Shown here: in pieces, positions 1-43,578 of the stretch | Layout of the letters: each line of letters starts with the position of its first letter | Position numbering within the stretch: position 1 is the first letter of the stretch | Assembly: GCA_016840165.1 (NCBI GenBank) | Contig: JAEOSU010000100.1 | Location: 1 to 43,578, forward strand | DNA length: 43,578 nt | From: Promethearchaeota archaeon | Lineage (GTDB): Archaea > Asgardarchaeota > Lokiarchaeia > Sigyniarchaeales > SOKP01 | Direction of reading: 5' to 3' | Notes under the pieces: model-generated | Database searches by the model: none | What the model was told of the DNA's origin: nothing | Seen by the model: the letters and a program-made list of their open reading frames with translations, nothing else | Translations under genes and position numbers: made by a program

Positions 1-607
1 CACTTTCACGTTGCTTGTCGATTCTAAATGCTTTCTCGGATACAGTTTTGCTTATTGCATCACCGGTAGATTTAAAATCGGGACGAAGTTTCATGCGCTG
101 CTGCTCACTTTCTCGTAGCTTTTCTTGCATGAAGGCTTTCTCTCCAACTAATTTTTCAATGGCTTTACCAGCGGTCTCTAAATCGGGTTTGATTTCCAAT
201 AATTGAGATTCTTGCTCTTTCTTCTTTTCCATCATAAAAGCTTTATCGCTGACAGCTTTGCTAATAGCTTCACTTATTTTTTCCTTATTTGGTTTTATTT
301 TTAATCTTTGAATATCACTTTCTCTTTTCTTATCGATAATAAAAGCTTTTTCGTCAACAGATTTGCTGATTACCTCACCAGTTTTTCGAATATCGGGCTT
401 CAAATCCATTCTTTGATAATCCTCTTCGCGTCGTTTTTCCCTTATAAATGCTTTATTTTCAATTGATTTTTCGATTATTACGCCTTTTTCTTCAATTTTA
501 GGTTTTAATGTGATTCTTTCCATATCTTTTTCTCTGAGCTTTTCTCTTTGAAAACTCTTCTTAGTTATAAGGTCAATGATTAATTCCTGACTTTGTTTAA
601 AAGCTTT
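1..607 (-). repeat. Coding tandem repeat, 105 nt / 35 aa, five complete units (first degenerate) plus a partial unit
   Basis: Units: PKIEEKGVIIEKSIENKAFIREKRREEDYQRMDLK / PDIRKTGEVISKSVDEKAFIIDKKRESDIQRLKIK / PNKEKISEAISKAVSDKAFMMEKKREQESQLLEIK / PDLETAGKAIEKLVGEKAFMQEKLRESEQQRMKLR / PDFKSTGDAISKTVSEKAFRIDKQRES..., plus a degenerate first unit at 607-503. Confidence 0.9.
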
Positions 608-745
608 TTTTCTATCCTCCTCATGTTTTTTCAAATATTCTGCTCTTTCTTCTTTTTCTTTTTTGTAAAGTTCATCAACGATTTTCTTTTCTTTCTCAAT
701 CTCCTCTGGAGTCAATGGTTTTTCATTCTCTTCCAATTTCCTCAC
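1..745 (-). CDS. Charged helical protein with 35-aa tandem repeats (3' end runs off the left edge; missing from the ORF track)
   Basis: Manual translation is open from GTG 745 (or TTG 736, preceded by GTGAGG) to the edge: MEENEKPLTPEEIEKEKK...; the K[A/S]F motif recurs every 105 nt (~555, 450, 345, 240, 135, 30). Confidence 0.9.
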   Translation of the reverse strand, partial: MRKLEENEKPLTPEEIEKEKKIVDELYKKEKEERAEYLKKHEEDRKKAFKQSQELIIDLITKKSFQREKLREKDMERITLKPKIEEKGVIIEKSIENKAFIREKRREEDYQRMDLKPDIRKTGEVISKSVDEKAFIIDKKRESDIQRLKIKPNKEKISEAISKAVSDKAFMMEKKKEQESQLLEIKPDLETAGKAIEKLVGEKAFMQEKLRESEQQRMKLRPDFKSTGDAISKTVSEKAFRIDKQRES

Positions 746-876
746 TTTTGGTAATTAAAATGATTGTTTTTAAATATAATATTAAAATTTGTATTTAATA
801 ATTTATTTATGAGTTTTGGCAATTGTTTAATAACAAATTTATTGACTATTTTAGAAAAGCCTATTTTTTATGCTAT

Positions 877-1620
877 TTATTTAATAGGAAGAGGTTTAGT
901 TAATTCGTCTGAAAAAGTATCCATTAAACTAAGTAGCGTCAATTTCATGGATAGCATTTCTAAAACTTCGATTTTAAGGATGTGATACCTTTTTGAATTA
1001 TTTGAAATGCCATATTTGGCAACTAAAAAATCATAGTATTCAATTAATTCTTCTCTACATTCCTCTTGATTTTCTAGAATAATTTCACTAGTACGTAGCC
1101 AATTATCTATATCTATTTTGATGGTTATTTCAGTATCATCATTAAGAGAATATCTGACTTCCGTTTCCTTTATTTTTTTAAGATTTTCAAGATATTTAGA
1201 ATCTTGATACATTGGTTTAAGTAATAGCCCTAAATTAATGATTAAAGGCTGAATCTGTAATCTGTCTAAGGAATCAGATAATAACCTTAATAAATGTCGC
1301 TTTTGATTTAATTGAGCATAATCAATATAATTCTGGATAAAGCGCATTAAAGAGTTTTTAATTAATAAATCATTGAAATTGCTAATATTATCGGTTTTCA
1401 TTTGAATAGTTGATTCAATGCATTCATAAACAGACTCCATAAAAAGCTCAACATCCCGAAACATTGAGAAATTACGAATGAAAAGTAATATCTTACCCAA
1501 AATTTCTATTTTTATATCCTCTAAATTAAAAAATGAGTCTATAGTTTGTGGTAATTCAAATTTGTCATCCGGAATGGATAAAAATTGTTGTATCTCTAGG
1601 TATTTTGATTTAAGACTCAT
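877..1620 (-). CDS. Hypothetical helical protein, 247 aa
   Basis: Long ORF, co-oriented with neighbours; TATA-like TTATTAA about 25 nt upstream; no recognised motif. Confidence 0.8.
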   Translation of the reverse strand: MSLKSKYLEIQQFLSIPDDKFELPQTIDSFFNLEDIKIEILGKILLFIRNFSMFRDVELFMESVYECIESTIQMKTDNISNFNDLLIKNSLMRFIQNYIDYAQLNQKRHLLRLLSDSLDRLQIQPLIINLGLLLKPMYQDSKYLENLKKIKETEVRYSLNDDTEITIKIDIDNWLRTSEIILENQEECREELIEYYDFLVAKYGISNNSKRYHILKIEVLEMLSMKLTLLSLMDTFSDELTKPLPIK

Positions 1621-1790
1621 TAATTGTTGAATTGATTCATGATCTTAATAAGACTTTTATTTTTTTAGACAAATAAGTATGATGAAAAAAATTTCTCTAT
1701 AAAGTTAAGAATCACAAATTTAAAAAATACTGGAGAATCACTTCTATAATTTATTCCATTTCAAAAACTAGAGTTTTTCTTTCTTCTTTA

Positions 1791-3128
1791 TCACAGTGGA
1801 ACCAATGCAGTACTGCCATGTTTATTAGCGATATCTATGAGATCCATTAACTCTTCGCTTGAAATTGGAATTAAATCAAAAATTGTCATACCCGCTAATT
1901 TAAGCATCGCTTTAACTGTTTCAGCAAGATTGTTACAATCTCCTGAAAAAAATACTTTTCTCTTACCAAATGCTTCCTTTAGTTTCTCACCCACTTCATT
2001 TATAGCACAATAGCCTGCTACAAGACCTTTTGTATAACCTTCTGATCTCAAATTATCTATAAGATTCTCATCGTGTCCTTTACCCATTATTAAAAACCAC
2101 CCTCCCTTGAATTTATCGGGATAATCTACGGAAAATACTTGCATTGTTACTAAAGGATTGTTCTGGCATCCTTCTATGCATAAAAGCTCTTTTCCTTTTA
2201 TAACTTTAACGTCTTTAGGGAACTCTTGTACTAAATTCCATTCATATTTCTTCTTGTATTTCCCCAAGTCTTTCCCGATTACGTTAATTTTATTTAGGTC
2301 ACCTTCACCAAGACCGCGTTCATAAGCTATTTTTAGATGTGGGACATCGTTAAGTTCTAATCCAAAAATCCTTGCTCCTACCACATCTACTGCTAGTGTA
2401 TCTCTACCTGCAATTAATATGTTAAAGGGAATTATTAATCTATCTTCCCAAGCTTTAGGTGGATAATGTCCGTGGATGGTTCCCTCGGTTCCATCTATAA
2501 GAGTGATATCGGGTTTTATTAATTCATATACTTCCACTAATTTTGAATGAAGGTTATAATTATGATCTTTGCCACGATCTGCATGTTGAGGAAAACCCCA
2601 CTGATTTTTAATCCCTAGTGTGACTCTTGCCATAGAATGAGTTTTTAACTTTGGTAAATTAATGTAAGTAAGTGAATCCTTATTTTTCATGATTTTAATG
2701 ACGGTTGCAGGCAATCTAAAAGTCTTGAGATTATATCCTTTAGGATCCTTTTGGACTGAAGGTTTTCGCTTAAACTGGTATGTTTCAGTCTCTTCTTCAT
2801 CGAGATATTTTATTTCTACTCCTAAATCCTCACAGATCTTTTTATAACCCGTAATCGCAAAAACTATCCTTGTCATGTTTGCTTGAGTTGAATTTTCCAT
2901 TACATAAACCTTTGCTCCAATCTTCTTTAAATATTCAATAACTGCTCTTAAAACCTTCGGAGAGGTATAAGAATGTTCTTTAAAATCAATTCCATTGACT
3001 TTAATATATACTTCTTTACTCTTTTTTAAAATTGGTCCCTTATTTTCAATTTCAGATAATATATGATCAACTGCTTTTTTAATACCATCATTAGTCTCTA
3101 CAATAAATACATCTGTCATTTCTCTCAC
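1791..3128 (-). CDS. DUF362-family (putative Fe-S) protein
   Basis: IKVN..., YTSPKVLRAV, INLPKLKTH..VTLGIKN, PDITLIDG, D.LAVD motifs; C-terminal Cys residues (CIEGC, GYCA, GDCNN). Confidence 0.8.
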   Translation of the reverse strand: MREMTDVFIVETNDGIKKAVDHILSEIENKGPILKKSKEVYIKVNGIDFKEHSYTSPKVLRAVIEYLKKIGAKVYVMENSTQANMTRIVFAITGYKKICEDLGVEIKYLDEEETETYQFKRKPSVQKDPKGYNLKTFRLPATVIKIMKNKDSLTYINLPKLKTHSMARVTLGIKNQWGFPQHADRGKDHNYNLHSKLVEVYELIKPDITLIDGTEGTIHGHYPPKAWEDRLIIPFNILIAGRDTLAVDVVGARIFGLELNDVPHLKIAYERGLGEGDLNKINVIGKDLGKYKKKYEWNLVQEFPKDVKVIKGKELLCIEGCQNNPLVTMQVFSVDYPDKFKGGWFLIMGKGHDENLIDNLRSEGYTKGLVAGYCAINEVGEKLKEAFGKRKVFFSGDCNNLAETVKAMLKLAGMTIFDLIPISSEELMDLIDIANKHGSTALVPL

Positions 3129-3260
3129 TTCTACATTATAAAATTTGTTATATGGTTAATTAATTTTTGAGTAAATAATCGTTTTATGTTAATATTTGGT
3201 ATTATAAAAATTACTAATATTTCAAAATGAAAAAAATTATAAATAGCTCCATATTTATTA

Positions 3261-3279
3261 AAATTGAATATTTCAATTT
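3261..3279. promoter_or_regulatory. Palindrome AAATTGAA-TAT-TTCAATTT, candidate operator in the divergent promoter region
   Basis: Perfect 8-bp inverted repeat 33-51 nt upstream of the PadR-like gene; AATATTTCAA also occurs at ~3216. Confidence 0.35.
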
Positions 3280-3311
3280 GAAAAAAATTATCTCTTAAAA
3301 ATTCTAAAATA

Positions 3312-3857
3312 ATGTGGCCAAAAGATTTCAAATTTTTTCGGGAGTTCATGGATGGTTTGAGAGCTATATTTATTTTTAACACTATCAAGAGTTATCCTGA
3401 AGGTCTTACTTATTATGATTTACAGCAATTCGGGAATATTCCACATTCTAAAATATATCGTATGATGAAGGATCTGGAAGGAAAGGGAGACTTGATCCGA
3501 AAGGATGATACTAGCAAAGAAACTGGTCGTCCTAAACATTTATATTTCTTATCAAAACAAGGAGAATTAAGGTCAAAAGAACTTCGCAAAAACATTGGAG
3601 ATATTTTTGATTTGCTAAAATTAAGATTTCCTGAGGATATCCCAGAGTTTGATCATAAAAAATTCTTAGAAGAAGCTACATTCCAAGTTTGGGCGAGCCC
3701 CGTAGAGTATGTATTGTGTAAAGATATTTCAGATCAAAAAAAATTGGAAATTTTGTCAGTAATGGAATTAGATGTTAATAACATGTTAAAGAAAATTAGA
3801 AAAGAAAAGAAAAATCTACAAAATAAGATAACTAATAATCGGGGGCAAAAATTATGA
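3312..3857 (+). CDS. PadR-like winged-helix transcriptional regulator
   Basis: GLTYYDL...SKIYRMMKDLEGKGDL...GRPKHLYFLSKQG wHTH signature; overlaps the start of the ABC gene (ATGA). Confidence 0.8.
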   Translation: MWPKDFKFFREFMDGLRAIFIFNTIKSYPEGLTYYDLQQFGNIPHSKIYRMMKDLEGKGDLIRKDDTSKETGRPKHLYFLSKQGELRSKELRKNIGDIFDLLKLRFPEDIPEFDHKKFLEEATFQVWASPVEYVLCKDISDQKKLEILSVMELDVNNMLKKIRKEKKNLQNKITNNRGQKL

Positions 3858-5587
3858 ACTCAGCACGGATGATATTCAAGTATTGGTCGAAATCTCGAAG
3901 AGATTTTATAATACAAATTATACTTCTTTCATTATCTACTATCTTTTCCACTATGGTACCAATTTTCATTGGAAGACTAGTTGGTGCAATAACTGATGCT
4001 AATAATTTGTTGATTAATTTCGGCATAATTTTGTTGTTTGCCATTTTAATTTACTTCACAAATAGAGCTGCGAGACTTAGAGGTGCCGAAGTATCCTCAA
4101 GGGCGATATATCACTTGAGGAATGATATTAGTAATGCAATATATCGCCAATCATTTTCTTATTTTGACAAAACGGAAACAGGACAGCTAATTTCGAGAGC
4201 TACGAGTGATATCGAGGAAACACAACAAATCTTTGGTATGGGTTTAATGATGGGGCTTCAATCTATACTATCTTTAATTGGAATTACCGTTGGATTTATA
4301 CTATTCAGTATAGAATTATCATTCATTTTACTGGTCGCTTATGTACTCTCAATAGGATTGTCATATTATATAGCGAAGAAACTTAAACCCATCTTTCTAG
4401 AGACAAGGCAAAGTTTTGGTGATTTGACTAACACAATTAGGGAAAATATAGTTGGAGCAGAAGTAGTTCGAATATTCAGTACTCAAGAAAAAGAACGGCA
4501 AAAATTTCTAAAAGATAATAAACGCTTCTTTCAGGCAAGTGTAAAATCTGTAAAATATTATTCACTTTACATGCCACTGATTTTTATTATTATTGGATTC
4601 ATGGTCCTTATCACTTTTTTCTTAGGAGGAATGTGGTTTATTGAAGGACGTATGGATTTACAGACAATAATAACATTACAGTCTTACATTGCTTCACTTG
4701 GGTTTCCGCTAATGATGTTGGGAAATATAATGCTTGTATATATTCAGGCTGATGCAGCACTAACTAGGGTTCGGGATGTTATCGATTCAGCACCTGAGAT
4801 AAACGACTCACCTGATGCTATTTGTATTGATTCAATAAAGGGAGACATTGAGTTCATTGATGTTTCTTTTGGATATATACCTGAAAACAGAATTTTAAAA
4901 AATATATCTTTCAAAATTCCATCCGGTAAAACTATGGCAATATTAGGTACAACAGGATCTGGTAAATCAACAATAATTAATTTGATTCCCCGATTTTATG
5001 AAGTGAATGAAGGGATGATAAAAATCGATGGGTTAAGTATTAAAAAGTACTTATTAAAGGACCTAAGAAGGAATATAGGAATAGTTTCACAAGAGACTTA
5101 CTTATTTAACAAGAGTATTGCTGATAATATTGCTTATGGTAAGGAAGACGCTTCTAAAGAGGAAATAATTAATGCCGCTAAAGTAGCTAACCTACATAAC
5201 TTTATTATGTCATTACCAGAAGGATATGATTCCATTGTTGGAGAGAGAGGCACTAGGCTTTCTGGAGGCCAAAAACAGCGTCTATCAATTGCGAGAGCGT
5301 TAATTATTAAACCAAAGATATTAATTTTTGATGATTCTACAAGCTCAGTTGATGTAGAGACAGAATTTAAAATACAGAAAGCTTTAACAGAAGTTATGAA
5401 AAATACAACCACAATCATAATCACTCAACGTATTTCTACTATTCGAAATGCAGATTTAATTTTAATACTCGACCGTGGGCGCGTGGTGGGGTATGGTAAA
5501 CATGATGAACTTATTGAATCAAACGTATTATATAAACAAATATATGAAACATTATATCAAAAACAAAAGGCTAAAATGACAGTTTAG
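3854..5587 (+). CDS. ABC exporter half-transporter (TMD+NBD), multidrug/lipid type
   Basis: N-terminal TM helices; Walker A GTTGSGKST, signature LSGGQKQR, Walker B ILIFDD (degenerate, D for E), switch Q in place of H (IITQR). Confidence 0.95.
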   Translation: MNSARMIFKYWSKSRRDFIIQIILLSLSTIFSTMVPIFIGRLVGAITDANNLLINFGIILLFAILIYFTNRAARLRGAEVSSRAIYHLRNDISNAIYRQSFSYFDKTETGQLISRATSDIEETQQIFGMGLMMGLQSILSLIGITVGFILFSIELSFILLVAYVLSIGLSYYIAKKLKPIFLETRQSFGDLTNTIRENIVGAEVVRIFSTQEKERQKFLKDNKRFFQASVKSVKYYSLYMPLIFIIIGFMVLITFFLGGMWFIEGRMDLQTIITLQSYIASLGFPLMMLGNIMLVYIQADAALTRVRDVIDSAPEINDSPDAICIDSIKGDIEFIDVSFGYIPENRILKNISFKIPSGKTMAILGTTGSGKSTIINLIPRFYEVNEGMIKIDGLSIKKYLLKDLRRNIGIVSQETYLFNKSIADNIAYGKEDASKEEIINAAKVANLHNFIMSLPEGYDSIVGERGTRLSGGQKQRLSIARALIIKPKILIFDDSTSSVDVETEFKIQKALTEVMKNTTTIIITQRISTIRNADLILILDRGRVVGYGKHDELIESNVLYKQIYETLYQKQKAKMTV

Positions 5588-5598
5588 GAGGAGTATTA

Positions 5599-8127
5599 AT
5601 GAGTAATAATCACAATAATCAAAAAAAAGAAGAACCTAAAATAGTTCAGCCAAGTGCGAGTCAAAGACCTCACTTTTTTATGGGGTCAGGAAAGTCAAAG
5701 TTAGAGCATCCTAGAAGAATGCTTTGGAGGTGGCTACTCTCTTATATTAAATCATTTAGATGGAGATTTGTCACGTTCTTTATTTTATTATTAATTGGAA
5801 CGTTGATCACATCGATTTCCCCTATTATATCAGCAAATATAATTGATTTAGGTATTGTGGCAGGTAATCCTCAGTATATTATCTATATGACTTCGTTCTA
5901 CTTCGCATTACTTCTAATTATGGCTGCAATTACTTATTATTCTACGCTAGGGATGGGTAAAGTCTCCCAACAAGTCACATACTCCATTAGGAATGATCTT
6001 TTCTTTAAACTTCAGGATATGTCTTTAAGCTATTTTGATAAGAGAGCCTCAGGAGACATTATTTCTATAACCACCAATGATGTAACACTCCTAAATCAAT
6101 TAGTTGGAGGGCAGTTTGTCCAAATAATTAATAATATAATAAGCCTAGGTCTTACAATTGCTATTATGTATATCCTTAACGTCTACTTAGCTCTTTTGTC
6201 TATGATCATCTTTCCGATATTTTTTGCTTTTACATACTTATTTAGAAAAGTAGCGATGAAGTTATTCAAAGAGTCTCGAAAAACGATTGGTAGTGTCACC
6301 TCTTCAATCCAAGAAAATGTAGCAGGAGCAAAGGTAGTTCAAGCATATGGTCAAGAAAAAAAAGCTTCAGTGGAATTTGATAGGGCTAACACTGCTAATT
6401 ATAATGCTATGTTAAAAATTAGGAAATTTATGGCAACTATCTTTCCTTTAATATCATTCGTAACCACTATAGTTACTGCTGGAGTTCTATTAGCAGGTGG
6501 ATTCGTTTATTTAGGAAATGTTTCTATTTTTGGTGTTGCTGTCACTGTAGGAGCACTTAGTGCATACGTTTCAATCTTAGGACAATTTTTTAGACCATTC
6601 ATGTTGCTTATGCAAATTCAAGAAATATTAGCATCTGCACTTGCTGCTAGTGATAGAATTTATACACTTCTAGAAGAAAAAGTAGAGATACCTGATGTTG
6701 ATAATCCTACAACAATCGATAATGTTATGGGAAGAATTAGTTTTGAAAATGTTAGTTTTGGATACATAATGGATGATAATAAGTTAATCGAACTTGGAGG
6801 TGAGAGGAAAACTCAAAAACAAAAACCTATTACTGCTGTTTCTCCACCTATAGGTGGCATGAATCCTCAATCTATGCAGAATAATCCAATGATGCAAAGA
6901 GTAATCCAATTTATTACGTCCCTTCCTGAACCATATTCTTCCTTTTTATTAAGAAATGCTATGAATATGCCTCAAAATGTAAGAATGAAACTATTTATGA
7001 GTATTATGGATAAAAATCCATCAGAAATTCCCTCTATTATCGATAATACATTCGCAGAATTTGGGTATGCAATTCCAGATACTGAAATCGCAAAAAAACA
7101 CCCTGAATACCTTACTTCCTTCAAAAAAGATGAAGCTTCTACTTCACCAAGCTTACCTCCAGAAACCATTCTACAAATGTCTAAATTCTTAGAAAATAGC
7201 TTAAGAAGTAAATCCACTTTCCAACAATCTAGTGGTGGAATGGGATCTGCAGAATCTGGAATAATGGGGAGTGGAATGCCGCAAATGTCTCCTAAAACGA
7301 TTCTAAGAATGTTAGCTAGTATGGAAATTCTTGAAGATACTTATGAACAGATTCCAAAAATAGTTAAAGACGCAATTGAAGAAGAAAAGGTTCTTATTAG
7401 TCATGAACAGTCCAAAGGTTATGTCCTTAAAAATGTAGATTTAAATATTGAAGAAGGAAAGACTATTGCAATAGTAGGAGAGACTGGGGCTGGAAAAACT
7501 ACAATCGTCAAGTTAATATCTCGGTTTTATGATTTAAATGATGGAGATATTAAAATTGATGGGGTTGATATTAGCGAAATTACTAAACGGGATTTAAGAA
7601 ATTTAATTGGATTGGTCCCTCAAGATGCTTTTCTCTTTACTGGGACAATTAAAGAAAATTTATTATATGCATTTGATTCTCCCACAAAGGAGATCGAAGA
7701 AAAAATGATTTCCGTCTCAAAATTTTTAGGTTTACATAATTTTATCGAAGCGCTTCATAAAAAATATGATACCAAATTAAAAGAAAATGCGTCTAATATT
7801 TCTATAGGACAGCGACAGCTTATTGCGTTTGCTCGAGCTTTGATTACAGATCCAAAAATATTGATATTAGACGAAGCTACAAGTTCTGTCGATCCCTATA
7901 CTGAAACCTTAATTCAAGATGCTTTAGATAAAGCTCGTAAAGGTAGAACTACTATAATAATCGCACATCGTCTATCCACAATTAAAAATGCAGATCATAT
8001 TATCGTGATTAGTGCAGATAAGAAAGGTGTTATCGAAGAAGGGACACATGATGAATTAATGAAGTTGGATGGGAAATATAAACGTCTTTTAGATATGCAA
8101 CATCGAGAGATTGAGACAGATGGGTAG
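5599..8127 (+). CDS. ABC exporter half-transporter (heterodimer partner) with a large insertion in the NBD
   Basis: GGAGGAG RBS; TMD; Walker A GETGAGKTT, ISIGQRQL, ILILDEATS, IAHRLST; ~210 extra aa between FENVSFGY and YVLKNV. Confidence 0.95.
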   Translation: MSNNHNNQKKEEPKIVQPSASQRPHFFMGSGKSKLEHPRRMLWRWLLSYIKSFRWRFVTFFILLLIGTLITSISPIISANIIDLGIVAGNPQYIIYMTSFYFALLLIMAAITYYSTLGMGKVSQQVTYSIRNDLFFKLQDMSLSYFDKRASGDIISITTNDVTLLNQLVGGQFVQIINNIISLGLTIAIMYILNVYLALLSMIIFPIFFAFTYLFRKVAMKLFKESRKTIGSVTSSIQENVAGAKVVQAYGQEKKASVEFDRANTANYNAMLKIRKFMATIFPLISFVTTIVTAGVLLAGGFVYLGNVSIFGVAVTVGALSAYVSILGQFFRPFMLLMQIQEILASALAASDRIYTLLEEKVEIPDVDNPTTIDNVMGRISFENVSFGYIMDDNKLIELGGERKTQKQKPITAVSPPIGGMNPQSMQNNPMMQRVIQFITSLPEPYSSFLLRNAMNMPQNVRMKLFMSIMDKNPSEIPSIIDNTFAEFGYAIPDTEIAKKHPEYLTSFKKDEASTSPSLPPETILQMSKFLENSLRSKSTFQQSSGGMGSAESGIMGSGMPQMSPKTILRMLASMEILEDTYEQIPKIVKDAIEEEKVLISHEQSKGYVLKNVDLNIEEGKTIAIVGETGAGKTTIVKLISRFYDLNDGDIKIDGVDISEITKRDLRNLIGLVPQDAFLFTGTIKENLLYAFDSPTKEIEEKMISVSKFLGLHNFIEALHKKYDTKLKENASNISIGQRQLIAFARALITDPKILILDEATSSVDPYTETLIQDALDKARKGRTTIIIAHRLSTIKNADHIIVISADKKGVIEEGTHDELMKLDGKYKRLLDMQHREIETDG

Positions 8128-8212
8128 TTATATAGCATCTTTCTTAATATACCAATAAATCTATATTCAATTTTTCTTTTTTAATATTAAAAATGTAATA
8201 AGGTGTGTTAAT

Positions 8213-8974
8213 TTGGTATATATAGATTATAATGGAAAGAAAATATTTTATAATCTTAAAAAATGTGATTCTAAAACGGTTGTCATTTTCCTCCATGGCT
8301 CAGGTGGAGATGCAAGTACATGGAAAAATCAATTAAATGATATAAATTCATATTCTGCTATTGCCTTAGATTTACCTTCTCATGGTAATTCCGATAGATT
8401 TGAAATGCTTTCATTAGATCTATATGTTGATATATTAAAATGCCTATTTGATTCTTTAAATTATGATCAGACTATTGTATGCGGTCATTCATTAGGTGGA
8501 GCCGTTATTCAATCATATTATTTCAAATATCCCAAGGATTTAGATGCTTTAATTCTTATGAGTACCGGAGCAAAACTTAGAGTTAGTCCCGCAATTTTGG
8601 ACTCTCTTAGAAGGGATTATGAAGAATATCTTAAATATCTAAATAATGTTGCTTTTTCCAAAAAAACAACAAATTCAATCATCCAAGAATATAAGAATAA
8701 ATCATCATTGATTGGAGCGGAGATAACCTATCAAGATTTTAAAATTTGTGATAATTTTAATTTATTCGACCAGACCAAATTAATTAAAGCACCATGCTTA
8801 ATCATTTGTGGTACAGATGATAAACTCACCCCAGTCAAATATTCACAATATTTTCACGATAATATAATAAATTCGAAATTGGAATTGATCGAAAATGGAG
8901 GTCATATGGTCATGTTGGAGAAGTCTAAAGAAGTAAATGAAGCAATAAGAAAATTTATTGAAGATTTAGATTAA
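8213..8974 (+). CDS. Alpha/beta-fold hydrolase
   Basis: FLHGSGG oxyanion loop, GHSLGG nucleophile elbow, GTDD acid, GGH catalytic His. Confidence 0.9.
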   Translation: MVYIDYNGKKIFYNLKKCDSKTVVIFLHGSGGDASTWKNQLNDINSYSAIALDLPSHGNSDRFEMLSLDLYVDILKCLFDSLNYDQTIVCGHSLGGAVIQSYYFKYPKDLDALILMSTGAKLRVSPAILDSLRRDYEEYLKYLNNVAFSKKTTNSIIQEYKNKSSLIGAEITYQDFKICDNFNLFDQTKLIKAPCLIICGTDDKLTPVKYSQYFHDNIINSKLELIENGGHMVMLEKSKEVNEAIRKFIEDLD

Positions 8975-8981
8975 AAGAATT

Positions 8982-9773
8982 ATGCCAAGAAAATATACCT
9001 ATGGACCATTTCAATCAAGAAGATTAGGCTTATCCTTAGGAGTTGATATTTTAACTAAACAAAAAACATGTACTTATGACTGTGTCTATTGTGAAATAGG
9101 TACTACATCGCTTCTGGTACCACCAACTTATGAATTAAACAATCCACCCTCTGCCCTTTATCGGAAAGAAATAAAAGAAATGATGAGATTGTTTCCAAAT
9201 TTAGATTCCATTACTTTTGGATATAATGGAGAACCGACGCTTAATTCTCATTTGGCAGATTTCTTTAAAATTACTTTAGAAGAACATTCAGAAGTAAAAT
9301 GGCTTGAAACAGAGCCTTATATTAGTTTATTTACAAATTCGAGCACTGTGCATTTAGAAAAAGTAAGAAATAGAATTAAAAATTTTGATTACGTACTAGC
9401 AAAATTAGACGTGGGTAGTGATGATGAATTCATACGAACGAACCGTCCTCATGAAAAAGTACCCAGTATTGAGACAATCATCAATTCGTTAAGTAAATTA
9501 AGACAGATGATGAAGAAAAAAAAATTTGGCATTCAAAGTTTAATTTATAATTCATACCGAAAAGATTTTTATTCAAATAATAATGAAAAGAATATAATTA
9601 ATTTAGGCAATGCTATTAAAAAAATTAAGCCCGATACAGTTCAGATATATTCTATTGCGAGAATTCCTTCCGAATATTTTGTATATGCAATTAGTGATAA
9701 ACGAAAAAAAAGTATTGTTAAGACTTTAAAAGAAATTATTAATAATGATGCTATAGAGGTAAATTATTATTAA
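8982..9773 (+). CDS. Radical SAM protein (COG0731-like)
   Basis: YGPFQSRRLGLSLGVD N-terminus, CTYDCVYC (CxxxCxxC), NGEPTL. Confidence 0.9.
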   Translation: MPRKYTYGPFQSRRLGLSLGVDILTKQKTCTYDCVYCEIGTTSLLVPPTYELNNPPSALYRKEIKEMMRLFPNLDSITFGYNGEPTLNSHLADFFKITLEEHSEVKWLETEPYISLFTNSSTVHLEKVRNRIKNFDYVLAKLDVGSDDEFIRTNRPHEKVPSIETIINSLSKLRQMMKKKKFGIQSLIYNSYRKDFYSNNNEKNIINLGNAIKKIKPDTVQIYSIARIPSEYFVYAISDKRKKSIVKTLKEIINNDAIEVNYY

Positions 9774-9804
9774 GTATAAATTCCATATTGTAATATGATC
9801 TAAG

Positions 9805-10818
9805 TTGGTGTTAAAAATGGCAAAATATATAATTGGAATCGACATTGGAGGCACATGGATTCGCGTAGCATTATGTACCGACGATTTAAATGATGCAAAT
9901 ATGATTTTTAAAGCGATAGAAACTCCAAAAGACACGGAATATTCAATATCAAATAGTTTAATTGTGATGATTACTGAGCTATTATATGATAACAAAATAA
10001 GAGAAGAGGAAATAGCTGGAATAGGGCTAGCTTCAGCTGGACCATTAGACATGAAAAAAGGAGAGATATTTAATAATGCTAATTTAGGATTTAAAGTCAT
10101 TCCCTTAAAAGCCCCTCTTGAAGAGAAATTTCCAAGAATTCCTATTTATTTAATTAATGATGGGAATGCTTCAGTATTGGGAGTCCATTATTTCGAAGCA
10201 GATGAAGAGGAAAAAGAGAATTTGGTTTATATCACAATGTCAACAGGAATAGGAGGAGGAGTTATTTGTGATGGTCGCCTTTTACTTGGAAAGGAAGGAA
10301 ATGCTGCAGAGATAGGACATGGTGTTGTAGATCCAAGTAGCATAATTCAGTGCAATTGTGGTGCTAATGGATGTTGGGAAGTGTATAGTTCAGGGACAGG
10401 AATTAAAAATAGAGCCTTAGAAAATATAAAAGAGACAAAATTAAGCTCTCGAATATTGATGATTATGATTGATAACGATATTGAAAAGATTAATGCGAAA
10501 TATATATTTCAGGCAGCTAAAGGCGGAGATAAGTTTTCAAAAAGTATCATCAATATGAGTATCTATTATTCAAAAATCGGAATTGGACTTATCAACAACT
10601 TCTATGATTGTTCGTCTATATATTTTGGCGGAGCAATTATGCATGATCATGAATTAATTATACCTGAATTGAAAAGGCAGTTTGAGACTGATCCAATTCA
10701 GTATACTATTAATCACCCTCCAAAAATCAAAGTCACCAAATACTTAGATGACATTGGGTTAAGAGGGGCATTAGTCTTGGTAAAGTATAAGTTAGAAGGA
10801 AATCCGGTTATTCCTTAA
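9805..10818 (+). CDS. ROK-family sugar kinase (glucokinase-like); start may be ATG 9817
   Basis: GIDIGGT, INDGNA, STGIGGG, EIGH, CNCGANGCWE zinc motif. Confidence 0.92.
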   Translation: MVLKMAKYIIGIDIGGTWIRVALCTDDLNDANMIFKAIETPKDTEYSISNSLIVMITELLYDNKIREEEIAGIGLASAGPLDMKKGEIFNNANLGFKVIPLKAPLEEKFPRIPIYLINDGNASVLGVHYFEADEEEKENLVYITMSTGIGGGVICDGRLLLGKEGNAAEIGHGVVDPSSIIQCNCGANGCWEVYSSGTGIKNRALENIKETKLSSRILMIMIDNDIEKINAKYIFQAAKGGDKFSKSIINMSIYYSKIGIGLINNFYDCSSIYFGGAIMHDHELIIPELKRQFETDPIQYTINHPPKIKVTKYLDDIGLRGALVLVKYKLEGNPVIP

Positions 10819-10838
10819 ATAAACTTTCAGGAATTAAT

Positions 10839-12278
10839 ATGATTCAGGATAATCTTATATTCACATTCAGCGGAATACGGGGAATCATAGATAAAGGATT
10901 AAATTTTGAGGTTGCAAAAAAGCTTGGGATTGCTTTTGGTGAATGGTTTCCATATTCTAAAAAACAGATTATTCTTGGTAAGGATACAAGACCCAGTAGT
11001 ACAATTTTAGAGAAAGGAATAACTGAAGGATTATTATTACATAATTTTGATATAATTAATGTAGGTATTTGTCCAACTCCTATAATCATCCATACGAAAA
11101 ATAGATTAAAAGTTCCCTCAGGAATCATAATTACAGGTTCCCACAATACTGAAGAATGGAATGGAGTCAAACTGATTGCCAAAAATTCTTTTTTAGGAGA
11201 CGAAGCTTTAATTAAAATTGCAAATATGTTGAAAACAATAGATCTCAGCTCCTATTCTGTGATTCATAACCAAATTCCATCAAAAATAACGAATCTGAAT
11301 CCTATTCAAGATTATTTACATATTTTATATCAAAATATTGATTATGAAAAAATTAAAAAGCAAAATAGGTTAAGAGTAGTAGTAGATACCGGAGCAGGAG
11401 CGGGTAAATATGTAACTCCGCAATTGCTCAAGGATTTAGGATGTGAGGTAAAGATCATCAATAATGACTTATATGTGAATCATAAATTTCCCAGAGCAAT
11501 TGAACCTGTTAAGAAAAATCTAACAGACCTAATTATGGAAGTTTGGCAAGGTAAGTATGATATTGGATTCGCCCACGATAGTGATGCGGACCGATTAGCA
11601 ATCATTGGAGAGAATGGTATTTGCTACCCAGAGGATGTAGGTTTAGCACTAATCACTGAACATTTTTTAAAAAATCATATTCAAGACTCTGATGAAGTTA
11701 TTTTTATCACTAATTTAGCATCATCTCTTATGTTTGAGGTCTTGGCTGAACGATATGGAGCAGAAATTGTTCGCACTCCGATTGGAGAGAAATTTTTAAT
11801 TGAAGAGATATCTATTTTGATGGGAAAGAAAAATACAAGCACAAAGAGCTGTGTCATACTTGGAGGGGAGGGATCTTGTGGTGGAGCAATTTTTCCGGAC
11901 TTTAATCTCACACGAGATGCTATATTTGCTGTTGCTAAGATTGTGGAAATTTTAATTGACACGAATCAAAAGATTTCCAAATTAGTAAAGCAATTGCCTA
12001 AGTATTATTCGTACAGAAGTTCCATCCCGATTAAAAATCAGGAAATTAACACTATTATTAAAGAGACAAAAAGACATCTTATTCAAGAAGGAGAAAAGGT
12101 TAACCAAATTAATAATGATCTTCGATTTGGAGAGGGAAAAGAATGGTTTGTGTTAATTCATCCTTCTAATACAGAGCCAATAATTAGAGTTATAAGCGAA
12201 GCGAGGATTGATTCTTCGGCCAGATTGTATTGTGAGGCTACAACAGAATTAATTAAGTTAGTGCTTTCTACATTATAA
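10839..12278 (+). CDS. Phosphohexomutase (phosphoglucosamine/phosphomannomutase family)
   Basis: SGIRG, ITGSHN phosphoserine loop, DSDADR metal loop, GGEGS, PSNTEPIIRVISE. Confidence 0.92.
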   Translation: MIQDNLIFTFSGIRGIIDKGLNFEVAKKLGIAFGEWFPYSKKQIILGKDTRPSSTILEKGITEGLLLHNFDIINVGICPTPIIIHTKNRLKVPSGIIITGSHNTEEWNGVKLIAKNSFLGDEALIKIANMLKTIDLSSYSVIHNQIPSKITNLNPIQDYLHILYQNIDYEKIKKQNRLRVVVDTGAGAGKYVTPQLLKDLGCEVKIINNDLYVNHKFPRAIEPVKKNLTDLIMEVWQGKYDIGFAHDSDADRLAIIGENGICYPEDVGLALITEHFLKNHIQDSDEVIFITNLASSLMFEVLAERYGAEIVRTPIGEKFLIEEISILMGKKNTSTKSCVILGGEGSCGGAIFPDFNLTRDAIFAVAKIVEILIDTNQKISKLVKQLPKYYSYRSSIPIKNQEINTIIKETKRHLIQEGEKVNQINNDLRFGEGKEWFVLIHPSNTEPIIRVISEARIDSSARLYCEATTELIKLVLSTL

Positions 12279-12432
12279 TTGGATTAAGAACTAATTCTTG
12301 TGAAGGTACTATAGATTTCCAATAGACTTTTCCCATTAGATTCCCATATTTTTAATTTTATTTCAAAATCAAACGCTATATTTATATATTAAAGTGTAAT
12401 ATAGAATTATATTAAACATAATCGTGTATGTA

Positions 12433-12524
12433 GTTATGGTATTAAAAAATAATGGATGGAGGTATTTTTGTTTGAATTATTCATCAGTCTATAGTCCATC
12501 TGCTATTCAATTAAATACCATAAC
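12433..12524 (+). promoter_or_regulatory. Long imperfect hairpin in the 5' region of the MFS gene, overlapping a GGAGGT ribosome-binding site
   Basis: GTTATGGTATT (12433-12443) pairs with AATACCATAAC (12514-12524); GATGGA (12455-12460) pairs with TCCATC (12495-12500). Confidence 0.5.
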
Positions 12525-12736
12525 CTCAATGTTAATTGGAGATATAGTAAACATTCCAATGACATTGATTCTATAGAAGAATTATTTCATTATTGCTTTA
12601 ACTTCTCTTTATACTCCATTGATATCTAATTGAACACTAATTTCTATCTCTAATTTTCTTTTATACCTTGAATTCATTGAATTCACTAATTCTAGGACAG
12701 ATTAATGTTTAAGAAATTAAAATTAGGAAAAAAAGT

Positions 12737-13990
12737 GTGAATATTATGTCAGAATTGAAGAATTACACTGGAGAGAGGCTTATTAAATCTCCAAAAGGAA
12801 AAGAAAAAAGAAAAACTCCCTGGAAATTAAACATTTTAAAATTGTATCTGTTTAATTTTTTTATGGGGTTTCATATGATCAGTGGAATTCTTTTACCATT
12901 TTTCCTCACTTGGGGTAAATTAACCTTTGTAGAAATTATGATTCTACAAAGTTTTTTTACGTTAATGATTTTGGTATTAGAAATTCCTTGTGGAGCTATA
13001 TCCGATTATATTAGTAGAAGATTATCGTTAATTTTAGGAGCATTATCAACTGCGTTAGCAGCATTAATCTATGGAAGTTTCTCTAATATCTTCATATTTA
13101 TGATTGGAGAGACATTATTTGCGCTTGGTCATTCATTGATATCCGGAACTGATACGGCATTTCTCTACGATACCTTAAAAAAAATGAAAAGAAACGATCA
13201 ACTTACTAAATTTGCAGCTCGAAATAGAAGCTTTATGTTACTAGGAATAGCTTTATCAGCACCCATAGGAAGTTTAATTGGAAGTGCCATTTCACTAAAC
13301 TTGGTAATGACATTGATGTTTATACCATTTATTATAGCAATGATTATCTCAATTAGCTTTAAAGAACCATTGATGGAAGAGGAAAATATGAAATCACCTA
13401 ATTACTTTCAGGTCATTAAAACTGGATTTAAAGAACTCAGAAATAATAAGATTCTTAGAATTTTAGCTTTTGATTTAGTAATTGTAGAATCATTGACATT
13501 TTTCTTAATATGGACCTATCAAGTGTATCTGGATAAATTATATTTTCCCTTAGAATTCTTTGGTCTTATATCCGCATCGATGACTATTACTCAAATCGTT
13601 TTCAATAACCTAATTAATTCATTCAAGAAGCAATTTAGAAATACACGTCGATTCTTACAAGTTTATACTATTATTCCAGGATTAGGATTTATCTTTATGG
13701 CATTGATCTATTTTACTCCGGTCAGTATTACTTTAATTCTGATAGTTATTGGGTTTGGATTTTCAAGAAGTCTGATATTTATACAGGGAATCAACAAGCA
13801 AATTGAATCAAATAACAGAGCAACTGTAATAAGTACAATAAATATGATTACTAGTCTGATTAGGACTGCGGTTTATCCATTGATTGGCACATTGGTGATG
13901 ATGAATCTTAACCTAACTTTTATAAGTTTAGGAGCGATAATACTGATAACAGGATTTTTTACAAGAGTAAAACATAAATATCTCAAATAA
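12737..13990 (+). CDS. Major facilitator superfamily transporter
   Basis: About 12 hydrophobic segments; EIPCGAISDYISRR (motif A variant); SGTDTAFLYD; RATVIS. Confidence 0.92.
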   Translation: MNIMSELKNYTGERLIKSPKGKEKRKTPWKLNILKLYLFNFFMGFHMISGILLPFFLTWGKLTFVEIMILQSFFTLMILVLEIPCGAISDYISRRLSLILGALSTALAALIYGSFSNIFIFMIGETLFALGHSLISGTDTAFLYDTLKKMKRNDQLTKFAARNRSFMLLGIALSAPIGSLIGSAISLNLVMTLMFIPFIIAMIISISFKEPLMEEENMKSPNYFQVIKTGFKELRNNKILRILAFDLVIVESLTFFLIWTYQVYLDKLYFPLEFFGLISASMTITQIVFNNLINSFKKQFRNTRRFLQVYTIIPGLGFIFMALIYFTPVSITLILIVIGFGFSRSLIFIQGINKQIESNNRATVISTINMITSLIRTAVYPLIGTLVMMNLNLTFISLGAIILITGFFTRVKHKYLK

Positions 13991-13998
13991 TCAAGAAT

Positions 13999-15852
13999 TT
14001 AATTATCTTTTTTTTTATTTAGTTTTTTTAAATCATTTATAATGGCTTCTGCTAATTTATTTCCAACAACTTGGGATAATTCTTCTGAAGTTGCTTTTTT
14101 AATATTATTTACACTACCAAAATGAGATAAAAGCTTATTTCTAGTAACAGGACCAATCCCTTTTATATCATCTAAAATAGAACCGGTGATTCTTTTTATT
14201 CTTTGCTTTTTATGAAGCCTTACAGCAAAACGGTGGGCTTCATCGCGTATATGCTGAAATAGCTCGAGTAACGGAGAATTCGTGGGAAGAACTATTGGTT
14301 CTTTTTGATTTGATATGAATATTTCTTCAAATCTTTTTGCTAACCCAATAATCGGTATTCCTTCAAGTCCTAAATCTTTTAAAACGGAGATTCCTGCATT
14401 GAGCTGTCCTTTACCTCCATCTACTAAAATTAAATCTGGAAGTGTGTAGTTTCTTTCCAAGAGCATCGAATAGCGTCTCCTAATAACTTCTTTCATCATT
14501 GCGATATCATCTGGAGTACTTTTAGACCGAATTTTAAAATGACGATAATATTTTTTATATGGCTTTCCCTCAAGAAAGTAAACCATCGAACCAGTAGCAT
14601 CTTTACCTTCAATATTAGAGATATCGAAACCTTCTATTATTCTTGGAGTATTAGAAAGGCTAAACAAAGCCTTCGCCTCTTCTAATGCTTTCATTATTTT
14701 TTGCTCTGACCTTTCTTTAATAATATTCATTTCAATTGCTTGATTCACCATTACTTTAGCATTTTTATTTGCGATTCTAAGTAATCCGGATTCTGCTTCT
14801 AAAGGAGTCCTTATTTGAATAAGAGGATTATCTTCATTTAGTATTTGTTTTATTATTTCAATTTCTTCAAATAATTCAGGTACAATGATTATATCTGGTA
14901 TCTTCTGCTTAAGGTTTTGATAAAATTGGGAAATTATTGAGGAAATTGTCTCATTTTTGATAAATATTTTTCCTTTTAAATCAATTGTAAATGAACTTCG
15001 GTTTAGGATCCTCCCTTCGCGTATATGAATTATTATTACTGCAAGAAATTGTTGATCTTTATCAGAATAATACCCGATAATATCTTTATTTTCTTTTAAT
15101 TCCAAAATAACATTTTGAGTAGAAGTGGAATGATCAATAGCTTGTAATTTGTCTCTCCAGAAAGCAGCCACCTCATAGTCTAAATCTATTGCAGCTTTCT
15201 TCATTTTTTCTTTTATATCTTGCCTTAACTGAGTGGTCTCGCCTTTTAAAAATAGTTCAATCTTTTGAATATTTTCTTTATAATCTTCTTTGCTAATTGC
15301 TCCAATACAAGGACCTGGACAAAGGTTTAACTGATAATATATACAAGGTCTTTTCTTTTGTTTAATTTTCTTTTTGCATGAACAATAGGGGAATAATTTT
15401 CTTAAATCTCGCAGGATTCTAATGATCTCTTTTTTATCAGTATAGGGTCCTAGAAATACGTTTTCCTTTGAATATTTTTCTGGTCCTCGAATTACTCGAA
15501 TACGAGGATATTCCTCAGAATAAAAAATAGCAACCCACGGATAAGTCTTAGAATCTCGCATAATTACGTTAAAGCGAGGTTGATGCTTTTTTATTTGTAT
15601 GTTTTCTAGGATTGAGGCTTCTTTTTCATTCTCTGTGACAATATACTCCAAATTTGCGATATTCTTAACGAGTTCATTGATTTTCTCCTCATAATATGGA
15701 TCTGTGTAGCTAGTTTTCAAGAAATACTGATTTACACGCTTTCGTAAATTCTTTGCTTTTCCAACATAGATGATTTTATTGTTTCTATCAAGAAATAAAT
15801 AAACTCCTGGTTCATTAGGTAAACTTTTTCTCTGAAGCTCTAAATCAGACAT
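13999..15852 (-). CDS. uvrC: Excinuclease ABC subunit C
   Basis: GIY-YIG LPNEPGVYLF..IYVGKAKNLRKRV; Cys cluster CIYYQLNLCPGPC; UVR domain; IEGFDISN, DGGKGQL, RDEAHRFA; C-terminal HhH. Confidence 0.97.
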   Translation of the reverse strand: MSDLELQRKSLPNEPGVYLFLDRNNKIIYVGKAKNLRKRVNQYFLKTSYTDPYYEEKINELVKNIANLEYIVTENEKEASILENIQIKKHQPRFNVIMRDSKTYPWVAIFYSEEYPRIRVIRGPEKYSKENVFLGPYTDKKEIIRILRDLRKLFPYCSCKKKIKQKKRPCIYYQLNLCPGPCIGAISKEDYKENIQKIELFLKGETTQLRQDIKEKMKKAAIDLDYEVAAFWRDKLQAIDHSTSTQNVILELKENKDIIGYYSDKDQQFLAVIIIHIREGRILNRSSFTIDLKGKIFIKNETISSIISQFYQNLKQKIPDIIIVPELFEEIEIIKQILNEDNPLIQIRTPLEAESGLLRIANKNAKVMVNQAIEMNIIKERSEQKIMKALEEAKALFSLSNTPRIIEGFDISNIEGKDATGSMVYFLEGKPYKKYYRHFKIRSKSTPDDIAMMKEVIRRRYSMLLERNYTLPDLILVDGGKGQLNAGISVLKDLGLEGIPIIGLAKRFEEIFISNQKEPIVLPTNSPLLELFQHIRDEAHRFAVRLHKKQRIKRITGSILDDIKGIGPVTRNKLLSHFGSVNNIKKATSEELSQVVGNKLAEAIINDLKKLNKKKDN

Positions 15853-16041
15853 TAGCTGTTTATATAAAGAATATAATGAGTTACTACATTTAATTTGTAA
15901 ATTTGATGTAATAATTTTGAAGTCTATATCAAATTTATTATGAAAGAGATAAATATTTAATTGTTATAATGATTAAACAATAGGGAATAAATAAATCGAA
16001 AGTATTAGAATAAATAATTGAATAATATTAAAAATTGAATT

Positions 16042-16215
16042 ATGAAAACAGTTAAACTTTGTCCTAAGTGCAAGCAAGCAAAGTTAAAACCCGCCATGAA
16101 TGTGAGCGGATGGCTTGCTCCAAACTTACTTGAATGTACTAATTGTAACTACATTGGTGCATTTTATATTGAGGTTGATGCTGATGAAGTGGATAATTTA
16201 GATGAAACGACTTAA
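16042..16215 (+). CDS. Small zinc-ribbon protein, 57 aa (below the ORF-track cutoff)
   Basis: Manual translation MKTVKLCPKCKQAKLKPAMNVSGWLAPNLLECTNCNYIGAFYIEVDADEVDNLDETT*; two CxxC pairs. Confidence 0.8.
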   Translation: MKTVKLCPKCKQAKLKPAMNVSGWLAPNLLECTNCNYIGAFYIEVDADEVDNLDETT

Positions 16216-16253
16216 TTCTTAATAATTCTAAAAATAAATATAAAATAACAATA

Positions 16254-17207
16254 GTGATTTATATGAAACAATTATTAAAAGATTCTACAAGAATAAAATC
16301 ATTAGAAATCCAAGGAGCTACAAATGTTGCTATAAGTGCTATCAATTTTTTATGTGAATATGCAGATCGTATTAGTAAAAATTTAAATATCGATGACATT
16401 TTTAAAGAACTCTATAAAGCGAGAGATATTTTATTCAATGCAAGGGAAACTGAACCCGCAATGAGAAATGGTCTTAATTTTATAATGAACCGACTAGAAA
16501 AACAAAAACAGGGATTGAATAAGGAGAGAATTTTTAAAATCATCTCTCAATGTAGAGATGAATATAAAAATATGGTAAAGAACTCTAAACAGAGAATAGC
16601 TGAAATAGGAGCGAGAAGATTTCCAGATTCAGGAAGTAAAAAGAAATTTGTCGTGATGACACATTGTCATTCCTCTGTCGTGAATGGAATCTTTTTAGAA
16701 GCCAAGAATCAAGGAAAAGATAATTTTAAAGTTGTAGCCACAGAAACTCAACCAATACTACAAGGAAGGAAGACAGTAAAAAAATTGCTCAAAAATGGGA
16801 TTGAAGTTATACACATCATAGACAGTGCTATGCGCTGGGCTGTAAATAACTTGGATGTTGATTTAATAATCATTGGCGCTGATTCATTAACCTCAGAAGG
16901 AACAATCATAAATAAAATCGGTTCTAGGTTATTAGCGCTAGTTGCTCATGAAGAACACGTGCCATTTTATGTAGCATCTCCTCTCTTAAAGTATAATCCA
17001 CAAACATCCTTTGGAATTCTTGAAAAAATTGAAATGAGGGACTCAAAAGAAATTTGGGAAAATGCTCCTGAAAATCTTCAAATTTTGAATCCAGCATTTG
17101 AGACAGTAAGTCGAAGATACATCGATGGATTGATAAGCGAAGCGGGGATCTTTGCTCCTAGTCATGTACATACGTATTTCACAAAATTATACCCTGATTT
17201 AATTTAA
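16254..17207 (+). CDS. Ribose-1,5-bisphosphate isomerase (eIF-2B alpha-like)
   Basis: IQGAT, RETEPAMRN, THCHSS catalytic Cys, IGADS, INKIGS, NPAFE; adjacent to RuBisCO. Confidence 0.88.
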   Translation: MIYMKQLLKDSTRIKSLEIQGATNVAISAINFLCEYADRISKNLNIDDIFKELYKARDILFNARETEPAMRNGLNFIMNRLEKQKQGLNKERIFKIISQCRDEYKNMVKNSKQRIAEIGARRFPDSGSKKKFVVMTHCHSSVVNGIFLEAKNQGKDNFKVVATETQPILQGRKTVKKLLKNGIEVIHIIDSAMRWAVNNLDVDLIIIGADSLTSEGTIINKIGSRLLALVAHEEHVPFYVASPLLKYNPQTSFGILEKIEMRDSKEIWENAPENLQILNPAFETVSRRYIDGLISEAGIFAPSHVHTYFTKLYPDLI

Positions 17208-17208
17208 A

Positions 17209-18486
17209 TTATTTGCTCCATTTTTCAATTGCTCTTTTGAGCTCGATGTGGTTATCAGCATACTCACTTAATTCAATATGATTTAAAGTGGCTTCTACTG
17301 CTTGATGTATAGCTTTTGCCCCTGAGAAAGTCCCATCTGGATGTCCATGACATCCACCCCCAAATTGAAAAACCATATCCGTTCCTAAGATTTCAATAAG
17401 TTGAGGGACGTGTAGTGGACTTAAACCTCCAGATGCAACCGGTAAAGTTGGTTTTAAATCTCCCCAATCTTGTTCTAACATAGTTTTATCATTACCCTTT
17501 ACATATGATTGGGTGATAACATTGTTAGTGTCAATTACTTCTTGTTTTGAGCCTTCCATTTTACCAATAACTGTACCCGTATGAAGCTGATCCATACCTA
17601 TAATCCGCATTAATTTCGCCAAAGCGAGCATTGTAATACCATGCTTCTTATTTCGGGTTAGAGCGGCATGCATTGCTCGATGTGCATGGATTATCATTTT
17701 TTTATCCTCTAAGTATTCTCGAATTTCTTGTAATGCAGAAAAACCAATAGTTAGAATATCAAGCATTACATATTCTCCCCCTAAATCATGAACGAAATCT
17801 GCTCTTTCTTTCATTATACTTAATTTTGCCGTAATGTTTGGCATATATATTTTCTTCTCCCCAGTGGCTCGTTCTGCTTTATCTCTCTCCCTTAATGTTT
17901 CAGTTACCCTTTTTTCAAAGTTATTAAAGGTCATACTAGTCAGGTTCTCATCATCTTTTACAATATCAAGCCCCCCCATCCAAGCTTGTTTACAAACTGC
18001 TGCGTGTTGTATCTCATTTAATCCTACCTTTGGTTTTACAATAGTCCCTAAAATTGGTCTATTATTTATACCTAATAGTTTCTTAATTCCACTTATCCCA
18101 AATTGTGGACCATTGTACTCTTTTAGGATACCTTGAGGAAAAGAGACGTCAATTAAGCGTAAATTATTCAAGACTTTCATCCCATAGATATTTCCTGCTA
18201 TTGCACTTAAAATCTGAGGCATATTTCCTGCTTCAAATAAATCCTCTGAATAAGCGATTTTAATAAGATTGTTTTTTGAATCAATATAAAATGTAGAAGG
18301 TTTAAGCCGTTCGGCTATATCTTCTGATAATGCTGCAATCTCCGTCCATGTACCTATTGAACTCTCTTTCGCGATTTCTTCACATGCCTGTTCCAAATCT
18401 TTACATTCTGGCGCTTTCTCAACATAATACATAACGATGAGATCCTTTTTAGTAGGTTTATATTCTAAATTTACATAATCGACCAT
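17209..18486 (-). CDS. rbcL: RuBisCO large subunit, archaeal form III
   Basis: ESSIGTW, GTIVKPKVGL, DIVKDDENL (carbamylated Lys), HAHRAMH, HTGTVIGKM, VASGG, QFGGG. Confidence 0.97.
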   Translation of the reverse strand: MVDYVNLEYKPTKKDLIVMYYVEKAPECKDLEQACEEIAKESSIGTWTEIAALSEDIAERLKPSTFYIDSKNNLIKIAYSEDLFEAGNMPQILSAIAGNIYGMKVLNNLRLIDVSFPQGILKEYNGPQFGISGIKKLLGINNRPILGTIVKPKVGLNEIQHAAVCKQAWMGGLDIVKDDENLTSMTFNNFEKRVTETLRERDKAERATGEKKIYMPNITAKLSIMKERADFVHDLGGEYVMLDILTIGFSALQEIREYLEDKKMIIHAHRAMHAALTRNKKHGITMLALAKLMRIIGMDQLHTGTVIGKMEGSKQEVIDTNNVITQSYVKGNDKTMLEQDWGDLKPTLPVASGGLSPLHVPQLIEILGTDMVFQFGGGCHGHPDGTFSGAKAIHQAVEATLNHIELSEYADNHIELKRAIEKWSK

Positions 18487-18626
18487 AATATTTGCCTAAT
18501 ACTAATTTATCGTTTAATCATAAAATAGAAAAGAAAACTATTAATTATTTACGATTTAAGGCTAAAGAATTAAAAAATCGGAAAAATTTTAAAATATTCT
18601 AGATTTTATTATTCAGTGAGTAATTA

Positions 18627-18941
18627 ATGAGCAAAGATGATACGAGAACTATTATATTAGACGTTAAAGATTTAATTAATTTTGGAAAAGAACAGTATGC
18701 TAACGATTTAACGAGATTTTTAGCTGAAATGTTACCTCAGATTGAAATCACCAGAAATGCAAATGAACTTGAAATAATTATGCCAAAAAAATTGTCAAAA
18801 AGGACTGTTAGATTACGAATTCGGAAATTTCTTCATCAAAATGGCCTATATGATGAATATCGTCCAATTGCGATTAACTCATCTGATAAGGATGGATATG
18901 TGGTCAAACAGAAAAAAAGTATTGAAATTACTTATTATTAG
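18627..18941 (+). CDS. rpl22e: Ribosomal protein eL22 (L22e)-like
   Basis: LSKRTVRLRIRKFLHQNGLYDEYRPIA...GY resembles the eL22 C-terminal half (SKRYLKYLTKKYLKK..LRDWLRVVA..Y). Confidence 0.75.
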   Translation: MSKDDTRTIILDVKDLINFGKEQYANDLTRFLAEMLPQIEITRNANELEIIMPKKLSKRTVRLRIRKFLHQNGLYDEYRPIAINSSDKDGYVVKQKKSIEITYY

Positions 18942-18985
18942 TTTAAAAGTAAAAATTATAAAATTTTTAGTTATTACTTCTTATT

Positions 18986-19948
18986 GTGTCAATTCAACAG
19001 ATATCAATTCAATCACTTGATGATTTATTTCGATGTGTCGCCTTATCCAGTTTATTAGAAATATCTGGATGGCCGAAACCAGGAAACGTACATCGAACAA
19101 CGAATTTCCTAAATACAAGATATGAGCACTTTATAGCGGGTGCCGTTGCAATTCAACCTAATATTTATAATTTTTGTAGGAGAATTTATCAAGTGAGACT
19201 GAAAAACAGTTCCTCATTTGCGTTTGTCAATTTAGGTCAATTATTTTATAACGCATCAAAATCGATGATGAATTGGCAACAAGGAGGTAATGTTATTCTT
19301 GGTCATATTTTAATATTAGGGCCTCTTGTCGCCGCAGCAACAATAAGTATTAAGGAGGAAAAAAAGTACTATATGGATTTTAAAAATTATTTGATGAAAA
19401 TTATAGAAGACGGAACAGTAGAGGATACAGTTCTACTCTACAAAGCAATTAAAAGCTGCAACCCTGGAGGTTTAGGGAAAATAGAAAGATATGATATCAC
19501 TGAAAAACAATCAGTTGATGAACTACAAAGGGATAAGATTACTCTGAAAGAAATTTTTGAGATATCGAAAGATTATGATTTAATTAGTAAGGAATATTCT
19601 TCGGGGTTTAATGTCACACTTGAGACAGGTTTACCATATTTCAATAAGACATTTAACAACTATCATGATATTAATATAGCCATCGTTAACACCTATTTAA
19701 AATTGCTCTCGGAATATGAGGATACCTTAATAATTCGAAAATCAGGAAAGCTTGCAGCATTAAAAGTGAAAAATGCAGCGAAAGAGATAATTTTAAATGA
19801 AGGCATCGCAACTGAGAAGGGTTTAAAAATGGTGAGGCAATTTGATATAGATCTGCAAAAAGCTAATGGAAAATTAAATCCAGGAACGACAGCAGATATT
19901 TTAACAGGAGTTATTTTTTGTGCCCTAATATTTGGATTAAAATTTTAA
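18986..19948 (+). CDS. citG: CitG-family protein (triphosphoribosyl-dephospho-CoA synthase-like)
   Basis: LLEI..PKPGNVHR, GGNVILG, DTLIIRKSG, LNPGTTAD. Confidence 0.85.
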   Translation: MSIQQISIQSLDDLFRCVALSSLLEISGWPKPGNVHRTTNFLNTRYEHFIAGAVAIQPNIYNFCRRIYQVRLKNSSSFAFVNLGQLFYNASKSMMNWQQGGNVILGHILILGPLVAAATISIKEEKKYYMDFKNYLMKIIEDGTVEDTVLLYKAIKSCNPGGLGKIERYDITEKQSVDELQRDKITLKEIFEISKDYDLISKEYSSGFNVTLETGLPYFNKTFNNYHDINIAIVNTYLKLLSEYEDTLIIRKSGKLAALKVKNAAKEIILNEGIATEKGLKMVRQFDIDLQKANGKLNPGTTADILTGVIFCALIFGLKF

Positions 19949-19972
19949 AGGCAATAATTAAGAGAAGTAATT

Positions 19973-20323
19973 ATGGAATTTTGCGATGAGTGTGGAAGCA
20001 TGATGCTTCCATCAAAAATTGATGGAAAAATGGTGTTTAAATGTAAATGTGGTGCTATTAAAATGTTTGATGAGGATAAATCAACCGCATATAAAGTGAA
20101 AAAAACAATTGAGCATTCGATTCGTGAAGAAGTTACCAATCTTGACGAAGTGATAGAATGGAAAGAGAAAAATTTAAGAAGTAGTATTAAAAATTTTAAA
20201 TGCTCTCGATGTGGTTATGATAAAGCTCATTTAGAAACAAGACAAACTCGAAGTGCAGACGAGGGTATGACTCATTTCATTACATGCTTAAAATGTGGAA
20301 AGATGAAAAAGATTGGAAGTTAA
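19973..20323 (+). CDS. tfs: Archaeal transcription cleavage factor TFS (TFIIS/RPB9-like)
   Basis: N-terminal FCDECG..CKCG ribbon; C-terminal CSRC..QTRSADEGMT..CLKC with the catalytic DE pair. Confidence 0.93.
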   Translation: MEFCDECGSMMLPSKIDGKMVFKCKCGAIKMFDEDKSTAYKVKKTIEHSIREEVTNLDEVIEWKEKNLRSSIKNFKCSRCGYDKAHLETRQTRSADEGMTHFITCLKCGKMKKIGS

Positions 20324-20329
20324 TTTTTT

Positions 20330-20635
20330 CTATTCCATTAATAATTCAGCAATTTTCTGCTCCGAAATTGCATTTTTAAATACTAATCGAATAAGTTTAT
20401 TTGACCTTTTTGCTCCACTAGCCAGTTCTACAGAAATTATATAATTATGAAGTTTTTTCTTCAAAAATGATATTAATTCTCGATTAGCTTTATTTTGAAT
20501 TGGCTTCGAGCGTAAAAAAATGGTGAGATATTCATCATCAAAGCTATTAGGAGAAATTTCCTGCTTTTTTGAATTTGGTTTAACATTAAATTTCAACAAA
20601 TAAACCGTTAACTCAACTTTTTCGATAAACTTCAT
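20330..20635 (-). CDS. DUF167 (YggU/UPF0235) family protein
   Basis: VKPNSK, P..NKANRELISFL, SGAKRSNK. Confidence 0.85.
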   Translation of the reverse strand: MKFIEKVELTVYLLKFNVKPNSKKQEISPNSFDDEYLTIFLRSKPIQNKANRELISFLKKKLHNYIISVELASGAKRSNKLIRLVFKNAISEQKIAELLME

Positions 20636-20667
20636 ATCTTTAAGATCTTAAAAGGGTTAATATGGTA

Positions 20668-22056
20668 TTAAAAATAGTTGTCAATATTTTGCTTTAATAA
20701 TTTAAAAGAGGCTTGTGATAATCTAATTCCTCCAGCTAGTTTATGACCTCCGCCATTTCCTCCTAATTTTTGCTTAATATTTGTTATAACGTTATTTACT
20801 CCACAATTTTTATGAGTTTTAATGAATTTTCTAGAACAGCGCACACTCAATTTTATCATTCGAGTTTTTTTCTCAAGCCCTCCTAAAAATAGCATTTTAT
20901 TCTGATCAAATAGGCCATTCACCATACTAAAACTTGCTGTGTCTGACCAGTTACTTGGAGCTATTTTACCATTACCAGCATCAATAAAAATTGCATTTTT
21001 TGTTTCATTCTTTGATAGGTCCTGAGATAATTTTTTCATATTAATTGCTAAATCGGATACATAATCCTTGTAAATAGTTTTAGCATAACGAGTTATTGAC
21101 TTTTGTGCCATTATTGAAATTGCTGCACTAATATTTTTAAAAGATAAGATATTTAATAATAAAGAATGTTCAAAGGTAAATCTTAACATTCCAGATTTGA
21201 AGGGCAATATACAATAATTTCCTAAATTAATCTTGGGTAATTTTAGTAAACTTTGAATTTCATTTTCGTTAATATCAATTAGTTTTTTATTGGCATCAAT
21301 ATGCATTGTACTTAATTGTGTTTTAATGTGAAGATCACTTTCACCGCTAAATCCGGGTATAAACGGCAATATACTGTTTTTAAGACTATTTTTAACTGTA
21401 TCGTGCATGCTTCCAAATAAAATCAACCCCTTTCTATCTTCTACAATTTCTTCATCAAGAATTTCTTGATATGTTTCTTTATTGAAAGATTGTAGCTTAT
21501 CCATCGAGCGTAATGAATCTCCAGCTATTCCTATAACAGTTAACCACCCGTATTTTATCAAAGAAGGATCAATACTTGTTGCAAACATATGTGTCAAGGT
21601 TGATCCAGCAATATCTGCTAAACCATCAAATCCATAAACGGTAGGATTGATAAAATGAAGATTATTAGGAAAATCATTAAAGTCAATTGCATTATCTACT
21701 TCATGATGATCGAGTATATAAAAATGTTCTTCTCTGTTTTTAATAATTGGAAGTAGATCACTCAGATTAGATCCCACATCCGTAAATATTAATGCTGTCT
21801 TGTTAGTCTGTCGTTTTGGTAAAATTCCATGTAAAAAATGTTCCCAAGATACAGAGCGATTATAAATAAAATAATCATTACTTAACTTCATTTTATAAAG
21901 TAAATTTTGGATCAATTGCAAGCTACTTATACCATCTGCGTCATTATGAGAGATTAGAACAATGTTATTGTAGTTACTTTTTGAATTGTCAGTAAAGTGC
22001 TCCACAGCTCCTTCGAGGTCACGTAAAAAAGCAGTTCGATCTGGTTTTTTTGCCAT
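20668..22056 (-). CDS. DHH-family phosphoesterase (archaeal RecJ/Cdc45-like) with DHHA1 domain
   Basis: SHNDADG, FTDVG, ILDHH, GIAGD, KLSVR, GGGHKLAGG. Confidence 0.88.
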   Translation of the reverse strand: MAKKPDRTAFLRDLEGAVEHFTDNSKSNYNNIVLISHNDADGISSLQLIQNLLYKMKLSNDYFIYNRSVSWEHFLHGILPKRQTNKTALIFTDVGSNLSDLLPIIKNREEHFYILDHHEVDNAIDFNDFPNNLHFINPTVYGFDGLADIAGSTLTHMFATSIDPSLIKYGWLTVIGIAGDSLRSMDKLQSFNKETYQEILDEEIVEDRKGLILFGSMHDTVKNSLKNSILPFIPGFSGESDLHIKTQLSTMHIDANKKLIDINENEIQSLLKLPKINLGNYCILPFKSGMLRFTFEHSLLLNILSFKNISAAISIMAQKSITRYAKTIYKDYVSDLAINMKKLSQDLSKNETKNAIFIDAGNGKIAPSNWSDTASFSMVNGLFDQNKMLFLGGLEKKTRMIKLSVRCSRKFIKTHKNCGVNNVITNIKQKLGGNGGGHKLAGGIRLSQASFKLLKQNIDNYF

Positions 22057-22336
22057 TTACATCAGTTTCCAATTAAGCGATACTAATTTCTTTTAAAATC
22101 AAAATATTATTATTGTTTAAAATGTTTCTCAAATTCTATATATTCTGAAGGTTATAAGCCTTTAATTATTAACTCTAATAGCACTATTAAACAAAATTAA
22201 AATAAATTAAATCCATTTAAATATTGCTATAATATTCAGCCAATTGGAGGTATTGAACTAAAATTTAAAAATTATCAAAAAATTATTTAATTCTATAAAA
22301 TTTTAATTCATACACATTTCGCAATAGTAGATAATA

Positions 22337-24037
22337 ATGGATTATTACCAAAAGAAATTACTGATAATCACTAGCTTGATTATTTGTTTTACAGCAACTC
22401 TTATCTTTTTAGTATTTAATGATACTTATCAAAGAGATGAATCTACTATTAATTTCAATGAGAATCTTTTAATGACTAATGAATTCTCTAAAGAGGATTA
22501 TGAACCAATCATAGAAAATGATAAACTAAGTTATGGAAACATCACGATTGTAGATCTGGATTTTGATGAAGCAGGAATTACAAATGATAGTCAAAATTAT
22601 GGCAGTTTGGATGATGACTTTGCTTCAGGAGCTCTAAAGATTAATTATAATGTTACAAAATTTATTAAAACTGTAAATGTCGCCCAAATAGATAATTTAA
22701 ATACTTCTATTGAAGATTCTAACATTATTACTATATTATTAAACGAAACTATTACGGTAGAATATAATAAATCATTGGCACCTCTCGAAGGGTTCTTAAT
22801 TTATGGTTGTAGATTAACTCCAAGCACTTTAGACAAGTTATTATTTCTTAATACGACAGACCCCTCAGTTGATGAAATCAGTAGCGATTTTTACAACACA
22901 GACAGTAATGATTACTTGATATTTAACTACGATGATTATTTTATTGAGGACTATAAAAAATTTGAATTGTATCTTCTCTGGGAATATGAAATAACTATTG
23001 ATAATTGGATCTTAGAACAAAATCAAGAGCAGATATTTATAAATAATGAAATACAGACTATAGATGCTCTTTTTAAATATAATTTTACTGTATCAAGGTA
23101 TAAAATTAGTGCAAATATCTCAGAAGGTATGAAAAATGCCACCAATTTAGACTTATATTTGAGACTTTCTCCAGCAGATATGAAAGATCTATATGATCAT
23201 AGCCTTAAGGTTGGAGAGAATACGATTAGTGATTATTTAAACGGAGATAATTCAATAAACATTACAATAGTTTCTGACTTAAACAAGGTGTATTTTAATT
23301 TCACTGCTAATTTTACAATTCAATTTATAGATCCAATTGAAACAAGTTGGGCTATTGATAGGTTGGTATCTCTAAGAAATATTAGAGAAAGGATCTATTT
23401 CCCATCATTAATCGAAGGTCCGCAGCATTACGTCTTATCAAACTTATATATTTATGAAAAAACAATAACAGTCGATCAAGTAATTAGTAATATGTCTTTA
23501 TTTGAAAGAAATGTTCAATATTATGATATCAATGTTTCTGAGGTTGAAGAGGAGCTACGAAATAGTCTAATAATCACTAGAAACTCGATTAAAAAGAAAG
23601 GATTGAAAATTTTTGTTCCATTCTTGATTAAAGGGGAAATTAATCCATTTATTATCAAATATGAAGCGAATAATGATTTAAAGGTTATTATTGCTGATAA
23701 TATATATATGCCCTTGTCTGGAATTACTGCTGAGTTTTACTACTACGGTAAACCTTATGGTACATATATTTCCAATGAGAAGATTCAACCATTATCTCCG
23801 ATTATATCAGATGAGAACGGTGAGGTGAATTTAAACGGTGTTCCAAATGGCAATTATACCCTTAAATTATATCGAGGCAATCAACTACTTATGGAGACCG
23901 TCGTTAGTACCTTTAACGCAGTAAATTATATTGCAACAGAAATAATACATTTTCCCCTCTGGATCATGATATTTGGTTTAATCAATGGTACATTTATATT
24001 GATTGGTTTAATTGTCTATCATAAATACAAAAAATGA
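22337..24037 (+). CDS. Membrane-anchored extracellular (likely glyco)protein
   Basis: N- and C-terminal hydrophobic helices, many NxS/T sequons, C-terminal beta-sandwich motif SDENGEVNLNGVPNGNYTLKL. Confidence 0.8.
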   Translation: MDYYQKKLLIITSLIICFTATLIFLVFNDTYQRDESTINFNENLLMTNEFSKEDYEPIIENDKLSYGNITIVDLDFDEAGITNDSQNYGSLDDDFASGALKINYNVTKFIKTVNVAQIDNLNTSIEDSNIITILLNETITVEYNKSLAPLEGFLIYGCRLTPSTLDKLLFLNTTDPSVDEISSDFYNTDSNDYLIFNYDDYFIEDYKKFELYLLWEYEITIDNWILEQNQEQIFINNEIQTIDALFKYNFTVSRYKISANISEGMKNATNLDLYLRLSPADMKDLYDHSLKVGENTISDYLNGDNSINITIVSDLNKVYFNFTANFTIQFIDPIETSWAIDRLVSLRNIRERIYFPSLIEGPQHYVLSNLYIYEKTITVDQVISNMSLFERNVQYYDINVSEVEEELRNSLIITRNSIKKKGLKIFVPFLIKGEINPFIIKYEANNDLKVIIADNIYMPLSGITAEFYYYGKPYGTYISNEKIQPLSPIISDENGEVNLNGVPNGNYTLKLYRGNQLLMETVVSTFNAVNYIATEIIHFPLWIMIFGLINGTFILIGLIVYHKYKK

Positions 24038-24049
24038 ATATAGGGAAAT

Positions 24050-24379
24050 TTGATTGTAATTTTTGTTGACAACTTAGAAAACTTCGTTGAATTCTTAAAA
24101 TTAAGAATTATGAGTGAAGTCTTCTATGAAATTAAAGAGTATAAAAATCATTCAGAAGTAAAAAATGAGACTAAATTTGAAATTATTCTTCACTTTCTTG
24201 CGAAAGTTGATCAAAATACAATTCTATACGAAACTAAACAAATTATATTAAAATCAGCAACCGATTCAATAGAAAAACAAATTATTGACTCTTTGCAAGA
24301 GATATTTCAGAAAGTGGATAGTTCACTGCACTTGGTGAAAGGAAAGATAAGAGAGATTTTTCTTTCTTATTCTTCATAA
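24050..24379 (+). CDS. Hypothetical protein, 109 aa
   Basis: ORF fills the gap, co-oriented with the upstream gene; no motif. Confidence 0.7.
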   Translation: MIVIFVDNLENFVEFLKLRIMSEVFYEIKEYKNHSEVKNETKFEIILHFLAKVDQNTILYETKQIILKSATDSIEKQIIDSLQEIFQKVDSSLHLVKGKIREIFLSYSS

Positions 24380-24414
24380 AAATAAAGGAAACATTATACT
24401 ATTGACTTATTTTT

Positions 24415-25977
24415 CTATTGATGATTAACTAATTCACCATATCCAATTAATCTATAGCGTCTATTGATAATCCTTGAGATGGCAAAGATGAAGTCTTCAG
24501 GTGGGCATATAGGAGGGTTAAGTTTAAGGATATAAGAATTCTTTAAAATTTTAACTACTGTTCCACCTGTTTTTTCTGTTCCCACGACTAATAATAATTT
24601 CTCATTATGTTTCAATTCAGATACCTTTATTTGGATCTCTGATCCGATTACCCTATCAAGTAAATTAACGTTAAGTTCTATTTCAGAGAGTACTTCAGGG
24701 AGAGAATTGGGTCTCCCAACCAATTGACCTATGAGTGAATCCCCCTTAGTAAGTGCGGGATCTAATTTCGTACCCAGCCCAATTAAACCTCCGGGTTTAG
24801 CTGTTTCTAATAGATTACTTCCTTGGTTAATACTGATCAATTTGGTCCGGATGGGTATATAATTATTTTTTATTCGCAAACCTGGCTTGATTTCAATCTC
24901 CTCTCCGATTTTTATATTTCCCTTTAAAACCGAACCACCAATTACTCCACCCTTCAATGAACTAATTTCGGTACCAGGTCTATTAATATCAAACGAGCGT
25001 GCAATGAGAAATTGAAAATTTTCATCTTCATCAAGATGAGGAGTGGGAATAAGTTCTTCAAAAGCCCTTACGACGAGATTAATATTAGCTCCAAATACTG
25101 CAGAAATAGGAATAATTGGAGCATTTTCAGCTACAGTTCCTTTTATAAAATCTTTAATTTGCTTATAATTTTCTTGAGCTTGTTCTTTTGAGACTGCATC
25201 AATCTTGTTCTGGATGATAATAATCTCTTTAATGCCAGCAATATTTAGTGCAGCTAAATGCTCTCTTGTTTGAGGTTGTGGACACTCTTCATCAGCAGCT
25301 ATTAATAAACACGCCCCATTCATTAGAGAGGCTCCACTGAGCATTGTCGCCATAAGGATCTCATGCCCGGGAGCATCTACGAATGAAATATTCCGTTGAA
25401 ACTCTAAGTTATCCCCACAATTAGGACACGAAAATCTAGGTTTCCCCTTTTCTCGTTGAGCTTCTGCCATATGATAAGTTAAATATTTATCGCATATTGG
25501 ACAATATAAGATTGTAGCGTTCGAATATCCAAGCTTGATCGAAATTCCTCTTTCTTGCTCTTCAGAATGTCGATCGGTCCAGTCCCCAGAAAGAGCTTTG
25601 ACTAAAGTAGTTTTACCGTGATCTACGTGCCCTACTAAACCAATATTACACTCTGCTTGCTGTTTCATTAATTCTTTTATCTTTTTTGCCTTTTCTGAAG
25701 AGAAATTAGATGAAGAGGCTTTCTTTGTTTCCCTAGGCCCTTTTATAGGAGTTTGTTCTTCTGAAATAGAGGTTGTTTCTTGTATTTGTTTAAGCAGTTC
25801 CTTTGCATTATTAATATACTTAATCGCAGTAGCTTCTCCTACACCTTTTATGTTTAACTTTAATAAATTATTTGGATCAGCTCCAGCTAATTGTTCTACT
25901 GTTTCAATTCCCGCTTTTTTAATTCTTTCCGCAGTAGCTTTTCCGATTCCCGTGATATCTTCTAAATCGTATGGCAT
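24415..25977 (-). CDS. eif2g: Translation initiation factor aIF-2 gamma with an N-terminal helix-hairpin-helix extension
   Basis: NIGLVGHVDHGKTTL, RGISIKLGY, Zn knuckle, DAPGHEILMATMLSGA, QNKID, RSFDINRPG, RYRLIGYG; N-terminal ITGIGKATA and IKGVGEATA. Confidence 0.96.
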   Translation of the reverse strand: MPYDLEDITGIGKATAERIKKAGIETVEQLAGADPNNLLKLNIKGVGEATAIKYINNAKELLKQIQETTSISEEQTPIKGPRETKKASSSNFSSEKAKKIKELMKQQAECNIGLVGHVDHGKTTLVKALSGDWTDRHSEEQERGISIKLGYSNATILYCPICDKYLTYHMAEAQREKGKPRFSCPNCGDNLEFQRNISFVDAPGHEILMATMLSGASLMNGACLLIAADEECPQPQTREHLAALNIAGIKEIIIIQNKIDAVSKEQAQENYKQIKDFIKGTVAENAPIIPISAVFGANINLVVRAFEELIPTPHLDEDENFQFLIARSFDINRPGTEISSLKGGVIGGSVLKGNIKIGEEIEIKPGLRIKNNYIPIRTKLISINQGSNLLETAKPGGLIGLGTKLDPALTKGDSLIGQLVGRPNSLPEVLSEIELNVNLLDRVIGSEIQIKVSELKHNEKLLLVVGTEKTGGTVVKILKNSYILKLNPPICPPEDFIFAISRIINRRYRLIGYGELVNHQ

Positions 25978-26070
25978 ATTATTCTCTAATTTAAAATTGT
26001 AATAAATAAAAGATATTTTATTTCTAAAATCCTATAAAAAATATAGAATGGATTTAATATTAAATTAATT

Positions 26071-26100
26071 GTTATAAGACTTGTAGTTATAAGACTTGTA
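26071..26100. repeat. Perfect 15-bp tandem duplication (GTTATAAGACTTGTA) x2
   Basis: Read directly; each copy contains TTATAA, about 95-120 nt upstream of aIF-2gamma on the minus strand. Confidence 0.9.
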
Positions 26101-26119
26101 CGATATGAATTATCAAAGT

Positions 26120-26347
26120 TTAGTGAGTGATTTTAATTGTTTTTATTCCTCCAGGCTTTTTTTCAAGTTCTTTATAGGATACTCTTAGAAGACTATCGAC
26201 ATAAAATGTAGAGATTTTTCCACATGATTCTATGTCATGAAGAATGTAAACTGGGGAGGGATAATGTGAAGTGTCAACATCGGTCTTCTCAATCTTGAAT
26301 ACTATTCGTTTATTACAATGAGGACAAGTATTAAATCGAAGCGGCAT
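26120..26347 (-). CDS. Small putative zinc-binding protein, 75 aa
   Basis: CPHC plus distal H...C (HDIESCG); FYVDSLLRV. Confidence 0.7.
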   Translation of the reverse strand: MPLRFNTCPHCNKRIVFKIEKTDVDTSHYPSPVYILHDIESCGKISTFYVDSLLRVSYKELEKKPGGIKTIKITH

Positions 26348-26471
26348 ATCTCAAAATCTCGTTTAATCTATATTAATACAATGCTTATTTTTAATACGTT
26401 ATATTATTTGTACATATATCTTTTCATCTACCAATAAATATAAGCGAATGAATTCTTTAAAATATTGATCT

Positions 26472-28673
26472 GTGATGCGTAGAATAAATTTGAAGATAAT
26501 ATCATCATTTATGATTATCTTTTTCATATTAACATCCCTATTTGGTTTTTGGTTTGTGTCAAAAACTAATACAAATATGAATTTAAATGAAAGCAATGGG
26601 TTGATACTTTCAGACACTATTTCAGATCTTATTTTATCTGATTTACCAGAAATTGATTACACTTCATTAAATGAGACTTGGTATAATCATCCCATTGAAA
26701 TGTTAATTATAGCTCCAAATCAAAGCAGTTTTATTGATGAATTAGAGCCTCTTGTCGATTGGAAGAATGAAAAAGGAGTTAAAACAATTCTTCTCACAAA
26801 TTTTAGCCTATATCCGGGAATCGATAATGCCGAAAAGATAAGAAACATGATTAAATCATATTATATCAGTGACCATATTAGATGGGTTCTTTTGGCTGGA
26901 GACGCTGAGGAGGATCTTATACCAATTCGTTATGTTTACAATCCCGATGTAATAGTTCGTGGTGATTCAGAGTATTCTACCTGGGATGATTATTATAAAC
27001 CAACTGACTTTTATTACGCAGAATTAGATGGGGATTGGAATCAAGATGGAGATGGAAATTGGGGGGAAAACCCTGATAATAATGCAAATAAGATTGATGA
27101 GATCACTTGGATTCCGGATGTATATGTTGGTCGATTACCCGCAGATAATGCGTTAGAACTCGCCAATATGGTAAATAAATCATTAAAATATGAAATGGAT
27201 CCTGAAATAGGTGAATGGATGAATAATATGCTCTTAGCGGGTGGAATAAGCCTATATAATCCTCCTGAAGACGAGGCCCGATTGACGGAATATATATGGC
27301 AAAATTATGTTCTATCTAATATGAATTTTACTCACTTAATAAGAAGCACTACGAGTTTTACTCCACAGATACCTCCTTCTCCAAACCAACAAGAATATCT
27401 TACTCATACTAATTTTAAGAATGCATTCAATGGAGACGCATTTGGTGAAGGAAATTCTGTTGTCTTTTTTGCGGGTCATGGGGATCCTCAAGTATATGCT
27501 GATGAGAGTAGTAGCACATTTTATACTTATCTTGATGCGAGTACCAGTAGTAACTTTGATAAACCTTCGCTTATTTACGCAGATGCGTGTACAACAGTAC
27601 CTTATGATGTAGAGTATAGTGTAGGCGAAAATAGTATTGGAGAGAATCTTATTAACCGTCCTAATGCAGGAGCTATTGGATATATTGGAGGTATCCGAGT
27701 TAATTGGTATCTTAAAGAAGATACCAACTTGGAAAAATTAAATCGCGGGAATGCGAAACTGTTTTTTAAAGAATTTTTCGAGGAGAAGAAGTTCCAACAA
27801 GGAAGAGCTTTATTCGATTCTAAAGTCACCTATATGAACAGTGATTATTTTCTGAGAGGAGATACTTCAATGATACTAGAGTGGCAAAGAAAGAATATAT
27901 TAACCTATAACTTATTGGGTGATCCCGAAATTGATATTTACACCGATATTCCTGTCTCTGTTCCAGATTACTTTAATAAAGATATTTATGAGGGGCAATT
28001 AGTTTCTTTCACACTCAAAGATAACCTAAATAGAATTGTTCCTTACGGTAGAGTGCATTTAAGAAGTTCAGATGGAAAATATTGCACTGTATATGCTGAT
28101 GTTGATGGAAATGTTAAGTTCAGACTGCCTACTCAGGCTAACGAGACATATAATGTCACGATTACGGGTCATAATTTAATACCATCTACCTTTAACTTTA
28201 CAACTAAAGAAGATTTGGATATTCCTGAGTTAATTGATGTTGAATTTACACCTCAAGAAATAACGGTTGATGATAACTCTCGTTTTAGCTTTTTAAGTCA
28301 AGATAATCATTCTGGAATAGAAAGTATTTTTTTCATTTTAACTAAAAATAACTTTCAAGATTATGTATTTTATCAGGTTGGAAATAGTTTTAATCAGAAC
28401 TTTAAGGAATTTAACCTTATTTTGAATAAATTAAAGCCCGGGGATTATTCCTATGCCATTGTGGTAAGAGATTATATAAATATTACGACTTTTTATTATG
28501 AATCATCATATGGGTTCAAAGTTGAAATTCCTTTTACCTACTATTTCGTGATTGCCTCCTTAGTTTTGATTATAAGCATAATGACTTTCTCAATATATTA
28601 TATAATTTATAATTTGAAGAAACTCAAAAAAAGTAATCGAGAAATTAAATCGGATGCCTTTTCATCAATCTAA
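26472..28673 (+). CDS. Gingipain-like C25 cysteine peptidase, membrane-anchored
   Basis: LVDWKNEKG, WVLLAGD, PTDFYYAELDGDW, VYVGRLP, FAGHG (His), ADAC (Cys), YNLLGDP; N- and C-terminal TM helices. Confidence 0.92.
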   Translation: MMRRINLKIISSFMIIFFILTSLFGFWFVSKTNTNMNLNESNGLILSDTISDLILSDLPEIDYTSLNETWYNHPIEMLIIAPNQSSFIDELEPLVDWKNEKGVKTILLTNFSLYPGIDNAEKIRNMIKSYYISDHIRWVLLAGDAEEDLIPIRYVYNPDVIVRGDSEYSTWDDYYKPTDFYYAELDGDWNQDGDGNWGENPDNNANKIDEITWIPDVYVGRLPADNALELANMVNKSLKYEMDPEIGEWMNNMLLAGGISLYNPPEDEARLTEYIWQNYVLSNMNFTHLIRSTTSFTPQIPPSPNQQEYLTHTNFKNAFNGDAFGEGNSVVFFAGHGDPQVYADESSSTFYTYLDASTSSNFDKPSLIYADACTTVPYDVEYSVGENSIGENLINRPNAGAIGYIGGIRVNWYLKEDTNLEKLNRGNAKLFFKEFFEEKKFQQGRALFDSKVTYMNSDYFLRGDTSMILEWQRKNILTYNLLGDPEIDIYTDIPVSVPDYFNKDIYEGQLVSFTLKDNLNRIVPYGRVHLRSSDGKYCTVYADVDGNVKFRLPTQANETYNVTITGHNLIPSTFNFTTKEDLDIPELIDVEFTPQEITVDDNSRFSFLSQDNHSGIESIFFILTKNNFQDYVFYQVGNSFNQNFKEFNLILNKLKPGDYSYAIVVRDYINITTFYYESSYGFKVEIPFTYYFVIASLVLIISIMTFSIYYIIYNLKKLKKSNREIKSDAFSSI

Positions 28674-28753
28674 AATTAATGATCAATATTTATTTTAATA
28701 TAACAAATTATCTTAATAATTATAATCATGATAAATTTTCTTCTATGAGATTT

Positions 28754-29053
28754 ATGACAGAAGATAATCAAAAAAAAGAAGTACATCCTATAGTTAAGAA
28801 AGCGCTTGAGATGACATATACGGGTGTTGAACCTATTCAATTCGATGATTATGCGATTGAACAATTAGAAGATATGCTAAAGGATCGCTTTGGTAAACCT
28901 GATCTACTTAAGGCGGTTGTTGACCTCATCAATTTGGCAAGAGTGCTTGAGGAAAAAGGATGCAATTCAGCATCAATGAAACTTATTATAGTAGCAAGTA
29001 CTGCTGCTGAGGCTCTTCAGAAACAATTTAAGAAGGAAGGAATAAAAACTTAA
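28754..29053 (+). CDS. Hypothetical helical protein (~100 aa; ORF open from 28679)
   Basis: Protein-like composition from MTEDNQ onward; start uncertain (28745 or 28754). Confidence 0.7.
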   Translation: MTEDNQKKEVHPIVKKALEMTYTGVEPIQFDDYAIEQLEDMLKDRFGKPDLLKAVVDLINLARVLEEKGCNSASMKLIIVASTAAEALQKQFKKEGIKT

Positions 29054-29212
29054 TTCAAATTTATTATATTTCAACTCAAATAATCGATTGACTAAATTAA
29101 ATTTTAATAAAATTTAATTAATAAGCTACACTACTTCTAAATACTTTAGACCGAATAAGGAAACATTTTATCGAAAATATTGCTCCTTATTGTTTGGTCT
29201 TGTGTGGAATTC

Positions 29213-29388
29213 TTAACCACATATTTATCTCAAAAAGCGCCGGAAGTTAAACTGTTTCGCGTTGCATCAAGTACTATAGTTGCGATCTATGGGAACATGC
29301 AAACTGTAGCTTTGGCTACGGTCATGGTGATGCAGGATATACCCGGTCCCATCCCGAACCCGGAATCGCTTTCTTTATATGTGGTTAA
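29213..29388 (+). other. Processing stem with a bulge-helix-bulge-like motif enclosing the permuted 5S rRNA
   Basis: TTAACCACATAT 29213-224 / ATATGTGGTTAA 29377-388; AAAGCG 29234-239 / CGCTTT 29367-372; central CCGG 29240-243 / CCGG 29360-363; bulges AAG 29244-246 and AAT 29364-366. Confidence 0.85.
29246..29365 (+). rRNA. rrf: 5S rRNA gene, circularly permuted (3' half 29246-29311, then 5' half 29314-29365)
   Basis: 5' half GGCTACGGTCAT...ACCCGGTCCCATCCCGAACCCGGAA and 3' half GTTAAACTG...AGTA...GGGAAC...CTGTAGC. All helices form: I 29315-321/29304-310; II 29327-335/29252-260; III 29343-346/29360-363 with loop C UCCCAUCCCGAAC; UUGCAU/AUGCAA; loop E AGUA/GAA; CUAUAG/CUAUGG. Total 120 nt. Confidence 0.93.
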
Positions 29389-29458
29389 CAATAATCCTAT
29401 ATAAAGTTAAACTCTTTTAAAAAAAAACGTTTTTAAGCGATATTTCTAATTAGATCTT

Positions 29459-30010
29459 ATGTTCCAAAAGTTATTATTAATATTAAAATCAATTGGACGT
29501 AAATGGTTTCTCATTTTTATTATAATAATATTATTCATCTTTTTGATTAATCCAGAATTCGCCATATGGATGATTATCATAACGATAATTTTATATCTCG
29601 CATCCTTTATTCCTAATTTATTCTTTTCAAATAGATTCACTCGATATATAAAGAAGTTTCATTCGATAGAAGATAAGGACCTCATGAAAAAATTCAACAA
29701 ACCACTTAGAAAAATACAAGAAACGCTTTTTGATCTCTCACAGAATCAAAAGAAAAAAGATTGGGTCATCATTTATCTAAATAAGCATTATATAATTTAT
29801 AATGAGGAGATTATAGAAAAATTTAAAGAGCTTTATAATAGTGGTTTTGGAGAAAAAGAAATCTTGGAGAATCTACAATCCTACGGGATAAAAACAAGAG
29901 CTGAAATAAAAGCGATAACGGACACATTAATTAAATATGATAAATTAGAGGAGAGAGACGTATCAGTAAAAACCCATCGCAATGAACAACGTTTTAAGGA
30001 ATCTGATTAA
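29459..30010 (+). CDS. Hypothetical membrane protein (two N-terminal TM helices plus a soluble helical domain)
   Basis: Hydrophobic residues 15-56, then a charged domain. Confidence 0.8.
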   Translation: MFQKLLLILKSIGRKWFLIFIIIILFIFLINPEFAIWMIIITIILYLASFIPNLFFSNRFTRYIKKFHSIEDKDLMKKFNKPLRKIQETLFDLSQNQKKKDWVIIYLNKHYIIYNEEIIEKFKELYNSGFGEKEILENLQSYGIKTRAEIKAITDTLIKYDKLEERDVSVKTHRNEQRFKESD

Positions 30011-30021
30011 TCTTTAATGGA

Positions 30022-31725
30022 CTAAGTCAAATCATTAATTATTCTTAAAATTAAAATTACTAATTCAATATTATTATTCTTATCTTTGGATGCAACATTA
30101 GTTGTAGCCCAATATTTAATTGTATTACCTGCTTTGTCATTAACTGCATATTCATTTTCATGAATTTTTCCATCTAAAAAAGTTTTTCTCGCAACACATT
30201 GTTTACAGGGTTTCTTTGAATTCATTAGAAATTCATAGCATTTCTTGCCGATAAATTGAGAGTTAAGTAAATTTTGGGTCTCATTGTTAACCCATATAAT
30301 ATTATAATCCTTATCGATTAATATAATACATTCTGTTAATGAACACAGAATTGCAGTAAGCAATTCATTGGTACTTTTTAATGTTTCTTCCCCCCATTTC
30401 CTTTCAAGAGCATTTCCAATAATTTCTGATGAGGTTTTTAATAGAGTGAAATCATCCGTACGCCAATGCGTTGATTCTTCTATATCATCAAAACCAATAA
30501 ATCCAAGATGATTTTCTTGGATTTTTATAGGGAATACTAATAATGATTCAATTTGCAACTTTTCAAATTGCTTTTTAGTGTGGGATTCCTCTTCTGGAAG
30601 ATCAGTTAAATTTATGTAAATGAATCCTTTTTTTTCATACTCCTTAAGAAGGTAAGGGAAATCGTCAATATTTAAATTTACTAAATCAATTTTATTAACA
30701 CTTTTTTCCTCAGAACAAGAAACTTGAGAATAAAATTCCACGGTTCGGTCTTCACTATTCAGCAATAAATAGGCTCTTTTAGCACCAATTAATCTTCCCA
30801 TATCTATTAATGATTTATCTATCGCATCATCGATATTAATATTGCTGATAAATCTGGAAGAGATGGATGAGATGACTTTTTCGATTTCTAATTTATGTTT
30901 AATTAATTGGTTAGCCTTTTTTAATTCAGTTATATCAATTAGGATTCCTTGAAACATCGTTAATCCTTTAATATTCACTTTAGATAACATTGATATTATC
31001 CAAGTAAGACTTCCATCTTTTTTATATAGTTTTAAGGTAAGAGGGTCTACTTCGCCTTCACTCCACAATTTATTAAGCCTTTCTTTTAAAATTGGAATAT
31101 ATTTAGGAGGATATGCTTTTAAATTTAAATAATTTTGATTAATCAAATCTTTTTTTGAATACCCAAATATCTTCTCAGTCGCATTATTACAATCGATTAG
31201 GTTTGCCTTATTATCAAATAATATAATTGGAAAGGGCGCTTGTTCAAAAAGATGTTTATATCTTTCCTCTGAATTTTTTAGATCTCTTTCAATTAATTTT
31301 TGGTTAGTAATATCATTCAAATAGAGAACAACAAGATCATTCGGTACAAAAAAGAAATTCATAGAATAACAAATTTGTTTATTATTAGAAGTTAGACGAA
31401 AATTCATCTCCTTTATTTCAGCTTGCTTGTTTACTACACATTCTTTGATTTTTTGGTGTATGAGAGGGTGATTACTGAAAAATATAGAAGCAGATTCATT
31501 CAATAGATGGTTTATTTTTAGGGGATTATTATTTTTCGCAGCTCTATTGTAGTCGACTAATATAAAGGTATCTGCTAATTTTTTCCAGATATAAGCAGGA
31601 TTAGGGTAGCTATCAAAAATCGTTTTAAGGATACCATGAGATAAAATTGAACTCTCGTCGATTATGGTCATTGAAATTCCATTTTTTTTTAATTTTATTT
31701 GGATTCGCTGATTTAGTCTGAGCAC
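30022..31725 (-). CDS. Multi-sensor protein PAS-PAS-GAF-PAS with no evident output domain
   Basis: SEERYKHLFEQAPFPI..DCNNATEKIFGYS, KKDGS..W, DITELK; GAF IESLLVFPI..GFIGFD; last PAS with GKKCYE..PCKQC. Confidence 0.88.
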   Translation of the reverse strand: MLRLNQRIQIKLKKNGISMTIIDESSILSHGILKTIFDSYPNPAYIWKKLADTFILVDYNRAAKNNNPLKINHLLNESASIFFSNHPLIHQKIKECVVNKQAEIKEMNFRLTSNNKQICYSMNFFFVPNDLVVLYLNDITNQKLIERDLKNSEERYKHLFEQAPFPIILFDNKANLIDCNNATEKIFGYSKKDLINQNYLNLKAYPPKYIPILKERLNKLWSEGEVDPLTLKLYKKDGSLTWIISMLSKVNIKGLTMFQGILIDITELKKANQLIKHKLEIEKVISSISSRFISNINIDDAIDKSLIDMGRLIGAKRAYLLLNSEDRTVEFYSQVSCSEEKSVNKIDLVNLNIDDFPYLLKEYEKKGFIYINLTDLPEEESHTKKQFEKLQIESLLVFPIKIQENHLGFIGFDDIEESTHWRTDDFTLLKTSSEIIGNALERKWGEETLKSTNELLTAILCSLTECIILIDKDYNIIWVNNETQNLLNSQFIGKKCYEFLMNSKKPCKQCVARKTFLDGKIHENEYAVNDKAGNTIKYWATTNVASKDKNNNIELVILILRIINDLT

Positions 31726-31856
31726 ATATTAATATCAGATAAAAATCATGCAATATTATTTTAGAGAAAAACCTATTTAAGATTAATTCATTTTTTCGTT
31801 TTTTATTTTTATATTTAATGATTTCTAGATCTCAAAAAAAAAGAAGATTAAGGGAT

Positions 31857-32135
31857 TTATATATCTAAATCTCCAAAATTATAATATTTTCTTACAGGTT
31901 TCTTAACATTCCAATTACATTCTAATCCTTTGGGAAACTGAACTAAATCCCCTTTTTTAAATTCAAGTTTTTCCCCAGTAGAGGAATCTGTTACCTCTAC
32001 CTCGCCTTCTAATATGTAACAAGTTTCAGTTTCATCATAAGACCAGGGAAAACTACTTTTCTCTTTTTCCCAGATACCCCATGATTCCACATTTAATTTC
32101 TTTAGGAGTTCTTCAGTTGGTTGTTTCTTTTTCAT
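31857..32135 (-). CDS. Cupin-domain protein (EutQ/DUF861-like)
   Basis: WGIWEKE..FPWSYDETETCYILEGEV..GDLVQFPKGLEC.W.V..PVRKYY. Confidence 0.9.
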   Translation of the reverse strand: MKKKQPTEELLKKLNVESWGIWEKEKSSFPWSYDETETCYILEGEVEVTDSSTGEKLEFKKGDLVQFPKGLECNWNVKKPVRKYYNFGDLDI

Positions 32136-32409
32136 TTCTCTTACCTAAGGATATTCATATTGTTGTTATTAGAAGTAATATATCTGACCATAAATAGTCA
32201 TTGAAAATGATTAAGTATTGAATTTATTGATCCAGATTTGTTTTTTGATACTATATGTTTAGATGAATTTTTTATTTTAATTAGAACTTAGACAAAATTA
32301 TGAATTTATGGTTTCGTAAAAACAAACAATAAAAAATGAAAACTTATATCAAATATTTATCAAGTATTTTAATTAAGTTTTGACACTTAAAATTGTAGAG
32401 TACAATACA

Positions 32410-32931
32410 ATGACTAAGAAATTCATTCTTAAAATTCTCACTGCAGGTGAAGGAGGAGTGGGAAAAACCACGCTACTCCATAGATTTGTGGAAGGGAAGT
32501 TCTCAGCGGAAACAAAAATGACAATTGGTGTAGAGTTTTTTTTAAAAGAACTAGAGCTCGATGATAAGCGTTGTACTCTTCAATTATGGGACTTTGGAGG
32601 GCAAGAACGATTTCGCTTTTTATTAGAAAGTTATGTTTTAGGGGCAAAAGGGGCTTTATTAATGTTTGATTTGACTCGGCCGATAACATTAGAGAATTTG
32701 GAGCAATGGATTAATATTGTAAGAAAAGGGGATCCAAAACTCCCTATCCTATTTCTAGGTACTAAAAATGACTTGTCAAATGATATAATGGTTAATGATG
32801 ATTATGCCTTTTCATTTATGGAGGAATTTAATTTGATGGATTATTTGAGAATCTCAAGTAAATCAGGTGAGAACGTCGCTAAAGCATTTGATATGCTTAC
32901 TAAAAGAATATTAGAACGCCAAAATTATTGA
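32410..32931 (+). CDS. Rab-like small GTPase (Ras superfamily); ORF open from 32380
   Basis: G1 GEGGVGKT, G2 TIGVEF, G3 WDFGGQERF, G4 TKND, G5 SSK. Confidence 0.95.
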   Translation: MTKKFILKILTAGEGGVGKTTLLHRFVEGKFSAETKMTIGVEFFLKELELDDKRCTLQLWDFGGQERFRFLLESYVLGAKGALLMFDLTRPITLENLEQWINIVRKGDPKLPILFLGTKNDLSNDIMVNDDYAFSFMEEFNLMDYLRISSKSGENVAKAFDMLTKRILERQNY

Positions 32932-32955
32932 AGGTATAATTCTTTATTTATTTCA

Positions 32956-33393
32956 ATGAATGAGATTTTTGTTATAATCGATGCGAATTTTATATTACTA
33001 CCATTCCAATTTAAAATCCATTACCTGGAGGAAATAGAGCAAAAGCTTCAGAGGAAAGTAAAATTCGTTGTTTTTAAGCAAGTTATTGATGAGTTAGAAG
33101 CAAAGGCAAAAAGAGAAAAGAACTCTTCTAAATTCTCACTATTACTTAATTCAAGCTTATCTTATTTAGATAAGTATAAAGAGATGTTTTCTATTCTGCA
33201 GGATCCCTCAATAAAGGCTCTTGATGAAACATCTGATTCTTTTTTATTACGGAAATGTCTAGAATTAAAAAACGAAGATTTATTAGTTTATTTAGCAACC
33301 AATGATAAAGAACTTAAAAACAAGGCAAAGCAATTCAAAATAAACATCATTTTTATGCGACAGAAAAAAATAATATCAGTTGAACGAGCGTAA
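32956..33393 (+). CDS. PIN-domain protein (Fcf1/Utp24-like)
   Basis: IIDANF, VIDELE, SDSFLL, LATNDKELK, IFMRQKK. Confidence 0.85.
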   Translation: MNEIFVIIDANFILLPFQFKIHYLEEIEQKLQRKVKFVVFKQVIDELEAKAKREKNSSKFSLLLNSSLSYLDKYKEMFSILQDPSIKALDETSDSFLLRKCLELKNEDLLVYLATNDKELKNKAKQFKINIIFMRQKKIISVERA

Positions 33394-33518
33394 AAAAATT
33401 TATTATTTCTCATTATTTCAATAATAATAATCGCTTTAACATTTCTAGAGCTATTTAAGATTTTATTTATATAAAACATTAGTTAACGGAATATCGATAT
33501 TTAAGCTTAAACAAGATA

Positions 33519-34049
33519 ATGCCAAAATCTAAGATATTAAAAACCATTATAACTGGAGATGGAGGGGTGGGAAAAACTACTCTTCTCCATAGATTTATTG
33601 AGGGAAAATTTCAAGCAAATACTCGGTTAACTATAGGGGTTGAATTCTTCTTAAAAGAGTTGAATATTGATGATGGCTCAATTCTCCTACAAATATGGGA
33701 TTTTGGGGGCCAAGAACGATTTCGCTTTCTCTTAAATAATTATGCCAAGGGAGCTAAAGGAGCTTTGCTACTTTTTGATTTAAGCCGTCCATCAACGTTA
33801 AATAGTTTAGAAGACTGGATAAGTATTTGTCGTTCAGATGATCCAAAGCTCCCAATTCTTTTGGTTGCATCAAAAGCAGATTTAGAAGATATCGTTCCCA
33901 TTAACGAGGATTTTATACAATCTTTAATAACCAAATATGATTTTTTTGATTGGATTCGAATATCAAGTAAAACGGGAGAAAATGTAGACCAAGCTTTTGA
34001 AAAAATAGCTCGCGAAATTGTAAAGCATGTTGAAAAAAGTGATAAATAA
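33519..34049 (+). CDS. Rab-like small GTPase, paralog of 32410-32931
   Basis: GDGGVGKT, TIGVEF, WDFGGQERF, SKAD, SSKTGENV. Confidence 0.95.
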   Translation: MPKSKILKTIITGDGGVGKTTLLHRFIEGKFQANTRLTIGVEFFLKELNIDDGSILLQIWDFGGQERFRFLLNNYAKGAKGALLLFDLSRPSTLNSLEDWISICRSDDPKLPILLVASKADLEDIVPINEDFIQSLITKYDFFDWIRISSKTGENVDQAFEKIAREIVKHVEKSDK

Positions 34050-34053
34050 TTTT

Positions 34054-35265
34054 ATGGATCTAATGTCCGTTAATTTTAGCTTTATCAGTCCAAAAATAAT
34101 TTTTGGTAGAGGGGAACTTAATAAGATTGGTAAAGAAACCGTTTATCTTTTAAGAAAGAAAAATCTTGAGTATAAAAATGTTCTTTTGGTGACAGGAAAG
34201 TATTCATTGAAAAAAAGTGGATATTTAGATAAAATCAGAATAATATTAGAGAATGATGGGATCAATCCTTATCTTTATGATAAAGTAGTTAAGGAACCAA
34301 CAGTCGAACTGGTCAATCAAGGAACAAAATTCGCTCTAAAGGGAGATTGTAAATTGGTGATTGGAGTTGGTGGGGGCTCAGTAATGGATACCGCAAAAAC
34401 TATTGCTGGATTAGTGACGAATGGAGGTAAAGTACAAGATTATCACGCAGGAAAGGAATTTATGAAACCTCCTTTACCATTTATTCTAGTCCCAACTACT
34501 TCAGGTACCGGGTCTGAAATTACAAATAATGCGGTAATAAAAGATCAAAAATTAGGAATAAAAAAAAGTATTCGAGGTTTATTGGCAAACACGGCTTTAT
34601 TAGATCCTGAACTTACCCTTACACTGCCTAAGGAAAATACAGCATATTCAGGTGCTGATGCTTTTGTTCAAGCTATTGAATCGTTAGTATCAAAAAGTGC
34701 AAATTTTATTTCAGACTTTTTTGCTAAAGAAGCAATAAAAACTCTAGGGGAAACCTTGCCAAAAGTAGTTAAAGATCTAAATAACATAGAATTAAGAGAG
34801 AAAATGATGCTCGGGAGCCTTTTTGATGCATTATCATTTTCTAACGGTAAGTTAGGTGCGGTTCATGGATTTGCTCATCCAATCGGTATAAAATTCGATA
34901 TTCCACATGGTCTAATTTGTGGTATGCTCCTCCCTTATGTTATGGATTTTAATTTAAAAATAGATTCCGTTGTCAAGAAGTATGCATGGATAGCTGATAC
35001 ATTTTCTGCTCAAAATATACTTAGTGATTACGGTGATTGCCCAGAGAAACTCCCTAAAGAAAATATTGAGAAAGCTAGGTGGGCAATCGAAAAATTAAAA
35101 GATATTCTCTCTTATATAGGAATACCGCTCCATTTAAATGAAATTGGGATTAAAGAATCTGATCTTGAGGATATAGTAAATGATACTAAAGGAAGTTCTT
35201 TAGAAAATAATCCACGTGATACTAATAAAGAGACTTTAAAAGCCATTCTTCGAAATGCGTTATAA
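34054..35265 (+). CDS. Iron-containing alcohol dehydrogenase (start 34054 or 34063; ORF open from 34027)
   Basis: GVGGGSVMDTAK, PTTSGTGSE, DPELT, GAVHGFAH, PHGL. Confidence 0.93.
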   Translation: MDLMSVNFSFISPKIIFGRGELNKIGKETVYLLRKKNLEYKNVLLVTGKYSLKKSGYLDKIRIILENDGINPYLYDKVVKEPTVELVNQGTKFALKGDCKLVIGVGGGSVMDTAKTIAGLVTNGGKVQDYHAGKEFMKPPLPFILVPTTSGTGSEITNNAVIKDQKLGIKKSIRGLLANTALLDPELTLTLPKENTAYSGADAFVQAIESLVSKSANFISDFFAKEAIKTLGETLPKVVKDLNNIELREKMMLGSLFDALSFSNGKLGAVHGFAHPIGIKFDIPHGLICGMLLPYVMDFNLKIDSVVKKYAWIADTFSAQNILSDYGDCPEKLPKENIEKARWAIEKLKDILSYIGIPLHLNEIGIKESDLEDIVNDTKGSSLENNPRDTNKETLKAILRNAL

Positions 35266-35317
35266 TTAAAAATCATATAACACTATTTTATCAATAATTT
35301 AAAGTAAAACACTCTAG

Positions 35318-35665
35318 TTGATTAATATGAAATTTGTAAATGAGCATGATTTTAAATACCGAAATGGAAATTCAGGGGTGAAATATTTGATGCGTGGACC
35401 AAGCATTGACTGGGGAGTAATTTTGCTTAAGCCCGGAGAATTTATGGCAGAAAAGCCCCATGGACATAACCAAATTGATGAAACTTTCTATTTTGCTCAA
35501 GGGAATGGTGTGATGATCATTGATGATAAGGAATATGATGCACCCGAGGGAACAGTTTTTCTAGTAGAACCAAAAGAAATGCATAATATTAAAAATAATT
35601 CCAAAGACGATATAAAAATCATCTTTATTAAAGGCGAGTATAAACCAGATGACAAAATTGAATAA
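35318..35665 (+). CDS. Cupin-domain protein
   Basis: PHGHNQIDETFYFAQGNG...EPKEMH. Confidence 0.88.
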   Translation: MINMKFVNEHDFKYRNGNSGVKYLMRGPSIDWGVILLKPGEFMAEKPHGHNQIDETFYFAQGNGVMIIDDKEYDAPEGTVFLVEPKEMHNIKNNSKDDIKIIFIKGEYKPDDKIE

Positions 35666-35700
35666 AATTTATTTTCTAAAAACAATTATACATTTTGATT

Positions 35701-36081
35701 ATGGCTAATAAAAAAAAAGGTAAAGGGAAGAGAGGAAAAGGCCAACAAGACCAACCAGTTATAACTCGTGTCAAATATCCAAAGAAAAAGATCGGGGAGA
35801 TGTTTGCTAGAGTGGTAGAGATTTATGGAAATGATCGTATGGGCGTATTCTGTGAAGATAGTAAACATAGAATTGGGCGAATAAGAGGTAAAATTAAAAA
35901 AAGGGTTTGGATTCGGAAAGGAGATTTAGTAATTATAAATCCTTGGGAATTTGAGACAGAAACCCCTGATAAAATGGGAAAATGTGAAATTACATGGCGT
36001 TATACTCGTGCAGAGATCTCTTGGTTGGAAAGAAATAATAAAATTCCTGAAATGTTAGATATTAACAATATCCCTTTATAA
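35701..36081 (+). CDS. eif1a: Translation initiation factor aIF-1A
   Basis: GRIRGKIKKRVWIRKGDLVIINPWEFE..KCEITWRYT. Confidence 0.95.
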   Translation: MANKKKGKGKRGKGQQDQPVITRVKYPKKKIGEMFARVVEIYGNDRMGVFCEDSKHRIGRIRGKIKKRVWIRKGDLVIINPWEFETETPDKMGKCEITWRYTRAEISWLERNNKIPEMLDINNIPL

Positions 36082-36260
36082 TTTTATATTCCTCTTTCTT
36101 TTAGTTCTTATCATTGATATGAATAATGTATTTTTACAAATAGAATTGAGAAAAAGAAAAATTTTTTAATTTAGATTTCCTTATTATCTTAGACTTCTTA
36201 TCCAAGAAATTTTTTATTCTTTAATTAAGGAGAATTCAAATAAGGAGATTGTGAAGAAAT

Positions 36261-37010
36261 ATGGTCGAAAATAATGATAAAATAAAAGATAGTGATCTCG
36301 AAGATACTAGTGAAGAAATCGTAGATGAATCAGAGGATTTAGAAGATTTAACTACACTTTTTGCTGTACGGACTACTAGAAACCAAGAGAGTAATATTTT
36401 AAAAAAGATTTTTTTTCGTTTCAAAATGTTAGATGTCATCCCAGATATCAGGGCTATGTTAGTCTCACCTCTACTTCCAGGCTATATTTTCTTCGAAGCG
36501 CCTCAAAAGCGAGATGTACAGATTGCTGTCCAAGGAATACAGCATATTAAAGGCAGAATTGTCCAAAATATAAAATTATCGGAATTAAAACATATATTAC
36601 TTCCGAGAAGTGTAACAGAATACTTAGAAGAAGGGGATACTGTCGAGATCATAAGTGGTGTATTCGAAGGTGCTCGAGCAGTAGTTATGCGAATGCCCCA
36701 TGATACATCTAGTAGTGAGGAAGTAGTTGTACGCTTATTGCAGGAGGAAACCCCTATCACCATAAAAATTCATGGAGATTATCTGAAACTTGTAGAGAAA
36801 AAGGAGCCAGTAGAAGAGGAAATTCCAGAAATCAAAGTCACAGCAGAATCAGTCATTACAGACTTAGAAAAAGCTATATCATTTGATGATGATTTAGAAG
36901 ATCTTGAGGAGGAATCGCTGGAAGCTTCGAAATCAGATAAATATGAAGATTATTATGACGAGGAGGAAGAGGATGAGGAGGATGAGTGGGCTAAATTTGA
37001 TGGTTTTTAA
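36261..37010 (+). CDS. spt5: Transcription elongation factor Spt5 (NGN+KOW) with acidic N- and C-terminal extensions
   Basis: LFAVRTTRNQE, LPGYIFFEA, KOW LEEGDTVEIISGVFEGARAVV. Confidence 0.9.
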   Translation: MVENNDKIKDSDLEDTSEEIVDESEDLEDLTTLFAVRTTRNQESNILKKIFFRFKMLDVIPDIRAMLVSPLLPGYIFFEAPQKRDVQIAVQGIQHIKGRIVQNIKLSELKHILLPRSVTEYLEEGDTVEIISGVFEGARAVVMRMPHDTSSSEEVVVRLLQEETPITIKIHGDYLKLVEKKEPVEEEIPEIKVTAESVITDLEKAISFDDDLEDLEEESLEASKSDKYEDYYDEEEEDEEDEWAKFDGF

Positions 37011-37212
37011 TTCCATTCTCTTACTTAAGTCCTTTTTTATACATCATTCTAATTTGTCATTAATGTGAAAAAAATAATAGAATTACTCGTCAAAACTGCT
37101 TAATATTTTGTCATCATATAAAAATTACTTTAGATAAAAGAATTTTTAAACCTAAACTATCATTAAACAAGTATAGTATAGAAAAAACCATCAAAAATGT
37201 TATTGATTTAGA

Positions 37213-37959
37213 ATGATTAAAAATATCTTCATTATGAAATCAACCGGTGAGTTGATCTTTTATAAAACATATGAGGATATTTTCAACATTAAACTCACTA
37301 CCAGCTTTTTAAGCGCAATTTTTTCATTTGTAAAACAAACTTTGAAGACAAAAGAATTATCTGAAATAGAAGTGGGTCCATTTAGGTTTATATTCGAAAT
37401 TGAAAAAGCTAACTCAAGTGAATTAATGTTTGCTTTATTTAGTGACCGTACCGATAATCTAGTTGAATTACGTAATCAGCTCCGGGAAATAAAGAGTCAA
37501 TTTCTCCATCAATTTGACCTCCATTTACTTACGGAAAATTTCAATGGGGAGATTTCTCAGTATCAAAGTTTTGATATAAAAATTGATGAGATCATGGAAA
37601 ATAGTAAAAAATTAGTCTCAGAAGAGATTCAAAATGAACTATTAGAAGTTTTTCAGGAATTACATACTTTTTCGACATTTGTCATTTCTTCAGCACTGCT
37701 AACCCAAACTGGTAGAGTTATAGTATCCTATCTTGATGAAAACGTTTTATCGGAAATTATACGACTTTTAGAAAGTAGATTTATCATTGGGAATTCAAAA
37801 ATCCATGAGTTAATCTCGCTTGAGGAATATGGCATTTTATCATTAGTGGGGATTGAGAATTTCATTAGCGTAATTCAATTCGAGAGTAAGTGCCCATTTG
37901 AATCCGCCTTAATCATCTCTAAAAAATTTTCGAATCGGTTAAAAAAACTCATTATTTAG
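37213..37959 (+). CDS. Longin-like plus roadblock-like domain protein
   Basis: N-terminal MIKNIFIMKSTGELIFYKTY..SFLSAIFSF (longin-type); C-terminal VISSALLTQTGRVIVSYL (roadblock-type). Confidence 0.7.
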   Translation: MIKNIFIMKSTGELIFYKTYEDIFNIKLTTSFLSAIFSFVKQTLKTKELSEIEVGPFRFIFEIEKANSSELMFALFSDRTDNLVELRNQLREIKSQFLHQFDLHLLTENFNGEISQYQSFDIKIDEIMENSKKLVSEEIQNELLEVFQELHTFSTFVISSALLTQTGRVIVSYLDENVLSEIIRLLESRFIIGNSKIHELISLEEYGILSLVGIENFISVIQFESKCPFESALIISKKFSNRLKKLII

Positions 37960-38129
37960 CTAGTTTCTGAATCGTTGAATTAGAACTATTAAATGCACAA
38001 AATCAAACAATTATTTGATTAAATTAATAATTAAATATATGAAATCATATTTATTTTTACAAAAATTAAAAAGTTAGATCCCATTTTTCTACGCATAATA
38101 CTATTTCTACTAAAAAGAGGAGTTAAAAA

Positions 38130-39431
38130 TTGGAAGAGAATAAGACCAAATATATGGATAAAGCCATTAATGATGAAATTCTCGAGAAATTAAGCTTAAA
38201 AAATCGCTATCAATTCCTTAATACTACGATGATGACTGCTTTGGAGCCAGATCAATTCAATTTTCTTCGTTCCGCTGAAAAATTCTGTATGCGCTATGAA
38301 AAAAAAAATAAGATCGTTCACAGTAATGATGAGGATTTATATGACTGGATTTCTGATTTCGGAAAAGAAGGATTAATCTCAAGGGCTCACCCCTTTACAG
38401 AAATTGATATGGATTATGATTCCTATGGAATGGCAACTGAATTATTAAGATGCCTTGCTTTGAACTTTTTTGACCCACAATTTTCGATGGGCGGTGGTGC
38501 CACCGTACTTGCCATCAATCCGGTGTATTATCATCATGAAAACATACCTATAAGATTAGAGATCTTAAAGAAATTCGTAACAGGCGAAACTCCTGGAGCG
38601 ATTCTTATTACTGAACCGGAACGGGGTTCCGATGCTGTACATATGTTAACTTTATTAGAGGAAAAAGATGATGGTAGCTATCTTGTCAATGGGGAAAAAA
38701 TTTACAATACCAACGCACCGAAAGCGGGTTATGTTGTAGCTTATGCTACAGCAGAAGAGAATAATGGAAACACCATGGCTCAAGTCCTCATCGATACCTC
38801 ATGGGATGGATGGAATTGTGATCGCGTCTTCATACCCTGGGTCCCTCGTGTATATTTAGGCCATGAACATTTAGTGAATCTTCGCGTTCCGAAAGATTAC
38901 ATCTTAGGACCCATAGGAAAAGGACGCGAACACTTATTTGAAGGACTCGTTCCTGAACGTATCGGTATTGCCCTTGACTCTACCTCTCAATGTTGGAATG
39001 CTATCGCTCACGCAGCTATTTATGTGAACAATCGTAAACAATTTAATCAAGAAATTTTAAAATTCCAGGGCGTTGGGTTTCTTTTGACCGATCTATGGGC
39101 GCGATTAACCAATGTGACGCTCGGATTATTGAGGTTCTGTGAAAAATACGATGAAAAGATTGAGAAGTTCGGCGGTGAACTCCCGAAAAATATTTCTCAG
39201 GCAATGGTAGCTTCAGCTTCAATGTTTAAATATCATTGTACTGCACTTTCAAAGGATATTTGTTATGAGGCTGCTAACCTCATGGGCGGTGCAGGTTTAT
39301 GTGATAACCTTTTAACACATGACCTTTTAAATATCTCTCGAATCCAGGAAATTGTAGGAGGTAGCAGGCAAATCCAGCAGTATATCATGAGTATGGCTAT
39401 GAGAACATTGTATAAAATGACGGGAATCTAA
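38130..39431 (+). CDS. Acyl-CoA dehydrogenase
   Basis: ITEPERGSD, VNGEKIYNTNA, RKQFNQEI..FQGV, MGGAG, EIVGGSRQIQ. Confidence 0.93.
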   Translation: MEENKTKYMDKAINDEILEKLSLKNRYQFLNTTMMTALEPDQFNFLRSAEKFCMRYEKKNKIVHSNDEDLYDWISDFGKEGLISRAHPFTEIDMDYDSYGMATELLRCLALNFFDPQFSMGGGATVLAINPVYYHHENIPIRLEILKKFVTGETPGAILITEPERGSDAVHMLTLLEEKDDGSYLVNGEKIYNTNAPKAGYVVAYATAEENNGNTMAQVLIDTSWDGWNCDRVFIPWVPRVYLGHEHLVNLRVPKDYILGPIGKGREHLFEGLVPERIGIALDSTSQCWNAIAHAAIYVNNRKQFNQEILKFQGVGFLLTDLWARLTNVTLGLLRFCEKYDEKIEKFGGELPKNISQAMVASASMFKYHCTALSKDICYEAANLMGGAGLCDNLLTHDLLNISRIQEIVGGSRQIQQYIMSMAMRTLYKMTGI

Positions 39432-39967
39432 TCTAACTATTCATTTTTTTTACTTTTTTCTATTTTTTTCATTCTTATCATGAGTTAATTATGATTCTTG
39501 ATATAGATTGTTTCTTTCATAAAAACGAGTTATTACAATACCCAGAGCTAATATACCTAAAGTTAGAATTATAAAAATAAAAAAACGACAAAATTTTGTG
39601 AATAAAACGTATATAAAGCCATAATAAAAGAACTTAGCATCGCAATTGATGTTATAGATAAGATTATATAAAAATTGTTTTTTATTCTTAATCTACTCCT
39701 TTTGGTTCTTTATTAAGTCTTTACTTTTATTCCAATTCTTAATTAAAGTTATATTTCCCATTAAGATTATAGTTTTGTTAAGTATATATTTATTCTTATA
39801 CAAAGTGCATATTTTATAGTGTTTTTGCAATGAATTGGATTAAAAATTGAATTGCTTTAGCTTAGTAAATCAATTTTTTTTGGTCTTTATGTGTCTAACT
39901 CATATAAATATAAGAATAGAAAAAGGAAAAATTTTTTGATTTGTAATCAAAATAATTTTTAATTAAA

Positions 39968-41263
39968 TTAGCCTACTGACATTTTATAGAGAGTGCGTAA
40001 ACTAAGGCTCATGATATATTGCTGAATTTGCCTTGAACCGCCTACAATCTCCTGAATCCGAGAGATGTTTAAGTAGTCGTATAATAAAGTATTATCGCAC
40101 AAACCAGCGCCCCCACAGGCGTTCGCACATTCATAACACACTTTTTTAGCTAATTTAGAGGCTTGATATTTAAATTGCGACGCACTGGCGACCATTGCTT
40201 GGCTGATATTTTTCGGAATCTCTCCTCCAAATTTTTCATACTTTTCATCGAAGGCTTCACAGAATTTAAGAAGACCTAACGTCAGATTTGTCGTTCGTGC
40301 CCACAGATCCGCGAGTAAGAAACCAACTCCCTGGAATTTGAGAATTTCTTGGTTAAATTGCTTACGATTATTGGCGTAAATAATCGCATGGGCTAAAGCA
40401 CCCCAACATTCGCTCACACCCATAATGGCAATTGAGATCCGTTCGGGTACGAGACCCTCAAATAGATGTTCACGTCCTTTACCGACAGGTCCTAAGATAT
40501 ATTCTTTTGGAACACGTACGTCAGTTAGAGTCTCTTTCCCCAAATATAACTTTGGTACCCACGGAATATTAACCCGTTCGACTCCAAATCCTTCCCAACC
40601 GGTATTAACAAGAAATTGAGCCATTAAATTGCCATTATTTTGCTCTTGTGTGGCATATGCAACAACCCATTTGGATCGGGGTGCGTTAGTATTATATATC
40701 TTGATTCCATTAAGGAGGAAACTTCCATCATCCTGTGGTGTACAAGTAGTTAATTGATGTACCGCATCCGAGCCTCTTTCGGGTTCAGTTATAAGAATTG
40801 CTCCGGGAGATACCCCGGTAATCATATCTTTTAATGCTTCGAGTCTTTGTGGTATATTTTCATGATGTTCGTAGACTGGGTTGATAGCAAGTACGGTTGC
40901 CCCACCACCCATTGCAAATTGTGGGTCAAACATATCAATCGCGATATTTCTCATCAAATCTGCTGCGAGACCCCAATCATCATAATGTATATCACAAATA
41001 TCAAAAGTATGCTGACGGGTAATATATCCTTTTTCACCGAAATCTCGTACCCAATCATAAATATCCTCATTAGGTCCATGAGTAATATTATTTTTCTTCT
41101 CGTAGCGCATGCAAAACCGCTGGACTTCCCTCAAGAAATTAAACTCTTTTGGGGATAAAATAGAGGTAAGATTATTATTCAAGAACGCATAACGGTTTTT
41201 CAAACTGAATTTCTCGAGAATTTCATCATTAATAGCTTGGACTTTAAATTTTCTTTCACTCAC
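39968..41263 (-). CDS. Acyl-CoA dehydrogenase, close paralog of 38130-39431
   Basis: Same motifs, with long identical stretches (GKGREHLFEGLVPERI, LNISRIQEIVGGSRQIQQYIMS). Confidence 0.93.
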   Translation of the reverse strand: MSERKFKVQAINDEILEKFSLKNRYAFLNNNLTSILSPKEFNFLREVQRFCMRYEKKNNITHGPNEDIYDWVRDFGEKGYITRQHTFDICDIHYDDWGLAADLMRNIAIDMFDPQFAMGGGATVLAINPVYEHHENIPQRLEALKDMITGVSPGAILITEPERGSDAVHQLTTCTPQDDGSFLLNGIKIYNTNAPRSKWVVAYATQEQNNGNLMAQFLVNTGWEGFGVERVNIPWVPKLYLGKETLTDVRVPKEYILGPVGKGREHLFEGLVPERISIAIMGVSECWGALAHAIIYANNRKQFNQEILKFQGVGFLLADLWARTTNLTLGLLKFCEAFDEKYEKFGGEIPKNISQAMVASASQFKYQASKLAKKVCYECANACGGAGLCDNTLLYDYLNISRIQEIVGGSRQIQQYIMSLSLRTLYKMSVG

Positions 41264-41456
41264 ACTTGATCACAACTTGGAATTTGTTATTTAGTTTGTA
41301 AATTATATTCAAAAATATAAGCTACTTTTTTAATGTTTGTTCAAAGACATGTTTGATATAACAAGGAAATTCCCTTTAAAACGACCAATTAAAAAAGTCT
41401 GGATAATAAGAGTAAAAAAGTAGAAAAAAATAAGATTAATACTGATTTAGAACATT

Positions 41457-41672
41457 TTAGTCCTCGTCGTCCTCTTCTTCTCCCATGAGTTTTTCGATTT
41501 TATCTTCGAGTTCTTCGATTTTAGCTTCAAGAGCTTGAATTTTTTTATTGGTTTCACAAGTGGCACAGCCATCATCCTCATCACACTGAGGTAAAGTATC
41601 ACAGACTTCTTGAAGTTCGTCCATTTCTTCTAGTAATTTATCAACTTGGTCTTGAAGATCATCAATGCTCAT
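41457..41672 (-). CDS. Small acidic coiled-coil protein with a central four-Cys cluster
   Basis: GGTGTGA RBS-like upstream; heptad segments flank CDTLPQCDEDDGCATC. Confidence 0.75.
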   Translation of the reverse strand: MSIDDLQDQVDKLLEEMDELQEVCDTLPQCDEDDGCATCETNKKIQALEAKIEELEDKIEKLMGEEEDDED

Positions 41673-41808
41673 ATTTCACACCTTTTTAGGTAATTATGAT
41701 TAATCATACATTATTTATTTTTTTTTCCATAAAAATATCAAGAAAGGAGTAATTAAGTGGTTTATCGATAAGATAAGAGGAAAAAATAGAGAAAAGCCGA
41801 ATATACTA

Positions 41809-43578
41809 CTAGGCTTTCAATTTATTCATTTTGGTGTCAATAGATTTGTTCAATTTAAGGATTTCTTTATCCAATGTTTTGAGTTCCGAGGAAATGGTTT
41901 CATACCTGCTTTCTTGATCATTTAACTTTTTGATATATCGTTCTCGTAAGGTAGCCGATTGGTTATCATTGCCTAGGACGGATATATTCTCTCGCAGTCG
42001 ATTTTGTTCTTCAGTCATCATATCTCGTTCTTGGTATAGTTTTTCCTGTTTATCCTTTAACTCGTTAAATTTGCTGATTAAATCGGCTATTTCGTTCAAT
42101 TCATTTTCGAGTTTTGTGTCAATAAAGTTTTGTTTGATATAAAAACTCACTTTCTTCATATAATCCTCTTTAGACCAATTCCATAGATAATAACTGGAGG
42201 AGAGTTCTCTACGTTCCTTCAAATTGAAGTTAATGGCAGATTTTGGCTTTAAAGTAAGTTTAAAACGCCAGTAATTAGCTGTTTCTTCAGGTTCAATAGG
42301 TTTTTCGATGAATTCATAACCAAGGGTTTTAGGATGATCTAAATATAATTGCTTCTCTTCGTTGGTTTTATTATTTATTTTGTATAATGTCATTCGATTG
42401 GTATAATACCATTCATTTGCATGGGCTCCCCCAAAGGTTACTTTATGGACGGTCTTATTTTCAGACTTTTCTTCGTGGGTAATAATTACTGCTTGTTCCA
42501 CCGCATAATTTAAAAGACGTGTATCATCCTTATTGAGGAAGGGAATAATTGCTTCTCCTGCTAAATTATCATCGTAAATAATAGTTACTGGTCCCCGTTC
42601 TAAAGTTAAGTTTGTATCATTAGTAATTTCTAAGCAGACATTAGGATTTTTATCGTGTTCAGTTTTATTATACAGCAAAATACGTTTGGCTTTTATGACT
42701 TCGGTTAAGATAGGTACTAAAGCAGACTGTTTTCTTTTAATTGAGACCAAATTGGAGATATTATATTCAAATAATTCCCCTAAATCTTTAGTTTGTATTT
42801 TAGTTTGTGCTTTAAATTTATCATACATCGTCTCATCGGACATAATTGCTGCCAAACCTCTCATTGCTCCTCCTGCTGGGGCGGGGGGAGGACGTGATGC
42901 GGCCCTTTTCATCATTTTGGCGGCAGGACGCGCTTCTGCTTCAGCCATCGCGTAATCTTCATATCGCTCTTTCTCTAAACCCTCTTCAATTTCAGTAGGT
43001 TGGGCACTTAATACTTTTGGAGGTTTAATAACAGGTCGTTGAATAAAGATTGGCCTATAAAATTCATATTTAAAAGAAACAGGCATTCCAGCGACCAATG
43101 TGAGTTCAATATCCTCCCAATCTTGGTTAGTAGTATTTTCTATTAAACTCCAACCCGAAAGTAAGCATTTTTCCTCAGTTGCTTGTTCCACACTCATAAT
43201 CAAGCGGTAAGAGGTTTTCCAAATAGGGCTTTCTCTAATATAGGAAACAAAAATATTTCTTTCAAGGTCATCTTTTCCCCCTGATTCGCAATTTATAACA
43301 ATCTTCTTCGCATCTTTTTTCTTTCCAGCAATAACTGTATTAAGAAAAAATTTCAAATCCTTTTTAATTTCCTCGTTTAATATATCAACGGATTTAATCT
43401 CTTCAAAAGGGTGTTTTGAAATTACATCATTTTCTTGTAATAGAATTAAAATTTTGTCGATAATTTTCTCATTTTTAACAAACTTCTCTGTTTCTTCTAT
43501 TCCCATGATAGTCCCTGATAGATTTTTGTTTCCACTTACCGTGATATTAACATTCGCTCCTTTTATCTGACTGATAAG
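41809..43578 (-). CDS. DUF4139-family protein with C-terminal coiled coil (5' end beyond the right edge)
   Basis: Frame stays open to the edge (LISQIKGANVNITV..GTIMGIE); PIWKTSYRL, ENTTNQDWEDIELTLVAGMP, GELFEY, QSALVPI, LERGPVTI. Confidence 0.85.
   Translation of the reverse strand, partial: LISQIKGANVNITVSGNKNLSGTIMGIEETEKFVKNEKIIDKILILLQENDVISKHPFEEIKSVDILNEEIKKDLKFFLNTVIAGKKKDAKKIVINCESGGKDDLERNIFVSYIRESPIWKTSYRLIMSVEQATEEKCLLSGWSLIENTTNQDWEDIELTLVAGMPVSFKYEFYRPIFIQRPVIKPPKVLSAQPTEIEEGLEKERYEDYAMAEAEARPAAKMMKRAASRPPPAPAGGAMRGLAAIMSDETMYDKFKAQTKIQTKDLGELFEYNISNLVSIKRKQSALVPILTEVIKAKRILLYNKTEHDKNPNVCLEITNDTNLTLERGPVTIIYDDNLAGEAIIPFLNKDDTRLLNYAVEQAVIITHEEKSENKTVHKVTFGGAHANEWYYTNRMTLYKINNKTNEEKQLYLDHPKTLGYEFIEKPIEPEETANYWRFKLTLKPKSAINFNLKERRELSSSYYLWNWSKEDYMKKVSFYIKQNFIDTKLENELNEIADLISKFNELKDKQEKLYQERDMMTEEQNRLRENISVLGNDNQSATLRERYIKKLNDQESRYETISSELKTLDKEILKLNKSIDTKMNKLKA

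Follow-up and report, generated by a model that had tools for sequence, protein, structure and literature searches.

The window, a 43,578-nucleotide stretch that forms the first 43,578 bases of contig C95 in a 3.6-Mb assembly of 105 contigs (31.6% G+C), opens within a gene for a tandem-repeat protein. The sole long frame at positions 1–745 lies on the minus strand (745–2) and runs off the window at its start, which is also the start of the contig. The gene is genuine, conserved, unnamed and under purifying selection. Comparison of the window frame with eight orthologues yielded 493, 318 and 1061 differences at codon positions 1, 2 and 3, respectively, which settles the strand as minus against the long frames that exist in antisense. 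The latter, which include window 3–206 (plus strand) and reach 331 aa in orthologues, were dismissed as a side effect of AAA/GAA-rich codons. The features of the locus are listed below, where bit scores refer to a repeat HMM seeded from the window's own four full repeats.

767–810, minus strand: 44-nt upstream block ending TATTATATTTAAAAA (TATA-like), near-invariant across the genus
745–2, minus strand: 5′ part of the coding sequence, 248 codons from a GTG and 245 from the likelier TTG, running off the contig
740–745, minus strand: invariant GTGAG(G/A), a putative alternative GTG start or, a few bases 5′ of the TTG, a Shine-Dalgarno-like element
734–736, minus strand: start codon TTG, codon 4 counted from the GTG
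509–745, minus strand: charged N-terminal head, residues 1–79, with 20 invariant columns across 21 orthologues
509–613, minus strand: degenerate repeat forming the last 35 residues of the head, in which KSF replaces KAF; weak HMM match at residues 46–79
404–508, minus strand: repeat 1, 35 aa, in register, 69 bits to the repeat HMM
299–403, minus strand: repeat 2, 35 aa, 72 bits, positionally orthologous in most species
194–298, minus strand: repeat 3, 35 aa, 65 bits
89–193, minus strand: repeat 4, 35 aa, 71 bits
2–88, minus strand: repeat 5, of which 29 residues remain before the contig ends
1–127, minus strand: first 127 nt of a twice-occurring 186-nt stretch (collapsed repeat node), the other 59 nt of which lie at positions 69–127 of contig C81
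C81 (locus L001) 2–388, plus strand: 3′ part of the coding sequence, in which a truncated unit and a K/E-rich tail precede the stop codon

Translation most likely starts at the TTG at 736–734. Codon 4 counted from the GTG is TTG at 45 and ATG at 6 of 51 loci, with no other leucine codon at any of them, and the upstream GTG-AGR is invariant at all 51, including two species (loci L016 and L022) in which a TAA follows the GTG in frame. The TTG is favoured because codon 4 takes only these two forms and because the GTG is kept even where a stop comes next; GTGAGG is thus probably a ribosome-binding element. Further upstream, the 44-nt block occurs as a single copy in the window and, in an alignment of ten upstream regions, is also present in species without the upstream gene. 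This block probably serves as a TATA/BRE promoter of the repeat gene, and since it persists where the upstream gene is missing, the repeat gene most likely has a promoter of its own. The protein begins with the acidic residues MEENEK, and its window part has no cysteine. Neither a signal peptide nor a membrane segment is evident from the sequence, so the protein would be of cytoplasmic type.

The tandem units had been described as continuing off the window, and the rest of the gene was indeed recovered: a tblastn search of the assembly found the same repeats at the start of C81, which carries the 3′ part. C95, at its outward end, and C81, at its start, have exactly 68 nt in common. All of the 30 strongest contig-end overlaps listed measure 127 nt, which is the assembler's word length, and the shorter overlap here places both contig ends inside one repeated stretch of 186 nt (127 + 127 − 68). 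A 186-nt contig in two public runs spans window positions 127–1 and continues into C81. Its depth is 27 in one run (X1), where the flanking contigs have depths of 12–16, and 34.3 in the other (X2), where the flanks are more scattered; the equivalent contig in a third public run measures 218 nt and has a depth of 36.4 versus about 16. Among the public runs listed, none held RNA. A single-depth contig of 189 nt, which differs from C95 at window positions 128, 131 and 134, joins the end of this node back to its start by sharing its last 30 nt and its first 30 nt. Graph and depth together indicate a collapsed loop of 315 nt (186 + 189 − 60), corresponding to three repeats, which is traversed once and whose middle 84 nt are unread. 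A simple join of C95 and C81 gives 354 aa; because the 315-nt duplication is collapsed, the real protein would measure about 459 aa counted from the GTG and contain ten full repeats, seven assembled and three more. The predicted coding sequence is about 1.38 kb long and holds the 186-nt stretch twice, 315 nt apart; with seven repeats it would measure about 1.07 kb. The closest orthologue, which lies at 1501–2868 of locus L003, has 456 aa and is 76% identical, carries the same duplication, and its repeats 4–5 and 7–8 are 83–86% identical. The repeat gene breaks short-read assemblies, as it has done in GCA_016840165.1.

That the two contig ends are neighbours is confirmed by the gene order, which is conserved across the genus and sister genera: the regulator reg181, a DUF362 gene, up247, the repeat gene, dn166 (convergent), dn158, a zinc-ribbon ORF, membrane ORFs and a radical-SAM-like gene (up247, dn166, dn158 and reg181 are labels by ORF length in aa). 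We considered the neighbours as clues to function and rejected them. Because synteny extends over the whole region, being adjacent says little; the co-directional up247 matches no Pfam family, and several species with the repeat gene do not have it. A metallo-beta-lactamase-fold gene lies beside two distant homologues and was likewise discarded, as its orthologue here is located elsewhere, on C30, with no related gene adjoining.

The tandem repeats proposed in the earlier note are real. Identity at a lag of 35 residues is 46%, against 8.9 ± 2.2% in shuffled sequences (2000 shuffles, maximum 16%), and the window contains four full units and a fifth that is cut where it leaves the window. Their description as exact holds for the period and not for the sequences, which are only 34–66% identical pairwise; at the DNA level, Tandem Repeats Finder detected no tandem repeat. 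Across 12 orthologues, 119 of 119 repeats are in register without an indel, and the K[ASGV][FY] motif recurs at a spacing of exactly 35 residues in 283 of 296 cases across genera, down to about 41% identity. By these alignments, the 35-residue period is under constraint. The predicted full layout comprises the 79-residue head, about ten modules of exactly 35 residues and a truncated module with a K/E tail. Protein lengths range from 350 to 490 aa, and full-length proteins mostly have about 440–495 aa. Identity is higher at a lag of 105 residues (44%) than at a lag of 70 (39%). Positional orthology holds for repeats 1, 2 and 10 in many species, and the middle repeats turn over by duplication of three-unit blocks.

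The consensus of the module reads [LI]-K-P-D-[IFL]-x-K-[TA]-[GS]-E-A-I-[SE]-K-[ST]-[IV]-x-E-K-A-F-x-x-[ED]-K-[QK]-R-E-x-D-x-x-R-[ML]-x, and the one derived earlier from the window proved correct, including the proline 14 residues before position 17. Among the 119 repeats, I12 and K19 are found in all, F21 in 117, P3 and A20 in 111 each, K25 in 108 and E28 in 107. The S[DE]xxF element that had been read as nebulin-like did not stand, as position 17 is variable (Asp in 25 repeats, Gly in 23, Ala in 21, Glu in 19 and Ser in only 14 of 119) and the conserved motif is the EKAF core formed by E18-K19-A20-F21. Charged residues (K+R+D+E) account for 47% of the repeat (E+K+R 40%, D 7%), with a net charge of about +1 per repeat, and glycine for 2.6%. 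Seven positions (1, 5, 11, 12, 16, 20 and 21) hold an apolar residue in 90% or more of the 119 repeats, while positions 24–33 have no apolar residue, and oppositely charged residues are paired at i/i+3 and i/i+4 (E10-K14-E18, E24-R27, R27-D30-R33 and E28-K32). Neither a 3.5- nor a 3.6-residue harmonic dominates the hydrophobicity; the value at 3.5 residues (0.08) is among the weakest of 17, and that at 3.89 is 0.23. The mean hydrophobic moment is 0.17–0.30 and the mean hydrophobicity −0.06 to −0.58 (Eisenberg scale).

Structure prediction with AlphaFold2 returned helices only. In the model of the 456-aa orthologue (21 rows; mean pLDDT 65.7, pTM 0.19), these are broken at several K-P-D sites, and the head forms a long helix with a pLDDT of 80–90; in the model of four repeats (111 rows; pLDDT 73, pTM 0.23), helices span residues 3–35, 38–70 and 75–139. 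The models suggest, with moderate confidence, that each module is one alpha-helix of about 33 residues closed by a K-P-D break and that the modules have no compact fold. Laid out straight, it would form a rod, or a jointed chain, about 55–60 nm long. A compact solenoid, the outcome that was to count against a filament-binding role, is seen in neither model. Foldseek found no PDB match for the four-repeat model (pTM 0.23), and a repeat-only profile found nothing in the PDB at E < 1. A homodimer prediction with two copies of residues 1–219 scored 0.00, a value obtained without controls and with the partner's own fold uncertain. Given the low-to-moderate model confidence, 'extended' may simply mean 'not solved'.

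The repeat gene was matched in 112 of 151 sampled genomes of the order, many of the matches stopping at contig edges. It is found in 108 of the 131 genomes of the window's own Promethearchaeia family (Loki-type Asgard) and in 3 of 19 genomes of other families; 13 of 14 sampled genomes of one family (f2) gave no match, nor did any sampled genome of the genera g15 (0 of 7, completeness up to 98%) and g22 (0 of 2). An exhaustive profile search of 1.84 billion representative proteins returned 63 matches, most of them fragments. A word-indexed homologue search with the 456-aa orthologue returned nothing, its candidates being swamped by K/E-rich words, and is uninformative on family size; a feature search of the ESM Atlas gave no usable match.

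Distant relatives include small proteins in which the same head is followed by one to three units and, in the 139-aa P0012, directly by the terminal truncated unit. Other distant homologues lack the proline and have units that, counted by hand, measure about 37 aa (a 295-aa homologue from G030), about 37 aa (P0026) and about 40 aa (P0036). Among the homologues examined, the number of modules ranges from none to at least 11. Since the distant homologues differ in unit length, the wider family does not share a fixed ruler length. The array appears to have arisen within this lineage, by expansion of the tail of an older, small Asgard protein.

Searches of Pfam and NCBIfam gave nothing meaningful for the repeat protein save a match to Entericidin EcnA/B (PF08085). 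This match sums to 35.1 bits in the closest orthologue, above the cut-off of 23.3, and was found in 16 of 21 orthologues at E ≤ 10. It covers positions 8–19 only of the 20-position profile, again in every unit, and reflects a shared 12-residue motif, D-I-x3-G-x2-I-S-K/R. Entericidins are bacterial lipoproteins of about 45 residues with a signal peptide and a lipobox, features that the repeat protein does not have. We therefore rejected an Entericidin identity as an artefact of the 12-residue motif multiplied by the repeats, one that would mislead automatic annotation. PHROGs contributed one marginal match of unknown function (E = 8e-4) and PADLOC no match. Homology to any filament-binding family was found neither in Pfam and NCBIfam, nor in PDB profile searches, nor in a six-frame scan of the genome.

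The earlier note had likened the protein to nebulin and taken it for a filament side-binder or ruler. Nebulin repeats (PF00880; nebulin, nebulette, LASP and N-RAP) are likewise tandem units of about 35 residues with one helix and one proline each; both arrays lack an internal globular domain and give hints of a super-repeat (of three units here), and in both the unit fits the ~55-Å spacing along an actin strand. Unlike nebulin, the repeat protein has about 10 units rather than tens to hundreds, a core of EKAF rather than SDxxYK (tyrosine occupies position 21 in 2 of 119 repeats), no SH3 or other end module by Pfam and no detectable sequence relation, and it is archaeal and confined to one family. 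PF00880 was absent from the Pfam matches at E ≤ 10 of the window's two pieces and of the closest orthologue, and was not among the 25 most widely matched Pfam families of the 21 orthologues. In a six-frame scan of the whole genome (E ≤ 10), it produced one chance match in an unrelated place on C4. In the literature searched, we found no link between Asgard archaea and a nebulin-like protein. The shared unit length, the one proline per unit and an aromatic residue 18 residues after it could still be taken as marks of genuine, far-diverged homology to the eukaryotic nebulin repeat. With PF00880 missing from the matches listed, a lone chance match elsewhere in the genome, a different core and a family confined to a small Asgard clade and apparently expanded from a small protein of one to three units, such homology is extremely improbable, and we regard it as close to refuted. 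The resemblance to nebulin is one of layout only: the design analogy (one helix per unit, a proline break, actins present in the host) stands, and the kinship does not.

The attribution to Asgard archaea is upheld, and the host does encode actins, as had been supposed. Its genome holds four actin-family genes, on contigs C77 (Lokiactin, 24293–25405), C54 (a paralogue), C15 and C4, none of them linked to the repeat gene. The distributions of the two differ: actin is present in 151 of 151 genomes and the repeat protein in 112 of 151, and whole genera have actin and no repeat match. Genomic support for actin binding was thus not found. Actin paralogue counts were also discarded as a tracker of the repeat gene, because they are as high in genera without it as in carriers.

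Ordinary solenoid scaffolds vary their exposed residues from repeat to repeat. Here, every module conserves the same residues, many of which are charged, as would be expected if each module faced an equivalent surface. We tentatively propose, as the leading reading but a possible rather than a probable one, that the protein is a multivalent rod or adaptor that would offer a periodic partner one identical face per 35-residue helix. This face would be formed in every module, at fixed spacing, by I12, K19-A20-F21, K25, R27-E28, D30 and R33, and successive modules would grip successive, equally spaced sites on the partner, most plausibly a cytoskeletal filament. On geometry alone, Lokiactin would be the best-fitting candidate. 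Its rise is 27.9 Å per subunit (PMC9834061), same-strand subunits are 55.8 Å apart, and a 33-residue helix plus linker would cover about 52–56 Å, a fit of numbers only. An independently invented Lokiactin side-binder, with one 35-residue helix per actin subunit, would be a functional analogue of nebulin or of tropomyosin-type side-binders; this more specific version is unlikely. Several observations count against the adaptor reading: no homology to a filament-binding family was found in the searches above, the models are of low-to-moderate confidence, the distribution is far narrower than that of actin, the gene is not linked to actin genes, and distant homologues have other periods. The conserved charge pairs, moreover, could serve helix stability alone.

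The same composition could belong to a free, charged single-helix or polyampholyte chain that has no periodic partner and acts as a spacer, an entropic bristle or a hydrophilin/LEA-like protectant, with repeats conserved for helix propensity and solubility. Like the ER/K SAH domains of myosins and caldesmon, the array is rich in E, K and R, has i/i+4 pairs of opposite charge and is predicted to form helices without tertiary packing. The second half of the unit (E-K-Q-R-E-x-D-x-x-R) resembles an ER/K-type single helix, and the charge content of 47% with a net charge near +1 per repeat, the limited model confidence and the variable number of modules (none to at least 11) all suit such a chain. 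ER/K helices, however, combine very high E+K+R with no fixed apolar positions, whereas the repeats, at 47% charged, have seven apolar positions and a near-invariant F21, unlike ER/K helices or LEA 11-mers; the invariant apolar I12/F21 and the strict repeat with a proline break every 35 residues are absent from SAH domains. No LEA family is among the Pfam matches listed, glycine amounts to just 2.6%, and a mere spacer would not need a strict 35-residue period across genera, which makes this explanation rather unlikely. A compact helical-repeat scaffold that binds protein or nucleic acid, either as a diverged TPR/PPR-like solenoid or as three-helix bundles of 105 residues, would account for the finding that, outside the family, our profile matches only TPR proteins, including some built of 35-residue units (E = 1.6e-10 to about 1e-4, values inflated by repeat-on-repeat matching). 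One of these aligned in register in hhalign (probability 50%, E = 1.6e-4), and a designer PPR with 35-residue units appeared in the PDB sequence search (E = 0.004). TPR (34 aa) and PPR (35 aa) units share with the modules a period of 34–35 residues, an end in a hydrophobic-K/N-P-D/N loop and the helix-A pattern of apolar, small and apolar residues at positions 5, 8/9 and 12. The conserved small residues G/S9, A11 and A20, apolar residues on several faces of positions 11–23, the excess of lag-105 over lag-70 identity and the duplication in three-unit blocks also fit a packed scaffold. Against it, the TPR helix-B core (A, Y, A, L) aligns with Q26, D30, R33 and M34, so the earlier statement that the units lack a TPR/PPR core is upheld, weak in-register matches notwithstanding. 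No TPR/PPR family is among the Pfam matches listed, the repeat-only profile had no PDB match at E < 1, and TPR/PPR units are hairpins, whereas both AlphaFold2 models have one straight, unbroken helix per unit and no packing (pTM 0.19 and 0.23). A compact scaffold is accordingly doubtful; a distant TPR/PPR-like origin is conceivable, with the defining hairpin unsupported.

Association of the chains with one another is a further option, in the form of coiled-coil pairing or a filament of their own, as in intermediate-filament or crescentin-type proteins. A unit of 35 residues amounts to five heptads, a long helix is predicted for the head (pLDDT 80–90), and the apolar positions 1, 5, 12, 16, 23 and 34 fall on one stripe of the helix. 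Yet the continuous heptad a/d pattern of a canonical coiled coil is not seen, the 3.5-residue harmonic is weak (0.08 versus 0.23 at 3.89), half of each unit contains no apolar core residue and a proline recurs every 35 residues, so that we consider a self-assembling rod quite improbable. Least favoured of the functional readings, and very unlikely, is an array of amphipathic helices that coats or shapes the membrane of long cell protrusions in the manner of apolipoprotein A-I. Arrays of that type also consist of tandem helices parted by prolines with conserved charges, and the first third of the unit matches the amphipathic Entericidin motif in 16 of 21 orthologues; that match, however, spans just 12 residues. 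The period here is 35 rather than 11 or 22, and no apolipoprotein-type family is among the Pfam matches listed. Surface-seeking helices show a higher hydrophobic moment and hydrophobicity than the repeat units do (0.17–0.30 and −0.06 to −0.58, respectively).

Findings new to this analysis are that the gene is split between two contigs and contains a 315-nt duplication indicated to have been collapsed by the assembler, that a TTG is the most likely start and has conserved elements ahead of it, that the Entericidin match is an artefact and that weak TPR/PPR matches are in register; the explicit comparison with the distribution of actin is also new. Asgard archaea build long, actin-supported protrusions. 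The regulators of Asgard actin discussed so far are only profilins and gelsolins (2026 study; PMC13716822). The repeat protein, which is conserved and lineage-specific and has a module length that fits the spacing of actin, is a candidate filament-lining factor that would be cheap to test. If it does not bind actin, the family would still be useful as a natural, indel-free array of isolated helices. If it is a Lokiactin side-binder, it would be the first filament-lining or stabilising protein of the Asgard cytoskeleton beyond profilins and gelsolins, and the solution of one helix per subunit would have arisen twice.

The reading frame of the repeat gene offers more than one apparent start. In two species of the genus, TAA stands as the third codon counted after the conserved GTG (4251-4259 in locus L016 and 3049-3057 in locus L022), so the gene must start there at the TTG, three codons on. 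Members of other genera carry single in-frame TAA codons within the match to the repeat-protein profile.

Long open frames also run antisense to the gene, reaching 331 aa:

L013 3386-4378, minus strand: antisense frame opposite the repeat gene
L021 3406-4137, minus strand: antisense frame opposite the repeat gene
Window 3-206, plus strand: antisense frame opposite the repeat gene

We rejected these frames as genes, as they are a by-product of AAA/GAA-rich codons; they could, nevertheless, be miscalled as such.

Two features lie upstream of the gene:

Window 767-810, minus strand: block conserved above the level of the gene itself
Window 877-1620, minus strand: co-directional 247-aa ORF, separated from the repeat gene by about 130 nt

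Short contigs from public sequencing runs, probably derived from related strains, accumulate on window positions 763-805. Together with conservation that exceeds that of the gene, this pile-up suggests that the block is a tightly kept, putative promoter or regulator site. The 247-aa ORF matches no Pfam family and is kept in 31 of the 37 related loci; in several species that lack it, the DUF362 gene directly abuts the repeat gene.

Distant homologues of the repeat protein adjoin genes of the metallo-beta-lactamase fold (about 210 aa) at two loci:

L070 3607-4233: metallo-beta-lactamase-fold gene
L023 2867-3508: metallo-beta-lactamase-fold gene

These two genes are orthologous (52% identical), and their orthologue in the window's genome lies on contig C30 (128229-128882), where no related gene adjoins it. 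The top matches of the profile outside the family are P0040 and P0052, TPR-type proteins in which a common N-terminal domain precedes the TPR units. Counted by hand, the units of P0040 are 35 residues long rather than 34.

The window's genome encodes two near-canonical actins on contigs C77 and C54 (442 and 428 bits to PF00022), as well as two further, more diverged actin genes. Actin-family matches typically number about four per genome in the window's taxonomic family, compared with one to three in sister families.

Beyond the 3' end of the repeat gene lies a convergent neighbour:

L001 (contig C81 of the window's genome) 398-898, minus strand: 166-aa ORF, separated from the repeat gene by 10 nt

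This ORF keeps its place across the family, and the contig that encodes the distant homologue P0002 has it at the same position. Its match to the longin domain Fuz_longin_1 is weak and below threshold (E 0.019); the product may be a candidate Asgard longin/roadblock-type protein.

What the first reader, a model, noticed from the sequence alone, without database searches (positions are those of the whole stretch)
29246..29365. Circularly permuted 5S rRNA gene
Seen: an intergenic 120-nt segment holds both halves of an archaeal-type 5S rRNA in reverse order. The 3' half (GTTAAACTG...CTGTAGCT, 29246-29311) precedes the 5' half (GGCTACGG...CCCGAACCCGGAA, 29314-29365). Reordered, every 5S helix pairs and loop C (CCCAUCCCGAAC) and loop E (AGUA/GAA) are intact, so it does not look decayed. 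The break lies just after the conserved AA bulge of helix III. Established: permuted genes are known for tRNAs (Cyanidioschyzon merolae, Thermofilum pendens) and SRP RNA (Thermoproteus). I do not know of a genomically permuted 5S rRNA gene. Inference: this is the functional 5S gene, and linear models would miss it or call it partial.
Basis: partly seen in the sequence, partly recalled or inferred. Interest (0 to 1): 0.97.

Follow-up and report, generated by a model that had tools for sequence, protein, structure and literature searches.

The report
Permuted 5S rRNA gene, splice-motif flanked
This archaeon's only 5S ribosomal RNA gene is written with its two halves in swapped order between cut-and-join signals of the tRNA-splicing enzymes, so the working RNA is most likely cut out and joined, probably into a closed ring, and standard annotation tools miss it.

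Summary
Window 29246-29365 (+) holds a complete archaeal 5S rRNA in the order 3' part, 4-nt loop, 5' part. Rfam sees only a 25-nt sub-threshold piece. A profile of colinear 5S genes from the sister family gives two swapped partial hits on the native DNA and one full-length 50-bit hit after reordering.

The 99.7 %-complete genome has no other 5S gene. The flanks form a canonical bulge-helix-bulge (BHB) motif. Its predicted cuts fall exactly at 29245/29246 and 29365/29366. Joining the ends recreates the universal ...CCCGGAA-GUUAAAC... sequence. The genome encodes two EndA paralogues and RtcB.

A covariance model of the permuted layout finds one copy in 87 of 100 genomes of the family (12 of 13 genera). 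Both the 5S helices and the BHB show compensatory changes. Across the phylum (apparently Asgard/Promethearchaeota), permuted and colinear genes exclude each other family by family.

- Relatives within the same genera use a second breakpoint that yields the same circle.
- Several relatives carry 30-nt BHB mini-introns at four sites in the gene.

No RNA data were available, so ligation and a circular mature form are inferred. This scan has already noted the same arrangement in at least 55 other genomes. I found no published archaeal case.

The parts
29185..29197 (+). TATA-like promoter element (CCTTATTGTTTGG); inferred
   Evidence: A CTTAT(G/A)AAATGG-type element lies 28-30 nt upstream of the AACCAC leader helix in 12 related loci. 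Its promoter function was not tested.
29213..29224 (+). Leader arm of the long outer processing helix (TTAACCACATAT)
   Evidence: It is perfectly complementary to 29377-29388 and is paired in the MFE and in the BHB-constrained fold. The AACCAC/GTGGTT arms are conserved in most of the family.
29234..29239 (+). BHB outer helix h, 5' strand (AAAGCG)
   Evidence: It pairs with 29367-29372. The three pairs next to the bulge are paired in at least 97 % of 39 loci, with changes on both sides in 16, 6 and 7 sequences.
29240..29243 (+). BHB central 4-bp helix, leader strand (CCGG), a copy of the helix III 5' strand
   Evidence: It pairs with 29360-29363. The second pair covaries across 39 loci: C-G 22, U-A 14, U-G 3.
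29244..29246 (+). 5' bulge AAG; predicted cut between 29245 and 29246
   Evidence: This is the canonical BHB geometry: a 3-nt bulge 3' of the central helix strand, cut after its second base (established knowledge of EndA substrates). The cut site coincides with the first base of the 5S sequence.
29246..29365 (+). Permuted 5S rRNA body, 120 nt. In order: loop B/helix II 3' strand, helices V-IV with loop E, helix I 3' strand, UUUG loop, helix I 5' strand, helix II 5' strand, helix III with loop C.
   Evidence: Searches show the homology. One search shows 89.6 % of cells paired and 26 of 41 pairs with compensatory changes, with 0 of 500 shuffles reaching this.
29311..29314 (+). UUUG tetraloop joining the native 3' and 5' ends (closes helix I, 29303-29310 with 29315-29322)
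   Evidence: In relatives the loop is UUCG, UACG, UUAG, CUCG and similar. Helix I is paired in 99.7 % of cells.
29357..29363 (+). BHB inner helix (AAC, pairs with 29246-29248) and central helix 3' strand (CCGG, the helix III 3' strand)
   Evidence: One search shows 98.9 % of cells paired. One search puts the BHB conformer at -52.8 kcal/mol against an MFE of -54.5.
29364..29366 (+). 3' bulge AAT; predicted cut between 29365 and 29366
   Evidence: The third bulge base varies freely among relatives (T, A, G or C), as expected for an unpaired base.
29367..29372 (+). BHB outer helix h, 3' strand (CGCTTT)
29377..29388 (+). Trailer arm of the long outer helix (ATATGTGGTTAA)
29430..29434 (+). Oligo-T run, likely transcription terminator (inferred)
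   Evidence: A run of five or more T's lies 7-48 nt (mostly 26-48) after the GTGGTT arm in most related loci.

Best explanation
This is the organism's single, functional 5S rRNA gene, encoded as a circular permutation.

Shown:
- The 120-nt body holds every 5S helix and loop, in the order 3' part, tetraloop, 5' part.
- The break lies right after helix III (…CCGGAA | GUUAAAC…).
- Leader and trailer fold into a long stem that ends in a canonical bulge-helix-bulge motif. The motif has an outer helix AAAGCG/CGCUUU, a 4-bp central helix CCGG/CCGG, 3-nt bulges AAG and AAU, and a short inner helix.
- The motif is conserved with compensatory changes.
- The genome encodes the splicing endonuclease (two paralogues) and the RtcB ligase.

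Inferred:
- A precursor of about 215 nt is transcribed from a TATA-like element to an oligo-T run.
- EndA cuts after the second base of each bulge, releasing exactly 29246-29365.
- RtcB joins the two new ends, which restores the continuous helix III/loop B strand of a normal 5S rRNA.
- Helix I is already closed by a stable 4-nt loop with no spacer to remove, so the product is most likely a covalently closed 120-nt circle that enters the ribosome as such.
For: - Homology and completeness.
- Only 5S in a 99.7 %-complete genome. It is single copy.
- The only two colinear 5S hits in the family sit next to bacterial-type 23S rRNA, so they are contaminant contigs.
- Conservation: 22 of 24 genomes of the genus; 87 of 100 genomes and 12 of 13 genera of the family, including one-contig genomes.
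- Covariation in the mature helices: 26 of 41 pairs compensatory, 89.6 % paired against 34-45 % when partners are slid.
- BHB conformer: 99 % paired, all three outer pairs and one central pair covary, slid controls 10-53 %.
- The BHB conformer is within 1.7 kcal/mol of the MFE.
- The predicted joined sequence is the same string found in ordinary colinear 5S genes of unrelated organisms.
- Second breakpoint: 12 relatives in four genera, three of which (including this one) also hold the first class, use a break 2 nt after the helix III 5' strand. It has its own BHB and gives the identical circle, which only makes sense if the ends are joined.
- Ligation in the helix I loop: one relative carries a 30-nt BHB intron inside the helix I loop, so that loop is itself made by ligation (intron boundaries read by eye).
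- Enzymes: EndA twice and RtcB once in the genome.
- Precedent: the permuted SRP RNA of Thermoproteus is cut at a BHB by EndA and stays circular (PMC4731332).
Against: - No RNA evidence of any kind was available: no transcript, no junction read, no circle.
- The metagenome scan for the joined sequence found only ordinary 5S genes of other organisms.
- The inner helix of the BHB is only 2-3 bp.
- CCGG is a palindrome, so the unconstrained MFE pairs the leader CCGG with the other CCGG of helix III.
- Part of the central-helix covariation is confounded with helix III's own covariation.
- Alignment A3 was fitted to the model, which inflates pair counts.
- The literature states that archaeal 5S, unlike 16S and 23S, is not processed through circles (PMC12918454), although that statement rests on species with colinear genes.
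Confidence: 0.8

Rival explanations
1. The gene and BHB-dependent ligation are as above, but the circle is only an intermediate. It is reopened in the helix I loop to give a conventional linear 5S rRNA, as happens for permuted tRNAs of Cyanidioschyzon and for circular pre-16S and pre-23S rRNA.
For: Permuted tRNAs and archaeal pre-rRNAs pass through circles that are later opened (PMC4267664 citing Soma 2007; PMC12918454 background). Nothing in the sequence forbids a cut in the loop.
Against: - There is no spacer between the native ends, only a 4-nt loop that is mostly UNCG-like, which is a stabilising loop and not a processing site.
- No enzyme is known to trim archaeal 5S there.
- In G076 the loop is created by splicing out an intron, that is by ligation.
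- The Thermoproteus SRP RNA stays circular (PMC4731332).
Confidence: 0.15
2. The precursor is cut at the BHB or trimmed, but never ligated. The ribosome then uses a linear, permuted 5S rRNA with its ends beside helix III, comparable to the permuted mitochondrial 5S rRNA of brown algae.
For: Permuted 5S rRNAs that stay permuted in the final product exist (PMC4267664). Helix I closed by a hairpin loop is shared with them.
Against: - The nick would lie in the most conserved part of the molecule.
- It would sit at different places in close relatives: class 1 after CCGGAA, class 2 inside loop C.
- The leader carries a copy of the helix III strand whose only evident use is to build a BHB.
- EndA products are the natural substrates of RtcB, which is present.
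Confidence: 0.04
3. The arrangement is an assembly artefact (a collapsed tandem 5S array) or a decaying pseudogene.
For: Most genomes are metagenome bins. One distant genome (G221) has several copies at contig ends.
Against: - The flanks are unique non-5S sequence with their own conserved structure.
- The same layout occurs in about 90 independent assemblies, including single-contig genomes.
- An independent Logan assembly shows the same gene order and the same size of intergenic gap around the locus; no DNA was returned for that contig.
- There are compensatory substitutions throughout.
- The genome has no other 5S gene.
Confidence: 0.01

Closest known systems
Circularly permuted SRP RNA gene of Thermoproteus tenax (Plagens et al. 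2015, PMC4731332)
   Same: An essential, universally conserved structural RNA is encoded in permuted order. Its termini lie next to a functionally important loop and are embedded in a BHB cut by the tRNA-splicing endonuclease. Ligation restores the normal sequence. There the product was shown to be a stable circle that binds its proteins.
   Different: The RNA is different (5S rRNA, a ribosome component). The distribution is far wider: whole families across a phylum, not a few species. Breakpoints vary and extra BHB introns occur. No RNA data exist here.
Circularly permuted tRNA genes (Cyanidioschyzon merolae, Thermofilum pendens; Soma 2007 as cited in PMC4267664)
   Same: The 3' half precedes the 5' half, a BHB lies at the termini, and processing goes through a circular RNA made by the splicing machinery.
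   Different: In tRNAs a spacer joins the native ends, and RNase P and tRNase Z reopen the circle. Here the native ends are joined by a bare tetraloop and no reopening activity is evident.
Permuted mitochondrial 5S rRNA of brown algae and other stramenopiles (Valach et al. 2014, PMC4267664)
   Same: It is a 5S rRNA whose helix I is closed as a hairpin and whose ends lie elsewhere. Standard 5S models miss it.
   Different: There the ends lie at the junction of domains alpha and gamma, there is no BHB, and the mature RNA itself is permuted and linear. Here the break lies beside helix III/loop C and a BHB predicts religation.
Circular and circularly permuted archaeal 23S rRNA (PMC7758197; PMC12918454)
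   Same: BHB-dependent excision and RtcB ligation of an rRNA. The circular or permuted form is reported inside ribosomes.
   Different: Those genes are colinear and the circle joins the natural ends. Here the gene order itself is permuted and ligation is needed to rebuild an internal helix.

Membership tests
5S rRNA (Rfam RF00001) | Score at or above the Rfam gathering threshold on the genomic sequence | tested here: not met
   The best hit is 23.7 bits against a cut-off of 38, covering only model positions 27-51. This is expected for a permuted gene.
5S rRNA (Rfam RF00001) | Full-length colinear similarity to 5S rRNA once the halves are reordered | tested here: met
   A profile HMM of 11 colinear 5S genes matches at HMM 4-114, 50.0 bits, E 1e-16. 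The reordered sequence aligns end to end with colinear genes. The Rfam CM itself could not be run on a rebuilt sequence.
5S rRNA (Rfam RF00001) | Three-way junction with helices I-V supported by covariation; loop C and loop E motifs | tested here: met
   89.6 % of cells are paired, 26 of 41 pairs are compensatory and 0 of 500 shuffles reach this. Loop C matches the Rfam consensus perfectly. The AGUA/GAA loop E blocks are in register.
5S rRNA (Rfam RF00001) | It is the genome's 5S gene (no other copy) | tested here: met
   No other RF00001 hit at E of 10 or below in the 99.7 %-complete genome. The permuted model gives one hit.
BHB-processed permuted RNA genes (permuted tRNA, Thermoproteus SRP RNA) | Termini embedded in a bulge-helix-bulge motif: a 4-bp central helix with two 3-nt bulges on opposite strands, plus flanking helices | tested here: met
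   The coordinates are listed under parts. 99 % of cells are paired, with compensatory changes in the outer and central helices across 39 loci. The inner helix is short (2-3 bp).
BHB-processed permuted RNA genes (permuted tRNA, Thermoproteus SRP RNA) | Joining the predicted cut ends restores the canonical sequence of the RNA | tested here: met
   The doubled circle is read through the junction by the colinear 5S profile. The junction string occurs in ordinary 5S genes.
BHB-processed permuted RNA genes (permuted tRNA, Thermoproteus SRP RNA) | Splicing endonuclease and RtcB ligase encoded by the organism | tested here: met
   PF01974 hits twice (102 and 72 bits) and PF01139 once (556 bits) in the genome.
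BHB-processed permuted RNA genes (permuted tRNA, Thermoproteus SRP RNA) | Circular or ligated RNA detected experimentally | not testable with these tools
   No transcriptome data were available. The metagenome scan returned only genomic colinear 5S genes of other organisms.
Permuted mitochondrial 5S rRNA (mtPerm-5S, PMC4267664) | Ends at the alpha/gamma domain junction, with the mature RNA remaining permuted | tested here: not met
   Here the break lies in the beta domain beside helix III and is flanked by a BHB that predicts religation. This locus is not a member of that family.

The most novel reading that the evidence does not exclude
Ribosomes of this archaeal family, and of many other Asgard lineages, contain a covalently closed circular 5S rRNA. 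Because the product is a ring, the position of the gene's ends has become selectively neutral. That would explain why breakpoints switch between two sites within single genera, and why 30-nt BHB mini-introns come and go at four or more sites, including one that leaves a 7-nt micro-exon.
Probability: 0.5. Interest if true: 0.9.

Novelty: new variant of a known kind. Interest (0 to 1): 0.82.

Why it matters
5S rRNA is universal, and its gene is assumed to be colinear and easy to find in every cellular genome. Here whole families of the closest archaeal relatives of eukaryotes encode it permuted. That explains published failures to find 5S genes in complete Asgard genomes (PMC8813620).

It also makes an essential ribosomal RNA dependent on the tRNA-splicing endonuclease and ligase, and it predicts an end-less 5S rRNA inside the ribosome.

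The sister family has ordinary, unprocessed 5S genes. This gives a natural comparison for asking how and why the switch happened.

On the practical side, annotation pipelines and genome-quality criteria that count 5S genes will mis-score these genomes unless they use a permuted model.

Tried and rejected
- **Rfam on the native sequence.** It gave only a sub-threshold partial hit. The Rfam CM could not be run on a rebuilt sequence because Infernal is not in the Python box, so I used a profile HMM instead.
- **Scan of genome contigs for the helix I junction pattern.** It returned 3 bacterial matches, about the number expected by chance, and none of the relatives, whose records seem to be withheld there.
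- **Scan of metagenome contigs for the ligated junction, hoping for RNA-derived or tandem contigs.** All 9 hits were ordinary colinear 5S genes of other organisms. This gives no evidence on circular RNA either way.
- **Thermodynamic folding alone.** It does not single out the BHB, because the MFE pairs the leader CCGG with the other CCGG. The z-score of the circular fold (-1.2) is uninformative.
- **Colinear 5S hits in two genomes of the family.** I rejected them as evidence for a second gene, because both lie beside bacterial-type 23S rRNA.
- **The mechanical ORF 29180-29404.** I did not pursue it. RNA-type covariation explains the conservation.
- **Taxon name.** It could not be obtained directly. 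The assignment to Asgard rests on an atlas cluster for aIF2-gamma and on the genome sizes of sister-family members.

Full report
**1. The observation**

The segment 29246-29365 lies in a 405-nt gap between two ORFs. It is a GC peak (0.48) in DNA of about 27 % GC.

- Rfam's gathering scan of the whole window and ARAGORN find nothing.
- With permissive thresholds, the only credible match is RF00001 positions 27-51 at 29341-29365. This is a perfect helix III/loop C that stops at the claimed breakpoint, at 23.7 bits against a cut-off of 38.
- Infernal cannot be run on a rebuilt sequence here, so I built a profile HMM from 11 colinear 5S genes of the sister family.
- On the native DNA the HMM gives two partial hits in swapped order: HMM 47-115 at 29241-29309 and HMM 4-51 at 29317-29365.
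- On the reordered sequence it gives one full-length hit (50.0 bits, E 1e-16). It also reads through the joined ends of the doubled circle.
- The reordered RNA aligns end to end with those colinear genes (51-62 % identity) and folds into the five 5S helices.

**2. Is it the working gene?**

- The genome (99.7 % complete, 105 contigs) has no other RF00001 hit, even at E of 10.
- Blastn finds the same locus in 22 of 24 genomes of the genus.
- A covariance model of the permuted layout (R1) finds a permuted locus in 87 of 100 genomes of the family, one hit in nearly all. These cover 12 of 13 genera and include one-contig genomes.
- Over 39 loci with this breakpoint, 89.6 % of cells in the 5S helices are standard pairs, against 34-45 % when partners are slid. 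Of 41 pairs, 26 show changes on both sides, and no shuffle of 500 reaches this. The alignment was fitted to the model, which inflates these numbers somewhat.
- Only two genomes of the family have a colinear 5S hit above the Rfam cut-off. Both hits lie directly beside a bacterial-type 23S rRNA, so they are contaminant contigs.
- An independent Logan assembly shows the same gene order and the same size of intergenic gap around the locus; no DNA was returned for that contig.

Misassembly and pseudogene readings are therefore excluded for practical purposes.

**3. The flanks**

The leader and trailer have these parts:
- A 12-bp outer stem: 29213-29224 with 29377-29388.
- A 6-bp helix: AAAGCG 29234-29239 with CGCTTT 29367-29372.
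- A 4-bp central helix: leader CCGG 29240-29243 with CCGG 29360-29363, the 3' strand of helix III.
- Two 3-nt bulges, each 3' of its central-helix strand: AAG 29244-29246 and AAT 29364-29366.
- A 2-3 bp inner helix: 29246-29248 with 29357-29359.

This is the canonical bulge-helix-bulge substrate of the archaeal splicing endonuclease (established knowledge). Cutting after the second bulge base releases exactly 29246-29365.

Across 39 loci this conformer is paired in 99 % of cells, against 10-53 % in slid controls.
- The three outer pairs change on both sides in 16, 6 and 7 sequences. Examples are GCG/CGC, ACG/CGU, UCU/AGA and CAU/GUG.
- The second central pair switches between C-G (22), U-A (14) and U-G (3).
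- The third base of the 3' bulge varies freely.

The constrained BHB fold is 1.7 kcal/mol above the MFE. The MFE instead uses the other CCGG of the palindromic helix III.

Joining the ends gives ...GAACCCGGAA-GUUAAAC.... A scan of metagenome contigs for that joined string returned nine hits, all of them ordinary colinear 5S genes of other organisms. So the ligated product carries the universal 5S sequence. The same result means I obtained no RNA-level evidence.

The genome encodes two EndA paralogues and one RtcB.

**4. Transcription unit (inferred)**

- A CTTAT(G/A)AAATGG-type element lies 28-30 nt upstream of the leader stem in a dozen relatives. In the window it is 29185-29197.
- An oligo-T run follows the trailer stem. 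In the window it is 29430-29434.
- Colinear 5S genes of the sister family instead have a TATA box about 25-30 nt before the mature 5' end and a T-run right after the 3' end. Their leader and trailer show no comparable complementarity.

**5. What relatives add**

(a) A second breakpoint.
- Twelve loci use it, in four genera. Three of them, including this genus, also contain class-1 genes.
- They begin ...GCG-CYGG-AA|C-CAUCCGAAC... and end ...ACCCGG-UC|N-CGC....
- The break then lies inside loop C. The leader CYGG pairs with the 5' strand of helix III, and the outer helix covaries again (for example AACA/UGUU in G089).
- Both gene forms predict the same circle. This is hard to reconcile with an unligated product.
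- A genome of another family (G026) appears, by eye, to break in loop B.

(b) BHB mini-introns of 30 nt occur at four sites. I read the boundaries and the BHB geometry by eye.
- In helix IV: CUGCAA|...|UUG, whose removal reproduces the intron-less sequence of a relative.
- In loop D: UUGCGA|U.
- In loop C: CCGAA|CCC, which leaves a 7-nt last exon before the terminal BHB.
- In G076, inside the helix I loop: CUGUAA|GUUUGC.

(c) The loop that joins the native ends is 4 nt and mostly UNCG-like (UUCG, UACG, UUUG, UUAG, CUCG), with no spacer.

Points (a), (c) and the G076 intron favour a mature circle over a reopened one. None of them proves it.

**6. Distribution**

- In the order, families f1, f3 and f4 have the permuted gene. 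Family f2 has colinear genes above the Rfam cut-off in 12 of 14 genomes, including one-contig genomes of 4.4 and 6.0 Mb.
- In a sample of 151 genomes of the phylum, R1 hits 53 genomes in 15 families and RF00001 passes its cut-off in 49 genomes in 7 families.
- Only one family has hits to both models. That is G221, whose copies lie at contig ends and which read as permuted when inspected.
- Thirteen loci from 12 other families (two of them from G221) that I read directly are all permuted with a BHB-type stem.
- Some families match neither model.
- The phylum is apparently Asgard/Promethearchaeota, judged from the atlas cluster of the window's aIF2-gamma.

**7. Literature and earlier notes**

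- The paper library holds no archaeal permuted or circular 5S rRNA.
- Permuted 5S is described only for stramenopile mitochondria. There it has no BHB and the final product is permuted (PMC4267664).
- A 2026 paper states that archaeal 16S and 23S, but not 5S, are processed through circles (PMC12918454).
- The Heimdallarchaeum genome paper reports that 5S genes could not be predicted (PMC8813620).
- The closest precedent is the permuted, BHB-processed, circular SRP RNA of Thermoproteus (PMC4731332).
- Earlier notes of this scan report the same arrangement in at least 55 other genomes, and the BHB and tetraloop on this very stretch. I reached the BHB reading before opening those notes and tested the phylum-wide claim in part.

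**8. Verdict**

This is a genuine, conserved, sole 5S rRNA gene in permuted order, flanked by a covariation-supported BHB. Excision and ligation by EndA and RtcB is the best-supported mechanism (confidence 0.8).

A circular mature 5S is the most likely end state (about 0.5-0.6) but is unproven. I class it as a new variant of a known kind, namely BHB-processed permuted RNA genes, here applied to a ribosomal RNA and fixed in large clades.

Noticed in passing
L023, L024, L092, L082 (same genus); L075, L077-L081 (genus g12); L076 (g18); L074 (g17): There is a second breakpoint class of the permuted 5S gene. The break lies 2 nt after the helix III 5' strand, inside loop C, and has its own BHB. Three of the four genera that hold it (g1, g12, g17) also hold class-1 genes, so breakpoints have switched repeatedly or are polymorphic. 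How the DNA rearranges is unknown.
   Followed up: partly
L059, L064 (helix IV); L069, L077-L079 (loop D); L012, L016, L017, L021, L065, L067, L072, L085, L091, L073 (loop C); L073 = G076 (helix I loop): BHB mini-introns, about 30 nt wherever I delimited them, interrupt the permuted 5S gene at four different sites. The loop C intron leaves a 7-nt terminal exon (CCCAGAA) between two BHB cut sites. G076 carries two introns plus the terminal BHB (a 208-nt locus). Boundaries were read by eye, not tested.
   Followed up: partly
L031 (G073:C68) and L132 (G015:C263): These are the only colinear 5S genes above the Rfam cut-off in the family. Both sit next to bacterial-type 23S rRNA (one with a group I intron), so they are bacterial contaminant contigs in these bins.
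   Followed up: yes
L032-L042 (sister family f2): The colinear 5S genes of the sister family are multi-copy (up to 3 per genome). They have a TATA box about 25-30 nt before the mature 5' end and a T-run right after the 3' end, and leader and trailer show no comparable complementarity. Their transcripts need essentially no end processing, in contrast to the permuted family.
   Followed up: partly
phylum sample, families f5, f15, f16, f23 and others: Several families, including near-complete one-contig genomes of 1.4 and 2.8 Mb, match neither the colinear Rfam model nor the permuted model. Their 5S genes remain unidentified and may have other breakpoints or more introns.
   Followed up: no
window 24415-25977 (-): The aIF2-gamma homologue (GTP_EFTU + eIF2_C) carries an N-terminal helix-hairpin-helix domain (HHH_5, residues 4-53). 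An atlas cluster of 195 proteins, mostly Promethearchaeota, shares this architecture.
   Followed up: no
window 28679-29053 (+) and 29459-30010 (+): The two ORFs that flank the 5S locus (124 aa and 183 aa) have no Pfam match. The same gene order with a Peptidase_C25 protein upstream and a PAS/GAF protein downstream recurs in an independent Logan assembly.
   Followed up: no
leaders of L004-L010, L011, L075-L082 and others (about 20 nt before the BHB): Many relatives carry an extra small hairpin in the leader, between the outer stem and the BHB (for example GUAGC-loop-GCUAC or GUGC-loop-GCAC). This makes a three-way junction. The window's own leader lacks it.
   Followed up: no
L130, L131 (G221, family f27): The permuted 5S gene is present in about four copies, all at contig ends. 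It is a repeated locus that breaks the assembly, and RF00001 reaches 38.4 bits on one copy.
   Followed up: partly

What the first reader, a model, noticed from the sequence alone, without database searches (positions are those of the whole stretch)
29213..29388. BHB-like splicing motif predicts excision and ligation exactly at the 5S permutation point
Seen: the permuted unit is clamped by a 12-bp perfect inverted repeat (29213-224/29377-388) and a 6-bp stem (AAAGCG/CGCTTT). These are followed by a 4-bp CCGG/CCGG helix with a 3-nt segment 3' of it on each strand (AAG 29244-246; AAT 29364-366). Established: archaeal splicing endonuclease EndA cuts after the second nucleotide of each BHB bulge, and RtcB circularises the excised piece, as for tRNA introns and pre-16S/23S rRNA. 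Applying that rule cuts at A29245|G29246 and A29365|T29366, and ligation gives ...CCGAACCCGGAA|GUUAAAC..., the canonical 5S sequence to the nucleotide. The 5S would behave as the intron. The inner side is relaxed (bulge-helix-loop, or a 2-nt bulge with GUU/AAC pairing), which suggests a broad-specificity endonuclease. The paired non-5S flanks argue strongly against an assembly artefact.
Basis: partly seen in the sequence, partly recalled or inferred. Interest (0 to 1): 0.93.

Follow-up and report, generated by a model that had tools for sequence, protein, structure and literature searches.

The report
Splice motif rejoining a permuted 5S
This Lokiarchaeota-type (Asgard) archaeon writes its only 5S ribosomal RNA gene back half first, and the flanks fold into the cut-and-rejoin signal of the tRNA-splicing enzymes exactly where the halves must be joined. 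That would make 5S rRNA a spliced, probably circular, RNA in close relatives of eukaryotes.

Summary
Window 29246-29365 is a 120-nt circularly permuted 5S gene. It is bracketed by a 12-bp outer stem, a 6-bp helix (AAAGCG/CGCTTT), a 4-bp CCGG/CCGG helix and two 3-nt bulges (AAG, AAT).

Cutting after the second nucleotide of each bulge and ligating gives ...CCCGGAA|GUUAAAC..., the canonical 5S junction. That sequence is absent from the 99.7%-complete genome, which has no other 5S.

The layout is family-wide in Promethearchaeia (Loki): 96 of 134 genomes. The sister family has normal 5S genes.
- In 89 of 93 loci a bulge-helix-bulge (BHB) motif sits exactly at the junction. It is the top-scoring of about 13,000 position pairs in 69.
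- Both helices covary (GC/CG/TA; CCGG/CCGG to CUGG/CCAG).
- A second permutation point, in loop C, carries its own BHB.
- Relatives have about 30-nt BHB introns inside the same gene, and their removal restores the sequence of intron-less relatives.
- The genome encodes a two-subunit EndA with a crenarchaeal-type specificity loop, and RtcB.

No RNA evidence was obtainable, so cleavage, ligation and a circular end product are inferred. I found no paper describing this. This scan has already noted the same layout on other Asgard DNA (137 notes in at least 87 genomes).

The parts
29186..29197 (+). Putative TATA-like promoter element (CTTATTGTTTGG), about 15-25 nt upstream of the outer stem
   Evidence: It aligns with the conserved CTTAT(A/G)(A/T)AATGG block at the same distance upstream in relatives. 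Its promoter function is inferred, not tested.
29213..29224 (+). 5' arm of the outer processing stem (TTAACCACATAT)
   Evidence: Perfect 12-bp inverted repeat with 29377-29388. A contiguous stem of 11 or more pairs is present in 80 of 89 related loci, with 64 distinct stem sequences including compensatory variants.
29234..29239 (+). Leader strand of BHB outer helix h (AAAGCG)
   Evidence: Pairs with CGCTTT 29367-72. The three pairs nearest the bulge are kept in 36-39 of 39 distinct type-B flanks through GC/CG/TA/AT exchanges.
29240..29243 (+). Leader strand of the central 4-bp BHB helix H (CCGG)
   Evidence: Pairs with CCGG 29360-63. In relatives the leader CUGG pairs with trailer-side CCAG; the second pair of H is CG in 22, UA in 14 and UG in 3 flanks.
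29244..29246 (+). Leader bulge AAG. Predicted cut A29245|G29246; G29246 becomes the first retained nucleotide
   Evidence: The register comes from the BHB rule (established knowledge). Discarded position 2 varies (A/C/U) in relatives, while the retained G is invariant.
29246..29365 (+). Permuted 5S rRNA, the 120-nt excised piece: 3' half, then the helix I cap, then the 5' half
   Evidence: Rfam finds only a local match to helix III/loop C, 29341-65, at 23.7 bits. Rotated, the sequence folds as 5S. It aligns over its full length with normal 5S of the sister family at 52-59% identity. The consensus structure has 29 pairs, 21 with two-sided changes.
29304..29321 (+). Helix I closed by a UUUG tetraloop (CTGTAGC-TTTG-GCTACGG): the native 5S ends are joined in the DNA
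   Evidence: Read from the sequence. Helix I covaries, and relatives have UUCG/UACG/UUAG loops here.
29343..29346 (+). 5' strand of 5S helix III (CCGG), which competes with the leader CCGG for 29360-63
   Evidence: Rfam structure line. Constrained folds give -54.0 kcal/mol for the BHB conformer, -50.0 for the native helix III conformer and -55.1 for the MFE.
29360..29363 (+). Trailer-side strand of H (CCGG), which is also the 3' strand of 5S helix III
29364..29366 (+). Trailer bulge AAT. Predicted cut A29365|T29366; the AA is retained
   Evidence: The retained AA is invariant in 39 distinct flanks. The discarded third nucleotide is U, A or G.
29367..29372 (+). Trailer strand of BHB outer helix h (CGCTTT)
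29377..29388 (+). 3' arm of the outer processing stem (ATATGTGGTTAA)
29430..29434 (+). T5 run, a likely archaeal terminator (another T4 run lies at 29415-18)
   Evidence: A conserved GTTTTTAA block downstream of the stem is seen in the closest relatives. Termination is inferred.

Best explanation
The locus is a stand-alone transcription unit for the organism's only 5S rRNA, with the gene circularly permuted. The order is 3' half, then a 4-nt cap on helix I, then the 5' half.

Proposed pathway:
1. The leader and trailer of the transcript pair into a processing stem (12-bp outer stem plus 6-bp helix h). The stem ends in a relaxed bulge-helix-bulge motif. The leader CCGG pairs with the 3' strand of 5S helix III, and a 3-nt bulge follows it on each strand. 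There is no inner helix.
2. The heterotetramer-type splicing endonuclease (EndA alpha-beta) cuts after the second nucleotide of each bulge, at A29245|G29246 and A29365|T29366.
3. RtcB joins the 2',3'-cyclic phosphate and 5'-OH ends of the excised piece.
4. This creates the ...CCCGGAA-GUUAAAC... backbone that the DNA lacks. It also frees the 3' strand of helix III to pair with its native partner.

The product is a 120-nt covalently closed 5S. Because helix I is capped by a tetraloop with no spacer, the circle is most likely the mature form.

Shown here: the anatomy, conservation, covariation, the second permutation point, introns in relatives, and the presence of the enzymes. Inferred: folding into the BHB in vivo, cleavage, ligation and the final topology.
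For: 1. Anatomy is exact. The junction sequence is absent from the DNA. There is no other 5S in a 99.7%-complete genome.
2. The rotated sequence is a bona fide 5S: MFE fold; full-length alignment with normal 5S of the sister family; 21 of 29 pairs with compensatory change.
3. The layout is family-wide: 32 of 36 genomes of the genus and 96 of 134 genomes of the family. The sister family has normal 5S in 12 of 14 genomes at 50-68.6 bits.
4. A BHB lies exactly at the junction in 89 of 93 loci and is the best of about 13,000 position pairs in 69.
5. Covariation. The three h pairs nearest the bulge read GC27/CG8/TA3/GT1, CG27/GC6/TA2/TG1 and GC23/CG9/AT5/TA1. The second pair of H reads CG22/TA14/TG3. 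Overall 87% of cells are paired, against 11-38% when the partner is slid by 1-3 nt. None of 1000 column shuffles reaches the observed value.
6. A leader CUGG opposite a trailer-side CCAG rules out the idea that the leader helix strand is merely a duplicated remnant of 5S, which would read CCAG.
7. The 26 type-A loci break the gene in loop C instead, and each has its own h/H/bulges there. They restore the loop C sequence GG-NNN-CAUCC-GAAC at exactly the canonical length.
8. Discarded bulge positions vary and retained ones do not.
9. The BHB conformer is within 1.1 kcal/mol of the MFE and 4 kcal/mol better than the conformer with native helix III.
10. In relatives, 25 of the 30 loci longer than 124 nt carry a 29-31-nt BHB or BHL intron in the same gene. 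Examples have h of 3 bp and h' of 4-9 bp. Removing the intron gives the sequence of intron-less relatives. So 5S transcripts of this family must pass through the splicing machinery anyway.
11. Enzymes. The EndA catalytic paralogue has Tyr/His/Lys. Its best PDB match is the A. pernix catalytic chain at 3e-38, and the match includes the KPR lysine of the crenarchaeal loop. A second paralogue has Ser in place of the catalytic His. RtcB scores 556 bits.
12. Precedent: the permuted SRP RNA of Thermoproteus is cut at a BHB by a heterotetrameric EndA and is functional as a circle (PMC4731332).
Against: - There are no transcript data. Nothing shows the junction at the RNA level for this family.
- The motif is not a canonical hBHBh'. 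The inner helix is missing, so cleavage depends on a relaxed-specificity enzyme, which is only inferred from sequence.
- In this window the leader CCGG can equally pair with the 5' strand of helix III, and the unconstrained MFE fold does so.
- The register of cleavage (after nucleotide 2 rather than nucleotide 1) is discriminated only by three flank variants with ACG/AUG leader bulges. Otherwise it rests on the textbook rule.
- Three loci have an A-C mismatch in H, and a few have only 1-2 bp of h.
- Circular forms of ordinary 5S seen in other archaea have been read as degradation products (PMC12558985). A circle is therefore not automatically a functional form.
Confidence: 0.8

Rival explanations
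1. Linear permuted 5S. The transcript is trimmed (by EndA or other nucleases) but never ligated. The ribosome would use a 5S whose backbone is open between helix III and loop B, held together by helices II and III or by the retained flank stem. This would resemble the permuted mitochondrial 5S of brown algae.
For: Permuted 5S that stays permuted in the final RNA exists in stramenopile mitochondria (PMC4267664). The strong 12+6-bp flank stem could clamp the ends. No junction RNA was found.
Against: - In type-A relatives the break lies inside loop C, a universally conserved protein-binding loop, where an open backbone with a protruding stem is hard to reconcile with function.
- A precise, covarying 4-bp helix with 3-nt bulges is not needed for a simple clamp.
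- Retained and discarded bulge positions follow the cut rule.
- EndA products are the natural substrate of RtcB, which is present.
- In the brown-algal case helix I is replaced by a hairpin and the ends lie at the three-way junction, with no BHB.
Confidence: 0.12
2. Circular intermediate that is later reopened. EndA and RtcB make the circle, and a second endonuclease then opens the helix I cap to give ordinary 5' and 3' ends, as RNase P and Z do for permuted tRNAs.
For: Permuted tRNAs of Cyanidioschyzon mature this way (cited in PMC4267664). Circular pre-16S/23S are generally held to be re-linearised (PMC12918454).
Against: The cap is only a 4-nt UUUG/UUCG-type tetraloop directly on a 7-9-bp helix. 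It has no spacer and no recognisable processing signal. The Thermoproteus SRP RNA stays circular.
Confidence: 0.25
3. Assembly artefact, pseudogene or chance look-alike: the real 5S is elsewhere or unassembled.
For: MAG assemblies often miss rRNA genes. Two relatives (G015, G085) hold a normal-order 5S above the Rfam cut-off.
Against: - The same permuted order occurs on independent assemblies of 96 of 134 genomes, including single-contig ones, with compensatory evolution in 5S helices and flanks.
- G015 and G085 also hold the permuted locus. Their normal-order copies look bacterial (GAAGUGAAA type), and these genomes have estimated contamination of 5-7%.
- A scan of 241 million metagenome records for a contiguous, normal-order version of this family's helix III to GUUAAAC region found only two unrelated genes.
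Confidence: 0.01

Closest known systems
Permuted, circularised SRP RNA of Thermoproteus tenax / T. uzoniensis (Plagens et al. 2015, PMC4731332)
   Same: An essential structured ncRNA gene has its halves swapped. Leader and trailer form a BHB at the new termini. A heterotetrameric, relaxed-specificity splicing endonuclease cuts it and RtcB is proposed to ligate. The circle is the functional form. The canonical gene appeared to be 'missing' from the genome.
   Different: The RNA here is 5S rRNA, a ribosome component, not SRP RNA. The lineage is Asgard (Promethearchaeia), not Thermoproteales. The feature is family-wide, has two alternative permutation points, and has extra BHB introns in relatives. 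Here nothing is shown at the RNA or enzyme level.
Circularly permuted tRNA genes (Cyanidioschyzon merolae; Thermofilum pendens; cited in PMC4267664 and PMC5829648)
   Same: The 3' half is encoded upstream of the 5' half. A BHB or BHL motif is formed by the flanks. There is a circular RNA stage. They co-occur with intron-rich, 'disrupted' genes and with alpha-beta or other broad-specificity EndA.
   Different: tRNA circles are reopened by RNase P/Z at a spacer between the native ends. Here the native ends are joined by a bare tetraloop, so no reopening signal is evident.
Circular pre-16S/pre-23S rRNA processing in archaea (PMC8339473, PMC12918454, PMC7758197)
   Same: A long processing stem made from inverted repeats carries a BHB, which EndA cuts and RtcB circularises.
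   Different: Those genes are collinear with the mature RNA, and circularisation is not needed to create the mature sequence. The literature explicitly excludes 5S from this pathway. The 5S BHB here lacks the inner helix.
Permuted mitochondrial 5S rRNA of brown algae and other stramenopiles (Valach et al. 2014, PMC4267664)
   Same: It is a 5S rRNA whose helix I is closed and whose ends lie elsewhere. Standard covariance models miss it.
   Different: It is permuted in the final RNA as well, with the ends at the three-way junction. It has no BHB, no splicing machinery and no restoration of a canonical backbone.
Circular isoforms of ordinary 5S rRNA in Halobacterium and Sulfolobus (PMC12558985)
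   Same: Covalently closed 5S-derived RNAs exist in archaea.
   Different: They are heterogeneous junctions on normal genes, are interpreted as degradation-related, and are not BHB-defined.

Membership tests
5S rRNA (Rfam RF00001) | Reaches the family's gathering score (38 bits) | tested here: not met
   In genomic order only a local 25-nt match (model positions 27-51) at 23.7 bits. This is as expected for a permuted gene. The rotated sequence could not be given to cmscan.
5S rRNA (Rfam RF00001) | Three-way junction with helices I-V supported by covariation, plus the universal motifs (CGGUCAU, CCCAUCCCGAAC, AGUUAA, AGUA, GGGAA, AACUG) | tested here: met
   The rotated sequence folds as 5S at -34.7 kcal/mol. 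It aligns over its full length with normal 5S of the sister family. The consensus structure has 29 pairs, 21 with two-sided changes.
Canonical bulge-helix-bulge motif (hBHBh') | Central helix of exactly 4 bp | tested here: met
   CCGG 29240-43 pairs with CCGG 29360-63. All 4 pairs are kept in all 39 distinct type-B and 19 distinct type-A flanks, with CG/UA/UG exchange at the second pair. Three further loci have one A-C mismatch.
Canonical bulge-helix-bulge motif (hBHBh') | A 3-nt bulge 3' of the central helix on each strand | tested here: met
   AAG 29244-46 and AAT 29364-66. The spacing is constant in 89 loci. The leader bulge would be 2 nt if G29246 pairs with C29359.
Canonical bulge-helix-bulge motif (hBHBh') | Outer helix h of at least 2 bp | tested here: met
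   6 bp in the window. The three pairs nearest the bulge are paired in 36-39 of 39 distinct flanks, with compensatory changes.
Canonical bulge-helix-bulge motif (hBHBh') | Inner helix h' of at least 2 bp | tested here: not met
   In the strict register U29247 faces C29359 (0 bp). Type-A loci also have none. The motif is therefore a relaxed hBH / bulge-helix-loop form, not a canonical BHB.
Canonical bulge-helix-bulge motif (hBHBh') | Cleaved by the splicing endonuclease within both bulges | not testable with these tools
   This needs an in vitro assay or end mapping.
Permuted ncRNA genes matured through BHB cleavage and RtcB circularisation (tRNA, SRP RNA) | The 3' part is encoded upstream of the 5' part, with the native ends joined in the DNA | tested here: met
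Permuted ncRNA genes matured through BHB cleavage and RtcB circularisation (tRNA, SRP RNA) | The BHB-type motif formed by leader and trailer places the cuts so that ligation restores the canonical sequence | tested here: met
   89 of 93 loci, at two different permutation points.
Permuted ncRNA genes matured through BHB cleavage and RtcB circularisation (tRNA, SRP RNA) | Junction-spanning RNA molecules exist | not testable with these tools
   A metagenome-contig scan for the contiguous form found only two unrelated normal 5S genes. That collection is essentially DNA.
Heterotetrameric (alpha-beta)2 splicing endonuclease with broad specificity | Two paralogous subunits, one catalytic (Tyr-His-Lys) and one structural | tested here: met
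   Two PF01974+PF02778 proteins of 201 and 205 aa. The first keeps Tyr, His and Lys. The second has Ser where the M. jannaschii catalytic His aligns. Assembly into a tetramer was not tested.
Heterotetrameric (alpha-beta)2 splicing endonuclease with broad specificity | A specificity loop with a conserved lysine in the catalytic subunit | tested here: met
   The query segment GINKPR aligns without gaps to LDVEKPR of A. pernix 3p1z_B, which is Lys44 by my count of the alignment. The role of the loop lysine is from PMC5829648. Activity was not tested.

The most novel reading that the evidence does not exclude
The mature 5S rRNA in the ribosomes of this Promethearchaeia family, and by the scan's other notes of many Asgard lineages, is a covalently closed 120-nt circle. 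It would be made obligatorily by the tRNA-splicing machinery. The 5S gene would behave as a 'disrupted gene' family (two permutation points and several intron sites) in the way crenarchaeal tRNA genes do.
Probability: 0.45. Interest if true: 0.93.

Novelty: new variant of a known kind. Interest (0 to 1): 0.85.

Why it matters
5S rRNA is universal, and archaeal 5S has been described as the one rRNA that is not matured through BHB cleavage and circularisation (PMC12918454).

If this reading holds, a whole family of Lokiarchaeota-type archaea cannot make a 5S with a canonical backbone without EndA and RtcB. Ribosome biogenesis would then depend on the tRNA-splicing machinery, and the ribosome would probably carry a circular RNA.

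There are practical and evolutionary consequences.
- Standard tools report no 5S in these genomes (no Rfam gathering hit in the window or the genome). Annotation and MAG quality criteria that require 5S are therefore misled.
- The two permutation points and the introns at nearby sites give a natural series for asking how genes become permuted, for example whether an intron comes first, as Plagens et al. proposed for SRP RNA.
- This occurs in the archaeal group closest to eukaryotes, whose own tRNA-splicing enzymes are homologous.

Tried and rejected
1. Rfam gathering scan of the window and of the whole genome found no 5S. Only a local 25-nt piece appeared at relaxed thresholds. The other weak hits (snoRNA-like, tsr26) have E above 2 and are noise.
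2. ARAGORN found no tRNA in the window.
3. The pattern scan of genome contigs for the junction between the 3' end and the 5' start was too loose. Most of its 120 rows were chance bacterial matches. It served only to give organism names, such as Promethearchaeota/Promethearchaeia MAGs.
4. The scan of metagenome contigs for a contiguous helix III to GUUAAAC stretch, meaning the ligated form or a normal gene, returned two identical, unrelated normal 5S genes on contigs of about 283 and 357 kb. This gives no RNA-level evidence either way, because the collection is essentially DNA.
5. My first loose BHB scan (h of 3 or more, any position) gave hundreds of chance candidates per locus. I replaced it with ranked scoring.
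6. My first regular expression for type A picked a register shifted by one base. This was corrected.
7. By eye I first took the loop C insert for a plain expansion hairpin. The scan then showed a BHL with H of UCCG/CGGG whose removal restores CCGAAC exactly.
8. I did not use the count of structure pairs or build a covariance model, to avoid typing very long dot-bracket strings. The equivalent counts, slides and shuffles were done in Python on anchor-registered flanks.
9. Literature searches for a permuted or circular archaeal 5S gene found no such report.
10. I considered and rejected the idea that the leader CCGG is only a remnant of a tandem duplication. In CUGG/CCAG species it is complementary to the 5S strand it would have been copied from, not identical.

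Full report
WHAT IS THERE.
- TTAACCACATAT (29213-24) is the perfect reverse complement of ATATGTGGTTAA (29377-88). The repeat finder extends the pair to 16 nt at 94%.
- AAAGCG (29234-39) pairs with CGCTTT (29367-72).
- CCGG (29240-43) pairs with CCGG (29360-63).
- Each CCGG is followed on its own strand by three unpaired bases: AAG (29244-46) and AAT (29364-66).
- Between them lies a 5S rRNA gene in swapped order. The 3' half comes first (GUUAAAC ... CUGUAGC), then a UUUG loop that caps helix I (29311-14), then the 5' half (GCUACGGUCAUGG ... CCCGAACCCGGAA).

Rfam sees only a local 25-nt match to helix III/loop C (23.7 bits against a cut-off of 38). It finds no other 5S in the whole 3.6-Mb, 99.7%-complete genome. 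The genome has 31.6% G+C.

IS IT A REAL 5S? The 120 nt between the predicted cuts, when rotated, fold by minimum free energy alone into the 5S three-way junction. I took 48 distinct rotated sequences from relatives and aligned them with seven ordinary, non-permuted 5S genes of the sister family. The two sets align over their full length. Identity to the window 5S is 52-59% over 115-117 positions. The consensus structure has 29 pairs, of which 21 show two-sided compensatory changes.

WHO HAS IT. The organism is a Promethearchaeia (Lokiarchaeota-type) MAG, going by the record titles of relatives' contigs. The permuted order is found in 32 of 36 genomes of the genus and in 96 of 134 genomes of the family, across 9 of 13 genera. 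Inspection adds two further genera. The sister family includes single-contig genomes of 4.4 and 6.0 Mb, and it has normal 5S genes in 12 of 14 genomes at 50-68.6 bits. Only two genomes of the permuted family hold a normal-order 5S above the cut-off. Both also hold the permuted locus, and their normal copies look bacterial, so contamination is the likely source.

IS THE BHB MORE THAN CHANCE? For 93 loci I scored every pairing of a leader position with a trailer position, about 13,000 per locus. Each candidate needed a 4-bp helix followed on each strand by 3 free bases and then an outer helix.
- In 89 loci a candidate sits exactly where cutting after the second bulge base and ligating restores the canonical 5S.
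- It is the single best candidate in 69 loci and has at most four better-scoring candidates in 17 more.
- One of the remaining four loci is truncated by a contig end. The other three have the motif with one A-C mismatch in the 4-bp helix.

Covariation is strong. Among 39 distinct window-type flanks, the three outer-helix pairs nearest the bulge read GC27/CG8/TA3/GT1, CG27/GC6/TA2/TG1 and GC23/CG9/AT5/TA1. The second pair of the central helix reads CG22/UA14/UG3. Overall 87% of cells pair, against 11-38% when the partner strand is slid by 1-3 bases. None of 1000 column shuffles reaches the observed value. The sequences are related, so the shuffle count overstates significance. The slid controls and the variety of pair types are the sturdier evidence.

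In this window CCGG is a palindrome that occurs three times, which leaves the partner of the leader copy ambiguous. Relatives settle it. A leader CUGG faces CCAG on the 3' strand of helix III, whereas a mere duplicated remnant of 5S would read CCAG. Bulge positions that would be discarded vary (leader AA/AC/AU; third trailer base U/A/G). Positions that would be retained are invariant. The ACG/AUG leaders are the only direct sequence evidence for the cut register 'after base 2' rather than 'after base 1'. Otherwise the register is textbook knowledge. The outer stem is present as 11 or more contiguous pairs in 80 of 89 loci, in 64 sequence versions.

A SECOND PERMUTATION POINT. Twenty-six loci, in three genera including the window's own, break the gene in loop C instead (...CCCGGUC | CCAUCCGAAC...). 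Each has its own outer helix, 4-bp helix and two 3-nt bulges at that point. In these loci the leader CUGG/CCGG pairs with the 5' strand of helix III. Ligation restores loop C at exactly the canonical length. The motif therefore moves with the break, as expected if it is the rejoining signal.

INTRONS IN THE SAME GENE. Thirty loci are about 150 nt long instead of 120. In 25 of them a 29-31-nt insert is bounded by a BHB (helix IV sites, with h of 3 bp and h' of 4-9 bp) or by a bulge-helix-loop (loop C site, with H of UCCG/CGGG). Removing it by the same cut rule gives the sequence of intron-less relatives, with alignment scores of up to 118 out of 120. In those species 5S transcripts must therefore be substrates of the splicing endonuclease and ligase. 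That makes the same route at the permutation junction much more plausible. The window's own gene has no intron.

FOLDING. For the 29205-29395 transcript, the BHB conformer has the outer stem, h, H, both bulges free and 5S helices I, II, IV and V formed inside. It has -54.0 kcal/mol. The MFE is -55.1 kcal/mol and pairs the leader CCGG with the other strand of helix III. A conformer that keeps native helix III has -50.0 kcal/mol. The BHB form is thus accessible and is favoured over native helix III until the leader is cut away.

ENZYMES. The genome has two splicing-endonuclease paralogues of 201 and 205 aa, each with the N- and C-terminal endonuclease domains.
- The first keeps the Tyr/His/Lys triad. 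It matches the Aeropyrum pernix catalytic chain best (3e-38). The match is gap-free through the crenarchaeal loop and includes its lysine.
- The second has Ser where the catalytic His of the Methanocaldococcus enzyme aligns.

This is the alpha-beta architecture. According to PMC5829648 and PMC4731332, that type cleaves relaxed motifs lacking a helix or bulge, and it accompanies disrupted tRNA genes. RtcB is present at 556 bits.

MECHANISM AND ITS LIMITS. The best reading is as follows. Transcription starts at a TATA-like box near 29186-97. The leader and trailer then fold into the processing stem. EndA cuts at A29245|G29246 and A29365|T29366, and RtcB closes the 120-nt piece. Helix III then forms with its native partner. 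Because the native ends are joined by a bare tetraloop, the circle is probably the mature 5S.

None of the RNA steps is shown. A scan of metagenome contigs for the contiguous form returned only two unrelated normal 5S genes. The motif lacks the inner helix, so it is a relaxed BHB, not a canonical one. The rivals are a linear permuted 5S that is never ligated, a circle that is later reopened, and an artefact. The loop C break point, the covarying 4-bp helix and the many independent assemblies argue against the never-ligated 5S and the artefact. Only the bare tetraloop cap argues against reopening.

COMPARISON AND NOVELTY. It works like the permuted SRP RNA of Thermoproteus (PMC4731332) and like permuted tRNA genes. 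It resembles the BHB processing stems of pre-16S/23S. It differs from the permuted mitochondrial 5S of brown algae, which stays permuted and has no BHB (PMC4267664). It also differs from the heterogeneous circular 5S isoforms thought to be degradation products (PMC12558985).

Nine literature searches found no report of a permuted or obligatorily spliced archaeal 5S. A 2026 paper states that 5S is not processed by excision and circularisation. This scan has already recorded the same layout on other Asgard DNA: 137 notes in at least 87 genomes. One of those notes claims rejoined RNA in environmental data for another class, which I could not check. My own tests here agree with those notes. For this family they add the covariation counts, the second permutation point, the precise introns and the EndA architecture.

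Noticed in passing
Relatives: L029, L047, L049-L054, L087-L089, L092-L099, L107-L112, L114, L119: There is a second permutation point within the same family and even the same genus. The gene is broken in loop C (...CCCGGUC|CCAUCCGAAC...) instead of at GGAA|GUUAAAC, and it has its own BHB there. The two forms differ by moving a 16-nt segment from one end of the gene to the other. Deleting that segment from a type-A leader gives a type-B leader.
   Followed up: partly
Relatives: e.g. L026, L028, L082 (helix IV); L052, L102, L113, L115 (loop D side); L018-L024, L030, L031, L091, L094, L103, L117, L122-L124 (loop C); L101: There are 29-31-nt BHB or BHL introns inside the permuted 5S gene at four or more sites. 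Removing them by the standard cut rule reproduces the sequence of intron-less relatives. Five further long loci (L069-L071, L120, L121) have inserts that I could not resolve.
   Followed up: partly
Relatives, between the outer stem and helix h (e.g. L006 leader GTAGCAATTAGCTA; most of genus g18): Most of the family has a conserved small leader hairpin (GUAGC-loop-GCUAC) between the outer stem and the BHB. It is lost in the window's closest clade (L002-L004), where 9 unpaired bases remain. In type-A loci this hairpin makes Rfam report weak, spurious 'full-length' 5S matches of 30-33 bits.
   Followed up: partly
window 29213-29224 / 29377-29388 and relatives: The outer stem is conserved in sequence (AACCAC...GUGGUU) across genera, not only in pairing. 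That hints at a sequence-specific partner or a constraint beyond the helix.
   Followed up: no
L068, L072 (genus g22), L081 (genus g21): The leader strand of the central helix reads CCGA opposite CCGG, which gives an A-C mismatch next to the bulge. This is an even more relaxed motif.
   Followed up: no
L044 (G015 contig 263) and L032 (G085 contig 68): Two genomes of the permuted family hold normal-order 5S genes above the Rfam cut-off (51.9 and 80.8 bits). Their sequences look bacterial (GAAGUGAAA type). Both genomes also have the permuted locus, so these are probably bin contaminants.
   Followed up: partly
window 29180-29404 (+): A 74-aa ORF listed by the mechanical ORF finder lies entirely over the 5S locus and is surely spurious.
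   Followed up: no
window 29154-29191: A 19-nt imperfect palindrome (74% complementary, arms adjacent) lies just upstream of the putative TATA-like box of the 5S unit. Its function is unknown.
   Followed up: no

What the first reader, a model, noticed from the sequence alone, without database searches (positions are those of the whole stretch)
29304..29321. Native 5S termini sealed by a C(UUUG)G tetraloop: mature 5S may remain a covalent circle
Seen: CTGTAGC-TTTG-GCTACGG. Helix I, normally open at the 5'/3' ends, is closed by a 4-nt UUCG-like loop with no spacer to remove. Inference: unlike permuted tRNAs, which are reopened by RNase P and RNase Z, the ligated 120-nt RNA needs no second cut. 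Ribosomes could then carry an end-less, exonuclease-resistant 5S, analogous to circular SRP RNA in Thermoproteus.
Basis: partly seen in the sequence, partly recalled or inferred. Interest (0 to 1): 0.85.

Follow-up and report, generated by a model that had tools for sequence, protein, structure and literature searches.

The report
Tetraloop-capped, permuted, probably circular 5S rRNA
The small hairpin is the sealed end of a 5S ribosomal RNA gene written back-to-front in an Asgard archaeon, and its flanks carry splicing signals that should cut the RNA out and join it into a 120-base ring that has no obvious way of being reopened.

Summary
The hairpin CTGTAGC-TTTG-GCTACGG lies at 29304-29321 exactly as described. 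It is helix I of a circularly permuted 5S rRNA gene (29246-29365, + strand). This is the only 5S candidate in a 99.7%-complete Asgard (Promethearchaeia, Loki-class) genome.

Leader and trailer form a textbook bulge-helix-bulge (BHB) motif inside a longer processing stem. Cutting at the two bulges and joining the ends gives a 120-nt ring with the normal 5S junction. The genome encodes RtcB ligase and two splicing-endonuclease subunits.

The layout occurs in 113 of 126 genomes sampled from the family and in other Asgard classes. Helix I covaries. Its cap is 4 nt (U/C-N-N-G) in every family member found by searches that did not fix its length. In distant lineages it is 3-6 nt and never a spacer. 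Two different break points in relatives restore the same mature sequence.

The inference that the ring stays closed is the best-supported reading but is unproven, because no RNA data could be reached. My odds are about 0.97 for the gene architecture and about 0.55 that the ring is the mature ribosomal 5S.

This scan has noted permuted Asgard 5S genes before on other DNA (at least 78 genomes). No paper in the searchable library reports it.

The parts
29213..29224 (+). 5' arm of the outer processing stem (TTAACCACATAT)
   Evidence: Perfect 12-bp complement of 29377-29388. The flank duplex is -24.2 kcal/mol against -7.7 for shuffled flanks. In 88 of 94 relatives the flanks pair more than 3 kcal/mol better than shuffled flanks, with different sequences.
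29234..29239 (+). BHB outer helix h1, 5' strand (AAAGCG)
   Evidence: Pairs with CGCTTT at 29367-29372. h1 covaries among relatives, for example ACG/CGT, TCGCACTAGA/TTTAGTGCGA and TTAAAATG/CATTTTAA.
29240..29243 (+). BHB central 4-bp helix, leader strand (CCGG)
   Evidence: Pairs with CCGG at 29360-29363.
29244..29246 (+). BHB 3-nt bulge 1 (AAG); predicted cut between 29245 and 29246
   Evidence: The geometry is h1-H-bulge on the 5' strand. Placing the cut after the second bulge base follows the canonical archaeal BHB rule (established knowledge). The result is listed.
29246..29365 (+). Predicted excised and circularised 5S rRNA, 120 nt
   Evidence: Model R1 scores 106.2 bits at 29246-29346. 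Rfam 5S positions 27-51 match 29341-29365. Folded as a circle it gives the 5S three-way junction. It is the only 5S candidate in the genome.
29246..29310 (+). 3' part of 5S: helix II 3' strand, helices V and IV, loops E and D, helix I 3' strand
   Evidence: Consensus structure and covariation. Alignment of the reordered sequence with canonical 5S genes of the sister family.
29304..29321 (+). The finding: helix I (29304-29310 with 29315-29321) closed by the UUUG cap (29311-29314)
29315..29365 (+). 5' part of 5S: helix I 5' strand, loop A, helix II 5' strand, helix III and loop C
29360..29363 (+). BHB central helix, 3' strand (CCGG); this is also the 3' strand of 5S helix III
29364..29366 (+). 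BHB 3-nt bulge 2 (AAT); predicted cut between 29365 and 29366
29367..29372 (+). BHB outer helix h1, 3' strand (CGCTTT)
29377..29388 (+). 3' arm of the outer processing stem (ATATGTGGTTAA)

Best explanation
The hairpin is helix I of the organism's only 5S rRNA gene, which is circularly permuted. The 3' two-thirds of 5S (29246-29310) come first, then a 4-nt cap (UUUG), then the 5' third (29315-29365).

Shown on sequence: the transcript extends into both flanks, which pair into a long processing stem. That stem ends in a canonical BHB motif: h1 AAAGCG/CGCUUU, a central CCGG/CCGG helix, and the bulges AAG and AAU.

Inferred from the known archaeal pathway: the splicing endonuclease (two EndA paralogues are encoded) cuts after the second base of each bulge. 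RtcB then joins the 2',3'-cyclic phosphate end at A29365 to the 5'-OH of G29246. This recreates the universal ...CCCGGAA-GUUAAAC... sequence.

Because the old termini are already joined by the cap, the product is a 120-nt covalent ring that folds as a normal 5S.

Inferred, not shown: this ring is not reopened and is the form built into the 50S subunit. The cap acts as a compact, stable tetraloop in place of free ends.
For: Architecture:
- There is no canonical 5S in the window or in the 99.7%-complete genome. The only hit covers Rfam model positions 27-51 at 29341-29365.
- The reordered sequence aligns end to end with canonical 5S genes of the sister family.
- The ring folds into the 5S three-way junction.
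- On 41 relatives, 96.2% of cells are paired, against 34-47% when the partners are slid. The covariation score is 0.529 against at most 0.109.

Processing:
- 94 of 99 distinct loci have h1 (2-10 bp, covarying), a 4-bp helix and two 3-nt bulges. These sit at one of two break points (64 type A, 30 type B).
- Both break points restore the same contiguous mature sequence. Predicted rings are 119-123 nt, or about 30 nt longer per intron.
- The flanks pair at -20.2 kcal/mol against -9.1 for shuffled flanks.
- RtcB scores 556 bits, and two EndA genes of 208 and 206 aa are present.

The cap is retained rather than being a spacer:
- Searches that did not fix its length give 4 nt in 24/24 (blastn), 9/9 (Rfam sub-threshold) and 36/36 (model R1) family members.
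- In 12 distant Asgard loci the cap is 3-6 nt.
- All 118 R1 matches in the class are 100-104 nt or 131-133 nt. In the long matches that were read, the extra 30 nt lies in helix IV/loop D and not in the cap.
- In the length-fixed pattern set, which did not fix the loop letters, position 1 is U or C and position 4 is G in all 102 loci.
- The three distal pairs of helix I covary.

No reopening signal: there is no tRNA-like element, no Rfam family, and no DUF402/FAU-1 nuclease in the genome.

Precedents:
- Thermoproteus SRP RNA is permuted, BHB-processed and stays circular (PMC4731332).
- Circular 23S rRNA is reported inside archaeal ribosomes (PMC12918454).
- E. coli ribosomes work with the native 5S ends joined by a 4-nt connector (PMC7283268).
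Against: There is no RNA-level evidence. A scan of metagenome contigs for the ligated junction found only unrelated canonical 5S genes.

Conservation of the cap could also reflect a need for correct folding of the precursor, or recognition by an unknown nuclease.

The window's own loop, UUUG, is not an extra-stable UNCG loop.

The BHB helix h2 beyond bulge 1 is weak in the window: the G of the bulge could pair with C29359 and leave a 2-nt bulge.

Ligation efficiency and the fate of the ring are assumed from other archaea. DUF402 nuclease is present in some lineages that have permuted genes, so its absence here is weak evidence.
Confidence: 0.55

Rival explanations
1. The ring is only an intermediate. 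After BHB cutting and ligation, an unknown endonuclease nicks the cap or the end of helix I, giving a linear 5S with roughly standard termini, as happens with permuted tRNAs.
For: Permuted tRNA genes are matured through a circular intermediate that is reopened (described in PMC4267664 and PMC7758197). In the older view, circular pre-16S and pre-23S rRNAs are re-linearised (PMC12918454, background section). A conserved U-U-N-G loop could be a recognition site.
Against: The cap is 4 nt with nothing to excise. No tRNA-like fold for RNase P or RNase Z was found. Helix I has no bulges, so EndA cannot act there. The genome lacks the DUF402/FAU-1 nuclease family that PMC7758197 reports as involved in archaeal pre-5S processing. 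Strict conservation of length and of the Y...G ends is more simply explained by a loop that persists.
Confidence: 0.18
2. The RNA is cut at the BHB but not ligated. The mature 5S is then a linear, permuted molecule whose ends lie at the helix III/loop B boundary, comparable to the permuted mitochondrial 5S of brown algae.
For: Permuted linear 5S rRNAs exist in stramenopile mitochondria (PMC4267664). Engineered 5S opened in loop C or D can still function when tethered to 23S rRNA (PMC7283268). In relatives the break lies in loop C (type B), a place that tolerates opening in that engineered system.
Against: In the cases read here, BHB-excised archaeal RNAs are ligated: SRP RNA (PMC4731332) and 23S rRNA (PMC12918454, PMC7758197). 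RtcB is present. Both break points interrupt highly conserved continuous strands, and the predicted joins restore them to the base in 94 loci.
Confidence: 0.12
3. The locus is a decayed or rearranged 5S pseudogene, and the hairpin is a chance inverted repeat.
For: The hairpin alone is no rarer than chance. Rfam does not call a 5S here at its gathering threshold.
Against: It is the sole 5S candidate in a 99.7%-complete genome. The same layout is present as a single copy in 113 of 126 family genomes. All helices show strong compensatory covariation. The BHB flanks are conserved and covary.
Confidence: 0.01

Closest known systems
Permuted, circular SRP RNA of Thermoproteus tenax (Plagens et al. 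2015, PMC4731332)
   Same: The gene halves are swapped in the DNA. Leader and trailer form a BHB cut by the tRNA splicing endonuclease. The new ends are ligated. The native ends are already joined, so the functional RNA is a covalent circle.
   Different: The RNA is different (5S rRNA, a ribosome component). For Thermoproteus the circle was shown by RNA-seq, northern blot and binding assays; here it is only predicted. Here the trait spans a whole family and several Asgard classes, with two alternative break points and extra introns.
Circularly permuted tRNA genes (Cyanidioschyzon merolae; Thermofilum), as described in PMC4267664 and PMC5829648
   Same: The gene order is permuted, there is a BHB-like motif at the junction, and the RNA is circularised by the splicing machinery. 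They occur in organisms whose EndA has broad specificity.
   Different: In tRNAs, an intervening sequence between the native 3' and 5' ends is removed and the ring is reopened. Here there are only 4 nt and no tRNA-like handle.
Circular 23S rRNA within archaeal ribosomes (PMC12918454) and circularly permuted 23S of Pyrococcus furiosus (PMC7758197)
   Same: A ribosomal RNA is excised at a BHB and ligated. A circular or permuted form is reported in mature ribosomes.
   Different: Those genes are collinear in the DNA, and the permutation or circle arises only at the RNA level. [quoted passage not shown]
Permuted mitochondrial 5S rRNA of brown algae (Valach et al. 2014, PMC4267664)
   Same: It is a 5S rRNA in which helix I is replaced by a closed hairpin.
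   Different: It is organellar. The final RNA is linear with shifted ends. There is no BHB and no ligation.
Engineered E. coli cp5S rRNA with the native ends joined by a 4-nt connector (Huang et al. 2020, PMC7283268)
   Same: Helix I is sealed by four nucleotides, and the ribosomes are functional.
   Different: It is artificial and bacterial, and the cp5S is inserted into 23S rRNA rather than being a free ring.
Low-abundance circular 5S species in Sulfolobus solfataricus and Pyrococcus abyssi (as summarised in bioRxiv 10.64898/2026.03.23.713588)
   Same: Circular forms of archaeal 5S have been detected.
   Different: They are minor species made from normally ordered genes without a BHB. They are regarded as intermediates or by-products, not as the obligatory product of the gene.

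Membership tests
5S rRNA (Rfam RF00001) | Three-way junction of helix I, helices II-III and helices IV-V | tested here: met
   The circular fold of 29246-29365 gives this junction. The consensus structure is supported by 96.2% paired cells and 15 pairs with compensatory changes.
5S rRNA (Rfam RF00001) | Conserved loop C/helix III and loop E sequence motifs | tested here: met
   Rfam model positions 27-51 match 29341-29365 at 23.7 bits, with posterior probability of about 1. AGUAC and GGGAA are invariant in 41 relatives.
5S rRNA (Rfam RF00001) | Full-length collinear match above the gathering score of 38 bits | tested here: not met
   There is no match at gathering threshold in the window or in the genome. 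The failure is explained by the swapped order of the halves and not by divergence.
5S rRNA (Rfam RF00001) | Free 5' and 3' ends at the tip of helix I | tested here: not met
   Helix I is closed by TTTG at 29311-29314.
BHB-processed permuted non-coding RNA genes (Thermoproteus SRP RNA type) | Leader and trailer form helix, 3-nt bulge, 4-bp helix, 3-nt bulge, helix | tested here: met
   The window has AAAGCG / CCGG / AAG paired with CCGG / AAT / CGCTTT. The same geometry is found in 94 of 99 loci, with covarying h1.
BHB-processed permuted non-coding RNA genes (Thermoproteus SRP RNA type) | Cutting at the bulges and ligating restores the canonical RNA sequence | tested here: met
   The predicted join ...CCCGGAA|GTTAAAC... 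equals the contiguous sequence in type B relatives and in canonical 5S genes. The type B join equals the contiguous loop C of type A genes.
BHB-processed permuted non-coding RNA genes (Thermoproteus SRP RNA type) | Splicing endonuclease and RtcB ligase are encoded | tested here: met
   RtcB scores 556 bits. There are two tRNA_int_endo genes, at 102 and 72 bits.
BHB-processed permuted non-coding RNA genes (Thermoproteus SRP RNA type) | Circular RNA is demonstrated (junction reads, RNase R resistance, gel mobility) | not testable with these tools
   No transcript data are available. The metagenome junction scan returned only unrelated canonical genes.
Permuted tRNA-type maturation (ring reopened) | A removable intervening sequence lies between the native 3' and 5' ends | tested here: not met
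   The cap is 4 nt in all family members found by length-blind searches, and 3-6 nt in distant lineages.
Permuted tRNA-type maturation (ring reopened) | A tRNA-like structure that recruits RNase P or RNase Z | tested here: not met
   ARAGORN finds no tRNA in the window. Rfam finds no tRNA or RNase P substrate-like family at the locus.
UNCG/YNMG-type stable tetraloop | A four-base loop with a pyrimidine at position 1 and G at position 4 | tested here: met
   The loops seen are UUCG, UUAG, UUUG, UACG, UCCG, CUCG, CUUG, CUAG, UAUG and UGCG. G at position 4 is invariant.
UNCG/YNMG-type stable tetraloop | C (UNCG) or A/C (YNMG) at position 3 | tested here: not met
   The window has U at position 3 (UUUG). 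Most relatives meet the rule with UUCG, UACG or UUAG.

The most novel reading that the evidence does not exclude
In this family, and probably in much of the Asgard archaea, the 5S rRNA that sits in the ribosome is a covalently closed, end-less ring made by the tRNA-splicing machinery. This would be the first obligatorily circular 5S rRNA. The 5S genes of these lineages are also targets of true BHB introns and of break-point switching.
Probability: 0.55. Interest if true: 0.85.

Novelty: new variant of a known kind. Interest (0 to 1): 0.72.

Why it matters
5S rRNA is usually treated as a simple linear transcript with free ends. An obligatorily permuted gene whose product can only be made by cut-and-join would add 5S to the small set of RNAs that depend on the tRNA-splicing enzymes. 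That would make EndA and RtcB essential for ribosome production in these archaea.

It also explains why standard annotation finds no 5S gene in many Asgard genomes, which affects genome-quality scoring.

An end-less rRNA in the ribosome of close relatives of eukaryotes would be a clean test case for the role of RNA circularity, for example in exonuclease resistance or fold stability.

The prediction is directly testable with RNase R treatment, outward-facing RT-PCR or existing metatranscriptomes.

Tried and rejected
- The Rfam scan at gathering threshold and ARAGORN on the window found nothing. This is informative only as an absence of canonical genes.
- A scan of JGI metagenome contigs for the ligated junction found 9 loci. 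All were ordinary collinear 5S genes of unrelated organisms, and none was derived from a transcript. This says nothing for or against ligation.
- The genome contigs pattern search fixed the distance across the cap. Those 102 loci were therefore not used for cap-length statistics, only for loop letters and BHB tests.
- My first BHB finder ranked candidates by the longest outer helix and picked spurious AT-rich pairings. I replaced it with a position-constrained test.
- I tested whether the pre-5S nuclease family DUF402/FAU-1 tracks canonical against permuted genes. It is absent from the own genome and genus. Across the phylum there is no clean pattern: it is absent from one family with canonical genes (f17) and present in some lineages with permuted genes (f13, f24, genus g20). 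I rejected it as a discriminator.
- The chance-hairpin reading was rejected on conservation.
- Two canonical 5S hits inside family genomes (G087 at 80.8 bits, G015 at 51.9 bits) lie on other contigs and look bacterial. Both genomes also carry the permuted gene. I treated the canonical hits as likely contamination and did not verify this.

Full report
**Observation**

The sequence at 29304-29321 is CTGTAGC-TTTG-GCTACGG, as reported. It forms seven pairs, one of them G-U, and A29303-T29322 could add an eighth. On its own such a hairpin is unremarkable. The window holds 56 hairpins of 7 bp with a 4-nt loop on both strands, against 49.5 in shuffled sequence. Its meaning comes entirely from context.

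**What the locus is**

Rfam finds no RNA family at gathering threshold in the window, and ARAGORN finds no tRNA. A permissive scan finds one piece of 5S rRNA: model positions 27-51 (helix III and loop C) at 29341-29365. This is also the only 5S-like match in the whole 99.7%-complete genome.

Reading outwards, the 3' two-thirds of a 5S lie at 29246-29310 and the 5' third at 29315-29365, joined by the TTTG loop. Three checks support this:
- The reordered sequence aligns end to end with the ordinary 5S genes of the sister family.
- The 120-nt segment, folded as a circle, gives the classical three-way junction.
- On 41 relatives the consensus fold has 96.2% of cells paired, against 34-47% when the partners are slid. 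Its covariation score is 0.529 against at most 0.109. Helix I with its cap is 99.4% paired, and its three distal pairs show 9, 12 and 18 double changes.

**Processing signals**

The leader and trailer match the bulge-helix-bulge (BHB) substrate of the archaeal splicing endonuclease:
- AAAGCG (29234-29239) pairs with CGCTTT (29367-29372).
- CCGG (29240-29243) pairs with CCGG (29360-29363).
- The 3-nt bulges are AAG (29244-29246) and AAT (29364-29366).

By the established rule, each bulge is cut after its second base. The excised piece is then 29246-29365, and joining its ends writes ...CCCGGAA-GUUAAAC..., the universal 5S sequence at that place.

Outside the BHB, a perfect 12-bp stem (29213-29224 with 29377-29388) extends the pairing. 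The flank duplex is -24.2 kcal/mol, against -7.7 for shuffled flanks.

The genome encodes RtcB (556 bits) and two EndA paralogues of about 207 aa. I infer that these form the two-subunit endonuclease type. According to PMC5829648, that type has broad specificity and accompanies disrupted and permuted tRNA genes.

**Relatives**

Record titles place the lineage in the Promethearchaeota/Promethearchaeia, that is Asgard archaea of the Loki class.

I built a covariance model of the permuted core (R1). Its matches in the class sample, with canonical 5S results for comparison, were:

| Group | R1 (permuted core) | Canonical 5S (RF00001, above cut-off) |
|---|---|---|
| Own family (f1) | 113 of 126 genomes, nearly always one match each | 2 of 102, both likely contaminants |
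| Sister family in the same order (f2) | 0 of 13 | 8 of 10 |
| Other families of the class (f3-f7) | capped, permuted genes seen in all five | none in the 8 genomes sampled from f4-f7; f3 not sampled |

Capped, permuted genes also occur in at least five families of other Asgard classes. At phylum scale, canonical 5S genes were seen in families f2, f12, f15, f17, f21, f30 and f31. None was seen in thirteen other families with two or more sampled genomes.

In 94 of 99 distinct loci a BHB of the same geometry is present, with an outer helix of 2-10 bp that differs in sequence between lineages. There are two classes:
- Type A, 64 loci: broken as in the window.
- Type B, 30 loci, including members of the same genus: broken eight bases into loop C.

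Each predicted join reproduces what is contiguous in the other class. Predicted rings are 119-123 nt, or about 30 nt longer per inserted intron. Two independent openings that heal to the same molecule are strong evidence that the cut-and-join product is the functional sequence.

**The cap itself**

The pattern search fixed the length of the cap, so I used only length-blind searches to measure it:

| Search | Loci with a 4-nt cap |
|---|---|
| blastn, own genus | 24 of 24 parsed automatically; two more read by eye |
| Rfam sub-threshold hits | 9 of 9 |
| Model R1 hits | 36 of 36 |

All 118 R1 matches in the class are 100-104 nt or 131-133 nt long. In the long matches that I read, the extra 30 nt lies in helix IV/loop D.

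In 12 loci from distant Asgard lineages the cap is 4 nt in eight or nine, and 3, 5 or 6 nt in the others. No lineage has a spacer.

The loop letters are UUCG, then UUAG, UUUG and UACG in order of frequency, with a few others. Position 1 is always U or C and position 4 is always G. The window's UUUG is a one-base variant of the UUCG and UACG loops of its nearest relatives. This pattern is what purifying selection on a compact, persistent tetraloop would leave.

**Can the ring be reopened?**

Nothing I could test points to a second cut:
- Helix I has no bulges for EndA to act on.
- There is no tRNA-like element for RNase P or RNase Z.
- The nuclease family reported for archaeal pre-5S processing (FAU-1/DUF402; PMC7758197, PMC11602121) is not found in this genome or genus. 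Its distribution across the phylum does not track gene type, so this is weak evidence.

**Precedents**
- The Thermoproteus SRP RNA is permuted in the DNA, processed at a BHB, and remains a functional circle (PMC4731332).
- A circular 23S rRNA has been reported inside archaeal ribosomes (PMC12918454).
- E. coli ribosomes tolerate 5S whose native ends are joined by four nucleotides (PMC7283268).
- Minor circular 5S species have been seen in Sulfolobus and Pyrococcus (summarised in bioRxiv 10.64898/2026.03.23.713588).

**What is not shown**

No RNA data were reachable. A scan of metagenome contigs for the ligated junction returned only unrelated collinear 5S genes. The steps of cutting, ligation, staying closed and incorporation are therefore inferred.

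I put the gene architecture at about 0.97. I put the whole chain, in which the closed ring is the ribosomal 5S, at about 0.55. The rivals are reopening at the cap (0.18), cut but unligated linear permuted 5S (0.12), and pseudogene or chance (0.01).

**Novelty**

Searches of the paper library for a permuted or circular archaeal 5S found only:
- the mitochondrial case (PMC4267664);
- the minor circular 5S species noted under Precedents.

The mechanism is that of a known kind, BHB-dependent permuted RNA genes, applied to a new and central RNA.

This scan has recorded the same kind of gene before on other DNA: 106 notes in at least 78 genomes, including Heimdall, Odin and Njord lineages. The companion note on this window (e1-5517715) describes the permutation itself.

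Noticed in passing
L026:1501-1664 and L028 (relatives of the same genus); also L049, L052, L058, L064, L110 and others: A 30-nt insertion lies in the helix IV/loop D part of the permuted 5S. In L026 it is bounded by a complete BHB: GUA/UGC, then CUGC/GCAG, with the bulges AAA and AAU. Removing it by the BHB rule reproduces exactly the sequence of the intron-less relative L017. It therefore looks like a true splicing-type intron inside a 5S rRNA gene.
   Followed up: partly
L018-L021, L024, L027, L030, L031 and about 20 loci (for example L061, L069, L082): A second insertion of about 30 nt lies in loop C. It has a relaxed BHB: UCCG/CGGG as the central helix, the bulges AAA and AAC, and a weak outer helix. 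Predicted splicing restores ...CAUCCGAA-CCCAGAA.... One locus (L053) carries both insertions, giving a predicted precursor ring of 180 nt.
   Followed up: partly
L029 (G033, same genus), L044-L051 and 30 loci in all: A second break-point class (type B) opens the gene inside loop C (GGUC|CCAUCC) rather than after helix III. Both classes occur within one genus, so the opening has moved during evolution while the mature sequence stayed the same.
   Followed up: yes
Leaders of many relatives, for example L006, L044 and L059: A small conserved hairpin (GUAGC-AAUUC-GCUAC and covarying variants) sits in the leader between the outer processing stem and the BHB. The window's own leader lacks it. Its function is unknown.
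   Followed up: no
Phylum-level genome sample: Several Asgard families have neither a canonical 5S match nor a match to the permuted-core model, for example family f10 with 0 of 13 for both. Their 5S genes may be arranged in yet another way, or be too divergent for the strict search filters.
   Followed up: no
G087:C68:17163-17272 (L032) and G015:C263:6954-7076 (L041): Two family genomes carry a high-scoring collinear 5S on a separate contig in addition to their permuted gene. The sequences look bacterial, and the genomes are rated 5-7% contaminated, so this is probably binning contamination.
   Followed up: no
window 29180-29404 (+): A 74-aa open reading frame starting with TTG overlaps the whole 5S gene. 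Given the RNA gene it is almost certainly spurious, and gene callers could mis-annotate it.
   Followed up: no
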